Assembly: GCA_039589315.1 (NCBI GenBank)
Contig: JBDHHQ010000010.1
Span: 1 to 64,000, forward strand
Reading direction: 5' to 3'
Length of the DNA stretch: 64,000 nt
Source: Gemmatimonadota bacterium
GTDB lineage: Bacteria; Gemmatimonadota; Gemmatimonadetes; Longimicrobiales; Gaopeijiaceae
The position numbers were made by a program, and so were the translations under genes. A model generated the notes under the pieces. It was not told the DNA's origin. It saw only the letters and a list, made by a program, of their open reading frames with translations, and made no database searches. Each line of letters opens with the position of its first letter. Within the stretch, counting starts at the first letter, position 1. Of the stretch, positions 1-64,000 are shown piece after piece.

Positions 1-87
1 TAGCCCGCTCGAAAAACTGGGGTCAAGAACCACGGCTCAGAGCCGCCGACCCTACCGCTCCAGTCGGGTAGCGCAGGGCGTAGCCCC

Positions 88-714
88 CTACCCAGTCGTG
101 AAGAACCGGATGTTGGGCGGCGCCACCCCGTGGGCCCGCAGGTAGGGCACGACCGAACCCCGGGTCCACTGGGCGTGCTCGATCCAATAGGTGGCCTCCC
201 GCCACTGGGGTAGCCGCTGACCGGTGAACATGGGGACGACTGCGGCCAAGTCCTCCGCGCTCATGCCGCCATACCGCTCGATGGCCCAGTCCCACCCCTC
301 CTCCAGCTGGACGATCATCACGGCCCGGTCGTTCAGGTAGGCGGTGGAATCCGCCGACGGCCCGCCGTTCTCCCGCCACGGCTGAAAGAAGTCGTGGGTG
401 ATGTGGGCGATCTGCTCAGCGAAGTCCCGGACGTCGGCGTTCGGCGCCCACCGCCACGCCGAATCGGGCATGGCCGCGGCGTATGCCATGTCCAACTGCC
501 TCTGGCGCTCGAAGGCCTCCAGCAGGTAGGCCCGCACCGCCTCGACGTCTTCCGGGGTTTGAGAGAGCGCGCCGTTCGGGGCTGGATCCGCGGTCGGGGC
601 TGGCCGCCCGGTCATGGCTGGATCCGCGGTCGGGGCCGGCTCGGGCAGGATGAATCCAGGCGCACCTCCGAGGAGCAGGATCGGGATCGCGGCCGGCGTA
701 AATCGTCGCTTCAT
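88..714 (-). CDS. Exported DinB/YfiT-like four-helix-bundle protein
   Basis: Signal-like N-terminus MKRRFTPAAIPILLLGG; DinB-like motifs AMPDSAWRWAP..VRDFAEQIAHI and IEHAQWTRG..VPYLRAHGVAPP. ATG 714 preferred over 729. Confidence 0.75.
   Translation of the reverse strand: MKRRFTPAAIPILLLGGAPGFILPEPAPTADPAMTGRPAPTADPAPNGALSQTPEDVEAVRAYLLEAFERQRQLDMAYAAAMPDSAWRWAPNADVRDFAEQIAHITHDFFQPWRENGGPSADSTAYLNDRAVMIVQLEEGWDWAIERYGGMSAEDLAAVVPMFTGQRLPQWREATYWIEHAQWTRGSVVPYLRAHGVAPPNIRFFTTG
580..636. repeat. 21-bp direct repeat (period 36 bp) inside the dinB-like gene
   Basis: GGCTGGATCCGCGGTCGGGGC at 580-600 and 616-636; encodes the twice-occurring PAPTADPA linker. Confidence 0.9.
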
Positions 715-875
715 GGCTGACTCGTGCATGGTCTATGGTGCGAATGCGTTGCGCAATCGAGCTCGGGGCCGGCAAGTGCCGACACGGTGATCTAGTGTCC
801 ACTTGACGCGGGCCCCGGCTCTCGCGCAACTGAACGGCGCCCTCACCAGCGGGCGTGCCCCTCCGTGTCGCCGGA

Positions 876-2141
876 ATGGAGGACGTTCCGGCGATTCGAA
901 TCCGCAGCAAGGGGCTCACCCGCTTCCACCCCAGCCCTGGCCCACACTTGTCCGGTCTCGCCGACGTCCCCGCCTACATCTGGACCTTCGTCGCCCTGGC
1001 GACCGGAGTGTTCCTGGGGGGTGCCTTCCCGGAGCCGCTTGCGCCCGTGGCCAGCGGCACGGCCGCCCTGATCCAGGCGGTGGTGATGCTGGTGCCGTTG
1101 CTGATCCTCGTGGCCTTGAGCCCTGCCATCGCCATACTGGTCCGCCGGGGGCTGGCCGGCCGCTTCGCCGGCAGCGTCGTTCTCTGGTACGTGGGCACGT
1201 CGGTCTTGGCCGGCTTGCTCGCGGTCGTCTTCTCCTCGCTGATCTTCCAGATCCCCTTCTCATCGGGGACGGGCCCCGCGTGGAGCGAGGTGCTTTCCAT
1301 GCTGACCACGTTCGGCAGCGGAGGCGCGTCCCTTCCTCTTCTCGCGATCGTGGCGGGGATCCTGCTCGGGATCTTCGGGGCCAGGCACGAGCCGACGTAC
1401 CGGCGTCTCCGCCGGATCGCCGACGGCATCGAGAACGCGGGGGATCGTCTCGGCTACATCATGATCCCGCTGGTCCTGGCCTTGGGGATCACGCTGGGGG
1501 TGCGGTTCGGCGCCCGACTCGGGCTGGCCCACTACGTGGCTCTGACCGGATACACTCTGGTGCTGTGCCTGCTGTGGTGGGCCTTTTACACGTTCGTCCT
1601 GGTCCGGCGCATCAGCCGCCGTCCTCTGCGCCCCATCCTGTCGGACTACTACGTGCCCACGGCGATCTTCGCCGCGGGCACGTGCTCGTCCCTGGCCACG
1701 CTGCCCATCAACCTGGCCAACGCGCGCAAGGTCGGTGTCCGCGAGGAGGTCGCGGAGTTCGTCCTGCCGTTCGGGGCGGTGGCCAACCTGGACGCCAGCG
1801 CCCTGGCCTACGTGGCGTACGGTCCCTTCATCATCTCGTACGTCTTCGGCTTCGACCTGAGCTGGACGGTTATGCTCGCGGCTTGGCCCGCCATCGTCCT
1901 GTTCACCATCGCGGCTCCGGGGCTGCCAGCCGGCATGGGCACGGCCCTGTGGAGCGCGACCCTCTTCGCCAGCGTCCTTGGGCTGGAGGGGCCGGCGCAA
2001 GGCGAATTCGTGGCCACCTGGCTGGCGCTTTCCGGAGGCATTCCCGACATGCTCCGCACCGCCACCAACTGTACCGGCGACGGCTACACCGCCATCATCT
2101 TCGACAGCCGCTTCGATCAGCTCTTCAGGAGAGACGCATGA
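876..2141 (+). CDS. Dicarboxylate/amino acid:cation symporter (DAACS/SDF family)
   Basis: Multiple TM segments; HP1-like motif AAGTCSSLATLP, TM7-like GAVANLDAS, TM8-like DMLRTATNCTGD. Start ATG 876 or GTG 855. Confidence 0.85.
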   Translation: MEDVPAIRIRSKGLTRFHPSPGPHLSGLADVPAYIWTFVALATGVFLGGAFPEPLAPVASGTAALIQAVVMLVPLLILVALSPAIAILVRRGLAGRFAGSVVLWYVGTSVLAGLLAVVFSSLIFQIPFSSGTGPAWSEVLSMLTTFGSGGASLPLLAIVAGILLGIFGARHEPTYRRLRRIADGIENAGDRLGYIMIPLVLALGITLGVRFGARLGLAHYVALTGYTLVLCLLWWAFYTFVLVRRISRRPLRPILSDYYVPTAIFAAGTCSSLATLPINLANARKVGVREEVAEFVLPFGAVANLDASALAYVAYGPFIISYVFGFDLSWTVMLAAWPAIVLFTIAAPGLPAGMGTALWSATLFASVLGLEGPAQGEFVATWLALSGGIPDMLRTATNCTGDGYTAIIFDSRFDQLFRRDA

Positions 2142-3109
2142 CCGGACCCGACCTGCGGCCAGGCGCGCGCCGACTCGTCACCGTCAACGCTCGGGTCGCT
2201 CCGGACGAGCAGGTCGTGGTGGTGACCGACCCGAGCATGGAGCCGTACGCCAACCTGGTTGTCGAGGCGGCGAGCGAGGTGGGCGGGCGGGTGACCAAGT
2301 GCGTGATGCCCCGGCGCAATCAGGACGGCCAGGAGCCACCGGAGCCCGTCGCCGCGGCCATGCGGGAGGCACAGGTGATCCTCTCGCCCGTGGCCATCTC
2401 GATCACCCACACCCGGGCCATGCGCGCCGCTCTGGAAGCCGGCGCCCGCGCGGTGCTGATGACGGCCTACACCGACGACATCCTCACGAGCGACGCCCTG
2501 CTCGAGACCGACTTCGATGCGCAGGCCGCGGTCTGTCGTCGAATCGGAGACGCGTTTACCAACGGCTCCCGCGTGCGCCTGACCTCTCCCCGGGGCACGG
2601 ACCTGACGTTCTCCATCGAAGGACGGACGGCGAACGTGCTCACCAACGTGCCGGATCCGGGAGAGCTGGCGCCCGTCCCCGACATCGAGGTCAACGTGGT
2701 ACCGCTGGAGGGGACCGCCCAGGGCAGGCTCGTCATGGACGCATCGGTGCCCTACCTGGACATCGGCATCCTGGACGAGCCCATCTTCTGCGACGTGAAG
2801 GACGGGTTTATCACGCACATGAAGGGCGGGCCCCAGGCGGAGCTGCTGCTCGAGCATCTGGAGGCGTTCGGCGACCGGAACTGCTTCCACGTGGCCGAGC
2901 TTGGCGTAGGGCTGAACCCCAACGCCCGCCTGACCGGGGAGATGCTCGAGGACGAAGGTGTCCTGGGGACCATCCACATAGGGATCGGCACCAGCCACAC
3001 GCTGGGCGGCGACGTCGTGGCCCCTACCCACTACGACCTGCTCATGTGGCAGCCCACGATCGAGGTGGACGATCGCGTGATCCAGCGGGACAAGGAGATC
3101 GTCGTGTGA
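2138..3109 (+). CDS. M29/AmpS-like (thermophilic metalloprotease-like) aminopeptidase, paralog 1
   Basis: ATGA overlap with transporter stop; motifs EQVVVVTD, RLTSPRGTDLTF, PDIEVNVVP, AELGVGLNP, EDEGVLGTIHIGIG, THYD. Confidence 0.8.
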   Translation: MTGPDLRPGARRLVTVNARVAPDEQVVVVTDPSMEPYANLVVEAASEVGGRVTKCVMPRRNQDGQEPPEPVAAAMREAQVILSPVAISITHTRAMRAALEAGARAVLMTAYTDDILTSDALLETDFDAQAAVCRRIGDAFTNGSRVRLTSPRGTDLTFSIEGRTANVLTNVPDPGELAPVPDIEVNVVPLEGTAQGRLVMDASVPYLDIGILDEPIFCDVKDGFITHMKGGPQAELLLEHLEAFGDRNCFHVAELGVGLNPNARLTGEMLEDEGVLGTIHIGIGTSHTLGGDVVAPTHYDLLMWQPTIEVDDRVIQRDKEIVV

Positions 3110-3217
3110 GGGCGCCGATCGCCCGATCGAGCGGGACTCGAGCGTGTGCGCTTGAAGGAAGCGAGGATTGCGAGTGAGCGATCGGATCCCGGCCGATGGC
3201 GGAAGGACCGGCTCGAC

Positions 3218-4246
3218 ATGAAGGAAGACTCACGGCCTGGTCTCGAGCGTGGCGACGAGCTCGACGTGACCGAAGCCCGCGGGCTCGCCGACGGCGCCGA
3301 GATCCTGATCCATACGTGCGCCCGGGTCCGGCCCGAGGAGCGGGTGGTCATCGTGACGGACCCCGACCGCCGAAGCATCGCGCAAGCGCTGGCCAGCGCG
3401 GCGGAGGCGGCCGAGGCGCTGCCCTCGCTGGTCGTCCCCCCGCCGCGGACCATCGACAACGAGGAGCCGCCGTCAGCCGTGGCCGCCGCGCTGGCCAACG
3501 CCGACGTGGTCTTCCTTCCCGTCTCTCTCGCCCTGGCCCACACGAGTGCGGTCCGTGAGGCCATCGCCCAGGGCGCCCGCGTCGTGTCCATGACGGCCTT
3601 CACCAGGCGGATGATGCGGGAGGGAGGACTGTTCACGGACTTCGTGGCGCGGCGGCCGGTATGTCGCGGGCTGGCCAAGCGCCTTACGGAGGGAGCCCGC
3701 CTGCGCGTGACCGCTCCCGGCGGGACGGACCTGACCATGAGCCTGGAAGGCTGCACCGGGAACAGCCACGCCTGCATCCTCGACGGCCCCGGCTTCACCG
3801 CGGTCCCCAACATCGAGGCCAACGTGGCGCCGGCGCAGGGCTCGGCCGAGGGCGTCTTCGTGGTGGACGGGAGCATCCCCTACTACGGCGTGGGCGTGAT
3901 CACGGACCCCGTCACCTTCGGGATCGAGGCAGGGTTCGTGAGGTCCATCGAGGGCGGCGACCAGGCCGCCCTTCTGGACCAGCTCCTGGCCGAACAGGAT
4001 GACCCGTGGGTCTACAACGTGGCCCAGTTCGCCTTCGGCTTGAACCCGGACTGCACCGACTTCACCGGCGAGATGCTGAACGACGAGGGCGTGGACGGCA
4101 CCGTTCACCTGGGCGTCGGCACCTCCGCCAACCTGGGAGGCGACGTCACGGCCAAGACCCACTTCGACGCCATCATCCGCGCACCGACGGTGTGGATCGA
4201 CGACGAGGTGGTGGTGGAGGACGGAGCGGTGGTCGCCACGAGCTGA
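3218..4246 (+). CDS. M29/AmpS-like aminopeptidase, paralog 2
   Basis: Motifs ERVVIVTD, RVTAPGGTDLTM, PNIEANVAP, AQFAFGLNP, NDEGVDGTVHLGVG, THFD; collinear with paralog 1. Start uncertain (ATG 3218 or nearby GTG). Confidence 0.8.
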   Translation: MKEDSRPGLERGDELDVTEARGLADGAEILIHTCARVRPEERVVIVTDPDRRSIAQALASAAEAAEALPSLVVPPPRTIDNEEPPSAVAAALANADVVFLPVSLALAHTSAVREAIAQGARVVSMTAFTRRMMREGGLFTDFVARRPVCRGLAKRLTEGARLRVTAPGGTDLTMSLEGCTGNSHACILDGPGFTAVPNIEANVAPAQGSAEGVFVVDGSIPYYGVGVITDPVTFGIEAGFVRSIEGGDQAALLDQLLAEQDDPWVYNVAQFAFGLNPDCTDFTGEMLNDEGVDGTVHLGVGTSANLGGDVTAKTHFDAIIRAPTVWIDDEVVVEDGAVVATS

Positions 4247-4341
4247 CGACCACCGCTCCTGATAGTCTCGCCCCTCAGGGTCGGTTCACGGCCGGTCTCT
4301 CGCGACTCGGCTGCCTCGTTCAAGGAGGTGCTCCGAGACCC

Positions 4342-4764
4342 CTAAGCGGCTGCTTCCGAAGAAATCTTACCGCCCTTGTACATCACCGCGACGATGACGC
4401 CGTACACCAGGTGCCCCATGAGGCCGCCCATGATCATCATCACGTCACCGCCGGAGAATACCGGTGCGCCCATCATCGGCATCACCGCGATCTGCGCCAG
4501 GAGGAACACGAGGAAGCCGAAGATGGCGCCGCGAGCGGCGGGGCCACCCGGCAGGCGGCTCCAGATCATGGCGTAGATGACGGCCAGCACCGAGCCGATC
4601 ACGAAGTGCATGACCCAACCGGCCGCGGTGCCGAAGCCGGTGAAGGCTCCGAGCATGGCGCCGATGTTCATCTCGGGCATGCCCATCATGGGCCCGACCA
4701 GCATCAAGACTGTCATGGCGGCCGTGCCTGCCAGCCCTGCCGTAACCGCGCGACGTGCGTCCAT
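4342..4764 (-). CDS. Small Met/Gly-rich four-TM membrane protein (DUF6789-like)
   Basis: AGLAGTAAMT..., GWVMHFVIG, LMGHLVYG; four hydrophobic segments with two conserved-looking His; GGAG upstream. Confidence 0.7.
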   Translation of the reverse strand: MDARRAVTAGLAGTAAMTVLMLVGPMMGMPEMNIGAMLGAFTGFGTAAGWVMHFVIGSVLAVIYAMIWSRLPGGPAARGAIFGFLVFLLAQIAVMPMMGAPVFSGGDVMMIMGGLMGHLVYGVIVAVMYKGGKISSEAAA

Positions 4765-4961
4765 AGCGTGCTCCCAGTGGGGGGATTCCGGGACCCCGGT
4801 CGAGGTGGGGCCTCCTGCGCGACCACCGCGTTCGGCAGTGAATGCGCCAGCCTTCAGGCGAATCCGGTGAGCCGCCCAGGGGTTCCGTCCGGGCCAAGCG
4901 GGACTGGAGGATGAGGCGCATCACGAAGGGCCTCTGTGGTGCCCAACGCTTCTTCCGAACA

Positions 4962-5002
4962 TTGATTCGCCCACTGCTTAGTTGTACAATTTAGTTGTAC
5001 AA
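4962..5002 (+). promoter_or_regulatory. sigma70-like promoter with two TGTACA operator palindromes for the yefM-yoeB operon
   Basis: TTGATT (4962-4967), 17-nt spacer, TACAAT (4985-4990); TTGTACAA at 4982-4989 and 4995-5002 (direct repeat TTAGTTGTACAA). Confidence 0.85.
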
Positions 5003-5070
5003 GTCTTCTGGAGTCGAGGATGACGTCCAAGAGACGATGACGTGGAGTCGTGTGTGACGAGGAGCCAGGA

Positions 5071-5349
5071 ATGCCCAAGACGGTGAGCTACAGCTACGCC
5101 CGTCAGAACCTCGCCAGTATCCTGAAGGCGGCGGAAGACCGGCAGGAGCCGATCATCATCACCCGCCGCAACCAGGAGGACATGGCGGTTATTCCTTCCT
5201 CGGAGTTGGAGAGACTTCAAGAGACCGCCCACCTTCTTCGGTCTCCCAAGAACGCTCGCCGTCTGCTGCGGGCCCTTCAACGCGCGCTCGACGATACCGT
5301 CTCCCCTCAGAGTGTGAGCGAGCTCCGGGAAGAGGTGGGTGTCGAGTAG
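5071..5349 (+). CDS. yefM: Type II antitoxin, Phd/YefM family
   Basis: SYSYARQNLASIL, EPIIITRR, LQETAHLLRSPKNARRL; RBS upstream of ATG 5071. Confidence 0.95.
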   Translation: MPKTVSYSYARQNLASILKAAEDRQEPIIITRRNQEDMAVIPSSELERLQETAHLLRSPKNARRLLRALQRALDDTVSPQSVSELREEVGVE

Positions 5350-5650
5350 AAGACAGGCACCGCGGAAGGGACAATCCACGGGCGAGGATCGCAGCAGGCT
5401 CTCCGTCTTTCAAGACGAGTTTCGCGAGGATCTGCGGTTCTGGGTCGAAGCCGACCGCAAAGTGGCGGTGCGTGTGCTCAAGCTGGTCGAGGCCCTCATG
5501 CGCGATCCCTTCCGGGGCATCGGCAAGCCCGAGCCTCTGCGGCACCTGGCCGCCAATCTCTGGTCGCGGCGCGTCACGGAGGAGCATCGCCTCGTCTACC
5601 TGGTGCGCGACGACCGAATCGACTTCCTGCAGTGTCGATATCACTACTGA
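5339..5650 (+). CDS. yoeB: Type II toxin, Txe/YoeB family mRNA interferase
   Basis: RDPFRGIGKPEPLRH, WSRRVTEEHRLVY, C-terminal QCRYHY; overlaps the antitoxin 3' end. Confidence 0.95.
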   Translation: MSSRRQAPRKGQSTGEDRSRLSVFQDEFREDLRFWVEADRKVAVRVLKLVEALMRDPFRGIGKPEPLRHLAANLWSRRVTEEHRLVYLVRDDRIDFLQCRYHY

Positions 5651-5663
5651 ACACGCGGTGCGA

Positions 5664-5745
5664 GGGCGCGACACAAAGGACGGGGGCCGCGCCGCTCGGG
5701 CGCGACACAACAGACAGGGGGCCGCGCCATCCGGGCGCGACCCCC
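5664..5745. repeat. Tandem 34-35-bp repeats containing a GC hairpin (possible terminator) between convergent genes
   Basis: GGGCGCGACACAA...GGGGGCCGCGCC units at 5664-5697 and 5698-5732, plus a partial third unit; hairpin GGGGGCCGCGCC-ATCC-GGGCGCGACCCCC. Confidence 0.7.
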
Positions 5746-5821
5746 ATCGCTGAGCGAATCCCTGGGCGCACCCAACGACCCTTGTGATCGTCGGGCGGCC
5801 CCTTTCCCGCCCCTCCCGCCT

Positions 5822-8800
5822 TCACTCCTCCTGCCGGCTCGCGATCACGTTGGGCAGGTCGCGCTCCTGCAGGATCCGGTTGAACTCGGGCAAGTCGGTC
5901 CCGAGCACTACCTCCAGCTCGGCCTGGGCTGAACGGAGCTGCTCGCGGAGCACCTGGTGCACCTCGTGCTCCGAATCGGTGGGTGGGTAGTCACCGACGG
6001 CGACCCCGTTCGCCAGGTGTCCCAGCTTGCCGACGACCATGGCGGGATAGCGCACGCCGTCTTGGCCGTAACCAGTCACCGCCAGGTTGATCAGCTGGCT
6101 CTCCACCGCGATGAGCTTCTCGTCGAGCCCGTGCGAAGCCGCGATCACCGTCTCGGCATCGCCCTGGTCACCCAGCAGATCGTTCATGTCGTAGAGCTGA
6201 CGCCGGATCCACTCGATCTGGTTGATGGCACTGGCGGCCTCGTTCATGTCGGTCTTGAGCTCGGCCATGAGGGCCAGCTGCAGCTCGATGTCCGCCATGG
6301 TGCCCTCGGAGTTGGGGTCCTTCCGGACCTCCAGCTGCTGCGACGAGGTCTGGCCGTCTACCTCGAGGGTCACCGTGTAGGTGCCCGGCGACGCGAGTAG
6401 TGCGATGCGTCCTCGCGGCGCCTCGCGCCACCGCTCGTCCCCGAGGTCGACCCAGTCGGAATACAGCGGCTTGGTCCGCAGCTTGATCATGGTGGACGGC
6501 TCGGTCTCGAGGTCCCACCAGACTCGGTTGATTCCGGCGTCCGTCGAGCCTTCCATCGTGCGGATCACGTCGCCGTCCGCGTTCGCGACGGTGAGCGTCG
6601 CCGACCCCGCCTCGGACCCCAGCCAGTAGTTGATGGACGCTCCATACGGCGGGTTCTCGCCGTCGCTCTGGTCGTCGGACATGGGCCAGATGTTGGTCAC
6701 CGGCCTAAAGCGGTATGCCGCCCGGGGCTCGAAGAGATGAGAGGCCTGAGCCATGACGTCGGGCGTGAGCTGCTGGAACGGGGTGATGTCGTCCAGGATC
6801 CAGAACCCCCGCCCATACGTCCCGATGACCAGATCGTTGAAGTGCTCCTGCACCGCGATCCAGTACATGGGCGCCGGCGGCATGTTCGTCTGCATGTTCT
6901 GCCAGCTGGCGCCGTCGTCGAACGATATGTACAGCGCGTTCTCGGTTCCCAGATACAGGAGGCCGGGCCGCACCGGGTCCTCGCGTATATTCCGGGCGTA
7001 GCTCAGCAGGCTGTCAGACACGCCGGCGACGATCTTGGTCCACGTAGCCCCGAAGTCCTCGGTCTTATATACGTGGGGCTCGAAGTTCCCGACTTGATGG
7101 TGCTCGACCGTCATATACGCCTTGCCGGCGTCCCACTTCGACGCGTCGATATTCCGCACGACGCCGTCCGGCGGGAGGTCGGGGACATTCGCGGTGACGT
7201 CCGTCCAGGTGGCACCGCCGTCCTGGCTGACGTGAACCAGGCCGTCATTGGTGCCCACCCAGAACACGCCTTCGGTCACCGGCGACTCGTCGAACGCGTA
7301 GATCACGCAGCAGTACTCCACGCCGATGTTGTCGGGCGTGAGTCCGCCGGAGATGGTCTGCTTGGACTTGTCGTTGGTGGTCAGGTCAGGGCTGATCACA
7401 TCCCACGTCTGTCCGCCGTTGGTCGTGCGGTGGACGTGCTGGCTCGTCACGTAGATGGTGTTGTTGTCGTGGGGCGAGATCAGCACGGGGAACGTCCACT
7501 GGAACCGGTAGCGGAGCTCGGCCGCGGGCCAGCCACCCGTGCTCTCGGGCCAAACCTCGACCTGACGGTATTGGCCGTTCTGGGCGTTCCAGCGAGTCAT
7601 GATGCCACCCCGGGCTCCCGATCCCGAAGCGCTGGACCACACGATGTTGTGGTCGGTCGGGTCGGGCGTCGCGAAGCCGCTCTCGCCGCCGCCCACCTCT
7701 TGCCACGCTCCCCGGGGAATCGTGGCGCCCCTGCGGCCCACGGTCCGTGTGTTGCTGGGACCCCGCTGGGACGGACCGTCCTGCCGGTTCCCCATCACGT
7801 TGTAGGGAATCGCGTTGTCCACGGTCACGTGGTACATCTGCCCGACCGGCAGCTGGATGCGCTTCCACGCGCCGCCGCGATTCTCCGAGATGGACAGCCC
7901 CTGGTCGTGGGCCACGATCATGCGGTCGCCGTCGCCCGGATCGATCCACATGTCGTGGTGATCGCCGCCGGGCGCGTTGCTCCGCGGGATCGTCACGTAG
8001 GTGTGTCCGCCGTCCAGCGACCGGGAGAAGCCGTTGGTCATGAAGTAGGCTTCGTCCGGGTCGTCGGTGGAGACCGCACAGTGGTTGTAGTAGGCCGTAC
8101 GGCCACCCAGATCGCGGCTGTGGTTCACGAGCATCCAGGACTCGCCGCCGTCATCCGACCGCCACAGCTCACCGGTGTCGGTCTCCTGTCCCTTCCACGG
8201 CACGCCGTCGCCCGTCTCGATCAAGGCGTAGATGCGGTCCGAGTCGGCCGGCGTCATGCACAGGCCGATCTTGCCGATGGGCGGATCCGGCAGACCCGGC
8301 CCCTCGATGCGGGTCCAGGTGTCGCCGCCGTCCCGGGTCATCAACATGCCGCTGCCCGGTCCGCCGCTCTCACGCACCCAGGTCCGCAGGGCGAACTCCC
8401 ACATGCCAGCGATCAGGATGCGGGGGTTGTGCGGATCCATCACCAGATCCGACACGCCGGTGTTCTCGTCCACGAACAGGATCTGCTCCCACGTCTCGCC
8501 GCCGTCCGTCGTGCGGTGGACGCCGCGGATGGTCTGGGTGGAATAGCCGTGCCCCATCACCCCCGCGTAGACCACGTCGGGGTCGTACGGGTGGATGAGG
8601 ACGCGGGCGATCCGGCCGGCGCCCTCGAGGCCCATGTGCTGCCAGGTGTCGCCGCCGTCGGTGGATTTCCACACGCCATTGCCGATGGAGACGTTGGAGC
8701 GGATGTGCGGCTCGCCGGTGCCGGCCCAGACGATCTGCGGATCGGAGGCGGCCACGGCCAATGTGCCCACGGCGTGGACCGGCTGGTCGTCGAAGACGGG

Positions 8801-9064
8801 CTCCCAGTTGATGCCGCCGTCCGTGGTGCGCCAGATCCCTCCGGTGGCGGCGCCTGCGTAGTAGGTGAACCGGTCTCCCGGAGCGCCCACCACCGAGGAG
8901 ATGCGGTTGCCCACGGGTCCGATGTGGCGGTAGTGGAGCGCGTCGTATTGATCAGGGCTGATCTGCTGCCCCTGCAAGGCCGTCGGAGGCGTCGTAGCGG
9001 TGAAGGTGAGCGGGATCGCCAAGAGGATGGCGAGGAATGAGCGGAAGTGCGCTGGTCTGGTCAT
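5822..9064 (-). CDS. Exported VPS10/sortilin-like BNR-repeat beta-propeller protein (putative glycosyl hydrolase)
   Basis: Signal peptide; many Asp-box repeats (RTTDGGINW, KSTDGGDTW, RSDDGGESW, RTTNGGQTW, SQDGGATW); YRHIGP, GTYGRGFWILDD; helical C-terminus. Confidence 0.88.
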   Translation of the reverse strand: MTRPAHFRSFLAILLAIPLTFTATTPPTALQGQQISPDQYDALHYRHIGPVGNRISSVVGAPGDRFTYYAGAATGGIWRTTDGGINWEPVFDDQPVHAVGTLAVAASDPQIVWAGTGEPHIRSNVSIGNGVWKSTDGGDTWQHMGLEGAGRIARVLIHPYDPDVVYAGVMGHGYSTQTIRGVHRTTDGGETWEQILFVDENTGVSDLVMDPHNPRILIAGMWEFALRTWVRESGGPGSGMLMTRDGGDTWTRIEGPGLPDPPIGKIGLCMTPADSDRIYALIETGDGVPWKGQETDTGELWRSDDGGESWMLVNHSRDLGGRTAYYNHCAVSTDDPDEAYFMTNGFSRSLDGGHTYVTIPRSNAPGGDHHDMWIDPGDGDRMIVAHDQGLSISENRGGAWKRIQLPVGQMYHVTVDNAIPYNVMGNRQDGPSQRGPSNTRTVGRRGATIPRGAWQEVGGGESGFATPDPTDHNIVWSSASGSGARGGIMTRWNAQNGQYRQVEVWPESTGGWPAAELRYRFQWTFPVLISPHDNNTIYVTSQHVHRTTNGGQTWDVISPDLTTNDKSKQTISGGLTPDNIGVEYCCVIYAFDESPVTEGVFWVGTNDGLVHVSQDGGATWTDVTANVPDLPPDGVVRNIDASKWDAGKAYMTVEHHQVGNFEPHVYKTEDFGATWTKIVAGVSDSLLSYARNIREDPVRPGLLYLGTENALYISFDDGASWQNMQTNMPPAPMYWIAVQEHFNDLVIGTYGRGFWILDDITPFQQLTPDVMAQASHLFEPRAAYRFRPVTNIWPMSDDQSDGENPPYGASINYWLGSEAGSATLTVANADGDVIRTMEGSTDAGINRVWWDLETEPSTMIKLRTKPLYSDWVDLGDERWREAPRGRIALLASPGTYTVTLEVDGQTSSQQLEVRKDPNSEGTMADIELQLALMAELKTDMNEAASAINQIEWIRRQLYDMNDLLGDQGDAETVIAASHGLDEKLIAVESQLINLAVTGYGQDGVRYPAMVVGKLGHLANGVAVGDYPPTDSEHEVHQVLREQLRSAQAELEVVLGTDLPEFNRILQERDLPNVIASRQEE

Positions 9065-9274
9065 GACCCCCCCTGGTTTGACGGGTGTTCCAGGGAGTGT
9101 ACGTGGAGGGTGGCCGATGCGCACGGTCCGACCGGTCGATGCGGCCGGGTCCAGGATAGGCCAGCGAGCGAGCCATACGAATCTCCCACCCGGCTGGGGC
9201 GCCGAGCGGGAGCGTTCGATCGTGGGATGGGCGGTCCGGCCGAGTCCACGGGGCCGGATGCGCGTTCTCCTACG

Positions 9275-10348
9275 TCAGCCCCCGCCGGGCTCTCTGCCCT
9301 GCACGTACGGCAGGTCGTCCCGGGTGCCCCAGTCGTGCCAGGAACCGTCGTAGAACACCATGTCGTAGCCGAGCATCTGCCCGATCATGTAGTTCACCGA
9401 GGCCCGCAGGCCGATCATGCAGTAGGACACCGTGGTCCCGTCACGCGGCAGATCGGCTGCCGCGAAGAGCGAGGCCAGCTCCTCCCGGTCCCTGAACTTG
9501 GCCGGATTCCCGGGCACGGTGAGGTCTTCCCAGTAGAGCTGCGCGGCACCAGGAATGTGTCCCGGGTTGGCCATGCCCCCCATCCCGCCGTCCTCGCCGG
9601 TGTACTCGTCGTCGGGCCTGGCGTCGAGGAGCCCCACACTCGGGTCGTCGAGCCGTGCCGCGATCCACTCGGCGTCGACCTGCATATCCTCGCGTACCGA
9701 CGCCGTGAAGGTGGCGGCTGCGACCTCCGGGGCAGGCCCCTTCGCCAGCTCACGCCCCTCCTCCTCCCAGGACTGGAGGCCACCGTCGAGGAGGGCGGCC
9801 CGGTGCCCATGACCGAGGTAATCGAGAGTCATCCACAGCCGACCCGTCGTGGTGGTGCGCGTTCCGGTGATTACGACGTAGGTGTCGTTGGACACGCCCA
9901 CGGCAGCCAGCGCCTCTTCCAGCTCGGGCACTGAGCGCAACTCGACGCGCCAGGCCGGATCGCCGTCCCAGGCGATCGCGCTCAACGGCAGGTAGCGGGC
10001 GCCGGGAATACGGCCGTCCGTGTACCGGTCGTCCCGGCCTTCGACCTGCAGGACCACGACGTCGTCCCGGTCCATGTTGGCGGCCAGCCACGCAGTGGAG
10101 ACCAGCGGACTCGTGAACTCTCCGGCCTCCTGGGCGATGAGCGGGTCCTCGGCCGATGAAGCCCCCTCATTGGCCGGCTCACCGCGGGCGCACCCGGGGA
10201 GCACCAGCATCACGACTGCCGTGAGGGCCACGCCCAGGTCAGAGCCCTTCGCGAACCGGACGGCGCCCCTCCTCGGGGTTCCACCGTGCGCCTTCCTGGT
10301 CCGCAACGTCGCCGGTCCCGCCGATTCAGGCGTTACGCGTCCCTTCAT
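9275..10348 (-). CDS. Tandem-domain rhodanese/sulfurtransferase, predicted lipoprotein
   Basis: LVSTAWL, GRIPGA, LLDGGL, LLDARP, GHIPGA, active-site loop YCMIGLRAS, YDGSWHDW; lipobox-like LVLPGC; ATGA overlap with the M56 gene. Confidence 0.88.
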   Translation of the reverse strand: MKGRVTPESAGPATLRTRKAHGGTPRRGAVRFAKGSDLGVALTAVVMLVLPGCARGEPANEGASSAEDPLIAQEAGEFTSPLVSTAWLAANMDRDDVVVLQVEGRDDRYTDGRIPGARYLPLSAIAWDGDPAWRVELRSVPELEEALAAVGVSNDTYVVITGTRTTTTGRLWMTLDYLGHGHRAALLDGGLQSWEEEGRELAKGPAPEVAAATFTASVREDMQVDAEWIAARLDDPSVGLLDARPDDEYTGEDGGMGGMANPGHIPGAAQLYWEDLTVPGNPAKFRDREELASLFAAADLPRDGTTVSYCMIGLRASVNYMIGQMLGYDMVFYDGSWHDWGTRDDLPYVQGREPGGG

Positions 10349-11592
10349 CGTCTGCCCCCCTCGTCGTCTTCGGATGCAGCCAGCGGCACCGAGCCTTGGT
10401 ACGCCAACGGCTCCACGCCACCGTTCCGCCGCTCCTGCATCACCGCCATCTCCAGGTCTTGCTCCATGAGGGCTCCGGACGCGTGCCGCGCCGCCGGCTC
10501 CGCGCCGATCAGCGGGACGCACAGGAGGGCTCCAGCGAGCACGAATAGAGCCGGATCGAACCGTCGCCGGGCCATTCCCGGGCCTGAGCCCGCGCGGTCC
10601 GTCAGCCGTCGGGCCCTGCGAACGAGGTCCCCGTCGGTCAGCGCCAGCGCCTGACTCACCGGAGCCGCCGGGCGGAGTCCTTCCAGGGCCAGCAACGACC
10701 GGAGATACGCGGCGGCACCGCCCGGCACCGAGCTGGTCGCCACCTCGTCACAGCAGAACTCCCGCTCCTCCCGGATTCGCCCCACGATCCACCAGTACGC
10801 CGGGTGGTAGTAGAGCACGATCTCGCTGACCGACTGAATCGCGTTCACCAGGAAGTCGTGACGGCGGACGTGGGCCAGCTCGTGAGCGAGAATGGCCTCG
10901 ACCTCCGCCAGCGGCCGGTCCTCGTCGAGCCAGGACGGCAGCAGCACCAGCGGGCGACGCCAGCCGATGAGGCTCGGGACCTGCGCGAGGCGGGAGCGGG
11001 CCAGCCCAACCGGAACGGCGATCCCCATCTCCGAGGCCAGACGCGAGAGCGACCGCGTCCATTCCTGTGGGGCGGTCTCCGCCGTCACCCGCAGCCGCCG
11101 GACCGTGCGCCAGGCCCCGACGGCTCCGACAGCGCGTACGCCCACGCCGAAGAGCCACACCAGGGCCAGCAACGACAGGAGCATGCCCACCCGTACGGCC
11201 TGCTGCCCGGAGATCCAGGGCGGCATCGAGGCTTCGTGGCGCGCCTGGATCGCCGCCGCCGTGGGTACGGCCGTGGCATTGGGGTCCGGGACGTGTCCGA
11301 CGCCCGGCTTGTAGCGGACGCCGTTCTCGATCATCCAGACGTAGTGGTTGTGGCCCTCCCAATGGCCCCGTAGCTCCACCGCGAGCTGAGCCGGCACCGC
11401 CACCAGCACCACGAGGGCTCCACACGCCATTCCGTAGCGAACGGCCGAGGCCCGTCGGCGCAGGACGAAGAACGCCACCGACAGCGCGCCGGCCGCGAGA
11501 CAGCCGATCCACAGAGAGTGGGTCAACACCCATCCGATCTGGTGCAAGGTCGGTGACCCCAAGACTACTCCACCACCCAAACCGCCCATCAC
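10345..11592 (-). CDS. M56 family metallopeptidase (BlaR1/MecR1-like signal transducer) without a penicillin-binding domain
   Basis: GWVLTHSLW, PSLIGWRRPLVLLP, zinc motif AHELAHVRRHD, YYHPAYWW, EREFCCDE. Confidence 0.9.
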   Translation of the reverse strand: MMGGLGGGVVLGSPTLHQIGWVLTHSLWIGCLAAGALSVAFFVLRRRASAVRYGMACGALVVLVAVPAQLAVELRGHWEGHNHYVWMIENGVRYKPGVGHVPDPNATAVPTAAAIQARHEASMPPWISGQQAVRVGMLLSLLALVWLFGVGVRAVGAVGAWRTVRRLRVTAETAPQEWTRSLSRLASEMGIAVPVGLARSRLAQVPSLIGWRRPLVLLPSWLDEDRPLAEVEAILAHELAHVRRHDFLVNAIQSVSEIVLYYHPAYWWIVGRIREEREFCCDEVATSSVPGGAAAYLRSLLALEGLRPAAPVSQALALTDGDLVRRARRLTDRAGSGPGMARRRFDPALFVLAGALLCVPLIGAEPAARHASGALMEQDLEMAVMQERRNGGVEPLAYQGSVPLAASEDDEGGRR

Positions 11593-11984
11593 CCCTCTCC
11601 TTCCAACCGATCCAACAACTGCCTGATTTCCTGGATCTCCGTCGCCGTTGCCGGCCGAGTGGACAGCGCTCTGAGGACCAAGCGACCGGCGGATCCGGAG
11701 AAGCCTCGATCGATCAGCTCGGAGACCAGCCGGGTCTCCGTGCCCTTCTCGGCGACCGCCGGTTCGTACACGTGGCTTCGGGACGATTCGTCACGTTCCA
11801 CGAGGCCCTTCTCATGCATGATCTGCAGGAGCTTGAGGACCGTCGTATACCCCACTTTCCGGTCCTTGCGAAGGTGCTCCAGGACTTCCCGGACTGTCTG
11901 GGGCCCGTCTCTCCAGAGCACTTGCAGGATGGCGAGCTCGGCGTCCGTGGGGAGCGGCAGGCCTGCACGTGTCTCAGGGCTCAT
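11589..11984 (-). CDS. BlaI/MecI/CopY family transcriptional repressor
   Basis: PTDAELAILQVLWRDGPQTVREV, GYTTVLKLLQIMHEKGLV, FSGSAGRLV; overlaps the M56 start. Confidence 0.93.
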   Translation of the reverse strand: MSPETRAGLPLPTDAELAILQVLWRDGPQTVREVLEHLRKDRKVGYTTVLKLLQIMHEKGLVERDESSRSHVYEPAVAEKGTETRLVSELIDRGFSGSAGRLVLRALSTRPATATEIQEIRQLLDRLEGEG

Positions 11985-12125
11985 CGAGTCCTCTCGCAAT
12001 CCTCTTCCACCCTCCAAACGCCCCCCCCACGATCTCGGTCCGGGACCCGATGCCGACACCCGATCGATTCGCATCGGCCGTCGGGCAGTGACCCGGCTTC
12101 TGCCTCGGCGCTCGGCCGGGCGTCA

Positions 12126-12141
12126 TACGAAGTGTGTCGTA
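12126..12141. promoter_or_regulatory. Putative BlaI-family operator palindrome
   Basis: TACGA-AGTGTG-TCGTA in an AT-richer patch about 140 bp upstream of the repressor start. Confidence 0.55.
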
Positions 12142-12285
12142 CTTTATCAGTATGGCGCAGCGCGGGCAATGGTTTCGGGTGGCGCGGCTGGACGGCCTGG
12201 GAGGGGCTCAGGGAGGCGGCGGCCCCCGTAGCCGACTGGGGGAGGCGGGGCGCCAGCAGCGTAACGGCCGGCCCCTTACCGGGGC

Positions 12286-13689
12286 TCAGGGAGGAGGGCC
12301 GCCCCAGTAATCGATGCCTCCGGACTGGAGGCCCAGATCCACCGTGGCAACCAACTCCAGCGCCTCCAGGTCGAAGATGTCCAGCGTACCTGGCACCGCC
12401 CCCACCGCCTCGTTGGTCACGAACGCGTGGCGCCCATCGGGGCTGGCCACCACTCCGTGAGTGATGGGCCGACTCGTGGGCAGCCGGGCGATCTCCGCGC
12501 CCCGTTTCAGGTCGAACACCGCGATGGACTGCTCGCCCTTCAGGGTGGCCACCAGGAGGCGTCCGTCGGCGGTGGCCTCGAGGTTGTAGGGCGCCCGTCC
12601 GGTCGAAAACCGGCGCCGGACCTCCCAGGTGCCCACATCCACCTCGAGGACCTCCGCGTTCTTGTTGCACGCCACGTACACGACCCGGTCGGCGCCCGAC
12701 CCCTGCCCCGGCTCCGCCCACGTGGGGGAGCAAGGCTGGGCGCCCGCCGGCGGCGTGGCGGCGCTGACCGATGAAGACGTTCCCTCGCCACCCATGGCGG
12801 CACCCGCGTGCTCCGCCGCTCCCGCCCCTCCTGCGTGGCCGGACGGGGCCGCACTCCCTCCGCTCGACGCGCCCGCAGCGTGCTTCACCGCCCCGGGCTC
12901 GTCTTCCAGCCTCAGCGCGCCCTCGTGCCCGGGCGTCAACAGGTACCTGGCCGAGACGGCCAGCGACGCCAGGTCCAGCTCGACGAGCTGGTCCGAGTGC
13001 ATGCAGACGGAGTACTGGTGGCTGCCCGACGCGTCGACCCGGCTCCCGTGAGGCATGAGGCACGTCTCGACCTTGGCCACCTCCACCATCTGGGGCGTGA
13101 ACACCACCGACACCGACGACGGGACCATGTCGCCATGGAGGTTGAAGTTGGCGGTCAACAGCATGCGGCCGTCCGGCGTGACCCCCATGGTGGCGGGGAA
13201 CCGCCCCAGCTCGCTCCGGCCCACCAGGGTGTCGGGGCCCGCGTGGAACTGCCACACGGAGCCGTAGGGTGTCCCGTGGGCGATCGTCACGTACCAGTGG
13301 CGCCCGTCGGGTGACACGGTGATCCCGTGCGCTCCGTCGATGTCGCCGGGCATGACGCCCACCGGAATCTCCCCGTCGACCCACGCGCCTTGGCCCGGCA
13401 CGAACGCCACTCGACTCACCATGTCCGACGACTCGTTGGCCACGTAGACCCGGTGTGTGTCGGCCGCTGCTGTCAGTGAGTGGTCGACAGAGACCGCGCC
13501 GGGGAGCCCCGAGACGGCGCCAAGAGCGGCCATCGGCGCGCGGCCGTCCGGCACCGAGGCCTGGACGACGGGGCCGGGCACGGCGGGGTTCTGGTCCGGC
13601 GGCGCCGAAGCGAGCGCCAGGAATGCCAGACCCAGAGCGCACACCGAGCCGACGCCGCGCACACGAGGATCGAAGCGAGACCCCGTCAC
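12286..13689 (-). CDS. Exported YVTN/YncE-like beta-propeller protein
   Basis: Repeats VYVANESSD, HGITVSPDG, MGVTPDG, LEATADG, HGVVASPDG; hydrophobic N-terminal signal; Gly/Ala/His-rich internal loop. Start uncertain (GTG 13689 chosen). Confidence 0.75.
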   Translation of the reverse strand: MTGSRFDPRVRGVGSVCALGLAFLALASAPPDQNPAVPGPVVQASVPDGRAPMAALGAVSGLPGAVSVDHSLTAAADTHRVYVANESSDMVSRVAFVPGQGAWVDGEIPVGVMPGDIDGAHGITVSPDGRHWYVTIAHGTPYGSVWQFHAGPDTLVGRSELGRFPATMGVTPDGRMLLTANFNLHGDMVPSSVSVVFTPQMVEVAKVETCLMPHGSRVDASGSHQYSVCMHSDQLVELDLASLAVSARYLLTPGHEGALRLEDEPGAVKHAAGASSGGSAAPSGHAGGAGAAEHAGAAMGGEGTSSSVSAATPPAGAQPCSPTWAEPGQGSGADRVVYVACNKNAEVLEVDVGTWEVRRRFSTGRAPYNLEATADGRLLVATLKGEQSIAVFDLKRGAEIARLPTSRPITHGVVASPDGRHAFVTNEAVGAVPGTLDIFDLEALELVATVDLGLQSGGIDYWGGPPP

Positions 13690-13768
13690 GTCCGCCAACC
13701 TGGTTGTGGTGATGCAGAAAACGTGATGCGATTCGGGAGGTGAGACACGACGCCTGCCCGTCCCAAAC

Positions 13769-14764
13769 CTAAGCCCGCCCCCGCGTCGGTGCACCACCGG
13801 ACTCGGGAGATGGAGGGGAGCCCGAGGTAGGGATCTGGTAGAGCCGCCGCGGCTCCAGCTGGAACGTGACATGCTCGATGCCGTAGGCCGCCAGACGGTC
13901 CCGGATCTGATCCAGGACCGTCACCTGGCGCGTAGGATCGTCGATGACGCCGTGGCCGCTGAGCGCTACGAAGCCGCTGGTCAGGGTCCACACATGAAGA
14001 TCGTGGATGTCGTGCAGATCAGGGATCTCCTGCAGCTCCGCCAACAGCCGGTCCATGTCGATGTGGGCGGGGGCCGCCTCCATGAGCACGTCCGTCGCTT
14101 CCCGCACCAGCCTCCAGGCGCTGATCAGGATCAGGGCGGCGATCAACAGGGAGATGATGGGGTCGGCCAAGGTCCAGCCCGTCAGCAGGATAACGAGACC
14201 CGCCGTGATGGCCCCCACCGAGCCGAGCAGATCACCCAGGACGTGCAGGTACGCGCCCCGCATGTTCAGGCTGTGGCCGGCATGACCGTGGAGCAACAGC
14301 GCACCGGTGACGTTGACGGCGAGCCCGATTACGGCCACGACCAGCATCAGCGGACCGTTCACCTCGGGGGGGAACCGGAGCCGGTCGTACGCCTCCCAGC
14401 AGATCAGCCCCGCGATCACCAGCAGAGTGGCGCCGTTCACGAGGGCCGCGAGTATTTCCAACCGCACGTAGCCGTACGTCCGGCGCTCCGTGGGCGGCCG
14501 CATGGCCAGACGAATGGCCACCAGGGAAAGGAGTAGGGCACCCACGTCCGCGAACATGTGCCCGGCGTCCGCCAACAGAGCCAGCGAGTTGGAGAGCACG
14601 CCACCGACCACCTCGGCCACCACGAACAGGCCCGTGATGGTCAGGACGAAGCGAAGGCGACGGCGCTCCGCCTCCCGGTCGCGCTCACCGGAGCCCGGAC
14701 CGCCTCCGGCACTCGCCGGCCCGCCGCGGACGTGACCGTGGGAATGAGGATGATCGTGTGCCAT
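13769..14764 (-). CDS. Cation diffusion facilitator (CzcD/ZitB-like Zn/Co/Cd exporter)
   Basis: His-rich N-terminus HDHPHSHGH; SLALLADAGHMFAD, TYGYVRLEILAA, NMRGAYLHVLGD, HDLHVWTL, HVTFQLE. Confidence 0.93.
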   Translation of the reverse strand: MAHDHPHSHGHVRGGPASAGGGPGSGERDREAERRRLRFVLTITGLFVVAEVVGGVLSNSLALLADAGHMFADVGALLLSLVAIRLAMRPPTERRTYGYVRLEILAALVNGATLLVIAGLICWEAYDRLRFPPEVNGPLMLVVAVIGLAVNVTGALLLHGHAGHSLNMRGAYLHVLGDLLGSVGAITAGLVILLTGWTLADPIISLLIAALILISAWRLVREATDVLMEAAPAHIDMDRLLAELQEIPDLHDIHDLHVWTLTSGFVALSGHGVIDDPTRQVTVLDQIRDRLAAYGIEHVTFQLEPRRLYQIPTSGSPPSPESGGAPTRGRA

Positions 14765-14916
14765 GACTCGCCAACCGCTCGCGGTGGAGCGATGATGGTT
14801 CGGTCCGGACCGGTGCGGGCCGCCGCCGTGACCGGCAGGCCGCCCGTACCCCTGCATGGATTCGCAACCTAACGCGACCTCGGCGCCCCCCTCAATTGCC
14901 ACCATTCGTGCCAGCG

Positions 14917-15276
14917 ATGCCCGAGCCCGAGAACCGGTCGAGCGAGCTCAGCTTCCGGGAGCGCGTGCTGAAGGTCGTCGCGGCTATCCCCGAAGGACGG
15001 GTGGTGAGCTACGGTGGGGTGGCGATTCTCGCAGGAAGCCCACGGGCCGCTAGGGGGGTGGGGTGGGTGCTCAATGCACACGGGGGCGACGTACCGTGGT
15101 GGCGGGTCGTGAACGGATCGGGTCGGGTGGCGCCGGCCCGGCCCAAGCACGCGGCACGACTGCAGCAATCGCTGCTGGAGGACGAAGGCGTCCGGTTCAC
15201 GGCGGGCCAAATCGACTTCGACCGGTTCGGCTGGGTGCCGGAGGCAACCCCTGGGGCGGACCCGCTGCGTTGTTGA
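14917..15276 (+). CDS. MGMT-family alkyltransferase-like (ATL) protein
   Basis: IPEGRVVSYG, RAARGVG, PWWRVVN (Trp in place of the catalytic Cys of PCHRV), LLEDEGV. Confidence 0.9.
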   Translation: MPEPENRSSELSFRERVLKVVAAIPEGRVVSYGGVAILAGSPRAARGVGWVLNAHGGDVPWWRVVNGSGRVAPARPKHAARLQQSLLEDEGVRFTAGQIDFDRFGWVPEATPGADPLRC

Positions 15277-15304
15277 AGGCGGAGCGACCGCCCTATCTTG
15301 AGGT

Positions 15305-15658
15305 GTGATCCCGAAACGCCGATGCACCGCGCCCCCAGTGTTGATGTTGCTGGTGATCGGGGCAGCTTGCGCGCCGGCGGCACCCTCCGCATCCAACGAA
15401 TCTGAGGCCGTGACGTACGATACCATAGAGGAGGCCCATGCGGCGCTGACCGAGCGATTGATCGACCGCACGGGAATCGCGGGCACGGCCATCGGCGCAT
15501 GCGACGGGAACCCCTGCCTCAAAGTTTACGTAGTGCGTAGAGACGACCCGGTGCTTGCGGAGGTCCCCTCGACCTTCGGAGGCTACCCCGTCGACATCGA
15601 GGTCAGCGGCGAATTCCGCGCGGGCGGCACCGACCCTGCGGGGTCCGGTGGTGTCTGA
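15305..15658 (+). CDS. Small predicted lipoprotein; stand-alone homologue of the N-terminal domain of the adjacent protease
   Basis: KRR + hydrophobic stretch + GAAC lipobox-like site; domain IEEAH..LTERLIDRTGIAG..G..GNPCLKVYV..PSTFGGYPV.IEVSG.FRA. Start uncertain. Confidence 0.75.
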   Translation: MIPKRRCTAPPVLMLLVIGAACAPAAPSASNESEAVTYDTIEEAHAALTERLIDRTGIAGTAIGACDGNPCLKVYVVRRDDPVLAEVPSTFGGYPVDIEVSGEFRAGGTDPAGSGGV

Positions 15659-15692
15659 TGGAGAAGGCAGAACCTGACGAAGGGATGGACTT

Positions 15693-16850
15693 TTGAGCGC
15701 GTTCGAGATCCCCCTCAAAAGGACGTTCGCCTGGCTTCGGGCGTTCCTGATCCCCGCCGCACGGTTCGGCGTGCGCGGCGCGATCATCATCTATGGGGCC
15801 GTGCTGCTGTTCGCCGGTATCTGGCTCGATTGGTTCGGCGACGGCCCGCCGCCCGTACCCGGGAGCGGCCTGTCAATCTCGGTGATGGAGGTGCCCCAGG
15901 AAGCGCTCGATCGGGCGTTTACGGCCCACGCGACCCACGCCGGCTCGCTCCTCGACCGTCCGGGGGTCGTCGCCGCCGGCGTCGGGCTGGACGCCACGGG
16001 CCAGCCGGCCCTCAAGGTCTATGTGACCGAGGCCGCCGCCATCAGCCTGCCCGCCACCCTGGACGGCGTGCCCGTCACCCTGGACGTGGCCGGCGAGATC
16101 TGGGCGCTCCAGGACGCGCCTGCCACCTTCTGCCCCGACTGTGGTGACGCCCGGGACGAGACAGCCGACGCCAAGCCGGCGTCCCGTTTCGACCGGCCCG
16201 TTCCCATCGGCGTATCCGCAGGCCACCCATCCATCACGGCCGGGACCATCGGAGCCCGCGTCACCGACGGGTCGAAGGTGTTCGCGCTGAGCAACAATCA
16301 CGTGTTCGCGGCCGAGAACCGGGCCAACCTCAACGATCACGTGCTCCAGCCGGGTCCGGTGGACGGAGGCGTCAACCCGGGTGACGCCATCGGTACGCTC
16401 GTGGATTACGAGCCAGTTGAGTTCTCGTTCGGGTCGTCGAACCGCATGGACGCCGCCATCGCCTTGTCCACGCCCGAGAACCTGGGCAACTCGACGCCCG
16501 AGGAGGGTTACGGAACCCCCCGGTCGGAGACCGTCAGCCCCCGGATCGGGCTCAAGGTCAAGAAGTTCGGCCGCACCACCGGCCACACGCACGGCTCCAT
16601 CGATGCCATCATGGCCACGGTGAACGTGCGCTATCACCAGGGACAGGCGCGGTTCGTGAATCAGATCCTGATCAAGCCCGGCAACTTCAGCGCCGGCGGC
16701 GACTCGGGATCGCTCGTCGTCGCCGACGGCGGGAGCGACGACAACAAGCCGGTCGGCCTGGTCTTCGCCGGCAGTACCATCGTGAGCATCGCCAACCCCA
16801 TCGACCCGATTCTGGAGCGATTCGGGGTCACCATCGACGGAAGCGACTAG
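15693..16850 (+). CDS. Membrane-anchored trypsin-like (PA clan/S1, NAL1-like) serine protease
   Basis: N-terminal TM (GAIIIYGAVLLFAGIWL); catalytic-triad motifs LSNNH, MDAA, GDSGS; also GTIGA, LQPG, KFGRTTGHTHG, VGLVFAGS. Confidence 0.85.
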   Translation: MSAFEIPLKRTFAWLRAFLIPAARFGVRGAIIIYGAVLLFAGIWLDWFGDGPPPVPGSGLSISVMEVPQEALDRAFTAHATHAGSLLDRPGVVAAGVGLDATGQPALKVYVTEAAAISLPATLDGVPVTLDVAGEIWALQDAPATFCPDCGDARDETADAKPASRFDRPVPIGVSAGHPSITAGTIGARVTDGSKVFALSNNHVFAAENRANLNDHVLQPGPVDGGVNPGDAIGTLVDYEPVEFSFGSSNRMDAAIALSTPENLGNSTPEEGYGTPRSETVSPRIGLKVKKFGRTTGHTHGSIDAIMATVNVRYHQGQARFVNQILIKPGNFSAGGDSGSLVVADGGSDDNKPVGLVFAGSTIVSIANPIDPILERFGVTIDGSD

Positions 16851-16858
16851 GGACCACC

Positions 16859-17077
16859 ATGGCGAAGCGAGGGATTGAAGACGCACATCGGAAGCTGACG
16901 GACCGCATCATCGACCTGCCGGGCATCGCAGGGGTCGGCGTGGGGTCCCGCAGAGGGAAGCCGTGCCTCAAGGTCTACGTGGAGACCGGTGGGTCGGCGC
17001 TGCGCAGCAAGATTCCGTCTTCCGTGCTCGGGTTCCCGGTTGCGGTGGAGAAGTCCGGACCGATCCGGGCCCAGTGA
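16859..17077 (+). CDS. Small basic protein without signal peptide; second stand-alone homologue of the protease N-terminal domain
   Basis: IEDAH.KLTDRIIDLPGIAGVGVG..GKPCLKVYV..PSSVLGFPV.VEKSGPIRA; ATG 8 nt after the protease stop, with AGGGA RBS. Confidence 0.8.
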   Translation: MAKRGIEDAHRKLTDRIIDLPGIAGVGVGSRRGKPCLKVYVETGGSALRSKIPSSVLGFPVAVEKSGPIRAQ

Positions 17078-17106
17078 AGCGGACATCCACGCGTGAGGGC
17101 GCGGTC

Positions 17107-18120
17107 ATGACGGACCGGCTCCTCGCCTCGGCCCTCCTCTTCGGCTCGCTCCTCCTGGCCGGCTGCGATCAGACAGGCGCCTACGGCGACACGGACAGCA
17201 TCATCCTCGCCACGTCTCCCGATCTCTGGGCTGAGATCCAGGACTCGGTCTTGGCCGCCTTGGAGCCCCGCGTGTTCACGGTCCGCCAGGAGCAGACCTT
17301 CCAGGTCACGTTTCAGGATCCGGGCCACGCCGACTGGGGCAACCTGAGGCAGTTCAAGCAGGAGCTCCTCATCGGCCGCGCCGCCGATCCCTGGATGACT
17401 GAAGCCGTCGCGCAGCTCGACCCTGGTGAGGTCGATCCGCCGCAGCTCCTTCAGACCTACAATGTCTGGGCGCGCGGGCAGAACGTGACCCTCATGCTTC
17501 TGTCCCCCGACGGGGGAGTGGACGAGGTGCTGGGGCTGCTCGACGAGCTGCACGAGCTATTCGACCGGCAGTTCCGGGAGTATGCTCAGGCCCGCATGTT
17601 CACCACGGGTCCCGACTCGGCCCTGGCCGACACGCTCAGGGCCGAAGCCGGCTTTTCGCTGATCGTGCCCGAGGTGTACTACTGGGACCGCATGGACGGC
17701 GTCTACATCTTTCGGAACGACAACCCCGACCCGTCGGAGTTGATTCGCCAGATCACGGTCACTTGGCGAACGCCGGCCTCGGAAGAGCTCGACACCGAGG
17801 GGCTGCTGAGCTGGCGTGCCGACGTGGCCGCTGCCTACTTCGGGACGCCTCAGGACGTCGACCTGGGCTTTGTCGAAGAGACGACGGGTCAGCTCGACGG
17901 GAAGGACATGCTGCAGGTCCAGGCGGTGTGGGAGAACCCCCCCGAGCTCGACTGGCCGGCAGGCGGCCCGTTCATCACCCGGACGATCCGGTGTACCGCC
18001 GACGATCGGCTGTTCCTGCTCGACGCTTGGCTCTACGCCCCCGGCAAGGCAAAGTACGAGTACATGATCCAGCTGGAGACGATCCTGGACTCGTTCCGCT
18101 GCGACCTCGGAGCGACCTGA
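17107..18120 (+). CDS. DUF4837-like lipoprotein
   Basis: Lipobox LLAGC; motifs NVWARGQ, GFSLIVP, AGGPFIT, DAWLYAPGKAK. Confidence 0.7.
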   Translation: MTDRLLASALLFGSLLLAGCDQTGAYGDTDSIILATSPDLWAEIQDSVLAALEPRVFTVRQEQTFQVTFQDPGHADWGNLRQFKQELLIGRAADPWMTEAVAQLDPGEVDPPQLLQTYNVWARGQNVTLMLLSPDGGVDEVLGLLDELHELFDRQFREYAQARMFTTGPDSALADTLRAEAGFSLIVPEVYYWDRMDGVYIFRNDNPDPSELIRQITVTWRTPASEELDTEGLLSWRADVAAAYFGTPQDVDLGFVEETTGQLDGKDMLQVQAVWENPPELDWPAGGPFITRTIRCTADDRLFLLDAWLYAPGKAKYEYMIQLETILDSFRCDLGAT

Positions 18121-18454
18121 GCGCGAGACGGATGTAGGGGGAGACGGCCGGGCCCCAAACCCCGCACCCGACCCCGTTGCCCACTTACGACCGCCCCCCC
18201 CGAGAGTCCGCTGCACACACCTCCACGTACGACGGAACGCGCGGTAGGCTTCACCCGCCGCTCTCGAGCTCCGGCCCTCGTCCCTACGGAGCCGAGCCAC
18301 TCGGGGGTTTCGGACTTCAATCGATGGCACGGCGTGCCGATCACCTATGTGTGAGCCCCGGGGTGCGGCGCCCTTGGGGGAGGGATCTGCATAGGCTCAG
18401 GGGATTGGGTCGTGTGGCGGGGTGGTTGCCCCTGTTCTCTCGTCGGCCCCGGGC

Positions 18455-19153
18455 TCATCCCCCTCTCTCCACCTGTCTCGCCAGCGTGATCAGGTCCGGC
18501 ACCTCCAGAGCGGGCCTCGCGGCCGCTGGCGGCGTGGCCCCGAACCCGGCCCGGCCGGCTCGGCGGTTCACCCAAACCGTTGCCAGGCCAAGAGCGTTGG
18601 CCGGCGCAATGTCGTGGAAGAGGCTCTGTGCCACGTGAAGAATCTCCGACGGTGGCACGCCAAGCCGCTCGAAGGCCATGTGGAAGTGGCCCGGCGCGGG
18701 CTTGTAGCTGCCGACTTGCTGGGCCGTCACCACCTCGTCCATAGGCACGCCGAGATGGCGCGCACTGAGCTCGAAGAGGTCGTCGTCGATGTTCGAGACG
18801 GCGGCAAGCCGAAACCGCCGCTTCAACAGAGCCAACGCCTCCGGTGTGTCGGCGAAGGCCGGCCAGTCGGCCAGGGACGCCCGTAACGCGTCCCGCTCCT
18901 CCGCGGCGGGCGTAAACCCGATCCTTGCCGCGATCGTGTCCACGGTCCGTCGCAGGACTTCGCCATAGGGTTTGTAGACGCCGGCCTGGACTTCGGACTC
19001 CGTGGATCCGAACAGCTCGAGCGCCTCGTCGTCCGTGCCTGTCCACCCGTGGGACTCGAGCAGAGGCTTCAGAGCGCGCAGCAGCCCGGTCTCCCAGTCG
19101 ATGAGCGTCCCGTAGCAGTCGAAGGTGAGGGCGCTGAAACGGCTGAAATCCAC
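18455..19153 (-). CDS. HAD-superfamily hydrolase, type II haloacid dehalogenase-like
   Basis: LTFDCYGTLIDWE, VSNID, GSYKPA, LHVAQSLFHD; GTG start with AGGAG RBS. Confidence 0.92.
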   Translation of the reverse strand: MDFSRFSALTFDCYGTLIDWETGLLRALKPLLESHGWTGTDDEALELFGSTESEVQAGVYKPYGEVLRRTVDTIAARIGFTPAAEERDALRASLADWPAFADTPEALALLKRRFRLAAVSNIDDDLFELSARHLGVPMDEVVTAQQVGSYKPAPGHFHMAFERLGVPPSEILHVAQSLFHDIAPANALGLATVWVNRRAGRAGFGATPPAAARPALEVPDLITLARQVERGG

Positions 19154-19363
19154 GCGCGAGTCTCCTGGTTTGTGCGGCCGGACGGTCGGGACGGCGGCTG
19201 GCGGAAGGGACCCCAAGTTAGTGCGCCCGCCGGGCCCGGGGTACCGGCAAGCGGTGCTTCGGGGCCATATTCCGCCCTTCAACCGACGACGGACGACGGG
19301 AACCTCGGTGGAGATCCTGGGACCCGACGAGCTGCAGCAGGCCGTGCTTCAAGAGGAGTGCCT

Positions 19364-20017
19364 ATGTCGATCCGGTCCACCGTTCGGTCGGTGGTCACCC
19401 TGGGGAAGGGCGTCACGCGTGGACTCCCCGATGCCGACGTCGGCAAGGATCCCATGGAGCTGTTCGGTCGGTGGTTCGAGGATGCCCGCGAGTCGGGCAT
19501 CATGCTGTCCGACGCCGCGGCGCTGTCCACGGCGGACGCCGACGCGAAGCCTTCGGGCCGCATGGTGCTGCTGAAGGGATTCGACGAACGGGGATTCCGG
19601 TTCTTCACGAACTTCGGGAGCCGGAAGAGCCGGGAGCTAGACGAGAATCCCAGGGCGGCCTTGACGTTCCACTGGGCGATCCTCGAGCGCCAGGTCCGCA
19701 TCGAGGGAACGGTCGACCGTCTGCCGGATGACGAGTCGGACGCCTACTTCAAGACGCGTGCCCGGGGGAGTCAGATCGGCGCATGGGCGTCACGACAGAG
19801 CGAGCCGCTGACTTCGCGGGAAGAGCTGAAGGCAGCGGCGAAGGACACGGAAGCTCGATTCGCCGGGAGTCCCGTACCGCTGCCGCCCTTCTGGGGCGGG
19901 TACCGGCTGGTCCCCGAACGCATCGAGTTCTGGCAGGGACGAGCCAATCGACTCCACGACCGCGTCGTCTTCGACCGGGACGGCAGCGCCTGGCGCTCCG
20001 GCCGCCTGTACCCGTAG
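19364..20017 (+). CDS. pdxH: Pyridoxine/pyridoxamine 5'-phosphate oxidase
   Basis: RMVLLKG, FFTNFGSRK, RQVRIEG, SQIGAWASRQS, WGGY, EFWQGRANRLHDR; GAGGAG RBS. Confidence 0.96.
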   Translation: MSIRSTVRSVVTLGKGVTRGLPDADVGKDPMELFGRWFEDARESGIMLSDAAALSTADADAKPSGRMVLLKGFDERGFRFFTNFGSRKSRELDENPRAALTFHWAILERQVRIEGTVDRLPDDESDAYFKTRARGSQIGAWASRQSEPLTSREELKAAAKDTEARFAGSPVPLPPFWGGYRLVPERIEFWQGRANRLHDRVVFDRDGSAWRSGRLYP

Positions 20018-20052
20018 CGCGTGAGCTTCGCGAGCCCACAGGCCACCGACCC

Positions 20053-20475
20053 ATGACCGTCTCCACGCATCGGCTCAGCCTCCAGACCCGTGGCAACGAC
20101 CAGATCGTCGACATCACTGGGCCGGTTCAGCAGGCGGTGCGGGAGAGCGGGATCCGCGCCGGGCAGGCCACCGTGATGGTCGTGGGCTCCACCGCGGCCC
20201 TCTCCACGCTCGAGTTCGAGCCCGGTCTGGTGAACCACGACATCGCCGCGGCCCTGGAGATCCTGGCACCCAGGGACGGGGAGTACGAGCACGAGAAGAC
20301 GTGGCACGACGATAACGGCCACAGTCACGTGCGAGCGTGCCTCATCGGGCCGTCCCTGGCCCTGCCGGTCGTCGACGGAGCCGTCCCCCTGGGTACCTGG
20401 CAGCAGTTGGTGCTTCTGGATTTCGACACTCGACCCCGGTCCCGCACGCTGATCCTCACGATCCTGGGAGACTGA
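20053..20475 (+). CDS. yjbQ: YjbQ/UPF0047 family protein
   Basis: IVDIT, GSTAALSTLEFEPGL, DNGHSHVRA, LGTWQQ. Confidence 0.92.
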   Translation: MTVSTHRLSLQTRGNDQIVDITGPVQQAVRESGIRAGQATVMVVGSTAALSTLEFEPGLVNHDIAAALEILAPRDGEYEHEKTWHDDNGHSHVRACLIGPSLALPVVDGAVPLGTWQQLVLLDFDTRPRSRTLILTILGD

Positions 20476-20747
20476 GCGGACGGAACCGCCCAGACCCGGC
20501 TCACCGCCTCCGGGCCGCCAGCCTGTCAACGCGTGGACCAGCTAGACGCGCGCCAAAAGCCCGGCGCTGCCAGCCTCGATGCTCCGTCGCGCAACGTGGC
20601 GCTCCGTTGCGCCCCCGCGACAACGAGGGAACGCACCGTATCTGCACCTGATCGTGATCTGGTTACATAACGCATGGTCCGACTTGGTTTTGCACGTACA
20701 TCTCACGAAGGACCGGTTCTGGCCCCGGCCCTGCAGAGGTGCCAGGC

Positions 20748-22193
20748 ATGACGCGACACTGGCTACAGGATTGGTTGATGCTGGGCGCTGCGCCCGGATT
20801 GACGCCAGGACCCGCCGTCCGCCGCTGGGAAACAGAGGTCTCCGACCTGACCCCTTCGGCGGCATCCGACACACTCGGATTCGACCTGCGAGGAAGGTCG
20901 CTCCTCCACGTGGGCTGCGACGCGGGGGCGCTCTGTCTGGAGGCGCTGCGTCGCGGTGCCTCCGACGCGCTCGGAGTGGACGGCGACCCCGACCGGATTC
21001 GTATGGCCCGCTCTTATGCATCATTGACCGAGCTCCCAGCCCGGTTCTCGGTTCTCGATGTGGAGGAACGGCTGCCGGGCTTCACCTTCGACGTGGTGGT
21101 GTGCACCGATCTTTCGCGCTTCCACGATCCCGTGGCCATGATCGACCGGCTGGGCAGCCTCGCCTCCGAACGGCTGGTGATCGAGTTCGAGGGGCCAGGG
21201 AGCCCTGGTGCGAGAGCCTATCTGGACCGGATCGGGGCGCCCATCCCCCCCGAGGGCCTCGATCGCCTGCCGGCGATCGTCCTCACCGATGACCCGGCCT
21301 CGAGGTCGGGCGCCTTCATGTCTCCCGTCGCCGTCGAAAGCATGCTCCGGCAGCGGAGCGGTCGCTTCTCCCGCGTCGAGGTCACTCCGGTCGGCTCCGC
21401 GGGCCGCTATCGGGCGGTGGCTGTCCGCCGGCTCATCAGCCGCCTGGTGATCGTGGCCGCACCAGGACGCAGAGAGACCGCCCGCACCGTGCGACGAATC
21501 CGGAGCGGCCGGGTTCCCCGGTCGCTGGTGGACCGGCTGGACATGGGTGGCGTGAGCGACTGGGAGTTCGCCCCCGACGGACGAATTCCCGACTCGGACC
21601 GGCGCACGACGCCGGCCCTCGTGTACGGATACGACCTACACGGTCCTTGGCGGCGGCGCGGGGGACGGTTCGGAGCGGATCAGCTCACCGAGCTGGTAGA
21701 CTCCGCGGCCGAGGTGTTCGTCGTCACGTCCTGGAGCAATCCCGAGGTTCTCCGCGAGAGGGGGCGCGCCCGCGTCGGCCGAGCGTCCGAAGACCTCCGG
21801 CGCTTGGAGCGACATCCGGTTCAGTCGTTCCTGGGGAGCTTCGCCGAGCTGGTCCGGCAGGGGCTCCGCGCTTTCCCCCGTCGGTGGACGCTATCCCGGA
21901 TGGGAGGATTCGTGGGCCGGGCCCGGAGCGAGCTCGACCTGCAGCATCGCCTGCTGCGGGTCCGGGCCCTGGTCGAGAGCCGACAGGAAGATGCTCGGGC
22001 CTACCGGCAGACGGACGAGCATGTGGCCCGGTATGCGAGGTGGCTGGACTACTGCCACCGCATCGATGCCGATGGACATTGGGTCGTCGACGCCACCGAG
22101 GACGAGTGGACCGTGCAGGAGGCCACCGATTGGGGTCGGCTGCTCGTAGCCGGGCGCCGCAGACAGGGTGACCTCACGACCCGCCGCTCCTGA
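20748..22193 (+). CDS. Class I SAM-dependent methyltransferase-like domain fused to an unknown C-terminal region
   Basis: LRGRSLLHVGCDAG..RRGASDALGVD (motif I variant), FDVVVC; Arg-rich C-terminal half not recognised. Confidence 0.6.
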   Translation: MTRHWLQDWLMLGAAPGLTPGPAVRRWETEVSDLTPSAASDTLGFDLRGRSLLHVGCDAGALCLEALRRGASDALGVDGDPDRIRMARSYASLTELPARFSVLDVEERLPGFTFDVVVCTDLSRFHDPVAMIDRLGSLASERLVIEFEGPGSPGARAYLDRIGAPIPPEGLDRLPAIVLTDDPASRSGAFMSPVAVESMLRQRSGRFSRVEVTPVGSAGRYRAVAVRRLISRLVIVAAPGRRETARTVRRIRSGRVPRSLVDRLDMGGVSDWEFAPDGRIPDSDRRTTPALVYGYDLHGPWRRRGGRFGADQLTELVDSAAEVFVVTSWSNPEVLRERGRARVGRASEDLRRLERHPVQSFLGSFAELVRQGLRAFPRRWTLSRMGGFVGRARSELDLQHRLLRVRALVESRQEDARAYRQTDEHVARYARWLDYCHRIDADGHWVVDATEDEWTVQEATDWGRLLVAGRRRQGDLTTRRS

Positions 22194-22209
22194 CGCGGAC
22201 GACACCGGC

Positions 22210-22938
22210 TCAGTCCTCTTCGCCCGACCCCTCGGGAAGCGCGCGCAGGTCCGCCTCCTCCTTCAGCGTGCCGATCAGCCTCGAAAGGCGCTCTCTCTGA
22301 CGACCCGCCCACGAAGCCCAGAAGGGGCGGGCGGCCAGCGCGCCCAGCAACGGCGCGAGCAAGAAAGAGACGGCCAATACGACGGGCTTGGCGACATCCA
22401 GCGATGAAAGCGTGAGGACGGAAGCCAGGAACCCGGTGGTCCCGGACAGGATGTAGAACATCGCCTTGTACGCCGTCTGCTCCGAAAGCAGCTCGATCCT
22501 GGTCTTCCCGTCCCGGGGGGTGAGCCGTACCTCGATCGCGTTCTCCTTGCCGTCGGACTTCCACGCCACCGAGCCCAGGACCTCGTGGACGCTGCCGGGC
22601 TGACGGACCTCGTACCGGACCACCTCCATCAGCCGGCTCAGGTCGTCGGCCGAGAGCTGGCGGTCTATGGCGGCAGTGAGCTGGAAGGTCCCCGGTGGGC
22701 CCCAGAACCGACGTCCTTCGCCGGGTGCGGCTCCCCGGGCCACGGCATCGGCGGCACGTGCGACCAGGTCCGGATCGATGCCGGCCTCGGCGGCGATCTG
22801 CTGGATCTCTCGCAGCGTGAGCCCCGCTGTCCGCTCCGCGCTGCCTTCGCCCGTCTTCTGTAGCTCGGTCGCCTTACGCAGAATCACCGCGAATTCCCGC
22901 TCCGTGAACCGGCGGTCACCTCTGGGACCTTCTACCAT
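22210..22938 (-). CDS. Hypothetical membrane protein (two C-terminal TM helices)
   Basis: RRFTEREFAVILRKATELQ, GLTLREIQQIAAEAGIDP; GGAG RBS before ATG 22938. Confidence 0.7.
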   Translation of the reverse strand: MVEGPRGDRRFTEREFAVILRKATELQKTGEGSAERTAGLTLREIQQIAAEAGIDPDLVARAADAVARGAAPGEGRRFWGPPGTFQLTAAIDRQLSADDLSRLMEVVRYEVRQPGSVHEVLGSVAWKSDGKENAIEVRLTPRDGKTRIELLSEQTAYKAMFYILSGTTGFLASVLTLSSLDVAKPVVLAVSFLLAPLLGALAARPFWASWAGRQRERLSRLIGTLKEEADLRALPEGSGEED

Positions 22939-23092
22939 GCTCTCGCTCCGTCTCGGATCCGTGCGAGCTACGGGCCCTGCGCCTCCGCTCTTCACCTCAG
23001 AATCGGCGGCCGAAGCGGGCGCCGCCATGTCACGGCACCACGATGCAGCAGGGTCCCGAGTCTCGCGCAGTCACGTCCCGGAGGGAAGCGCC

Positions 23093-23235
23093 GGCTCTTT
23101 ACTGGCCGCGGTCGGGCTCTACGGGGCGGTCTCGTACGGTGTCAACCGGCGCATGCGCGAGATGGGGGTGCGGGTGGCGCCTGCCTGGCTCGCGCCGCCC
23201 GGGTCGACCCGGTGCGGGTGCTCAAGGCGGAGTGA
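23093..23235 (+). pseudogene. Collapsed 3' remnant of a MacB/FtsX (ADOP-type) permease gene
   Basis: One frame reads LLAAVGLYGAVSYGVNRRMREMGVRVA; a second frame reads ARAARVDPVRVLKAE*. Both match the C-termini of the two intact permeases in this window. Confidence 0.85.
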
Positions 23236-23483
23236 CGCGATCGTGCTCGGCAAGCGTGCTCGCCGGGGAGCGAGTCGGGCGAGAGGCTGCGAGCACCGAT
23301 GTCGAGTGAGGTCGATCTGCGCGCTCGATCGAACCGTGGCTGCGGAACGAGCGCAGCAATCGAACGAGACTCCACTGAGTCCACAGCTTGGCCGGGGTAG
23401 ACGAAGAGAGGGGAGCGATCCGAAGCTCGCCCCCCTTCCTTCTGCCTGCGCCGATCGACGCGTCGCCGATCAGCTGGTTCAGC

Positions 23484-25073
23484 CTACTGAGCGCCTGCCA
23501 GCCCGCCGTGTTTCTCGGCCTTGTCCAGGATCTCCTGGATCAACGGCCAGTAGTTGACGGCTCCGGCGGCGCCGACACCGTACGCGGCCTCGACGGCGTC
23601 CTGGCTGCCGATGAGCAGCGCCTCGACCAGGAACGGGTTGTGGGTGGAGGATCCCGTCACGTCCTCGAGGGCCGGGTTGTCTCCCGGCTCCGTGGACCCC
23701 TCGTTGGGGAACTGGGCCAGGTTCACGTTGAAGAACGCGCCCTCGGCGACGGTGAACTTGCCGTCCGTGGCGTCGATCTCACCTCCGGGCTCCTCCAGAT
23801 TCGGATCTACCTCCCAGAGCAGGTCCAGCACCGTGCCGGACCGGTCGGCGATCCGCGTACTCGCTACCGTGAGCGCCGACGCGGCCACCTGCTCCGTTCC
23901 GTGGCAACCGGAGGCCGTGCACGCCCCAAAGGTGCGCTCGTCCGTCGTGTACTCGCAGTCACCGGCCACCGGGATCCCCTGCTCGTCAGTGCACGGCACC
24001 GAGGTGAACAGGTGACCCGTCGAGGTAAACACGAACTCGCCGGTCTCGTCGTCGGTGACGTCGTAGCTGTTCACATGGCACGTGGCGCAGAAGCCCGGGT
24101 TGGCTGCGGTGCCGTGAGTGCCCAGGATCTGGCCCTGGTCGATCTCCAGATCGGGCGGGAACCAGCCGGCCTCGCCCAGGAGCAGCGCCGGCTCGGGCGC
24201 GTGGGGCGCCAGACCGTGGGACGAGTTGGGATCCGGGGCGGTGCGCCGGTTGTGACACTTCGCGCACAGGTTGTTCTCGATGGACGGTGAGGAAGCCGCG
24301 AACCGCACCTGCCCCTCGTTGTCCGATCCGTGGGGATTGTGGCAGACGCCGCAGGTCGTGGGCAGCGCCTCCTCGAATTTCTCCACGTAGTTCCCGTTCG
24401 CGCCCCACGCCACCAGGGCACCCTGGCCCTTGTGGCAGCCGGCGCACTCCTCTCGCCCCGCCGCGAAGCCCACGACGCTGGCGTGCGACGACTGGGACCA
24501 GTCCTCGATGAACGGGTGGTGCGAGCCGCTGTGGCACTCGCCGCAGCTCAAGAACTCGTCGTTCTCGCCCAGCACCTTCAAGCTGGCGAGCGGGCTCGCG
24601 GACGATGGGACGTCGATGTGGGACTGGCCCGCGCCATGGCAGCTCTCGCAGCCCACGTCGTGGTAGCGGGCGTCCCCGGTCGCGCTCCAGGCGACGCTGC
24701 CCGTGGCGGCGTTCCCCAGCGCGCTCACGGTATGGCAGCCCTCGCAGAACTCCTGCGCGTGGCCGCTGTTTTGTAGCCCCGCCCAGGCGTCGGCGTGTGC
24801 GGTCGTGACCCACCTGCTCTGGGCGCTGGCGTGGCACTGGCCGCAGGCCTGGGCCGGCGAGGCGTCGGAGTCCCTGTACCCCACGAACCCTGCCGCACCC
24901 TCCGGAATCGGCTGGTAGACTGGACGGTCCACCTCGACCTCGACCGTGTCCGTCACGATCAAGGTGTCGGTGACTGTAACGATCTGGGTCTCGGTCTTGG
25001 TCTCACATCCGGCGAGAGCCAGGAGGGCGGCGACGGGGAGAAGACAGTATGACAGTAGCTTCGGAGATCGCAT
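23484..25073 (-). CDS. Multiheme cytochrome c lipoprotein (8 CXXCH + 1 CX4CH)
   Basis: Lipobox LAGC; CGQCH, CEGCH, CESCH, CGECH, CAGCH, CGVCH, CAKCH, CATCH, CTASGCH; AAGGAG RBS. Confidence 0.93.
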   Translation of the reverse strand: MRSPKLLSYCLLPVAALLALAGCETKTETQIVTVTDTLIVTDTVEVEVDRPVYQPIPEGAAGFVGYRDSDASPAQACGQCHASAQSRWVTTAHADAWAGLQNSGHAQEFCEGCHTVSALGNAATGSVAWSATGDARYHDVGCESCHGAGQSHIDVPSSASPLASLKVLGENDEFLSCGECHSGSHHPFIEDWSQSSHASVVGFAAGREECAGCHKGQGALVAWGANGNYVEKFEEALPTTCGVCHNPHGSDNEGQVRFAASSPSIENNLCAKCHNRRTAPDPNSSHGLAPHAPEPALLLGEAGWFPPDLEIDQGQILGTHGTAANPGFCATCHVNSYDVTDDETGEFVFTSTGHLFTSVPCTDEQGIPVAGDCEYTTDERTFGACTASGCHGTEQVAASALTVASTRIADRSGTVLDLLWEVDPNLEEPGGEIDATDGKFTVAEGAFFNVNLAQFPNEGSTEPGDNPALEDVTGSSTHNPFLVEALLIGSQDAVEAAYGVGAAGAVNYWPLIQEILDKAEKHGGLAGAQ

Positions 25074-25249
25074 GGACCCCTCCTTTTCGGCAAGCCGATC
25101 ACCGCGTAGGGTCGCCCACGCGGGAAAGGTCGGGGGGCGTCAACCCCCCCACAAATGGCTGTGTCCTGAATCTCGACCGTCGTAGGTCTTTGGAAACTCA
25201 CCGAGCCTGAAGCGGGGCAGCCCGGTCGGTACGCCTGCACTGGTAGCGC

Positions 25250-25279
25250 AGGTTACAGCCCCAGGTCGGGGCGAGTCAA
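25250..25279 (-). promoter_or_regulatory. Possible sigma70-like promoter for the cytochrome gene
   Basis: Minus strand TTGACT, 18-nt spacer, TAACCT, about 175 nt upstream of the ATG. Confidence 0.45.
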
Positions 25280-25295
25280 GCAGTTGCTTGCCTGT

Positions 25296-25640
25296 TCAAC
25301 GCTCCGGCGGCTCGTAGAGGTTGTACCATCCGCACTTGGGGCAGCGGCGTACGTCACGAGGCGCGTCGGTGGCCCGGATTCTGTCAGCCCACCGACGGAC
25401 GACGCCCATGAATCGAAGCTCCTCCAGAGACTCTCCCAACTTGGCTCCGCACACGAAGCGCTCGGGGTTTCGGCGGCTAGGCGCTCGGCAGGCCAGCAGG
25501 ACCGATAGCTGATCCTCGGTCTCGAGACCGGTGCCGCCCCTGGCTCCCGTGAGCCCGGGAGCGTAGGCGGTGCCCCTGTCGCTCGGGTTGAGCGTACGAA
25601 TGGTGCGAGCTTCAGTGGGGTGTGTCGGATGAATCGACAT
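25296..25640 (-). CDS. Small putative zinc-ribbon protein
   Basis: Four Cys: C-x12-CGAKL ... RRCPKCGWYN. Start uncertain. Confidence 0.5.
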   Translation of the reverse strand: MSIHPTHPTEARTIRTLNPSDRGTAYAPGLTGARGGTGLETEDQLSVLLACRAPSRRNPERFVCGAKLGESLEELRFMGVVRRWADRIRATDAPRDVRRCPKCGWYNLYEPPER

Positions 25641-25795
25641 CGACGCGCTATCCCCCCGCGGCCTCGTGCCGCGATTCAGAGCGTTCTACCTCGCGACGAA
25701 GCGATCCCCATCGCATCCGCCGCCCCGGTGCGGGACGCCGCCTCGAGACGGCGTCAGCGCACACACACCATACAGACACCGCAATGGAGAAGTCT

Positions 25796-25841
25796 GTAGG
25801 GGATTTCCTGAATCCGGCGGTGGGAGAATCCCACCGGATTC
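25796..25841. promoter_or_regulatory. Tandem imperfect palindromes / hairpin (possible regulator sites)
   Basis: GTAGGGGATTTCCTGA (25796-25811) and GTGGGAGAATCCCAC (25820-25834); the second lies within hairpin GAATCC..GGTGGGA-GAA-TCCCACC-GGATTC. Confidence 0.45.
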
Positions 25842-26277
25842 GGCGGGGAACCGAGGGCCAGAGGGGGACGAGCAGCAGGGGAGACCGTCCAAGCACGACG
25901 GCCGCCGGGCCGAGGGCGCGCTGCCGCGCCGGTCCTGTGGCCAGGAACCGTAGCTGAAGCCGTCCCCACGGGACGACGCGATGGTGCGACTCCACGTGGC
26001 GCGGGGTGCCGCGGGTCCTGCCGTGCCGGGCCCAGGCGTACGCAGCGAGGCCTTTCACCGTGTCCGCCGTCAACGCAGCGGCGGCGAAACGAAGCGCCGA
26101 CACCCGCGAATCCGGGCGCTCCGCCCGCCCGCCCTTTGCCCTCGAGCCGACCCGCGGTATGATGGGTTGTCCAGCCCCCACGAGGTGTGCGCCCAGGCTT
26201 GGAGTTCGGCTCGCGCCCCCGACGTTGGACGCCCGGTGCCCGCCGCCGACATCGACCAACAGACGCCAGCAGGTCCT

Positions 26278-29200
26278 GTGAGCTTCGTCCACCTTCACGT
26301 CCACTCCGAGTTCTCCCTCCTCGACGGCGCGAACCGCCTCTCCGACCTCATCCGGAAGACCAAGGAATACGAGATGCCGGCCCTGGCCCTCACGGACCAT
26401 GGCTGCCTCTTCGGCGCCTGGAACTTCCAGAAGGCCGCCCGTAAGGAGGGCGTCAAACCCATCATCGGGATGGAGGCCTACGTCGCTCCCGGCGACCGGC
26501 GGGACCGGACCCGTGGGGGTCGCGGAGAGAAGGCCTACTACCACCTCGTGTTATTGGCTCGTGACCCGCTGGGCTACCGGAACCTGGTGAAGCTCTCTTC
26601 CATCGGGTACACGGAGGGGTTCTTCTACCGCCCGCGGGTGGACCGGGAAGTGCTGGAGCGCCACTCCGAGGGCCTCATCGTCTCGTCCGCGTGCATGGCA
26701 GGTGAGGTGGCCCGCCACCTCATGGCCGAAAACCGCGACGCCGCCCGGGAGGCCGCCGAGTGGTACGCCAACGTCTTCGGCGACCGGTACTACCTCGAGG
26801 TCCAGGCCCACGACTCCGACGGCCAGGCGGACTTGAACGCGAGGGTGTTCGGTCTCGCCGACGAGCTCGGCCTGCCGGTGGTCGCCACCAACGACTCCCA
26901 CTTCCTGCGGCGTGAGGACCACGACGCCCACGACGTCCTGCTCTGCATCGGTCTCGGCAAGGACCGGGACGATCCGCAGCGTATGAAGTACGACGATGGC
27001 CTGTACTTCAAGAGTGCCGGTGAGATCGCCGAGCGTTTCCCGGACCGACCCGACGTCATCGAGAACACGCTGGCCATCGCCGACCAGGTCGATCTCGGCT
27101 TCGAGCGCACGTATCACCTCCCGGCATTCCCGCTGCCCGCGGGGGAAGCCGACGAGAACGACTACCTGGTCAAGCTGGCCACGACGGGGGCCGAAGAGCG
27201 CTTCGGCTCTCCCCTTCCCGACGAGGTGCGGGAGCGCCTCGACTACGAGCTGGGCGTGATCCTCGAGACCGGATACGCCGGGTATTTCCTCATCACGGGC
27301 GACTTCATCCGTTGGGCCAAGGAGCACGACATTCCGGTCGGGCCAGGACGGGGGTCGGCCGGTGGCTCTCTCGTAGCTTACGCCCTCGGCATCACGAACA
27401 TCGACCCCATCGCCTTCGACCTGGTGTTCGAGAGGTTCCTGAACCCCGAGCGGATCTCGATGCCGGACATCGACATCGACTTCTGCTTCGAGCGCCGTGG
27501 CGAAGTGATCGACTACGTGCGCCAGAAGTACGGCCACGACGCGGTGGGCCAGATCATCACCTTCGGCACCATGAAGAGCCGCGCCGTGATCAGGGACGTG
27601 GGCCGCACGCTCGGATTCGAGCCGTCGGAGACGGACAGGATCGCCAAGCTGATCCCCAACCAACCCGGGTCAGCCTACACCGTGGAGGAGGCGACCAAGA
27701 AGATCCCCGACGTGAAGGCCATGTACGAGTCGGGGGAGCGGTATCGGCAGCTCTTCGACTACTCCATGGTGCTGGAGGGGCTGAGCCGGCACGCGTCGGT
27801 GCACGCCGCGGGGGTGGTCATCGCCCCAGGCCCTCTGGACGACTACGTGCCGGTCTGTATTCAGCAGAAGGGCGGCAGGAACGGACGGTCCAACGGGAGC
27901 GACGAGAGCAAGGAGACCGCCGGACCCGAGATCGTGACCCAGTACGACATGAACTGCCTCGAGGACGCCGGGATGCTGAAGATGGACTTCCTGGGCCTCA
28001 AGACGCTCACGGTGATCCATGACGCCGTGGATATGGTGAAGGCCCGGGTCGGGGAGCTTCGGCATCCCGGCACCGGTGAGTCCTACGAGACCATGGACGC
28101 GGTGCCCCTCGACGACGCCCAGGTCTACGCCATGCTGGCCCACGGCGGCACCCAGGGCATATTCCAGTTCGAGTCGAGCCTTGCCACGGACAAGCTCCGG
28201 GCCATGCGCGCCGACCGCTTCGAGGATCTCGTCGCCACCAACGCCCTCATCCGCCCGGGTCCGCTGGATTCGGGCATGACCGACGTCTACATCCGCCGGA
28301 AGCTGGGGCAGGAGCCGGTCTCCTATCCTCATGCGGACCTGAAGCAGACGCTGGAGTCCACCTACGGGATCATCGTCTATCAAGAACAGGTGATGCGGAT
28401 CCCCAACGTCCTGGCGGGCTACTCCCTGGGACAAGCGGACGTGCTCCGGAAAGCGGTGGGGAAGAAGATCCCCGAGCTCATCAAGGCGGAGCTCGGCAAG
28501 TTCGTCAACGCAGCTCAGGAAGCGGGTGTCGACAAGCGCACCGCGGCGGATCTGGCCGAGCAAATCGAGACCTTCGGACGGTATGGGTTCAATCGCAGCC
28601 ACTCCGCCGCATACTCGCTTCTCTCGTATCAGACGGCGTGGCTGAAGTGCCACTACCCGGCCGAGTACATGGCGGCGCTGCTTTCCTCGGTGCTGGACAA
28701 GACCGACGACGTGGTGAAGTACATCGGCGAGTGCCGGGACATGGCCCGCTGGGTCCCGGACCTGGAGGACCCTCTCGTGGTCCTACCGCCCGAGGTCAAC
28801 GAGTCCGGCTGGAAGTTCACCGTCACCGGCCCCACACAGATGCGCTTCGGCCTGGGGGCCGTCCGAGGCGTGGGTTCGGCGGCCGTGCGATCGGTCATCG
28901 ACGCGCGCAACGATGGGGGTCCCTTCGAGTCCCTCTTCGACTTCGTGAGCCGAGTCGACATCCGGGCATTGAACAAGCGTGCCGCCGAGGCGCTGATCGC
29001 CGCGGGAGCCTTGGACTCCTTCGGCCATCGCTCCCAGCTCCTCGCCGGGCTGGATACCGCCTACGGCGAAGCCCAACGACGACAGGACGACGCCGCGGCT
29101 GGCCAGGGCTCCCTGTTCGGCGCCGAGTCCGCATTGCCCCAGGAGGAGCCGCCGCTTCCCACGGTGCCCGAGTGGACGGAGGCCGATCGGCTCGCCCGCG

Positions 29201-29850
29201 AGAAGGATGCCCTGGGCTTCTTCATCTCCGGGCACCCGCTGGAGCGCTTCCAGGACATCGTGCGCGCCTACGAACCGGTCTCGACGACGAATCTCGGCCA
29301 GTTCCTCGGTCAGCCGGTGGAGCTTCCCTGTGTCGTCATCGCGGTGACCCGCCAGATCTCGCGTCGCAACGGAGCCGAGTGGGGCAAGATCACGGTGGAA
29401 GACTTCATGGGAACGGCCTCCGTGTTGGCCTTCGGTGACGCGTGGGACAACGTGAAGGACCTCCTGGAGCAGGACGCGGTGGTCCTGATCTCAGGCAAGG
29501 TCAGCGGCAGGGAGCGGGACGAGGAGGACCCGCCGATCTTCCTCGACGACGCACAGCCTCTGGAGGACGTGCCGGCAGGCGGAGGGCTGGCGGTTCAGCT
29601 GACCCTGGAGCCCGGCAGCGAGCTGACCGAGGAGGCCTTCGCACGTGCCAAGGCCGTCCTCTCCGCTCATCCGGGACCCGCGCCCGTGGAGGTCGTCGTA
29701 GGACAGGGGAACGGCGTGCCGGCCCCACGCCTGCGGTCTCGCAGCCTGCGTGTCGATCCCGGGACCGACACGTTGGCCGAGCTCAAGGAGGTCGTTGGAA
29801 GCAAGGTCGTGTCACTCGCCCGGGTCCGAGCGGCCGAGGACGGGACGTAG
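26278..29850 (+). CDS. dnaE: DNA polymerase III subunit alpha
   Basis: FVHLHVHSEFSLLDGA, ALTDHG, GPGRGSAGGS, FERFLNPERISMPDIDIDF, HAAGVVI, LKMDFLGL, YGFNRSHS, GFFISGHPL; GTG start. Confidence 0.98.
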   Translation: MSFVHLHVHSEFSLLDGANRLSDLIRKTKEYEMPALALTDHGCLFGAWNFQKAARKEGVKPIIGMEAYVAPGDRRDRTRGGRGEKAYYHLVLLARDPLGYRNLVKLSSIGYTEGFFYRPRVDREVLERHSEGLIVSSACMAGEVARHLMAENRDAAREAAEWYANVFGDRYYLEVQAHDSDGQADLNARVFGLADELGLPVVATNDSHFLRREDHDAHDVLLCIGLGKDRDDPQRMKYDDGLYFKSAGEIAERFPDRPDVIENTLAIADQVDLGFERTYHLPAFPLPAGEADENDYLVKLATTGAEERFGSPLPDEVRERLDYELGVILETGYAGYFLITGDFIRWAKEHDIPVGPGRGSAGGSLVAYALGITNIDPIAFDLVFERFLNPERISMPDIDIDFCFERRGEVIDYVRQKYGHDAVGQIITFGTMKSRAVIRDVGRTLGFEPSETDRIAKLIPNQPGSAYTVEEATKKIPDVKAMYESGERYRQLFDYSMVLEGLSRHASVHAAGVVIAPGPLDDYVPVCIQQKGGRNGRSNGSDESKETAGPEIVTQYDMNCLEDAGMLKMDFLGLKTLTVIHDAVDMVKARVGELRHPGTGESYETMDAVPLDDAQVYAMLAHGGTQGIFQFESSLATDKLRAMRADRFEDLVATNALIRPGPLDSGMTDVYIRRKLGQEPVSYPHADLKQTLESTYGIIVYQEQVMRIPNVLAGYSLGQADVLRKAVGKKIPELIKAELGKFVNAAQEAGVDKRTAADLAEQIETFGRYGFNRSHSAAYSLLSYQTAWLKCHYPAEYMAALLSSVLDKTDDVVKYIGECRDMARWVPDLEDPLVVLPPEVNESGWKFTVTGPTQMRFGLGAVRGVGSAAVRSVIDARNDGGPFESLFDFVSRVDIRALNKRAAEALIAAGALDSFGHRSQLLAGLDTAYGEAQRRQDDAAAGQGSLFGAESALPQEEPPLPTVPEWTEADRLAREKDALGFFISGHPLERFQDIVRAYEPVSTTNLGQFLGQPVELPCVVIAVTRQISRRNGAEWGKITVEDFMGTASVLAFGDAWDNVKDLLEQDAVVLISGKVSGRERDEEDPPIFLDDAQPLEDVPAGGGLAVQLTLEPGSELTEEAFARAKAVLSAHPGPAPVEVVVGQGNGVPAPRLRSRSLRVDPGTDTLAELKEVVGSKVVSLARVRAAEDGT

Positions 29851-29853
29851 CGC

Positions 29854-30855
29854 ATGCCTCGAGCCGAGTTCATCAGCACCGGATTCTTTGTTCCCGAACG
29901 CGTGGTGCCCAACGACGCGCTCACGGAATGGTGGGATACGTCGGACGAGTGGATCCGGGAGCGGACCGGCATCGAAGAGCGGCATTGGGTCGAACGGGGA
30001 GGACAGACCGGGTCGGACCTGGCATTGGAGGCGGCAAAGGTGGCCCTCGAGCGGGCCGACATGGACGCCTCCGACCTGGACTGCATCGTCTACGCGACTC
30101 TCAGCCCCGAGCATTTCTTTCCCGGCGGTGGCGTGTTCCTCCAGAGGAAGCTCGGTGTTCCGGGCATCCCCGCCCTGGACGTGCGCAACCAGTGCACGGG
30201 CTTCCTCTACGGCCTCTCCATCGCCGATGCCTGGATCCGCACGGGCCAGTACCGCCGCGTGCTGCTGGTCGGGTCCGAGGTCCACTCTCCGGCGCTGGGG
30301 TTCTCGGACCCCGAAGGCCGGAACATCGGCGTCCTGTTCGGCGACGGCGCAGGGGCAGCGATCCTGGGGCCTACCGAGGACGAGGGACGCGGCGTGATCG
30401 GCACCAATCTCTCTGCCGACGGGCGGTACGCCGAGCTCCTGTGGGTGGAGGGGGCAGGGATCAGCGGCGACCCATGGATCTCACACGAGGACATCGACGG
30501 CACCACGCTCTTCCCGCGCATGGACGGCCGGGAGGTCTTCAAGCACGCGGTGAAGCGGATGCCCCAGTCCGTGACGGCCCTTCTGGCCGAGCACGGGCTC
30601 GAGACCGATGACGTCGACCTGCTGATCGCCCACCAGGCGAACCTGCGCATCAACGAGATGGTGGCCCGCCGGCTGGGCCTCGCAGACGACCGGGTCTACA
30701 ACAACATCCAGCGCTACGGCAACACGACGGCCGCCACCATTCCCATCTGCATCGACGAGTGCGTCCAGTCCGGGCGGCTGACCCGAGGCGACCTGCTGGT
30801 GCTGACCGCGTTCGGCAGCGGGTTCACGTGGGGGAGCGCGCTGATCCGCTGGTAG
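29854..30855 (+). CDS. fabH: Beta-ketoacyl-ACP synthase III
   Basis: TSDEWIRERTGI, NQCTGF (catalytic Cys), LFGDGAGA, HQANLRI, YGNTTAA, AFGSGFTWG. Confidence 0.95.
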   Translation: MPRAEFISTGFFVPERVVPNDALTEWWDTSDEWIRERTGIEERHWVERGGQTGSDLALEAAKVALERADMDASDLDCIVYATLSPEHFFPGGGVFLQRKLGVPGIPALDVRNQCTGFLYGLSIADAWIRTGQYRRVLLVGSEVHSPALGFSDPEGRNIGVLFGDGAGAAILGPTEDEGRGVIGTNLSADGRYAELLWVEGAGISGDPWISHEDIDGTTLFPRMDGREVFKHAVKRMPQSVTALLAEHGLETDDVDLLIAHQANLRINEMVARRLGLADDRVYNNIQRYGNTTAATIPICIDECVQSGRLTRGDLLVLTAFGSGFTWGSALIRW

Positions 30856-31456
30856 GACCGACGTCCAATACCGCGCCCCTGGGCCCCGCGTTCACCACCA
30901 GCGTCTCGCCGAGGCTCACCTGTTTGCCCCACGAAGCGTGGATGTGACCGCAAATCACCAGCTGCGTCCGAGCCCGCCGGGCGGCCGCCAGGACCGCCCG
31001 ACTTCCCAGGTGTCTCCCTCCCGCGTCCCCGTCCGCTAGCCCGTAGGGCGGTGAGTGGGACACCAGCACCGCACCCTCCGGGCAACCCGCCAGGAGGTCG
31101 GCCGCGTCCGATTCGTCGAGGTCGAAGCTCCACGACCCGAACGGCGTGACCGGGACCGCTCCGCCTAGGCCCCAGAACGCGACCCCGCCGATCTCGACTC
31201 CACTGCCGTGGAGAACGTGGGCGGCGGTCCACTCGGTGCACGCTGCCTCCAACTCCAGGTCCGACTCGGAGTTACCCGGCACGACCACTGTGGGAGTCAC
31301 GATGGAGCGAAGGACCTCCACCATGGCCTCGAGCCCCACACGCTTCGTGGCCAGGTCTCCGGCGATCACGATTACGTCCGCCTCGTTGGCCCGTCGCACG
31401 ACACCCTGCGCCGCGGCCTCGTCCCGGTGCAGATCGCTGAAGGCGAGGATCCTCAT
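30824..31456 (-). CDS. Metallophosphoesterase (calcineurin-like, Icc-related)
   Basis: FSDLH, IAGDL, PGNSE, SHSPP, CGHIH, VNAG; 3' end overlaps fabH convergently by 32 nt. Confidence 0.9.
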   Translation of the reverse strand: MRILAFSDLHRDEAAAQGVVRRANEADVIVIAGDLATKRVGLEAMVEVLRSIVTPTVVVPGNSESDLELEAACTEWTAAHVLHGSGVEIGGVAFWGLGGAVPVTPFGSWSFDLDESDAADLLAGCPEGAVLVSHSPPYGLADGDAGGRHLGSRAVLAAARRARTQLVICGHIHASWGKQVSLGETLVVNAGPRGAVLDVGPTSGSARSPT

Positions 31457-31537
31457 GGTGGCTTCCCGTTGCGAGTCGACGTCCCGCACCCGTAGGCAGA
31501 GCGGCGCTGTCGGGCAAGCCCTCCCGGGTAGTCCTTC

Positions 31538-31580
31538 TTGATCTGTCTGCAAAGCAGACTTATTGTCTACAAAGCAGACA
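31538..31580 (+). promoter_or_regulatory. sigma70-like promoter with two palindromic operators upstream of PadR-1
   Basis: TTGATC (31538-31543), 17-nt spacer, TATTGT (31561-31566); TGTCTGC-AAA-GCAGACT (31544-31560) and TGTCTAC-AAA-GCAGACA (31564-31580). Confidence 0.8.
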
Positions 31581-31613
31581 CACCTCTCTCTCCATCGGCG
31601 GAGTGCGCGCGCC

Positions 31614-31952
31614 ATGCCCGACAAGAGCTTCCTCGGCGAATTCGAGCAGATGGTCCTGCTGGCCATCCTCCAACGTGCACCGGACGCCTACGGCCCGACG
31701 ATCAGCGCCGAGCTGGAGTCGACGGCAGAACGGACCGTCTCGCGAGGGGCTCTCTACTCGTCGCTGGGCCGCCTGGAGAAGAAGGGTCTGCTCCGGTGGG
31801 AGCTGGAGGAGCCCACTGCCGAGCGTGGGGGACATCCGCGTCGCCGTTTCGAGGTGACCCACGCCGGTGTGGAGGCGCTCAAGGCGTCCAGAACGGCTCT
31901 GGTGAGCCTCTGGGCCGGTCTGGATCGCCATCTCGGGCCCGAGACAGGCTGA
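31614..31952 (+). CDS. PadR family transcriptional regulator
   Basis: LGEFEQMVLLAIL, AYGPTI, GALYSSLGRLEKKG, ERGGHPRRRFEVT. Confidence 0.92.
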   Translation: MPDKSFLGEFEQMVLLAILQRAPDAYGPTISAELESTAERTVSRGALYSSLGRLEKKGLLRWELEEPTAERGGHPRRRFEVTHAGVEALKASRTALVSLWAGLDRHLGPETG

Positions 31953-31987
31953 GCCTTGCCACGCCTGGCATCGGAGGCCGTTGGAGA

Positions 31988-34714
31988 ATGAGCAGACGGA
32001 GGATCTACCCCCCGGCAATCCCCCGTTGGATCCTGGGATGGACGCTGCCCAGGGACCCCGTGGGGGACAGCATCCGAGGAGACCTCCTGGAAGAGTTCGA
32101 CTTGATCGCCCAGTCGCGATCGAGGGGTCGGGCGACGCGGTGGTACTGGCGGCATGCCTTCGGCGTCGCCGGCCGGAGCGTCCTGGATCGAGCCATGGAG
32201 CGGTTGCCAGGGAGTCGAGGCTCCCTGGTCTACGGGAGGAGGGAGAGGGATCCGATGATGAGCAAGCTCTGGCGGGACATCAGGTACGCGGTGCGGACGT
32301 TGCGGCGCACCCCGGGCTTCACGGTCGTGGCGGTGGCGACGTTGGCAATCGGCATCGGCGCCAACGCGGCGATCTTCAGCGTCGTGAACGCGGTGCTGCT
32401 GGAGCCACTGCCCTTCCCGGACGCCGACCGACTGGTCGGCATCTGGCACACCGCGCCCGGGCTCGGCTACGACCAGATCCCCCTGTCGGGTGATACGTAC
32501 GCCCAGATCAGGGAGTACAACAGCGTCTTCGAAGACGTGGCGGTCGTCAACGGCGGCACGGCGACGCTCACCGAAGACGGAGAGCCCGAGCGCGTCGATG
32601 CGCTGGGGGTGACCCATACGCTGCTCCCGGTCCTCGGCGTGGAGCCCGCGCTGGGCCGCAACTTCACCGCCGAGGAAGACATGCCGGAGGCGCCCGACGT
32701 GGCGCTCCTGAGCCACGGCCTCTGGCAGCGCCGCTATGGCGGCGATCCGGGTCTCGTCGGGCGGACCATCCAGGTCGACGGAAGCCCGGTCGAGGTGGTG
32801 GGCGTGCTCCCGGAGGGCTTCCAGTTCATGCAATCGGATGCCGAGGTCTTCGTGCCCCTGGGCATCGACCCGGCCAATCCGCCGGTTGGATCGTTCAGCG
32901 TGAACGGCATAGGCCGGCTGGTGGAGGGGCGAACCGCCGAGGTGGCCGAAGCCAATCTGGCGCCGCTGGTCGACCGTCTGCTCGAGGCCAACCGGGAGTC
33001 GGAGAACTACGTCGCGTTCCTGGAGAACGGACAGTTCGGGACGCTCGTCAACCCTCTCAAGGAGGACGTGGTCGGTGAAGTGCGCCAGCCGCTGCTGATC
33101 CTTCTGGGCACGGTCGCTTTCGTTCTGCTCATCGCCTGCGCCAACGTCGCCAACCTGGTGATCGTGCGGTCGGACGCCCGCCGCAGGGAGATGGCCGTCC
33201 GGTCCGCCCTGGGAGCGGGCCGTGGCGTCCTGTCTCGGCAGTTCCTGGCCGAGAGCGCCGCGCTGGCCCTGGCCGGTGGAGTCATCGGCGTTGCCTTGGC
33301 TGCGGCGGCCGTTCCGGCCCTGCTCAGCGTAGCGCCGGATGGCCTGCCGCGAGCCGCGGCGGTGGGCGTCGACGCTACGGTGCTGGCCTTCTCGGCAGGC
33401 CTCGTCCTCGTGTCCGTCGTGCTGTTCGGCGTGTTGCCCATGATCCGGAGCTTCTCGTCCACGGCCTTCGGTGCTCTCACGTCGGCCAGGGGCGCCACGG
33501 CCGGGCGAGACCGGCATCGGCTGCGCAATCTGCTGGTCGCCGGGCAGACCGCGCTGGCGCTGATCCTCCTGGTGGGTTCGGGCCTCATGCTCCGGAGCTT
33601 CGACGCGCTGCGGAGCGTCGATCCCGGTTTCGAGGCCGAGGGTTCTCTGGTGTTCCGGCTCTCGCTCCCCCCGACGACGTACGAGACCGCGCAGAGCGCC
33701 GCGTCCTTCCACCAGCAGTTGATGGAGCGGATCGCGACGCTACCCGGCGTGGAGTCCGTCGGAGCCGTCGACTACGTGCCGCTCACCGGTAACGGGAGCG
33801 GCACCGCCCACCGAATCGAAGACAAGCCCGTGGGGCCGGGCGACCTCCCGCCCATGTTGTGGTACAAGTACGCTGCCCCGGGATACTTCGAGACCATGAG
33901 GATCGGGCTGGTGGCCGGCCGCACCCTGGAGCGTGCCGATCACGAGCAGCAGCTCCCCAACGTCGTGGTGAGCAAGCACCTGGCCGAACGGATCTGGCCC
34001 GGTGAGGACGCCCTGGGCAAGAGGGTGTCGTTCGCCTCGTCCGACACCGTGCTGGCCTGGTACTCGGTCGTCGGAGTGGTGGACGACGTCCGTGACCAGG
34101 GCTTGAACGAGGACGTTCGGGACCTGGTCTACTACCCCATGGTAGGCGCCAACGGCGACGAGGATTGGCGGTCCCTGGACATGACGTACGTGGTCCGGAC
34201 AGCTGGACCACCCACGAGCCTCGCCGGGCCGCTGCGGGCACAGGTGTGGGAGATGGACCCGAACCTGCCGGTCGCGGACATGCGACCCATGGCTGACATC
34301 CTGGCCGAGTCGACCGCTCGGACGTCGTTCACGATGATGGCCCTGGCCGTCGCCGCGCTCGTGGCCCTTCTGCTGGGAGCCATCGGTCTGTACGGCGTGG
34401 TCTCGTACGTGGTCAGCGAGCGTACCCGGGAGATCGGCGTGCGCATGGCCCTGGGAGCCGAGAAGAGCGAGGTGCAGCGGATGGTCGTGACCCAGGGCGT
34501 CAAGCTGGCGCTGATGGGGCTCGTCGTGGGCCTTGTGGCATCGCTCGCCCTCACGCGGCTGCTGGGCAGTCTGCTGTTCGGCACGAGCCCCACGGATCCT
34601 GTCACGTTCGCCACCACCTCCCTGGTGCTCTTGGCCGTGGGCACCTTGGCGAGCTACCTCCCGGCCCGGCGGGCGTCCACCATCGACCCTGTGGCGTCCC
34701 TTCGATCGGAATGA
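31988..34714 (+). CDS. Duplicated MacB/FtsX ABC permease (ADOP type)
   Basis: GDLLEEF prefix, DIRYAVRTLRRTPGF, LLIACANVANL, RRREMAVRSALGA, RTREIGVRMALGA, PARRASTIDPV; no ATPase domain. Confidence 0.93.
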   Translation: MSRRRIYPPAIPRWILGWTLPRDPVGDSIRGDLLEEFDLIAQSRSRGRATRWYWRHAFGVAGRSVLDRAMERLPGSRGSLVYGRRERDPMMSKLWRDIRYAVRTLRRTPGFTVVAVATLAIGIGANAAIFSVVNAVLLEPLPFPDADRLVGIWHTAPGLGYDQIPLSGDTYAQIREYNSVFEDVAVVNGGTATLTEDGEPERVDALGVTHTLLPVLGVEPALGRNFTAEEDMPEAPDVALLSHGLWQRRYGGDPGLVGRTIQVDGSPVEVVGVLPEGFQFMQSDAEVFVPLGIDPANPPVGSFSVNGIGRLVEGRTAEVAEANLAPLVDRLLEANRESENYVAFLENGQFGTLVNPLKEDVVGEVRQPLLILLGTVAFVLLIACANVANLVIVRSDARRREMAVRSALGAGRGVLSRQFLAESAALALAGGVIGVALAAAAVPALLSVAPDGLPRAAAVGVDATVLAFSAGLVLVSVVLFGVLPMIRSFSSTAFGALTSARGATAGRDRHRLRNLLVAGQTALALILLVGSGLMLRSFDALRSVDPGFEAEGSLVFRLSLPPTTYETAQSAASFHQQLMERIATLPGVESVGAVDYVPLTGNGSGTAHRIEDKPVGPGDLPPMLWYKYAAPGYFETMRIGLVAGRTLERADHEQQLPNVVVSKHLAERIWPGEDALGKRVSFASSDTVLAWYSVVGVVDDVRDQGLNEDVRDLVYYPMVGANGDEDWRSLDMTYVVRTAGPPTSLAGPLRAQVWEMDPNLPVADMRPMADILAESTARTSFTMMALAVAALVALLLGAIGLYGVVSYVVSERTREIGVRMALGAEKSEVQRMVVTQGVKLALMGLVVGLVASLALTRLLGSLLFGTSPTDPVTFATTSLVLLAVGTLASYLPARRASTIDPVASLRSE

Positions 34715-34789
34715 TCGGTATGCTGGTGCGAAGCCGAGATCCCAGGCCGGCCGGACCGGCGTGCGGACACGCGCCCGGCGTGGCGCCGC

Positions 34790-36319
34790 CTAGGGAATGC
34801 CGTGCCTGGACCGCTCCAGGAGCGTGCCGACGTCGGTCAGAGCGCCTTCGTCCGGTGCGAGGGCCCTGACCCGGTCGACCCGGGCTGGCACGGCCAGGCT
34901 CCGCAGCCCCCCCGTGTAGATGTTCAGCAACCTGCTCCCGGGACCGGCCATCCGCACGATGGGCTGATGGCTCGGCAGCACCGTGCTGTCGCCCTCGACT
35001 CCCGCCACAAGGCAGACCTGGCGGACGTCGAAACGTCTCGCCTCTGCCGGCTGGTCGGCGTAGGGCAGCTCGGCCGTGGCGAGGGTACGAACCGGTTGAG
35101 CGACGAATCGCCCCGGGTCGGACCGCAGCCGGCTCGCGAGCGTCCCCCAACCGTCCGTGCCCAACTCGTCGCCGAAGCGAACCGAATCGCCGTCGGCCCC
35201 CATCTGCCCCTTGAAGACGTACCGTTCCGGGGCCGCGCCCACCCGGGCGACGGCGTCCGTGTCCAGCCCACCTTCCCGGCCGATGAACACCGTAGTGGGA
35301 ACCGAGGGGGCGAGAGGAGCGCGACCCGCCCCCTCGCGGATCACGTCGTCCACGAAGAGGGGCGTGAGCTTGCTCTTCATGAAGTTGGACGTTGGGTTGT
35401 TCACCCACACGAAGCCGCCGTCTTCGGCCTCACACCAGGCCCGGACCAGCCCCGGGACACCGGCCAGGCGAGCCACCCGGTTGAAGGAGTCGGCGCCACG
35501 TCGGACGTTGCGCTCCCACTGGGGCGTGTGCTCGGGGTCGATGCTCTCGACGTTGGCGATGGTCACCAGGACGTCGACTCGGTGGACGGCATCGCCCGGG
35601 CGTGGGTCTCGCACATAGACGACACCATCGTCGACGAACAGCCGGCCTCTCTCGTCCACCAGGCTGAACCAGTCCACGCCGAGCTCCGCAGCCAGGGCCC
35701 GCAGGTGGTCCATGACCCGCTGAGGGGCGGGGTACGGAGGGGCGATGAGGTCGTCGCCGACCCGGATGGGATCTGCCGCTTCGGAGGCGTCATCCACGAT
35801 CACCACCCGACCCTGCCTCTCGGGCCCCACCCGCTGCCGGGCCATGGTACGGAGGTAGCCCAGCCACACGTGAAACGGTGATCCGGACAGCTGGTTCGTG
35901 CCCCACTCGGGGTGTTCGTCGTACTGGCTGGCGAGGAGCGCTCCCCGCTTCGCGCCCACCACGTTGCCCCCGTTCTCCTCGCCCAGCTCGAAGCGGTACC
36001 CGCCAGCGCCATCCTCCAACCAGAAGAGGTCGGGACCGTAGAAGCGGGCGAACCAGCGGTCTCCCACACGGCCCACCAGCTCCGGCCAATATCCGCCGTG
36101 GCAGGCGAGCAGATCCCTCCAATGCGGGAAGCGATCGAGAAGGGACCGGGGGCCGTACAGATCGGAGAGCAGTCGTTGTCCGGCCCGCGCCCGCTCAGCC
36201 ACCGCCGCTAGATACCCGTCGTGGTACGGGGCATACGGGAGACCGACGAACCGGGGGTACAGGGGCCGTCGACCCGTGGACACCGCAGACCGGGGTGGAA
36301 ACGCCGATGTTTGCGTCAT
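34790..36319 (-). CDS. Divergent circularly permuted ATP-grasp (type 2)-like ligase
   Basis: YVFKGQMGADGDSVRFG, FVAQPVRTLAT, RRFDVR, IVRMAGPGSRLLNIYTGG resemble the VVKP..GSGG / YIAQP..LST / RHVDLR / LTRVA..SLVVN..QGG motifs of that family. The frame is open to 36553. Confidence 0.65.
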   Translation of the reverse strand: MTQTSAFPPRSAVSTGRRPLYPRFVGLPYAPYHDGYLAAVAERARAGQRLLSDLYGPRSLLDRFPHWRDLLACHGGYWPELVGRVGDRWFARFYGPDLFWLEDGAGGYRFELGEENGGNVVGAKRGALLASQYDEHPEWGTNQLSGSPFHVWLGYLRTMARQRVGPERQGRVVIVDDASEAADPIRVGDDLIAPPYPAPQRVMDHLRALAAELGVDWFSLVDERGRLFVDDGVVYVRDPRPGDAVHRVDVLVTIANVESIDPEHTPQWERNVRRGADSFNRVARLAGVPGLVRAWCEAEDGGFVWVNNPTSNFMKSKLTPLFVDDVIREGAGRAPLAPSVPTTVFIGREGGLDTDAVARVGAAPERYVFKGQMGADGDSVRFGDELGTDGWGTLASRLRSDPGRFVAQPVRTLATAELPYADQPAEARRFDVRQVCLVAGVEGDSTVLPSHQPIVRMAGPGSRLLNIYTGGLRSLAVPARVDRVRALAPDEGALTDVGTLLERSRHGIP

Positions 36320-36536
36320 GTGTCCGGCTGCGCCCGTCCTGTCTGCTCGTTGGAGTCGCCGCGCGCCCGGGTGATCTTCCAGGAGGAAGAGCGGGCACGG
36401 CGGCCCCGACTCTTGCTCCAATGCGGGTTCGTGCCCCAAGAAGATATCGACGCGACGCCTGCGTCGCCCATCCCGTCGGCGCCTTCGGACCTCCACGGAT
36501 GGTCCGGCTCGCTGCGAGACCGAGGAGTCACGAGAG

Positions 36537-38348
36537 GTGTCATCAGGGCTCATTGACGAGTTCGTCGTCCGCGTCTCCCCGCGCGGCGACCCGGACCTCG
36601 AAGCCTCCCGACGGCTTCAACTGGAAGAGCTCGCCAGGGGAAGGCGCACGGCCGAGGTTCGGACCTCCTCGTGGCAGATTCTTCTGGCCTTCCCCAGCGA
36701 CAGCGACGTCTCGACGGATCCTGCAGGGCGGGTCACCGTGCTGCTGTTCGGGGAGCTGTTCAACGACGACATGCGCGAGGCGCGGGCGGTGGCGTCCGCC
36801 TACCGGGACCGGGGCGACGCCTTCGCTCGAGACCTGAACGGGTCGTTCACGATCGTCCTCGTGGACCCGGACGAGGATCGGGTGGCCGTGGTATCGGATC
36901 GTGCAAACTTCCGCCGAGCCTTCCACGCAGTGACGGCGAACGAGCACTGGTTCGCATCCTCGCTCTGGGACCTGCCCACACACCGATTCGAGGTGGACGC
37001 GGTGGGCGTGGCGTGGTACGTCTCCAACGGCGTCATGCATGCGGGGCGGACGCCCTACTCGGGCATCCGCGCTCTTCGCCGGGCCTCCGTGCACGACGTA
37101 CGTCCGGGAGGCATCGAAACGCGGGGATACTGGGAATACGGGTTCGTCGTCGGCGACCGCCCCGTGGCCGACGACGTGGCCCTGGACGAGCTGTGGGAGC
37201 GTCTGGTCGCTGGCGTCCGTCGCCGCTGCCCGGGCGACGCGGCACCCTGGCTCTCCCTCAGCGGTGGCTACGACTCGACGGCCATCGCGTTGATCCTGTC
37301 ACGTGAGGCCGGGGTGGACGATGTCCGCTGTCTGTCCTACGCCCGGGAGGGCGCCCGCCCCGACTCGGACGCCCACGCCGCCGCCCGGTTGGCCCGGACG
37401 TTGGGATACCGGCATACGACCTACGAGAGCTACCGGGGGGACCTCCTGGCCCACATCCGGGACAACGCGAGGCTGGGTGAAGGAGTCGCCCACCGGTGTG
37501 ACGAGGTCGACGCCTGGACCGAGGCGGGCGCCGAGGCGGGCGCCGTGGCGGGAGGGCCCGGGCTGCCGTCGCTCTTCGTGGGTGATCACCTCCTGGGAGA
37601 CGCCCCTGAGCGCCGCGAGAGGAGCCGATCCCGGAAGCCACCCGGGGGGCTCTTGTCTTTCGACAGCGTGGGTTGGCTGAGATCGGCGCTTTCGGAGGCG
37701 CTACTGCGCACGTTCGCGGAGGGAATCCGGTCCGACATCGAGGAGCTGCGGTCCAGGAGCGCGCACCTCGGCGACCGGGCCCGCGGCTTCTTCTACCTCG
37801 ATCAGCGACTCGGAGACACCGTCTTCCCGTGGCGACAGCGCTTCGCGGGTCCCGCGTTCTCGGTGCGGTGGCCGCTCATGGACAACGACGTCCTTGACTT
37901 CATGTCGTCCCTGCCGAACTCGGTGCGGGCGACGCACCTCTACCACCGGACCCTCCGAAGGGCGTTCCCGGAGGTCTACGCCCGTCCGAGAGCCACCCAG
38001 CCAGGCTACTACCTGGATCTCCCCGGCGAGATCGTGGCTCATCACGACCGTTTGCGAGCCAGGCTCCAGGAGACCACCAGCCGGCTCGACGATCTGCTCG
38101 CACCAGAAATCGGCCTGACGCTTCTCGGACGGGTGCGACGCGGACACGGGGCGATAGGCCGCCTGGCCGAACGGGGCAGCAGGGTCCGCCGCCGCATGGC
38201 CCGGGCGTACCGCGCCTGGCGAGCCAGGGAGGACGGGGGTGGTGCGAAGTCGTCCGTGCCCGAAACGCTGCGCCGCCTCATGATCCTTCGGGAGGCCCTG
38301 GGACCGTCGAGCGCGAGTCGTCATCAAGGGGTGGAGCCCTCGTCCTGA
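36537..38348 (+). CDS. Asparagine-synthetase-like ATP-dependent amide ligase lacking the N-terminal catalytic Cys
   Basis: LFGELFN, LNGSFTIVLVD, PP-loop LSLSGGYDS, RWPLMDNDVLDF; GAGGAG RBS before GTG. Confidence 0.8.
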   Translation: MSSGLIDEFVVRVSPRGDPDLEASRRLQLEELARGRRTAEVRTSSWQILLAFPSDSDVSTDPAGRVTVLLFGELFNDDMREARAVASAYRDRGDAFARDLNGSFTIVLVDPDEDRVAVVSDRANFRRAFHAVTANEHWFASSLWDLPTHRFEVDAVGVAWYVSNGVMHAGRTPYSGIRALRRASVHDVRPGGIETRGYWEYGFVVGDRPVADDVALDELWERLVAGVRRRCPGDAAPWLSLSGGYDSTAIALILSREAGVDDVRCLSYAREGARPDSDAHAAARLARTLGYRHTTYESYRGDLLAHIRDNARLGEGVAHRCDEVDAWTEAGAEAGAVAGGPGLPSLFVGDHLLGDAPERRERSRSRKPPGGLLSFDSVGWLRSALSEALLRTFAEGIRSDIEELRSRSAHLGDRARGFFYLDQRLGDTVFPWRQRFAGPAFSVRWPLMDNDVLDFMSSLPNSVRATHLYHRTLRRAFPEVYARPRATQPGYYLDLPGEIVAHHDRLRARLQETTSRLDDLLAPEIGLTLLGRVRRGHGAIGRLAERGSRVRRRMARAYRAWRAREDGGGAKSSVPETLRRLMILREALGPSSASRHQGVEPSS

Positions 38349-38473
38349 GCTCGGCGCTTCCATCAGGGTTGATCCGGGCACCGCGTCTGCCCCAACGTGG
38401 AAGGGACGACCGAGCCACCGAGTCGCCCGACACGGCTTCAGGCCACGAGGGTTGATCCGCAACCCCGGTCCCC

Positions 38474-40420
38474 ATGGCCATTCGAATACGAACGCTTGGG
38501 ACACTCCAGATCTACCGCGACGGGGAGGAGCTGAGCGAGCTGCTCTCCCAGAAGCTCCGGTGTGCGCTGCTGCTCTGTCTGTCCCTGGACGGTCCGGTCA
38601 CGCGCGACGAGCTTCTGCCGCTGCTATGGCCGGACCGGAGCGCGGACCGGGCGCGACATTCCCTGAGTCAGGCCCTTTACGGGCTGCGGCAGGATCTGGG
38701 GAGCGATTGGCTTCAGACTCGAGGAGACCACCTCTCCGTCTCCGGTGACGTCGTCGTCGACGTACTCGCCGTCCGCAACGCGATGGAGCGGGGAGCGTTC
38801 GACGAAGCGCTGCGACAATACGAAGGACCCTTCCTGGCCGGTGTTCATCTCGTCGGCGGCAACGAGTTCGAAACCTGGACGGACCGATGGCGGGACCGCC
38901 TCCGACGCTGGCACCGCCAGGCCCTCAGCGAGGCGGTCCGGTCTCACCGTGCCGCCCGCCGGCTGGAGGAGGCGCTGCTCATGGCTCGCCAGTGGGTCGA
39001 GCAGGAACCCCTGGACGACGAGGCGCAGCACATTCTCATCGAGCTCCTGGGGGAGGCGGGCCGTCGCAGTGAGGCCCTCCGACAATACGAGCACTACGCG
39101 GATCTGCTCGCCTCGGAGCTCGATGTCGAGCCACTCGAGCAGACCCGTGCGCTGGTGGCGCGGATCCGTGAAGGCGTCACCGGGCAGCCCCCCGGCGATG
39201 AGGCGCCGGGTACACCGCCCACCCGGCCCGCAGGCTCTCCCGCGGGTCAGTGGACCGAGAAGCAGCTCGCACAGGAGCTGGCTCCACAGTTGGAGATCGT
39301 TCGGCTCCTGGGACGAGGGGCCATGGCCAGCGTGTTCCTGGCGCGAGAGCCCGCGCTGGGCAGGCTCGTGGCAGTCAAGGTCCTCCGGCCCGAGCTGTCC
39401 GAGGACACGACCTCCCGCCTCCGCTTCGAGCGGGAGGCGCGGTCGGCGGCACGAATCTCCCACCCCAACGTCGTCACGATCTACTATGCGGGAGCCCTTT
39501 CCTCAGGGGCACCCTACATCGTCATGGAGTACATCCACGGACGGACCCTATCCGAGCACGCCGCCGCTACCGGTGGCCTCGAGGCCAGTGAGGTGCGACG
39601 CATCGTGGCGGAGGTCGCCTCCGGCCTCGCGGCCGCCCACGAGAAGCACGTCGTCCACCGGGACGTGAGGCCCGCCAACGTGCTCATCGAGGAACGGTCC
39701 GGAAAGGCGTTCCTGACCGACTTCGGCGTTGCTGCCATCCTGACCACCGGCGAGGACACGGGCCCCCGCCTCACCAAATCCGGGGAGATCGTGGGCAACC
39801 CCATGTATGTGAGTCCCGAGCAGTTCGCCGGTGCCCGGGGCACCGAGCAGGCGGACATCTACAGTCTGGGCATGCTCTCGTACGAGATCCTCGTGGGCGA
39901 GGGCGGGTCCAACCCGCTGGCGGTGGCACAGCTCCGAGGCGCGAACCAGCGGATCACCGACGTCCGCGGCGACGTGGACGAGGCCACCGACGCGCTGGTC
40001 GAGCGGTGCCTTTCGGGCCGGCCCGAGCTCCGTCCAACGGCCCAGGACGTGGCCAACGAGCTCAGGAGCGATCCCACACCGAGAGTGGTCCCGCCGCCCC
40101 CTCCGGTGCCGGCTACCTACGGCGGTCTGCTGGGCGCCTTGCTGGAACGGAGGATCTTCCAGGCCGTCGGTGCCTATGTCGCCGCTTCCTGGCTGACCAT
40201 CGAGGCGACGGACCTCCTCACCGAGCCGCCGATCCTCGAGGTCCCCTGGTTCCCGCTGGTCCTCGTCACCCTCTCCCTGGGTCTAGTGGGGGTGGCGGTG
40301 GTCGCGTGGTTTCACGGCCAGAAGGGCCCGCAATCCGTCCCCCGTCGGGAGGTGTGGATCCTGGGCTCGCTCACCGTGGTCTGGCTGATCACCAGCCTCG
40401 TGTTGCTGGCCCGCATCTGA
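38474..40420 (+). CDS. SARP-type wHTH/BTAD + Hanks Ser/Thr kinase + membrane domain fusion
   Basis: IRTLGTL, LLWPD..RARHSLSQALYGLR, YEGPFLAG, EPLDDEA; kinase GRGAMASV, VAVK, HPNVV, HRDVRPANV, TDFG, YVSPEQ; three C-terminal TM helices with WFHG.KGPQ. Confidence 0.88.
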   Translation: MAIRIRTLGTLQIYRDGEELSELLSQKLRCALLLCLSLDGPVTRDELLPLLWPDRSADRARHSLSQALYGLRQDLGSDWLQTRGDHLSVSGDVVVDVLAVRNAMERGAFDEALRQYEGPFLAGVHLVGGNEFETWTDRWRDRLRRWHRQALSEAVRSHRAARRLEEALLMARQWVEQEPLDDEAQHILIELLGEAGRRSEALRQYEHYADLLASELDVEPLEQTRALVARIREGVTGQPPGDEAPGTPPTRPAGSPAGQWTEKQLAQELAPQLEIVRLLGRGAMASVFLAREPALGRLVAVKVLRPELSEDTTSRLRFEREARSAARISHPNVVTIYYAGALSSGAPYIVMEYIHGRTLSEHAAATGGLEASEVRRIVAEVASGLAAAHEKHVVHRDVRPANVLIEERSGKAFLTDFGVAAILTTGEDTGPRLTKSGEIVGNPMYVSPEQFAGARGTEQADIYSLGMLSYEILVGEGGSNPLAVAQLRGANQRITDVRGDVDEATDALVERCLSGRPELRPTAQDVANELRSDPTPRVVPPPPPVPATYGGLLGALLERRIFQAVGAYVAASWLTIEATDLLTEPPILEVPWFPLVLVTLSLGLVGVAVVAWFHGQKGPQSVPRREVWILGSLTVVWLITSLVLLARI

Positions 40421-40585
40421 GGCCGTCACGGCCCGGAGCTGTTTCCACGGATGGCGCCTGGCCGTAGTCTCTCACGGTGCCTCACCGGGGCCGGCGCTTG
40501 TCACGGGTCGTGACGGCGCTTCAGATTCGTAGGTTCGGGGGTGCCCGGGAGGCACCCCGGACCCGGATTCTCCTGGGAGAAGTTC

Positions 40586-41305
40586 GTGCTCCGAGCGATT
40601 ATCGCCCTCGGCTTCCTCGTCGTCTCCACCCTGATGATCTGGGGTGCGTTCATCGTGGGCGCCGACTCCGACGAGGGATCTCTGTTCATCAACCTGGGAA
40701 CCGAGATCTTCGGGATTCTGATCACCGTCGCCCTGGTCGAGTGGCTTTTCGAGCGGAGGCGGCTCCAGGACCGGGGCCGCGAGCTGGCGTGGAATGTGTT
40801 CCACTCCCTGGAGCGCGCTGTCTGGGTCTGGCAGGGCGGTCCGATCCAAATGGGCACCGACTCCTTGCTCGGGCTGATCCACGGGATCGGCAAGACCGAT
40901 CCCCTTCCCAGATTCACCCGCACCCTACTGGTCAACCTCGGAAGCCAGAGCCGCGAGGCCCTGGACAAGGAAGCTCCGGCGATCCGCCTCCTGCCGGGTA
41001 TGGAGCCCGCCCTGGAGGATCTGACCAGCCTTCGCTCGCTTTCCGACGGGGATTCCGCGGTCTCGATCCGCATGGTGACCGAGGTCCTGGAATCGGCGAC
41101 CACCGGGCTCGGTCAGGTCCTTCACCTGTCAACGCAGCCGATCCCGGCCGCCCTCATTCGGTACCGGGATTCGACGGAGCGAGCACAGGAGGAGCGCTAC
41201 TACGCGGGGAAGAGCTGGACTCCCAAGGCCGAGGGCCGGGGCGAGTCGGGGGTCGCGGGCAGCCAGGCCCCCGCTCCGTCCTCGGATCGACCGAGCACCG
41301 CGTAG
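40586..41305 (+). CDS. Hypothetical membrane protein (two N-terminal TM helices)
   Basis: Hydrophobic N-terminus, INLGTEIFGILITV; GGAGA RBS before GTG 40586. Confidence 0.65.
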   Translation: MLRAIIALGFLVVSTLMIWGAFIVGADSDEGSLFINLGTEIFGILITVALVEWLFERRRLQDRGRELAWNVFHSLERAVWVWQGGPIQMGTDSLLGLIHGIGKTDPLPRFTRTLLVNLGSQSREALDKEAPAIRLLPGMEPALEDLTSLRSLSDGDSAVSIRMVTEVLESATTGLGQVLHLSTQPIPAALIRYRDSTERAQEERYYAGKSWTPKAEGRGESGVAGSQAPAPSSDRPSTA

Positions 41306-41325
41306 CCCGGCTCGACCGCCGCACC

Positions 41326-42306
41326 CTAGGCGGCTTCGAGCTCCCGCCCCCACGCGGCGAGCGCGCGCTCGAAGTATCCCGGATTGAAGAGGAACCACTC
41401 GCCCAGGTCGGCCGGAAGGCGGAACTCGTCCGCCGCTGCGGAGGAGGGTACGCCGCGCTCGAAGGCCCGCCGTGCGCTGGATTCCACGTGGTCGAGGACT
41501 GCGATGTACCTGTCGAGAGCATCCTGATCGGCCAGCGGCCCGTGGCCCGGCACGTAGACCGTGTTCCGCTCACGACGAAGACCTCGCACGGAGGCCGACA
41601 GGAGTGAGGGCACCGCGTCCACGTAGTTGGGGAACATCTCATTCCACACCAGGTCGCCGCAGAAGACGATGCTCGGATCCACCAGCTCCACGGTCACGTC
41701 GCTGGCGGTGTGGCCGGATCGGGGGATCACGCGAACCGCGCGCCCTCCCAGGTCCAGCGAGGTCTCCTGGCGGGGATCGAGTGGCTCCGCGCCGGCCAGG
41801 ATATCGGCCCGAGCACGGGGGACACGACCTTCCCCGCGCGCGTCGGCAGCTCGAATCAGCCCGACGGTGACCTCGCTCAGGTGGAACCCGGGCCGCTCGT
41901 CCGCGTCCCCCCCCGAGCCCTCCAACCCGCCGGAGTGATCTCCATGGTAGTGGGTGACGACCACATGGGTCGGCCACCTCCCGGCCAGCCGACGGGCCTG
42001 CTCGGCCATCCAGCGGGCACCCTGGTCGCTGGCGAAGCTCTCGATGACGAGAAGGCCGTCTTGCCCCGCGACGATGCCACCGTTGCACAGGGTCGTCCGG
42101 TCGTCGAGCGGGGTGGAGACCAGCGCCCAGATACCGTCGGCCAACCTTTCGAGTCGGCCCCAGGGCTCCTGCGCGACCAGGGTCCCCAGGGGCTGACGGG
42201 CGAAGAGACTCCTGGCGGCCTCTCGACGACCGGAGGCCATCAGGCCCAGGTGAGCCAGGCAGGAGGCCCCCGTTGCGAGGAAGGCCCGGCGCCCCATAGT
42301 GAACAT
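41326..42306 (-). CDS. Tat-exported metallo-beta-lactamase-fold hydrolase
   Basis: Twin-Arg GRRAFL; THYHGDH, GHTASD, FCGDL, VPGHG. Confidence 0.9.
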   Translation of the reverse strand: MFTMGRRAFLATGASCLAHLGLMASGRREAARSLFARQPLGTLVAQEPWGRLERLADGIWALVSTPLDDRTTLCNGGIVAGQDGLLVIESFASDQGARWMAEQARRLAGRWPTHVVVTHYHGDHSGGLEGSGGDADERPGFHLSEVTVGLIRAADARGEGRVPRARADILAGAEPLDPRQETSLDLGGRAVRVIPRSGHTASDVTVELVDPSIVFCGDLVWNEMFPNYVDAVPSLLSASVRGLRRERNTVYVPGHGPLADQDALDRYIAVLDHVESSARRAFERGVPSSAAADEFRLPADLGEWFLFNPGYFERALAAWGRELEAA

Positions 42307-42381
42307 GATGACCCTCCCGTGCGTACCGATTCTCGGAGCTGAGTCTCATCCGAGGAGCCACCGTAACGTTGGAGGAGCCAA

Positions 42382-42879
42382 ATGACCAACCGCGCCGGCT
42401 CGTCGCATGCGAGCGAAGGTCCCCGCTTCGCCGCGAAGCGTGACTGGTGGGTTTCTCTTCTGCTCTGGGTCGCCGTAGCGACGATGGTCGGGGCGAGCTG
42501 GATGGTGCTGGGGGACCCGGACGCGGACCCCGCCGCACGGATCGGCATGTTGGCGACGTCGGTGGGAAGCGTGGCCTTCGTCCTCTGGCTCCTCTACGGG
42601 ACCTACTACGGCTTTCGGGAGGGAGAGCTGTATGCCCGCGCCGGCCCCTTCCGCTGGCGCGTCCCGCTCCAATCCATCGACGAGGTGCGGCCCAGCCACA
42701 ACCCCCTGTCCGCCCCGGCTCCCTCACTGGATCGGCTGGCGGTCCGGTACCGGAACGGACGCCGGCTCCTGCTCATCTCCCCAGCGGACAAAGCCGCTTT
42801 TCTGAGGGCCCTGGTCGCGAGGGCACCCCACCTGGGTATCGAAGGCGACCGAGCCGTGAGGGTGGGGACGGACCCCTGA
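42382..42879 (+). CDS. Membrane-anchored bacterial PH-domain protein
   Basis: AKRDWW, two TM helices, NPLSAPAPSLDRL, LISPADK; GGAGG RBS. Confidence 0.8.
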   Translation: MTNRAGSSHASEGPRFAAKRDWWVSLLLWVAVATMVGASWMVLGDPDADPAARIGMLATSVGSVAFVLWLLYGTYYGFREGELYARAGPFRWRVPLQSIDEVRPSHNPLSAPAPSLDRLAVRYRNGRRLLLISPADKAAFLRALVARAPHLGIEGDRAVRVGTDP

Positions 42880-42930
42880 GCCCGGCCCCGCCCCGGAGCC
42901 TCGGGGCGGCCCCAAGTGCCCGGCGCATGG

Positions 42931-44886
42931 CTAGGCCCGGGGCACGGGGACCTCGACGCGAAAGCCCGGGAAGGGACCGCGAGGCGCGACCTCCACCCGA
43001 AGCGGTGTCTGGGGATCCAGCTCTTCGGGCAAGAGGACGTCGATGCCCCACGCCCGCGTCGTGGGAATCAGCTCGATGCCGGGCCTGAACTCGCGGACGA
43101 GCACGTCGGGGTGTCGGTCGTCGAAGTCCCGGCCTTCTACCTCGATGGCCCGCCACACGGCACCATCCTGTCGCGTCACGAGGGCGAAGAAGCTCTCCGC
43201 GAAGGTGAGGCGCACCGACGCTGGCATCCGCCACCGGATCTCTACCCGCCGGTCCTTGCGCGTGACGGCGGGGTCCAGTGGCCCGAGCGCGGGACCGTCG
43301 GAGACATCCGTGAACGCCCGTATGCGAGCGCCCACGTCGAACTCCACGGCGGCTCCATGTCCGGGGTTCGGCACGGGGCCCGTGGCCAGGCGCAGAATCC
43401 GCGCCTCCAGGTGACGGGCCGAGTTCCTGCCGTATAACGTCGATGACCCCTCGTAGTGCTGCAGCCAATACTCCTGCTCCGTCGCGAAGTAACCGCCGTA
43501 GCTGCCGGCGTATCCGAGGATCATGGCGGTGTCGGCGCCGGTGGCGTCCAGGAGGGCGCGTTCGATCCGGGACGCCGTGGTGGCGGTCGGCTCTCCGGGC
43601 ACGGTGGCCAGGATGTGCCCACCCACGCGGAGCACGTGAAGCGGTAGCCGATCGCACGGTTGCAGGCCCACGAGAAAGCCCAGGAGCTCCTGGAGCACCC
43701 CCAGTGCCCGGACCTTGGGGTACTGCGGGTGGTCCTCTTCGAAATGGTCTCCAGGCATGCCTTCCCGGACGAGGCCCAGGTCATAGAAGAGCGTGCGGCT
43801 CTCCTCCGACCCGCCGATGGTGGGCGCGCCGTAATCCCAGTCCTTCGCCAGGACCGTGTCCGCTCGGCCGCCCACGGTCCGCTCGCGGACCGACCGATCC
43901 TCGAACCGCATCTCCAGGTCGAAGGGCTCGGAAGCATCCCTGGCCCGACCCACCGCCTCGGCTACCGCGTCGCCCACCCGCTCCCCGAGGCTACGTGCCA
44001 ACTCCACGCCCCGCCCACCGGGTGAGAGGGTGTTGGCCGTCACGTCGCCCGCTCCCGAGAGGCCGACGGCCACGACGGGCTCCGCACCGTCCTGGGAGAG
44101 GGTCAGGCGGGCACTGCGCACGGCCCACCCCGGCCAGTCGGCGCAGAACACGTCCCCGCCCGGCCCCAGTGCGGTGCTGTGACAGCCGAACGTCGCGAGG
44201 ACGCCGATGGTGCTGTCGTCGTCCGCGCTGAACGCCGCCAAGGCGGTGACTCGGGGATCGACGGCACGCTCTTGCGGAGATAGCCCATCCGGAGCACCCT
44301 GCCCCGGCCGATCCGGCAGCCACCAGGTCGAGGAGTCGCTGTTCGCGTGGAACGGCTCCAGACTCCGGTTGCGGGACACCTGCCAGAGCTCGGTCACTCC
44401 GACCCCGAGCTTGGCGGGTCGAGCCGCTGCGGCCGCAGCGCCGATGGCAGCCGCGAAACGCGACGAGACCCAGTTGGCGAATCCCTCGTCGAAGCCCTGA
44501 GCGACCTGCCCGGTCGTGTCGTAAAGGGTGTTGCCGTAGAAGTTGCCAGGGCCCGTATGGGTGTGCGTGCCGGCCAGGATCAGCCGATCCGTGGTGATCC
44601 CACAGGTGGTGGCGGTTTCGAGGGCGGTGCGCTCCAGAAGGAATCGGGACCCGGAGTGGAGGTCGGCCACCACGATGGCGGCCCGGTGACCCTGCGCGTC
44701 CTCGAGGAAGAGGACCCGTGCCCACAGGCGTCCCCTGTAGCCCCGGGCCCGCTTCCCCTCGGTGGAATAGCCCGCCATGGCCAGGTCCAGGGATGGCGTG
44801 ATGTCGACCTCGGCCGCCCCCGCCCGGCACACTCCGGTGGGATCCGTGGAGCGCGGCGCTGGTCGGGTGAAGCGGATGATGGCCAT
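42931..44886 (-). CDS. Neutral/alkaline non-lysosomal ceramidase-like amidohydrolase
   Basis: AGAAEVDITP, MAGY, LWAR, THTHTGPG, NRS, GCHST, VPGEPT, YFATEQEY..QHYEGSSTLYG. Confidence 0.85.
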   Translation of the reverse strand: MAIIRFTRPAPRSTDPTGVCRAGAAEVDITPSLDLAMAGYSTEGKRARGYRGRLWARVLFLEDAQGHRAAIVVADLHSGSRFLLERTALETATTCGITTDRLILAGTHTHTGPGNFYGNTLYDTTGQVAQGFDEGFANWVSSRFAAAIGAAAAAARPAKLGVGVTELWQVSRNRSLEPFHANSDSSTWWLPDRPGQGAPDGLSPQERAVDPRVTALAAFSADDDSTIGVLATFGCHSTALGPGGDVFCADWPGWAVRSARLTLSQDGAEPVVAVGLSGAGDVTANTLSPGGRGVELARSLGERVGDAVAEAVGRARDASEPFDLEMRFEDRSVRERTVGGRADTVLAKDWDYGAPTIGGSEESRTLFYDLGLVREGMPGDHFEEDHPQYPKVRALGVLQELLGFLVGLQPCDRLPLHVLRVGGHILATVPGEPTATTASRIERALLDATGADTAMILGYAGSYGGYFATEQEYWLQHYEGSSTLYGRNSARHLEARILRLATGPVPNPGHGAAVEFDVGARIRAFTDVSDGPALGPLDPAVTRKDRRVEIRWRMPASVRLTFAESFFALVTRQDGAVWRAIEVEGRDFDDRHPDVLVREFRPGIELIPTTRAWGIDVLLPEELDPQTPLRVEVAPRGPFPGFRVEVPVPRA

Positions 44887-45082
44887 GGAGACCCCCTGAC
44901 AGTGCGGCGGCGAACGCGGGGCTCGAGGCGGGCTCGGCCTCGGGCGGGGGGGTGTCGCCAGACTACGAGGTCACGGCATCGCCGGCCAGCCCGCGTCACC
45001 TGTCGCGCGTCACCCCGGGACCGGGGGCACGGCGAGGGGGCACCCACCGCCCCCGGGTGGGTGCCCCACCACGCTGCTGTCC

Positions 45083-47767
45083 CTACTCCGCCTTGAGCAC
45101 GCCCAGTGGATCCACGCGGGCGGCCCTGAGCGCCGGCACGAGGCTGGACAGGAGAGACACCAGCAGGAAGACAGCCAGGGCGCCCCCCAGGGTGACGGGA
45201 TCGAGGGGACTCACCCCGAACAGCAGCGACGCCATCACCTGTCCCACCGCCACGGCCAGCACGAGCCCGATCCCCAGCCCCAGACCGGTGAGCTTGAGGC
45301 CCTCGCCCACGATCACACCGCGGATCTGTGGCCCGCTGGCACCGAGTGCCATCCGCAGGCCGATCTCCCGCTGGCGCCGTGCCACTGAATAGGAGATCAC
45401 GCCATAGATCCCCAACGCGGCCAACAGCAGCGCCACGAGTCCGAAGACGCCCAGGAAGGCCGATCCGATGCTCCACTGGAACGTATTCTCCATGACCACC
45501 TCTCCCATGGGCCGGATGTCCAGCGGCAGGTTGGGATCGATGCGTGTGAGAGCCTCGCGCACCTGGGGAGCCAGCGCCGCGGGATCGCCCGCCGTATGGA
45601 TGGTGAGGAAGCGGCGGCGGACGGGCGCCTGGGACAAGGACCGATACAGGTGGGGCCGGAGGTTGGTGGACACGCCGTCATGTTGGATGTCGCCGACCAC
45701 CCCCACGACCACGGCCTCCCGGGGATCCCGGGGATCGCCGTAAAGCACGGTCTTGCCCAGGGGGCTCTCCTGCTGCCATTGGGCTTCGGCCAGGGAGCGG
45801 CTGACGACGACGACCCGCTCCCCCTCGGGGGCGTCGGCGGTCTCGAATCCTCGACCCGAGACCACCGGGATCCCCATGGACTCGAAGTAGCCCGGGCCCA
45901 CCCGCCCATAGAGCACGGAAGGCCACTCTTCGGGTGTCGCCGGCTGTTTCGCGGGCAGGGCGACCCGCGTCGGCATGTTCTCGTGATTCAGCGGCAAGGG
46001 ATAGACCGTGCCGACGCCCTCGACTCCTGGCAACGCCGAGGCCTCCCGTACCGCTCGCTCGAAGTACGCGGCTTGCTCCTCCACGGAGGGATAGTCGGAC
46101 TCCGGCACCGTGACCTCGACTGTCAGGAGCCGCTCGCTATGGAAGCCCAGGTCCACACGCTGCACCTCCATGAAGCTCCGCACCATGAGGCCCGTGCCGC
46201 TGATGAGGACCATGGCCATGACAACCTCGAGGACCACGAGCCCCCGTCTACCGCGCAGGGACGTGCGGCTCTCCCCGCCGCCGTGACTTCCCTCCTTGAG
46301 CGTAGCCGCAAGATCCGATCGCGTCGCGGCGAGAGCGGGTGCCAGGCCGAACACGATCGGCGTCAGGAGCGTGACCACGACCGTGAAGAGCAGGACGGTG
46401 CCGTCGACGTCGACGTCGCCGACCCGGAAGAGACCCTCGGGCACGGCCGGCCCGACGAGTCGCGTGGCCCCGAACGCCAACGCCACGCCCAACGAGCCGC
46501 CCAGCGCCGCCATCAGAAGGCTCTCGGTGAACATCTGGCGGACGATGCGCCCGCGCGACGCGCCGATGGCGGCCCGAACCGCGACCTCCCGTGTGCGCGT
46601 GCTCGCCCGAGCCAGCGTCAGGCTGGCCACGTTCACACACGCGATGAGAAGCACGAAGCTCACCGCACCGAGGAGGACCAGGAAGCTGACCCTCATGACG
46701 TCCCAGGCGAAGTTCAACGCGGCTCGGATGGGCTTGACGCTGACGCCGGCGAAACGCCCTTCAGCGTTCGGGTATACCTCGCTGAGCTCGCGTTGGATCG
46801 CCAGCAGCTCCTGGCGGGCCCGCTCCCCGCTGGTCCCGTCGGCAAGCCTGCCCACCATGATCCAACTGAGATAGTCCCGGTCCATCCCCGCTGGGTCCGC
46901 CCGCTCGGGAATCCACATCTTCACTTCGCCGAACGGGAAGTTGAAGTCGCGTTTCATCACGCCCACGACGGTGAACGCCACGCCGTCCAACATGACCGTG
47001 CGCCCCAATACGCCCGGGTCCCCGGCATAGCGACGCTGCCAGAGCCCATGGCTCATCACGAGCACGTCCTCGCCGCCGGGACCGCCCTCCTCGTCCAGGA
47101 ACGTGCGGCCCAGGGCGGGCTCGGCGTCCAGAACCTCGAACATGTTGGCCGAAAGCGCACTCGCCAGGATGCGCTCCGGACCTTCAGGTCCCGTTACGTT
47201 CCTGGTGGAGTACCGGTAGAATCCAGCGTCGTCGAAGGACCGGGTGCGCTCGACCCAGTCGTGAAACATGGGCAGCGAGAAGCGTACGCCGTCCCACCCC
47301 TCCACCGGATCCACCTGACCCACCTGCACCAGCTCGTCAGCGTTCCCGTAGGGGAGGGCCCGGAAGAGGTACGGGTTCATCAGGCTGAAGATCGTAGTGT
47401 TCGCCGCGATCCCCAGCGCCAGCGTGACGATCACCACGGCCGCGAACCCACGGTTCTTCCCCAGCGTCCGCCACGCGTATCGCAGGTCCTGCCTGAGCTC
47501 TTCAAGTCGCATCGCTCTCCTCGCCCCCCTCTCCCGTTGTCTCGACAGATCGGTGCAGTACCGTCGGGTTTCGGCCAAATCGCCGAAGCGCCGCCGGGCC
47601 TCGGTCCGTGCTTCTTCCGGGTTCCACCCCTCGGCCACCAGCTCCTCCACACAGAGCGCCAGGTGGAGGTCCAGCTCCTCGTCGACCGCGCGCCGCGCGT
47701 CGCTGCCGCCCCGGAACGGCAGCCTGAAGGACCGCCGCACCGGCTTCTCGGGCTGATCCACGCTCAT
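45083..47767 (-). CDS. Duplicated MacB/FtsX ABC permease (ADOP type) with permease-prefix domain
   Basis: VDEELDLHL..ARRRFGD prefix, DLRYAWRTL, LLIACVNVASL, REIGLRMALGA, RAARVDPL; no ATPase nearby. Confidence 0.93.
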   Translation of the reverse strand: MSVDQPEKPVRRSFRLPFRGGSDARRAVDEELDLHLALCVEELVAEGWNPEEARTEARRRFGDLAETRRYCTDLSRQRERGARRAMRLEELRQDLRYAWRTLGKNRGFAAVVIVTLALGIAANTTIFSLMNPYLFRALPYGNADELVQVGQVDPVEGWDGVRFSLPMFHDWVERTRSFDDAGFYRYSTRNVTGPEGPERILASALSANMFEVLDAEPALGRTFLDEEGGPGGEDVLVMSHGLWQRRYAGDPGVLGRTVMLDGVAFTVVGVMKRDFNFPFGEVKMWIPERADPAGMDRDYLSWIMVGRLADGTSGERARQELLAIQRELSEVYPNAEGRFAGVSVKPIRAALNFAWDVMRVSFLVLLGAVSFVLLIACVNVASLTLARASTRTREVAVRAAIGASRGRIVRQMFTESLLMAALGGSLGVALAFGATRLVGPAVPEGLFRVGDVDVDGTVLLFTVVVTLLTPIVFGLAPALAATRSDLAATLKEGSHGGGESRTSLRGRRGLVVLEVVMAMVLISGTGLMVRSFMEVQRVDLGFHSERLLTVEVTVPESDYPSVEEQAAYFERAVREASALPGVEGVGTVYPLPLNHENMPTRVALPAKQPATPEEWPSVLYGRVGPGYFESMGIPVVSGRGFETADAPEGERVVVVSRSLAEAQWQQESPLGKTVLYGDPRDPREAVVVGVVGDIQHDGVSTNLRPHLYRSLSQAPVRRRFLTIHTAGDPAALAPQVREALTRIDPNLPLDIRPMGEVVMENTFQWSIGSAFLGVFGLVALLLAALGIYGVISYSVARRQREIGLRMALGASGPQIRGVIVGEGLKLTGLGLGIGLVLAVAVGQVMASLLFGVSPLDPVTLGGALAVFLLVSLLSSLVPALRAARVDPLGVLKAE

Positions 47768-47818
47768 CTCCCCCGATTCCAGGTGCGCTGGCGCTGGTGC
47801 CTCCCGCTCACGGCCTCG

Positions 47819-48166
47819 CTACTCCCGCTCCGCCGCGGCTGGCTCGAGGATGCTGAAGATGGCCGCGGCGTACTCCCGCCAGGACCGGGCTTCAGCAGTG
47901 AGACGCTTCGTCCCCACGGCTGTCAGATCGTAGAACTTGGCGCGCCGGTTGTTCTCGCTCTGGCCCCACTCGGCGCTGATCCACCCCTTCTTCTCCATAC
48001 GGTGGAGCGCCTGGTAGAGAGCGGCGTCCTGCAGCTCCAAGACGCCCTGGGAACGTGTGCGGATGCGCCGCGAGATGGCGAAGCCGTGCGCCGGACCCTC
48101 CGAGAGTGTCCGGAGAATCACCAGGTCCACGGTGCCGGGGAGCAGGGCTCGCTGTCGTTCGTTCAT
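47819..48166 (-). CDS. PadR family regulator (acidobacterial type)
   Basis: LLPGTVDLVILRTL, HGFAI, ALYQALHRME, WGQSENNRRAKFY. Confidence 0.93.
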   Translation of the reverse strand: MNERQRALLPGTVDLVILRTLSEGPAHGFAISRRIRTRSQGVLELQDAALYQALHRMEKKGWISAEWGQSENNRRAKFYDLTAVGTKRLTAEARSWREYAAAIFSILEPAAAERE

Positions 48167-48211
48167 GATCGTCACGGGGTTGGAAGTGGTCCTCCGTCCA
48201 CTCCAGCCTAC

Positions 48212-48263
48212 TCACCTCATCTCGTGAGGGGAAGACCCTTCCCCATACGAAGTGAGGGGAAGA
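48212..48263. promoter_or_regulatory. Two imperfect palindromes upstream of PadR-2 (putative operators)
   Basis: TCACCTCA-N5-TGAGGGGA (48212-48232) and TCCCCATA-N5-TGAGGGGA (48240-48260); 28-bp period. Confidence 0.7.
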
Positions 48264-48528
48264 AGAGTTTCGGGCGGGCCAGGACCGGGTGAGAGGGTGC
48301 GTCCCGGGCACCCGAGGGCACATCGGGCCACCCATCCCACGGCCCCCCAGGTCCGGTGTGGCGGGATGCCGGACGGGCCTACGTCACATGTCGGTGAGGA
48401 GCCGCTCCGTGGGGCCGGCGCCACGTTGGCGTAGGGCCCGGGGCGAATGGTATGTTGGGGACTGCGCCACTCGGTTTGCCGGAGTGGTCGCAACCCCGCT
48501 GGATGATCCGTCCTCGAGGAGGCCCACC

Positions 48529-49797
48529 ATGGTTCGCCGGACCGGACTCGTCGTATTCACAGCCGCCTTGCTTTCGATCCTGTTGCCAGCGGCAGCCGAG
48601 GCGCAGCTCGGCCGGATCACGGACCGAGCCAAGAGGGCGGCGGAAGACCAGATCTCCCGCGAGGTAGAGGAGCTCGTCCGTGACGCCGTGCGCTGCGCCT
48701 TCGACGACCTGGACTGCATCGAGAAGGCCGAGAGTGACGGCAAGGACGTCGTTCTGACCAACAAGGACGGGGAGATCCTCACCGACGAGGACGGGAACCC
48801 GGTCACGGACCGGTCGCAGCTCCCGTCCTCGGGAGCCACGACCTTCGACGCGGCCTCCTCGACCTTCGACTTCGAAGCCGGCGACCGATCCCTGTTCACC
48901 GAGGACTTCGCCTCGGACAACCTGGGCGACTTCCCCCGCAACCTCGAGTACATGCGGGGCACCATGGAGGTGGCGCAGAACGACGAAGGGAAGCGGTTCC
49001 TTCTGGCCACGGGCGGCAACAGCCAGTTCGCCATCGTGCTTCCCAGCACCCTCCCGGATCAGTTCACCATCGAGCTCGACATCCACGACCCGGCAACGGA
49101 GCAGGGCACCTGGATCTCGACGCAGGAGATGAGCCAGAACGGCCGAGTGGACGCGAACGTGTTCAACTTCGGCAACTGGAGGGGAAGCGGGATCTGGAAC
49201 CCGAAACCCGATCCGCTCGCGGTGATCCAGGACGAGACCATGACCAAGGAGATCGTGACGGCCCGGATCATGGCGGATGGAGACCATGTGAAGGCGTATC
49301 TGAACGAGGTGCGGGTGGCCAACGTGCCCCGGGTCGAGTTCACCCGGGGCGACCGGATCTATTTCTCCATGGACGGCCGCCAGGATCGGCCCATCTATGT
49401 GGGTAACATCCGCATCGCCGCTGGAGGCCGGGACCTGTACGACGCCCTCAGCACGGACGGCAGGGTCGAGGTCCACGACATCCTCTTCGACACCGACTCC
49501 GACGTGATCCGCCCAGAGTCGGCTTCGATCCTGCAAGAGATCGGCACCATGCTGCAGGAGCACTCGGAGCTGAGCCTGCTCATCGAAGGGCATACCGACA
49601 ACGAGGGCGACTTCGACCACAACATGACCCTGTCGGGAGACCGTGCCACGTCGGTGAAGGCGTACCTCGTCCAGAACTTCGGCATCGAGGACGCACGGCT
49701 CAGGACCATGGGCCTCGGGCCGTCGAGGCCCGTGGACACGAACGATACCGAAGCAGGACGTCAGCGGAACCGGCGGGTGGAGCTGGTCAGGATGTAA
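48529..49797 (+). CDS. OmpA-family peptidoglycan-binding protein with an N-terminal beta-rich domain
   Basis: Signal peptide ending AEA; ILFDTDSD, IEGHTD, NMTLSGDRA, GLGPSRP, GRQRNRRVE; GAGGAGG RBS. Confidence 0.92.
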   Translation: MVRRTGLVVFTAALLSILLPAAAEAQLGRITDRAKRAAEDQISREVEELVRDAVRCAFDDLDCIEKAESDGKDVVLTNKDGEILTDEDGNPVTDRSQLPSSGATTFDAASSTFDFEAGDRSLFTEDFASDNLGDFPRNLEYMRGTMEVAQNDEGKRFLLATGGNSQFAIVLPSTLPDQFTIELDIHDPATEQGTWISTQEMSQNGRVDANVFNFGNWRGSGIWNPKPDPLAVIQDETMTKEIVTARIMADGDHVKAYLNEVRVANVPRVEFTRGDRIYFSMDGRQDRPIYVGNIRIAAGGRDLYDALSTDGRVEVHDILFDTDSDVIRPESASILQEIGTMLQEHSELSLLIEGHTDNEGDFDHNMTLSGDRATSVKAYLVQNFGIEDARLRTMGLGPSRPVDTNDTEAGRQRNRRVELVRM

Positions 49798-50057
49798 TCA
49801 GCTCCGACGCCTTCGGCGCCGCAAGCTCACGGACACATCCTCACTCGAGGGTGTGCCCGCCTTGCTGCGGGGTCCTCGCGGGAATCGGGCCATCCCCTCG
49901 GCCACGGAGCCCCCTCAACGGTGGAATCCGCCCGACTGCGGAGTCCGCTCAACAGAAACATCCGGCTCAGTGTCTCCTAATGCCGACGGTCGGATGTGGA
50001 GGTGTGGGGAGGACCAACCGTCGAATCCCAATAGCCGACAACGGAACGACCGCATAA

Positions 50058-52361
50058 ATGCTCGCATCACTGGCCCTTCTCGCCGGGTTGCTCGGCCCAG
50101 GAGAGAACGACTTCTCCGGCGCCGAGCGGGAGCTGGACGTCGCCCCACCGCGGGTGGAGGCCCCGGACATCGCCATAGACGGCCGCTTGGACGAAGCGGA
50201 GTGGTCGCTGGCAGCCCGGCTTACCGACTTCACCCAGTACGAGCCCGTGGAGGGTCGCCCTGCCCAGGAGCGCACCGAGGTTCTGGTATTCTACTCCTCG
50301 GACGCCATCTACTTCGGCATTCAGGCGTTCGATTCCGACCCCGACAACATCCAGGTGCACCTCGGCCAGCGGGACCGGAGCGTCTTCAATGACGACTGGA
50401 TCCGGATCATGCTGGATACGTTCAACGACCAGCGGCAGGCGTACGTCTTCTACGTAAACCCCCTCGGGATCCAGACCGACGGCCTGTGGATCGAGGGCTT
50501 CCGCGGCCGCGGCCCCGTGCCCATCGACTTCAACCCGGACTTCATCTGGGACTCCGACGCCCACGTGACCGACGACGGCTGGGTGGCCGAGATTCGCATC
50601 CCATACGTGTCCATCCGCTTCAAGGAAGTCCCCGTGCAGGACTGGGGCTTGAACGTCGCGCGGGAGACCCGGCGGAACGGCTTCAAGGACGCATGGGCGC
50701 CGCTGACCCAGGACGCATCCAGCACGCTGGCCCAGAGCGGGCGGCTCACCGGCCTGAAGGAGCTGCAGCCACGGCGGCTCGTCGAGATCACCCCCGTCGT
50801 CACTGGTAAGAGCGAGGGCCTGAGCACCGATGGCGTCTTCACCCGGCAGCGGGTCCAGCCCGAGGCAGGCGTGGACGTGCGCTACGGCATCACGCAGAAT
50901 CTCGTGCTCGACGCCACCGTGAACCCGGATTTCTCACAGGTGGAGGCCGACGCCGACCAGCTCACGATCAACGAGCGCTTCGCCATATTCCTGCCCGAAG
51001 CACGGCCGTTCTTCCTGGACGGAGCCGAGACGTTCCGAACCCCCTCGCAGCTCGTGTACACCCGCCGGATCGTGGACCCGTCGGCCGGGGCCAAGCTCAC
51101 CGGCAAGGTAGGCTCGTTCGCCGTGGCATACATGGGAGCCGCCGACGAAAGCCCCAACTCGCTTCTCGGCGACGATGGCCGGGCCGTCTTCAACGTGGTC
51201 CGGGTGCGACGCGACGTGGGTACGGGCTCCAACGTCGGGGTCCTCTATACCGACCGGACGATGACGACGGGAGGCGTGTTCAACCGGGTCGCTGCCGGGG
51301 ACGCCCGCATCCTCTTCGGCGGCCGCCACACGCTCACCGCCCAGTACGCGCATAGCTGGCAGGATGCAGCGAGTCCGTACGGGACGGGCAATCTGCTCAC
51401 GGCTCAGCTTCAGCGCAGTGGCCGTAACCTCTCCTGGGACCTCCAGTTCGAGGACATCGCACCGGGATTCAGGGCCGACGCCGGCTTCATCCGCCGCGCC
51501 GGAGACACACGGATGAAGGGGCAGGTGTCGCTGAACAGGTACGGGAAGCCCGGAGCATTGGTCGAGCGGGTCGGGCTGTCGCTGGATGCGGAGAGCTTCA
51601 CCGATCACGACGAGTTCTGGCAAGGCGGCTCCTTCTACGAGGGCGAGGTCCAGCTATGGCCGAGTATCTCATTCCGCGGTAGCTGGACCCTCCGGTTCAT
51701 CGTCCGAAACGGCTACTTCCGCTTCCGCCAAGAGGACTACGAGGGAGCTCAGGCGCCGGACGGCGGGGGAGGCCTTCAGCCGTTCCAGGTGCCGGCGCCC
51801 CTGGAGAACATGTGGGCGGTGGGCTTCATGCCGCGCCTGCGGTTGAGCGGCAGCGCCAACCTCAACGGCCGCATGTTCTACCGGGAGATCCCCATTTACG
51901 GCGAGGCGTCCCGCGGCATCGAGCTCCAGGTCGCGCCCGAGATCACTTTCCGCCCCACGGATCGCCTGGAAATCGGGGCGAACTACACGTACTCGCAGAT
52001 CCGGCGGCAGAGCTCGGGAGCCGAGTTCTCGCGCACCAATCTCTCCCGTCTGCGGCTCCAGTATCAGTTCACCAAGGCACTACGGGCCCGCACCATCGGT
52101 CAGTACAGCCTCGAGGAGCGGGATGCCCTGCGGGATCCCACCACCGGCGACGTCCTCTGGTATGACGACCAGCCCATCGGCAGCGTCGATCGAGGCACGT
52201 TCCAGGGCCAGTTCCTGCTCTCCTACGAGCCCTCCCCGGGCACGATCTTCTACGCTGGCTACAGTCGGATCATGGAAGGGGTGAGCACCTACGCTCTCGG
52301 CCGCATGGATCCCATGGCGGACGGCTTCTTCGTCAAGATCAGCTACCGCTTCCGGATGTAG
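50058..52361 (+). CDS. CBM9-like/DUF5916 outer-membrane protein
   Basis: IDGRLDEAEW, LDTFND, WVAEIRIP, ATVNPDFSQVEAD, EARPFFLDG, YTRRI, FFVKISYRF. Confidence 0.85.
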   Translation: MLASLALLAGLLGPGENDFSGAERELDVAPPRVEAPDIAIDGRLDEAEWSLAARLTDFTQYEPVEGRPAQERTEVLVFYSSDAIYFGIQAFDSDPDNIQVHLGQRDRSVFNDDWIRIMLDTFNDQRQAYVFYVNPLGIQTDGLWIEGFRGRGPVPIDFNPDFIWDSDAHVTDDGWVAEIRIPYVSIRFKEVPVQDWGLNVARETRRNGFKDAWAPLTQDASSTLAQSGRLTGLKELQPRRLVEITPVVTGKSEGLSTDGVFTRQRVQPEAGVDVRYGITQNLVLDATVNPDFSQVEADADQLTINERFAIFLPEARPFFLDGAETFRTPSQLVYTRRIVDPSAGAKLTGKVGSFAVAYMGAADESPNSLLGDDGRAVFNVVRVRRDVGTGSNVGVLYTDRTMTTGGVFNRVAAGDARILFGGRHTLTAQYAHSWQDAASPYGTGNLLTAQLQRSGRNLSWDLQFEDIAPGFRADAGFIRRAGDTRMKGQVSLNRYGKPGALVERVGLSLDAESFTDHDEFWQGGSFYEGEVQLWPSISFRGSWTLRFIVRNGYFRFRQEDYEGAQAPDGGGGLQPFQVPAPLENMWAVGFMPRLRLSGSANLNGRMFYREIPIYGEASRGIELQVAPEITFRPTDRLEIGANYTYSQIRRQSSGAEFSRTNLSRLRLQYQFTKALRARTIGQYSLEERDALRDPTTGDVLWYDDQPIGSVDRGTFQGQFLLSYEPSPGTIFYAGYSRIMEGVSTYALGRMDPMADGFFVKISYRFRM

Positions 52362-52580
52362 ACTCCGGTGCGTTCCTTCGCGGCCTCGCGGCCACTCCAG
52401 AGCTCGCACGATGCGGCCGCGGAGTGCCGGGATCCCCCCCAGGCTTGCGGTAGCCGCAGCTTCCTTAGACCGTAGCAGCGGCGGTCGACGAGCGCGTAGG
52501 TCACGAGGCAAAGGCTCGCGTCCGACAACAGTAGGTGGATCACGCTCGTCTCGCCTTCGCCCCGTCAGCGGAGTGTCGTC

Positions 52581-53720
52581 ATGAGAGTCGAACAATCACT
52601 TTGGTGCCCGGACGAGGGGCGGCCTCCCCAGCTCGAGGGTTGGCCAGAGCCGTCGCCGAGCCTCGTCTTCCTCTTTGGGAGCTCGGAGCTCCTGGCGGAT
52701 GAAGCCTTGGACGAGGAGCTCCACGGCCTCTATCCGGGAGCGCCGTTCTTCGGCTGCAGCACGGCCGGGGAGATTCGGGGCACGGAGGTCCACGACGGGA
52801 AGCTGGTCGTGACGGCGGTGCGCTTCGACCATACGACGGTGGAGGGCGCCGTGGCTCACGTCTCGGACGCCAGTGAGAGCTTCGGGGCGGGCGAGCAGCT
52901 CGCCCAGGCGCTGTCGCGAGACGGGCTGGCACACATCATCGTCCTCTCCGACGGCATCCACGTGAATGGCAGTGAGCTCGTCGCCGGCTTGACGCCGAAC
53001 CTCCCAACCAACGTCACCGTCACGGGTGGGCTGTCGGGCGATGGCGATCGCTTCGAAGAGACGAAGGTCCTCTGGAACGACCGCCTGGAGAGCCACTCGA
53101 TCGCCGCCGTGGGACTCTACGGCGACAGGCTCTCGGTCGGCTACGGATCCCTGGGTGGATGGGACGCGTTCGGACCGGAGCGGCTGGTCACCCGCTCCCA
53201 GGGCAACGTCCTCTACGAGCTGGACGGCCGCTCGGCCCTCCAACTCTACAAGGAGTACCTGGGAAAGCACGCCGAGGGCCTCCCGGCCACCGGAATGTTC
53301 TTCCCCCTGAGCATTCGTACCGAGGCGGACGCGACCCCCGTGGTGCGAGCCATCCTCTCCGTCGACGAGTCGGACCAGAGCCTGACATTTGCTGGTGACG
53401 TTCCCCAGGGCGCCTACAGCCGGCTGATGAAGGCGAACTTCAACCGGCTCCTCGACGGGGCCGCCGGTGCGGCCGCAACGACTCGTCGGGCCCTGGGCGG
53501 TTTGGAGCCGGAGCTCGTCCTGCTGATAAGCTGCGTGGGTCGCAAACTGGTTCTCAAGCAACGCGTCGAGGAGGAAGTCGAGGCCGTTCGCGACGTCCTG
53601 GGCGAGCGGACCGTACTGACGGGCTTCTACTCGTACGGTGAGATATCGCCCTTCACGCCCCACGCCCGGTGTGAGCTCCACAACCAGACGATGACGATTA
53701 CCGCACTGAGCGAAGGCTGA
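52581..53720 (+). CDS. FIST-domain sensory protein (NosP-like)
   Basis: GCSTAGEI, LSDG..VNGSEL, TGGLSGD, ISCVGRK, GFYSYGEI, ELHNQTMT. Confidence 0.93.
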   Translation: MRVEQSLWCPDEGRPPQLEGWPEPSPSLVFLFGSSELLADEALDEELHGLYPGAPFFGCSTAGEIRGTEVHDGKLVVTAVRFDHTTVEGAVAHVSDASESFGAGEQLAQALSRDGLAHIIVLSDGIHVNGSELVAGLTPNLPTNVTVTGGLSGDGDRFEETKVLWNDRLESHSIAAVGLYGDRLSVGYGSLGGWDAFGPERLVTRSQGNVLYELDGRSALQLYKEYLGKHAEGLPATGMFFPLSIRTEADATPVVRAILSVDESDQSLTFAGDVPQGAYSRLMKANFNRLLDGAAGAAATTRRALGGLEPELVLLISCVGRKLVLKQRVEEEVEAVRDVLGERTVLTGFYSYGEISPFTPHARCELHNQTMTITALSEG

Positions 53721-53728
53721 GCCACGAG

Positions 53729-55960
53729 ATGCACAGCCTTTTGAAACGCCAGCTTCGGAGACATCTGCATGGTGCCGAGATCCCGCCGGAGCTCACGGAG
53801 CTGCTGAGCTCCATCGACCAGGCGTACGAGGAGTTCGACGACGACCGCCTGATGATGGAGCGCTCGCTGGAGCTGAGCTCCCGGGAGCTGCTTCAGGCCA
53901 ACTCGGAGATGAGGGCCCTGTTTCAGGCGCTCCCAGATCTCTTCTTCCGCTTGGATGCGAGCGGCCGCATTCTCGACTGCAAGGGTGGTCAGGCCGGCGA
54001 GTTCGCGATCGAGCCCGCTGAGCTGATCGGCCGCAGGATCCAGGACATCCCGGTCGCCTCCGCGGCCGAGGCCCTCCAGGCTGGCATCGACCGGCTCCAA
54101 GCCACCGGCGAACCTCAAAGCGTGGAGTATGTGCTGCCCCTGGGTGAGCACGACGCGGTATTCGAGGCCCGGCTGGTTCTCACGCTCGGCGACGAGATCG
54201 TGGTGGTCGCGCGGAACATCACCGAGCGGAAGGAGGCTGAGGACCGCCTTCAGCGGCGAACCGAGCAGATCCTGAAGAAGCAGGCAGCGCTGCAGCAACT
54301 CGCCCTGTCGGCGAAGCCCAAACTACCCGCTGCCCTCGACGAGATCACGACGGTGGCCGCGAAGACGCTGGGAGTCGAGCGTGTAGGCATCTGGGTCTAC
54401 GCGGAGGAGCGGACGGCCATCGTCTGCGAGCACATGTGCGTCGGCGGTGGGACTGGGGACGGCAGGGGCGCCCGGTTGGAGGCTGCGCAATTCCCCGAGT
54501 ACTTCTCGGCCCTGGAGACGAGCCGAGCCATCGTGGCCGACGATGCGTTGCAGGACTCTCGCACGAGGGAGCTCGGGTCCGACTACCTGTTGCCCAACCG
54601 TATCTCGTCGATTCTGAACGTGCCCATTTGGGTCGACGGACGAGTCGCAGGGATCATCTGTCACGAGCACACGGGCGAACCCCGTCACTGGTCAATCGAG
54701 GAGCAGGACGTTGCCACGTCCATCGCGGACTTCGTTTCGCTGGCTCTGCAAGCCGCCCGACGAACCCAGCTCGAGGCGCAGCTCAGGCAGTCTCAGAAGA
54801 TGGAAGCCATCGGTCTCCTGGCGGGCGGCGTGGCCCACGACTTCAACAACCTGTTGAACGTCATCCTGGGATACGCGGACCTGGCCCAGTCCAAGCTGCC
54901 CCCGGAGCACCGGGCGGTCGGTCACCTGGCGCGCATACGAGAGGCGACCAGTCGAGCCGCGGACCTCACCAACAAGCTGCTGACCTTTTCCCGCAAGGAC
55001 ATTCTCAAGGTCGAGCCCGTCGACCTGAATCTGGTGCTCAGGGACTTCCAGAGGCTGCTGGACCGAATCGTCGGTGCAGACGTCGAGGTGGTTGTGCAGA
55101 CGGCGCCGGAACCCCTCGTGGTCGACGCCGACCGTCCACAGATCGACCAGCTTCTGCTCAACCTCTGCACGAATGCTCGGCAGGCCATGCCGGCAGGCGG
55201 ACGCCTGAGCATCGGCTTGGGTCGAAGGCGCCTGGGCGCCGAGGAGGCCAAGAACCGGGGCCTCGCCGAGGGCGTCGAGTTCGCCGAGATCCTCGTGAGC
55301 GACACGGGGGTCGGCATGGACGAAGAGGTCATCGGCCGGCTCTGGGAGCCCTTCTTTTCGACCAAGGACTCCGGCACCGGGCTGGGCCTGGCCGTGGTGT
55401 ACGGCGTCGTCGAGCGGCATCACGGCTTCATCACGGTCGACAGCGAGCTGGGACGGGGAAGCAACTTCCGGATCCACCTGCCCCCGTCCAGCAAGGTGAC
55501 GTTCCAGGGCAGGGCAGCGGGCCAGACGCCCGACGTGAGGGGCGGGGAAACTCTGCTGGTGGCCGAGGACGAGGCGATGCTCCGCGAGCTGATCGTCCAG
55601 GCGCTGTCCGACCTGGGCTACCAGGTCCTCGCCGCAGAGAACGGTGACAAGGCGGTCCGGATGTTCGAAGAGAGGGAGGACGTCGACCTGGTGGTCCTGG
55701 ACGTGGTCATGCCTGTCATGGGGGGACCGGAAGCCTTTGAGCTCATGCGGTCGAGGCGGCCCGACTTGAAGGCCGTCTTCGCCAGCGGTTATGCACCCGA
55801 TGGGCCGGTTCTGACCAGTCTGCTCGAGAGCGAGCATGCCGCCTTCCTGCCCAAACCGTTCTTCATCGAGCAACTCGCGGCCAAGGTCCGGGCGCTCCTC
55901 GGGCGTAACGGTGGCGGGGGCCGAGCCTCCGTCGACTCCGGCACGAGCGAGGGTAACTAG
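53729..55960 (+). CDS. Hybrid sensor histidine kinase (PAS-GAF-HisKA-HATPase-REC)
   Basis: N-terminal HSLLKRQL; GGVAHDFNN, NLCTNA, DTGVGM, EPFFSTK, GTGLGL; receiver VAEDE, LDVVMP, KPF. Confidence 0.93.
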   Translation: MHSLLKRQLRRHLHGAEIPPELTELLSSIDQAYEEFDDDRLMMERSLELSSRELLQANSEMRALFQALPDLFFRLDASGRILDCKGGQAGEFAIEPAELIGRRIQDIPVASAAEALQAGIDRLQATGEPQSVEYVLPLGEHDAVFEARLVLTLGDEIVVVARNITERKEAEDRLQRRTEQILKKQAALQQLALSAKPKLPAALDEITTVAAKTLGVERVGIWVYAEERTAIVCEHMCVGGGTGDGRGARLEAAQFPEYFSALETSRAIVADDALQDSRTRELGSDYLLPNRISSILNVPIWVDGRVAGIICHEHTGEPRHWSIEEQDVATSIADFVSLALQAARRTQLEAQLRQSQKMEAIGLLAGGVAHDFNNLLNVILGYADLAQSKLPPEHRAVGHLARIREATSRAADLTNKLLTFSRKDILKVEPVDLNLVLRDFQRLLDRIVGADVEVVVQTAPEPLVVDADRPQIDQLLLNLCTNARQAMPAGGRLSIGLGRRRLGAEEAKNRGLAEGVEFAEILVSDTGVGMDEEVIGRLWEPFFSTKDSGTGLGLAVVYGVVERHHGFITVDSELGRGSNFRIHLPPSSKVTFQGRAAGQTPDVRGGETLLVAEDEAMLRELIVQALSDLGYQVLAAENGDKAVRMFEEREDVDLVVLDVVMPVMGGPEAFELMRSRRPDLKAVFASGYAPDGPVLTSLLESEHAAFLPKPFFIEQLAAKVRALLGRNGGGGRASVDSGTSEGN

Positions 55961-56118
55961 CCGGTTTCCCCCACCCCGGTCGGGGCGTAGCCGGTCCTCA
56001 CCGCCAGGCACCCCACTTGTCAGAATCGCTCCGGGACTCCAGCCTATGGGGTTGGCAACGCGGCCCACCGCGTCGGGCAACGAACGCTCAACCGTCCCAT
56101 TCCACAATGGAGTCCACG

Positions 56119-56640
56119 ATGACCAAGCGTGTCCTGACTGTCGCCGTAGCACTGGTGATGTCGGCGCCCCTTGCCGTCAGCGCACAGGAGGGACCGGTGT
56201 CCTCCTCGCTCAAGGGTCTGCACGACGTCACGCAGGAGAACATCATGGCGACAGCGAAGATGCTCGACGAGGACCTCTACGCCTTCCGGCCCACCGAGGA
56301 GGTCCGCTCCATGGGCGAGCTGCTCGCTCACCTCGCCGGCGCCCAGTTCTTCTTCTGCTCCAGTGCGGCGGGTGAGGACAACCCCAACGCCGAGAACTAC
56401 GAAGAGACCCGCACGACGAAGGCCGAGATCATCGAGGCTCTCGAGGCCGGATTCGGCTATTGCACGGAAGTCTACGGCAAGATGACCGACGCCATGGGCA
56501 GCGAGATCGTCAGCTTCTTCGGCGATGAGATGGCCACCTCCGGTGTCCTGGCCTTCAATTCGGCGCACAACTACGAGCACTACGGTAACCTCGTGACCTA
56601 CATGCGTCTCAACGGAATCACACCGCCGTCGTCCATGTAG
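56119..56640 (+). CDS. Exported DinB-family protein
   Basis: Signal peptide ending VSA; YAFRPTEEVRSMGELLAH, HNYEHYGNLVTYMRLNGITPPS. Confidence 0.9.
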   Translation: MTKRVLTVAVALVMSAPLAVSAQEGPVSSSLKGLHDVTQENIMATAKMLDEDLYAFRPTEEVRSMGELLAHLAGAQFFFCSSAAGEDNPNAENYEETRTTKAEIIEALEAGFGYCTEVYGKMTDAMGSEIVSFFGDEMATSGVLAFNSAHNYEHYGNLVTYMRLNGITPPSSM

Positions 56641-56681
56641 TCACGCACGAGGGACCGTAGACCGGTCCGATGCATGCGAGC

Positions 56682-56717
56682 GCGGAGGGCCGTCCCTGAC
56701 CGGGGCGGCCTTCCCGC
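56682..56717 (+). terminator. GC-rich stem-loop after the dinB-like gene (no U-tract)
   Basis: AGGGCCGTCCC-TGACC-GGGGCGGCCTT with flanking GCGG/CCGC. Confidence 0.45.
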
Positions 56718-56762
56718 CCTCCGGGAGGCCTCCTGAGCCATCAGCCCCATCTGGCCCGCGTC

Positions 56763-58172
56763 ATGGGCCTCCGGGATGTGGTCCTCTTCCACATCGTCGC
56801 CATCGTGGGGCTCCGTTGGCTCCTCACGGCGGCGAACCTGGGCCCTGCTTCGGTGGGGCTGTGGCTCGCCGCCGTCTTGCTCTTCTTCGTTCCGCAGGGA
56901 ATGGCCGTCCTCGAGCTATCTGCGAGGATGCCCGAGGAGGGCGGGATCTACGTCTGGACGCGAGAGGCGTTCGGACCGCTGCACGGCTTCATCTGTGGAT
57001 GGGCGTACTGGGTCAACAACCTCATCTACTACCCGTCGCTCATCGTCTTCATCGCCGGGAACGCGGTCCTGGCACTCGGCAGCGCCCAGGCGCCGGTCGC
57101 TGGGCTGGAAGTCGTCTTCGGCGACTTCGGCCAGACCAGCCCCTGGCTCTTCCAGGTGGGACTGTCCCTGACCGTCCTATGGATCGCGGTGGGGCTGAAC
57201 ATCGTGGGTCTCAAGAGCGGCCGATGGGTCCAGAACACGGGCGGCGTCGCGACCTGGATCGCAGTGGGGGTGCTCGTGGCGCTGGCCGCGGCGGCGCTGC
57301 TGACAGGCCGGGCTGACAACCCGCTCACTGGCGTCAGTCTGATCCCGGACCTGAGCGGCGCCAACATCAACCTCTGGTCGAGCCTGTGCTTCGCTCTGGC
57401 CGGCCTGGAGCTGGCCTCGGTGATGGGAGGGGAGGTGAAGGAGCCGTCCCGGACGCTGCCCCGCTCGATTCTGATGGCAGCGCCCATGATCGCGGTCATC
57501 TACATCGTTGGGACGCTTGCCGTGCTCACGACGAGCGGATCCGAGGAGGTGGATCTGATCCGGGGCATCGTCGACGCCATCAGCGAGACCGGTGCCCTGT
57601 TCGGCCTTCCGCTGACGCGTGTTGCCGCCGTCCTGATCCTGCTCACCGGCTTGGGAGGCCTCGGTGCCTGGCTGGCCGGGGCGGCGCGGATCCCCTTCGT
57701 CGTGGGGTTGGATCGCTACCTGCCCGCAGCGCTGGGCAAGGTCCACCCGAAATGGCAGACGCCGTACGTGGCCTTGTTGGTACAAGGCGTCGGCGCCACG
57801 GTGTTCCTCCTGTTCAGCGTGCTCGGATCCACGATCGAAGAGGCGTATCTGATCCTGGTGGACACGACGATCATCGTGTACTTCATCCCGTACGTATACT
57901 TGTTCCTGGCGGTGCCTGTGCTGCGAAGGCGAGCATCCGGCGCCGAACAGGTGTTCCGGATCCCCTGGGGAGGCCTGGGCCTCTGGCTCGTCGTGATCGC
58001 CGGGGTCGGGACGACGGTGGTGTCCATCGTTCTGGCGACCTTACCGGGCCCGGAAGGTGGTAGGTGGTTCTTCCTGAAGGTGGGCGGCGGCGCTGTTGGG
58101 CTCATGGTAGTGGGCCTGGTCTTCTATGCCACGGCCGTTTGGCGGCAGGCGCGACAAGGAGCGAACGGATGA
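56763..58172 (+). CDS. APC-superfamily amino acid permease
   Basis: About 12 TM; GLRW, ELSARMPEEGGIYVW, FALAGLE, GLDRYLP..KVHPKWQTPY. May start at CTG 56733 (see findings). Confidence 0.92.
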   Translation: MGLRDVVLFHIVAIVGLRWLLTAANLGPASVGLWLAAVLLFFVPQGMAVLELSARMPEEGGIYVWTREAFGPLHGFICGWAYWVNNLIYYPSLIVFIAGNAVLALGSAQAPVAGLEVVFGDFGQTSPWLFQVGLSLTVLWIAVGLNIVGLKSGRWVQNTGGVATWIAVGVLVALAAAALLTGRADNPLTGVSLIPDLSGANINLWSSLCFALAGLELASVMGGEVKEPSRTLPRSILMAAPMIAVIYIVGTLAVLTTSGSEEVDLIRGIVDAISETGALFGLPLTRVAAVLILLTGLGGLGAWLAGAARIPFVVGLDRYLPAALGKVHPKWQTPYVALLVQGVGATVFLLFSVLGSTIEEAYLILVDTTIIVYFIPYVYLFLAVPVLRRRASGAEQVFRIPWGGLGLWLVVIAGVGTTVVSIVLATLPGPEGGRWFFLKVGGGAVGLMVVGLVFYATAVWRQARQGANG

Positions 58173-59512
58173 CCAGAGGGACCCCTTTGGTGGCAGCTGT
58201 GCTCGTGGCCCTGCTCGTCCCCGCCGGAACCGACGCCCAGTCTCGGAGCAGCCGCGAGAGGGATCTCCGTGAGTGGGAGGTGAAGGCCGAGAAGATGCGC
58301 CGGCACCTGCTCCCCACCATGCGGGAGCACGGCGTCGACATGTGGATCATCATGAGCCGCGAGAACAACCCGGATCCAGCCCTCGAGCTATTCGGTGGGT
58401 ATGGGATCAGCGGTTGGTACGGGCACCGGAACGCCTACGTCTTCTATGACGCCGGCGAGGCGGGGCTCGAGACGGCGGCCATCGGCACACACTTGAGCGG
58501 TCACCTGAGCCGGTTCTACGACCACGTGATGAGCTACCACTCCAGCGACGACGGGCTCGCCCCCACGCTGCGGGAGTTCGTCCAGGAGCGCGACCCTCAG
58601 GTGATCGCCATCAACCAGTCCCGGACCATCTCCATGGCCGACGGCATCAGCGCCGAGCTCAAGGACTACCTCTTCGACGCCATCGGGCCCGAGTATGCTG
58701 CACGGGTCGTCATGTCGGAGCCCATGTTCATCGACTACGTGAGCAAGAGAACCCCGGCCGAGCTGGAGATCGCCAAGGAGGCGGCCTACCGGACCTGGCA
58801 CATCCTGCGCAGGGCGTTCTCGGCGGAGGTGATCACCCCGGGGCAAACCACGCTGATGGACGTGTACTGGTGGGTGAAGGACGAGTGGATGGCCCAGGAC
58901 CTGGAGTTCAACTTCCCCGCGTCGTTCGACCTCTGGCGCGAGGGCCTGGAGGAACCCCTCACGGACGTGGATGACCCGGTCATCCAGCCCGGGGACCTGC
59001 TGCACGTGGACTTCGGGGTCCGGCTCTCCGGCTTGGTGACCGACCAGCAGAAGATGGCGTACGTGCTGAAGCCGGGGGAGGCCGGACCACCCGAGGGGCT
59101 CCGCCACCTGTTCGATCAATCCATCCGGCAGGGGGAGATCATCGCGGAGACGATCAAGCCCGGGGTGCTCGGCCGCGACATCGTCACGACCGCCGAGGAA
59201 AGGGGCCGGAGCGAAGGCATCGACAATCGTACCTACCCCCACGTCCAGGGGAATTGGGTGCATGGCGTAGGCGCCTGGGGCAGCCGGGACTGGCCGGAGC
59301 GGTACGGCATCCACCCCCGGCAGCCCGTGCGGCCCACCGAGTTCTGGTCCATCGAGTACAGCGTGTCAGGCCCGGTATCGGAGTGGGACGGCCAACGAGT
59401 GACCATGGCGCGGGAGGAGGATGCCTGGGTGGACGAGAATGGCCAGGTACACTTCATGGTCGGCCCCCAGATGGAGCTCTGGCTCATCGGGCAGCCGGCC
59501 GTCATCTACTGA
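58169..59512 (+). CDS. Exported M24 (Xaa-Pro aminopeptidase-like) metallopeptidase
   Basis: ATGA overlap with the permease; GDLLHVDFG, TDQQ, H-x6-H (HVQGNWVHG), WSIE, REED. Confidence 0.88.
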   Translation: MTRGTPLVAAVLVALLVPAGTDAQSRSSRERDLREWEVKAEKMRRHLLPTMREHGVDMWIIMSRENNPDPALELFGGYGISGWYGHRNAYVFYDAGEAGLETAAIGTHLSGHLSRFYDHVMSYHSSDDGLAPTLREFVQERDPQVIAINQSRTISMADGISAELKDYLFDAIGPEYAARVVMSEPMFIDYVSKRTPAELEIAKEAAYRTWHILRRAFSAEVITPGQTTLMDVYWWVKDEWMAQDLEFNFPASFDLWREGLEEPLTDVDDPVIQPGDLLHVDFGVRLSGLVTDQQKMAYVLKPGEAGPPEGLRHLFDQSIRQGEIIAETIKPGVLGRDIVTTAEERGRSEGIDNRTYPHVQGNWVHGVGAWGSRDWPERYGIHPRQPVRPTEFWSIEYSVSGPVSEWDGQRVTMAREEDAWVDENGQVHFMVGPQMELWLIGQPAVIY

Positions 59513-59567
59513 TGGGGAGACTCCCTTGACCGGCGGATACGCCCGGGTCTGCGCATCTGCCGGCGCG

Positions 59568-60134
59568 ATGCTTCGGCCCGGCAGATGCGCGCACGCGACG
59601 GCCATTTGCCTCGCCCTCGTCGTCGTCGTCGGCTGGCCCGTCACCGCTCGGGGTCAGGACGCCCAAGGCGAGCCCTCCTTCCCCCCCCGCGTCGGCTACG
59701 TGAACGACCTGGCCGGCGTGGTCGACCCGGACTCCCGGAACACGATGGAGGACATCGCGTCCGAGGTCCGGCGCAAGTCCAGGGGCGACATCGTGGTGGT
59801 CACGCTCCCCACCTTGGAGGGAAGGTCGCTCGAGGATATCGCGGGCGAGCTGACCGAGCTCTGGGACGTGGGCTACCGGGGCGCGCCGGACGACCCGGCC
59901 AATGACACCGGCGTCCTCATCGTGCTTTCGCTGGAGGAGCGGGAATTCAGCATCCAGGTCCAGGAGGGGGTCGAGGCCTTCTTCCCCAACGCGGCGATCC
60001 GGGATCTCGTCACGTCCAAGGTCGTGACTCCGTTTCGGGCGGGCGAGTACGGCACCGGCCTCCTGGAAGCGGTGCGAGGCATCGGTCAGGTGTTCGCCCA
60101 GAGGTTCCAATTCGTGCTGGAGAGCGGGGAGTAG
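59568..60134 (+). CDS. TPM (TLP18.3/Psb32/MOLO-1) domain protein
   Basis: GYVNDLAGVV, IVVVTLPTL, WDVG, DTGVLIVLS, PFRAGEY. Start uncertain. Confidence 0.85.
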   Translation: MLRPGRCAHATAICLALVVVVGWPVTARGQDAQGEPSFPPRVGYVNDLAGVVDPDSRNTMEDIASEVRRKSRGDIVVVTLPTLEGRSLEDIAGELTELWDVGYRGAPDDPANDTGVLIVLSLEEREFSIQVQEGVEAFFPNAAIRDLVTSKVVTPFRAGEYGTGLLEAVRGIGQVFAQRFQFVLESGE

Positions 60135-60209
60135 CCGAGAGGCCGGGCCGCGGGCGATACGCTCCCCGGCCAGGAGCCGCGCAGGGCAGGAAGCCTCTGT
60201 CCATCGACC

Positions 60210-61838
60210 TCACCGCCGCTCCAGCAGTTCCAATGCCCGGCTCAGGAGCGTCGGGTAGTACTCGGCCGCATTCGCGCGGGTCAGGGGGACCCATTCGTCC
60301 ACCGGGGCCGGATTGCCCTCGCTGATCTCGCCGTTCGGCCGGATGGTATGACCGATGGACCACATGAACTCCGCCACCGGCCGGTCGGTGCCGGGCATGA
60401 TCAGCACCTCTTCCCACTCCCAGGTGTTGGAGTAGCCGCCGGCGGGCATCCCGACGATGGGGCCCAGGTCGTTGTCGGCCACGATGGCAGCGAACTGGTC
60501 CAGGTGAGAGCCGCCGTCGGGGCCGAGCAGCACTACCAGCCGGCCGGTGAAGTGAACGGGTGCAGGCTGGAGCACGCCGTCGGAGTCCCTCGGGGCGTGG
60601 GCCAGTTTGAACGGCACGTCGTCGGTATAGTCGCGTCCGTCGGCGATGGCCGCAGACACGTCGGTTTCCAGCCAGTCGAGCAGCCAGCGGCCGTTGTCGT
60701 CCGCCTCCTGGACGCCGCTGTCCAGCAACTGACCGGTCGCCTCTTTGGCCTGCTCGACGAACGAGACGCCCGCGTCGCTGAGTCGGAGGTTTCCGAACGT
60801 GGTCTTGAACGGCTTGGGCGACAGACGACGCACCGTATAGGCCCCCCGCGAGCCACCGCCGCTTCGGGTGGCGTCGAAGATCACGTCGTGGTCCAAACGG
60901 CCCTGCTCCTCGGCCCAGGCCATCAGCCGGTCCACGTCCTCCACCATGTGCTCCCGAAAGCCCACCCACGAGATCAGCAGGACGGAGTGATCGTCCGACT
61001 CATAGAGCGTGTAGGTCGGAGTCTCGTAGACCTGCGTGAAGCCGGGGTAGCGGGGCTCGCCCCGGTTGCCCCAAACCAGGTCGGCCGCCGAGCGATAGGG
61101 CAAATCGAGAGCGTAGCGCTCGCCGCCCGTCCGCTCGAGCTCCACGGCCAGCCCCTCCTCATACATGGCCGGCGGGAGCACCGCGCTCCGTTGCGGGAGG
61201 AGTTGGGCGAGCTTCCAGCGCAGCCCCTCGTCAGTCGAGTGCCGCATGTATGGCGCCGCGGCCTGGTACCACGCCTCGGCGGAGCGGCCGTTAACGGCAA
61301 CCAGCCTGTCGCCCACCGCGACGCCTGCATTCGAGACGCCGGCGTCTTCCGCCCAATCGATCAGGAAGAAGAACGGCTCGTTGGGGTTCTCGTAGTCGGG
61401 AGCGAACCGGACCGGTGCATGGGCGGGGTCGGGCGTGGCAGGAAGGCCGCCGGCCACCCGCAACCCGTCCTTGAAGGCTGGATCGAGGCCTCCTTCCACG
61501 AGCTGCACGCTCAGATGCCGGTCGCGCCTGGCGGCAGACAGCTTGGCGAGAGCGTGGTACAGCGCCTGGTCGTCGTCCGCCGCCACCACCTCGTCGCGCA
61601 CGGCCCGCATGGCGGCTACCACGTCCAGCCCGAGACGTTCGTTCTTCACGGGTGAGAACGCCTCGCGCCGTATCGTCCGCGCCAGGATCGTGTCGAACAG
61701 CGCCGCCCGCTGCTCGGGCGTGCTCGACGCCGCAATGCCGGAGTCGCTGGGGTCCGTTGCCCGCGGCGCACTGGCGCCACGGTCACAGGCCAGTGCGGCC
61801 AACAACAGCACGAGGCAGAAGCAGGTGGTGGGTCTCAT
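60210..61838 (-). CDS. S41-family (tail-specific-like) peptidase lipoprotein with a PDZ-like segment
   Basis: Lipobox ALAC; VGDRLVAVNG; IFDATRSGGG; LLGPDGGSHLDQF; IVGMPAGG. Confidence 0.7.
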   Translation of the reverse strand: MRPTTCFCLVLLLAALACDRGASAPRATDPSDSGIAASSTPEQRAALFDTILARTIRREAFSPVKNERLGLDVVAAMRAVRDEVVAADDDQALYHALAKLSAARRDRHLSVQLVEGGLDPAFKDGLRVAGGLPATPDPAHAPVRFAPDYENPNEPFFFLIDWAEDAGVSNAGVAVGDRLVAVNGRSAEAWYQAAAPYMRHSTDEGLRWKLAQLLPQRSAVLPPAMYEEGLAVELERTGGERYALDLPYRSAADLVWGNRGEPRYPGFTQVYETPTYTLYESDDHSVLLISWVGFREHMVEDVDRLMAWAEEQGRLDHDVIFDATRSGGGSRGAYTVRRLSPKPFKTTFGNLRLSDAGVSFVEQAKEATGQLLDSGVQEADDNGRWLLDWLETDVSAAIADGRDYTDDVPFKLAHAPRDSDGVLQPAPVHFTGRLVVLLGPDGGSHLDQFAAIVADNDLGPIVGMPAGGYSNTWEWEEVLIMPGTDRPVAEFMWSIGHTIRPNGEISEGNPAPVDEWVPLTRANAAEYYPTLLSRALELLERR

Positions 61839-61929
61839 GCTCGGTCTACGCGACGGCCGGTGTCGGGGAGCGCAACCCGGCATCTTGCCGTCCCGGTGGC
61901 AGAGGGTGCGGATCTGCGGCCGCCCCACC

Positions 61930-62490
61930 TCAGCCCGGCCACTGCCAGCCGAAGACTCCGGCCGTGAGGAGCGCGTACAGGAAGCCGTCACCCATGTGCT
62001 TCCACACGAAGGACCATGGACGCCCGAACCAGATGGCGTCCTGGACGACGCCCCAGCTGTACGCCACCCACGTCACGGTGCCCACGATGCGGAAGACTGC
62101 CAGATAGTCGGCGCCGGAATCCAGGGTGCGGGTGGCGATGTACGCCGCCAGCCCACTCACCGCCAGATAGTAGACGAACGACTGGGCGAGCTTTCCGCCC
62201 ATGGTCGGCACGCCGTTGGGCAGCACCGTCAGGAACGCCACCGGGCCGTTTTCGAACTTCCCCTTGACGTCCGGGTCTGCCAGTTCGGCCTGAGACGCGG
62301 CGTGGGGGATGTTGTACTGACCGGGAGCCAGGTTCTGGGGACGGAGCACACCGATGGCGGCGTCTTCGTCGGGTAGCTTCTGGAAGTCCGACTTGTGGTG
62401 GGGGAGCGCCATCCAGACCAGTGCGCTGGCGATGAACACCAGAACGGCCGAGAGAACGATGGCTAGCCAGAGTGAGCCGATCGTAACCAT
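61930..62490 (-). CDS. Conserved-looking hypothetical membrane protein
   Basis: Four TM segments; WMALPHH..DF, PGQY..P, GPVA, IWFGRPW, DGFLYAL. Confidence 0.7.
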   Translation of the reverse strand: MVTIGSLWLAIVLSAVLVFIASALVWMALPHHKSDFQKLPDEDAAIGVLRPQNLAPGQYNIPHAASQAELADPDVKGKFENGPVAFLTVLPNGVPTMGGKLAQSFVYYLAVSGLAAYIATRTLDSGADYLAVFRIVGTVTWVAYSWGVVQDAIWFGRPWSFVWKHMGDGFLYALLTAGVFGWQWPG

Positions 62491-62572
62491 GGTCAACCTC
62501 GCTGCGTGAAGGGAACGTCAGCGGAACCGCGGCATCTGGACTCCGATGTCGGTCCGACAATGTGCACGCCGA

Positions 62573-64000
62573 TCAGCTCACGGGCACCCCCCTGTGGGTC
62601 GTGGCCCGCTGGATGGCGTTGAAGAGGAGCTTGTAGGTACCCCGTGCCTGGCCGCGGTGCTGGGGCCGGAATCCGAACAGCACCACCCTCCCCTGGCCCA
62701 ACCCGACATTCACCAGGGCGGGGCGGCCGGCCAGATGCCGCTCCTCGCCCATGGCCCAACCGCTCAGCAGGAGGTCGTCGTGAGCATAGGTGCTCACCAC
62801 CTCCACCGGCGGCGCCTCGGCTTCGGGAATGTCCTCACGCCCTCCCTCACCCGCCCGCGGCAAGCGTACCGGCTCGAAGGCCCTACCCTGAGAGAAGAAC
62901 GCCGCCACCTGAGGCTGCATGCCGCCGCTCAGCGGATGATCCGTGTCCACGTCCATGCGGATCAGGGATCCGGGAATGAAGAACTCCTCCGGGGGAAGAT
63001 CGCCCAGAGAGTTCCGCACTGGCAGGCCGAAGTGCTCGATGGGGAGGTCGGTGGAGGCGTCGAAGGCGATGAGCGTCCCCCCGTCCTCCACGAAGGCCTT
63101 GAGCCGTGCCGTGCCCTCTGCCCCGACGCCTCCCACGTACGCCTCGGGCATGATCCCCGGCAGGTTGCCGAGAAAGATCTCGTCGCCGGGGTGATTGGGC
63201 AGGACGATGGCGTCGTAGCGCGACAGGTCGCCAGTGCGGATGTCGGCGTCGTGGAGGGTGTCCACGACGAAGTCCGCCTGCTCCAGCACCCAAAGAGTCC
63301 ACCCCTGGTCGTCGACCCTGGAGTGCCACGCCTTGTACAACCCCACGCGGGGCAGCCGCAGCTCTGCCGTCGGGACGCCGGGATCGGCCGCCAAGCCCGC
63401 GAACGCCACACCCAGGTCGCGAGCCAGGTCGGACACCGCCCCCTGCACCCCGCTGCCCGCATGCACGATGAACGTGCCGGCGGCCAGCGCTCCTGCCCCC
63501 GGCGCCGCGTCCGTGACCGAGACCGCGTGCCCGTCGGCCAGCAGTCGGTTCACCGCGGTAAACGCGGCGTTCGAGCCGGCGCCGAGAGCGTACCCGAAGC
63601 CGGGATCCCCGGACACCGACCCCGGATCCACTGTCGTCAGCCCGGCGATCTCCTCCATCGGGGTCTCGAAGGGAGCGTCGATCCGTTCGACGCGGACCCC
63701 CATCTGGAGGGGCAGCGTCCAACCCGCCAGATCGTACGGCGTCTCGGGCGGACCGCCGGGGTAGCGCTGCCGCTCCGGGTAGTTGCGGGGCTCCATCAGG
63801 TTGACCACGTGCGGCCGAAACGCCTGACCGGCGAGAACGATGTACGACCCCTCCGGGTACTCGGCGCCGCCGGCGTCGAAGCGGTCCGTGGCCCGGTGCA
63901 CCTCGACGCCGGAATGGCGGAACACGTTGACCAGGTTCACCGCCTCGCTGGGATCCCACTGGTCGGGGGGGATCACGTACGCGTACGGTCCTCCCGCTTG
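62573..64000 (-). CDS. C-terminal part of an M14 zinc-carboxypeptidase-family protein (5' end outside window)
   Basis: GVEVHRA, QAFRPH, PYDLAGWTLPLQMGV, DQGWT.W, GRVVLFGFRPQHRGQ..GTYKLLFN; the frame is open to the window edge. Catalytic domain not visible. Confidence 0.8.
   Translation of the reverse strand, partial: QAGGPYAYVIPPDQWDPSEAVNLVNVFRHSGVEVHRATDRFDAGGAEYPEGSYIVLAGQAFRPHVVNLMEPRNYPERQRYPGGPPETPYDLAGWTLPLQMGVRVERIDAPFETPMEEIAGLTTVDPGSVSGDPGFGYALGAGSNAAFTAVNRLLADGHAVSVTDAAPGAGALAAGTFIVHAGSGVQGAVSDLARDLGVAFAGLAADPGVPTAELRLPRVGLYKAWHSRVDDQGWTLWVLEQADFVVDTLHDADIRTGDLSRYDAIVLPNHPGDEIFLGNLPGIMPEAYVGGVGAEGTARLKAFVEDGGTLIAFDASTDLPIEHFGLPVRNSLGDLPPEEFFIPGSLIRMDVDTDHPLSGGMQPQVAAFFSQGRAFEPVRLPRAGEGGREDIPEAEAPPVEVVSTYAHDDLLLSGWAMGEERHLAGRPALVNVGLGQGRVVLFGFRPQHRGQARGTYKLLFNAIQRATTHRGVPVS

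Follow-up and report, generated by a model that had tools for sequence, protein, structure and literature searches.

Free copies of a NAL1-type N-terminal domain beside serine proteases of Gemmatimonadota: a three-gene bracket that is most likely two joined cassettes minus one protease

The stretch of DNA analysed here (the window) comprises positions 1 to 64,000 of contig JBDHHQ010000010.1 from a Gemmatimonadota bacterium (assembly GCA_039589315.1). Three adjacent, co-oriented genes in the window encode a NAL1-like clan PA serine protease (B) and, on either side of it, a small protein carrying a free copy of the N-terminal domain of that protease (A and C):

15305..15658, + strand: ORF A, 117 aa, lipoprotein-type free domain copy (A-type)
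15693..16850, + strand: ORF B, 385 aa, NAL1-like clan PA serine protease, type II
15771..15827, + strand: predicted single transmembrane or signal-anchor segment of B, approximately residues 27–45
15888..16109, + strand: N-terminal domain of B, approximately residues 66–139, homologue of the NAL1 ATP-binding/trimerisation domain
16173..16847, + strand: catalytic domain of B, with His203 at 16299–16301, Asp253 at 16449–16451 and Ser338 at 16704–16706
16859..17077, + strand: ORF C, 72 aa, signal-less basic free domain copy (C-type)

The gaps are 34 nt between A and B and 8 nt between B and C. Upstream lies an alkyltransferase-like gene (PF01035), only 28 nt from A, and downstream a DUF4837 gene; a promoter and terminator scan found neither. 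Compared with locus L001, which has the same gene order, A shows 24 synonymous and 13 non-synonymous codon changes, B 82 and 30, and C 17 and 5, showing that all three genes are under purifying selection. A read-through fusion of B and C was rejected because C is out of frame in the window and the relative frame differs among loci. Elsewhere in the window, we noted an ordinary YefM/YoeB type II toxin–antitoxin pair (5050–5650), an ordinary pair of BlaI/BlaR1-like repressor and M56 peptidase (10348–12074, − strand), a multiheme cytochrome c-like protein with Cytochrome_C7 and MtrC/MtrF-like matches (23487–25073, − strand) and three ORFs of 593, 188 and 467 aa that matched no Pfam family at E≤1e-6 (60213–63976, − strand).

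An earlier note on this DNA had proposed that the three ORFs share one domain and that A and C are free paralogues of the N-terminal domain of the protease. We found that this is the case. The common domain of about 70 residues has 18 invariant columns, with identities of 48% (A–C), 37% (A–B) and 36% (B–C) and BLAST E values between copies of 1e-8 to 1e-20 (three-protein database). A profile of the three copies matched only A, B and C in the 6.67-Mb genome, the next best match having an E of 0.58. The contrast drawn in the note between an acidic A, with lipobox and cysteine pair, and a basic, signal-less C also held: A has a lipobox cysteine (Cys22), an acidic domain (residues 41–106, pI 4.5) and a Cys66/Cys71 pair, whereas C has a pI of 10.4, no N-terminal extension and a single conserved cysteine (Cys36), and ends six residues past its last conserved glycine. 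One cysteine is specific to free copies, as none of 97 fused copies has one at that position. A-types keep it together with its disulfide mate in 50 of 62 cases and have lost both in 9, and C-types keep it without the mate in 49 of 50. A stop six residues after the last glycine occurs in 29 of the 50 C-types, compared with 13 of 62 A-types; that this end mimics the tail of a cleaved pro-region is a lead only, as a minimal domain would end at the same point too.

B matches Pfam Nal1_C (PF25819) at E 1e-6 (28.6 bits, curated cut-off 26.1), as do all 119 of its homologues (E≤1), 110 of which also give weak Peptidase_S64 matches. The intact-looking catalytic motifs noticed earlier are indeed conserved: all 119 aligned homologues have H203, D253 and S338. 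When the structure model of B (pLDDT 87, residues 8–47 modelled as helix) was used in a Foldseek search, rice NAL1 ranked first (E 7e-16), and residues 66–385 of the model could be superposed on residues 88–447 of NAL1 (Z 24.1, rmsd 3.7, 294 residues); alpha-lytic/SGPB-type enzymes gave Z 18–19 and covered the catalytic part alone. The N-terminal anchor described in the note corresponds to a predicted hydrophobic segment at about residues 27–45, with a hydropathy maximum of 2.0 at residue 27 and no lipobox. The flank of this segment in the L001 orthologue is basic on the N side and not on the C side, and we infer that B is anchored in the membrane with its catalytic domain exported. A CxxC motif in the flexible linker of B (window positions 16131–16142) is kept in L001 and L114 and is absent from the 65%-identical orthologue in L113.

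The shared domain is homologous to NAL1_N (PF25608), a relationship that emerged from intermediate profiles and structure. There was no direct Pfam match to PF25608 in A, B or C, and A and C received no direct Pfam or NCBIfam assignment. The profile of the window domain aligned with a set of eight N-domains from cytoplasmic relatives at a probability of 98.8 (E 7.7e-17). This set in turn found NAL1 among PDB sequences at E 8e-5 and nothing else at E≤10, and six of its eight members match PF25608. The superposition of the B model on NAL1 begins at NAL1 residue 88, and so includes the N-domain. Searched against PDB sequences, the domain profile itself gave nothing below E 0.4; the C model gave nothing at E≤0.001 in Foldseek, and NAL1 was not among its best 50 matches in a wide fold search. 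ESM Atlas clusters of NAL1_N type, with scores of 0.81 and 0.78, are leads only. In the accessible part of the report on NAL1 (PMC12012508), residues 89–172 form an uncleaved domain with structural ATP binding that contacts the protease domain of the neighbouring subunit in a trimer; a hexamer or higher assembly is needed for activity, and disrupting the N-domain causes aggregation and loss of activity. We checked the ATP-binding residues of rice NAL1 (R120, R122, K123, K139 and D166) by chained, not direct, alignments, in which the ATP-binding hairpin falls in a six-column gap of the window copies and C has Gly and Ala opposite K139 and D166; by these alignments, the window copies appear to lack the hairpin.

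The earlier note had called A and C pro-domain paralogues. The C model superposed on residues 24–93 of the alpha-lytic pro region (2PRO) with Z 5.4 (rmsd 2.1, 64 residues) and on the free prodomain-like protein 4HLB with Z 4.6, but both were tied with unrelated folds. The PF02983 profile had no match in the genome, and its control likewise matched nowhere. Linkers in the exported protease types are 14 to 60 residues long. The shared domain is possibly pro-region-like in a loose sense, and 'pro-domain' is an interpretation; the closest solved homologue is an uncleaved oligomerisation domain. Thus, A and C are free paralogues as claimed, but the pro-domain label is no more than possible, the NAL1 trimerisation domain matching far better than the alpha-lytic pro region. 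For the same reason, the alternative offered in the note, an oligomerisation module, deserves more weight.

In a sample of 401 genomes of the phylum, the domain was present in 113 and a protease match (E≤1e-5) in 121; the protease was present in 110 of the 113 domain-positive genomes and absent in 3. Seven of the 11 protease-only genomes were inspected: two have an adjacent free copy by a wider profile, and the other five, whose protease matches are weak (E ~1e-6 to 1e-8), have no free copy adjacent. Among the 150 domain matches listed, out of 233 (one row corrected by hand), 83 were free copies downstream of a protease, 18 free copies upstream and 33 the protease's own domain, whereas 14 lay far from any protease and 2 in protease-less genomes. 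As the note had predicted, stand-alone copies co-localise with NAL1-like proteases: among the matches listed, 99 of 109 phylum genomes carry a free copy, usually one, that is encoded on the protease's strand and lies no more than 5 kb away, although the genomes are related and these counts are not independent events. Free copies on both sides of the protease occurred in 1 of the 109 genomes among the matches listed, the window's own. The A–B–C triple recurs in G408 and L001, which are not independent of each other, and in L113, a metagenome locus. Outside the phylum, the pair was found on a Rubrobacter plasmid (L143), in a Chloroflexota-centred genome (L146) and at metagenome locus L118, a thin multi-phylum occurrence; the domain profile matched 1 of 251 genomes in the Chloroflexota-centred sample. 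Cultured Rubrobacter radiotolerans encodes a pair of the cytoplasmic kind (WP_051590075.1 and WP_041339327.1). A Bacillus plasmid locus had no free domain, and a Rhizobium locus nothing but a weak opposite-strand match. Clustering at 50% gave 4292 domain representatives at E≤1e-3, a count that includes fused copies. None of 11 pattern matches in viral contigs was confirmed as a relative, and a match in L002 was spurious, lying in the opposite frame within a transporter gene.

In a quick domain tree (179 domains, 70 columns; 4 frameshifted or partial sequences were left out), one clade (SH-aLRT 96) united 95 of the 98 free copies with three fused domains of distant cytoplasmic proteases, apart from all other fused copies. 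This grouping suggests that the free form did not arise from a recent duplication but represents an old family that has evolved separately. Free and fused copies alike retain the two core strand motifs. A-type domains also occur as fusions, in frame at the C terminus of a long ORF in L033 (1839–3503, − strand), L036 and L037 (genomes G064, G324 and G342). The L033 ORF matches the six-bladed beta-propeller DUF5128 and NHL, and L036 and L037 have near-identical C-terminal sequence. In L041 (1448–2467, − strand; G120) and L095 (541–2301, + strand; G042), the A-type domain is in frame with a PEBP-family domain (PF01161, E 1.9e-40 in L041); some PEBP proteins have been reported to inhibit serine proteases.

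Several further arrangements were observed. Eight small proteins (P0193–P0196, P0200, P0204, P0243 and P0291), mostly with a signal sequence, consist of two or three tandem A-type domains and could possibly be multivalent binders of a trimer. In L051 and L063 (G347 and G387), a cytoplasmic NAL1_N-type protease is followed by two free domains, one signal-less and acidic and the other lipoprotein-like, which is a second, independent two-partner layout. L056 (1024–2640, − strand; G356) encodes a cytoplasmic NAL1_N-type protease whose repetitive C-terminal tail is rich in K and E; no free partner was seen in the 4 kb covered. At the metagenome locus L115, three NAL1-like proteases with long N-terminal regions of low complexity stand in tandem, and the 5.7 kb of this locus contain no free domain.

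We found that the loci fall into two cassette types. Type I cassettes pair a lipoprotein protease with a lipoprotein partner (A-type) that is mostly acidic or neutral and has the cysteine pair in 50 of 62 cases. Type II cassettes pair a signal-anchored protease without lipobox with a signal-less basic partner (C-type). Of 81 loci classed by script (L002, L003, L063, L069 and L114 were skipped), 44 had a type II protease with a signal-less partner, 27 a type I protease with a signal-bearing partner and 10 were others. Partner class thus equalled protease class in 71 of 81 loci by script and in 77 of 81 after hand reading, by which six of the ten others joined the rule (L080 ambiguously), two, L050 and L125, were exceptions with a type I protease and a signal-less partner, and two were the triples L001 and L113. 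The genomes being related, this matching may reflect few events; type II proteases form three clades in the protease tree and are not resolved as one. The partners at several type II loci cannot carry a signal, because their frame is interrupted by a stop just a few codons upstream of the domain. The type II anchors have a mean of 4.0 basic residues on the N side, versus 0.9, and in 40 of 50 an acidic residue occurs towards the end of the anchor. The catalytic domains contain exactly two cysteines in 48 of 50, although that of B has none and the pair is missing from its lineage. These features point to an N-in topology in which type II catalytic domains are exported. Piggy-back export of C by the Tat route was rejected, as a twin-arginine-like motif is not enriched in type II proteases (9 of 50, compared with 8 of 43 for type I and 8 of 104 in the background). 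A negative correlation between the charges of the partner and of the protease's own N-domain (rho −0.41, n=73) was set aside as confounded by lineage. We also observed type I proteases in open frames of 1100–1400 aa with up to seven CARDB domains (L044, L045, L072, L108 and L109; L044 and L045 matched), with a free domain about 2.4–3 kb downstream except in L072.

Both cassettes can occur in one genome. Of nine genomes inspected at two loci, six have both cassettes, apart from each other, and three have a type II cassette and an orphan A-type. Overall, seven genomes carry both cassettes apart (G435, G487, G514, G537, G427, G442 and G300), and nine carry an orphan A-type and a single type II protease (G064, G130, G224, G324, G342, G367, G415, G472 and G527).

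L113 is the locus that bears most directly on the origin of the bracket. There the order is a type-I-like protease, A, B, C and a DUF4837-like gene, in synteny with the window; its B is 65% identical to that of the window, and its A domain, at 62% identity, is the closest to that of window A after L001. The protease directly before A is a C-terminal fragment cut by the contig end, which groups with type I proteases (support 97, with 33% of columns filled). No second protease of the family was found in the 95%-complete genome of the window, in which B is the only one. B and C look like a standard type II cassette, C being the usual partner of type II proteases, whereas A was probably once paired with a type I (lipoprotein) protease and was retained when that protease was lost. 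Because L113 carries both cassettes in tandem, the bracket most likely represents two joined cassettes minus one protease and not a purpose-built two-compartment system; the simplest history, drawn from this single locus, would be a tandem of type I and type II cassettes followed by loss of the type I protease. The continued conservation of A implies that it still has some role, possibly on B. The idea in the note of A and C as controllers of one protease in two compartments is therefore retained in part. The lipoprotein and signal-less types are real, but dedicated dual control is weakened, because elsewhere each protease has one class-matched partner (77 of 81 loci), as is the view of A as a regulator dedicated to B, because A in L113 follows a type I protease that is absent from the window's genome.

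How might the free domains act? By analogy with other protease systems, we lean slightly towards the free domain being a trans-acting brake on the protease, and a regulatory or inhibitory role is our best guess for both A and C. The free domain would fill the N-domain-binding surface in trans and damp activity, with C as a cytoplasmic guard and A-types acting in the envelope, a picture we hold a little more firmly than its negation. C would bind the catalytic domain of B where the covalently attached N-domain would otherwise sit, at either the site of the neighbouring subunit in a NAL1-like trimer or a pro-region site, and the bound copy would keep the protease inactive. Because C has no signal, it would act at the cytoplasmic side, on protease that is folding or misrouted, as proposed for Spi and the staphostatins. 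A would be the lipoprotein partner of a paralogous type I cassette formerly directly upstream, as in L113; after loss of that protease, it would have been retained, probably to restrain B, or related foreign proteases, on the envelope side. Several observations speak against a brake. The net charges of catalytic domain and partner are not correlated, giving no sign of complementarity (rho 0.04, n=86), a cytoplasmic C and an exported catalytic domain would meet only transiently, L050 and L125 break the class rule, and 14 of the 150 matches listed lie far from any protease.

One possible alternative, unlikely but a real contender, is that the free domains are positive factors, either catalysing folding in trans or serving as structural subunits by which a NAL1-like hetero-oligomer is completed or capped, with C perhaps co-exported while bound to the folded protease. 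The homologous domain of NAL1 is structural, and its disruption leads to aggregation and activity loss in the available text of PMC12012508, and the alpha-lytic pro region folds its enzyme in trans in that of PMC2289522. Proteins with two or three tandem domains (P0193–P0196) exist, and the lone cysteine of 49 of 50 C-types could link to a partner. However, B has its own copy of the domain, the twin-arginine-like motif occurs about as often in type I proteases (8 of 43) as in type II (9 of 50), and orphan A-types persist without a cognate protease. Under a further proposal, which we rate as improbable, the free NAL1_N domains would make up a hitherto undescribed family of clan PA regulators, which cover the oligomer interface and not the active site. 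One class would consist of envelope lipoproteins with a disulfide; in the other, which is cytoplasmic, the lone invariant cysteine would serve as a redox switch or covalent tether. Orphan lipoprotein copies would then provide cross-reactive immunity against related proteases of neighbouring cells, and the locus would regulate a single protease family on either side of the membrane.

It is distinctly improbable that A and C are both dedicated regulators of B that evolved for control in envelope and cytoplasm. The A–B–C order is kept in G408/L001 and also in L113, whose protease is 65% identical, purifying selection acts on A in a 95%-complete genome where B is the sole family protease found, and A is weakly sister to the C group in the domain tree (support 82). 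Yet two-sided copies occur in 1 of 109 phylum genomes among the matches listed, A in L113 follows another protease, and A-types elsewhere adjoin lipoprotein proteases or stand alone. We consider it more doubtful still that the free domains, especially the orphan A-types, are independent of the host protease and serve as a general-purpose binding module or as envelope immunity against foreign NAL1-like proteases. Such a role would fit the nine genomes in which an orphan A-type accompanies just one protease, of type II, the fusions to a beta-propeller protein and a PEBP-family domain and the 4292 representatives at E≤1e-3, but the protease is missing in only 3 of 113 domain-positive genomes, no relatives were found in viral contigs, and A, B and C have no PADLOC match (0 families for 5 of 5 proteins searched against the anti-phage profiles at E≤0.01).

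The regulatory logic of a trans-acting brake, our preferred reading, is known from other protease clans. Rice NARROW LEAF 1 (NAL1; PDB 8PMI, 8PN2 and 7Y77; PF25608 and PF25819) has the same two-domain core, in the same relative position and with the same triad, as B, but in B a membrane anchor replaces the hexamer-forming N-terminal part and the ATP-binding hairpin appears to be missing. Alpha-lytic protease has a catalytic fold like that of B (Z 18–19), although its pro region (2PRO) fits the C model only middlingly (Z 5.4). For neither alpha-lytic protease nor Ssy5 do we know of a separate natural partner gene. Spi resembles the propeptide of SpeB, and stand-alone propeptide-like inhibitors of subtilases fall in MEROPS family I9. 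The accessible part of the NAL1 report mentions no free N-domain partner (PMC12012508). In the available texts, the yeast Ssy5 prodomain (PMC12958826) and the alpha-lytic pro region (PMC2289522; bioRxiv 10.1101/2020.08.30.274340) inhibit or fold in trans. In SpeB–Spi, staphopain–staphostatin and Bacteroides Bfp/Bfi, a small inhibitor gene is co-transcribed with an exported protease, and inhibitors of the Spi and staphostatin type are thought to prevent premature protease activity in the cytoplasm, according to the part of PMC3462683 available. B–C likewise places a small gene beside an exported protease, but SpeB of Streptococcus pyogenes, staphopain and Bfp are papain-like cysteine proteases with folds unrelated to B, and inhibition has been tested in those systems, whereas inhibition of B by C is putative. 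In Plasmodium, SUB1-ProM is a propeptide-like free protein and a potent, selective inhibitor (PMC6993865, accessible part); like A and C, it is a free copy of the protease's own N-terminal domain encoded beside protease genes, but it targets the subtilisin clan, whereas B belongs to clan PA and cleavage of its N-domain is putative. The layout shared by Spi, I9 and SUB1-ProM, a free paralogue of the protease's own N-domain beside the protease, was present here in 99 of 109 genomes among the matches listed. A search of article listings returned nothing on bacterial NAL1-like proteases or their partners. The present analysis adds the two classes with their matched partners, a proposed origin of the bracket by tandem arrangement and loss, the retention of orphans and the lone cysteine.

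The three-gene bracket is the less general part of these results; it is most probably what a limited lineage has kept of two tandem cassettes. Should the free domain prove inhibitory, it would represent an unannotated, widespread family of protease regulators (4292 representatives, fused copies included) and, to our knowledge, the first natural stand-alone N-domain regulator in this branch of clan PA. The pair would also offer a simple bacterial system in which to ask whether the N-domain of NAL1, Ssy5 and alpha-lytic protease is a pro region that is cleaved off or a module for assembly, and it suggests that the isolated N-domain of NAL1 could tune the rice yield protease in trans.
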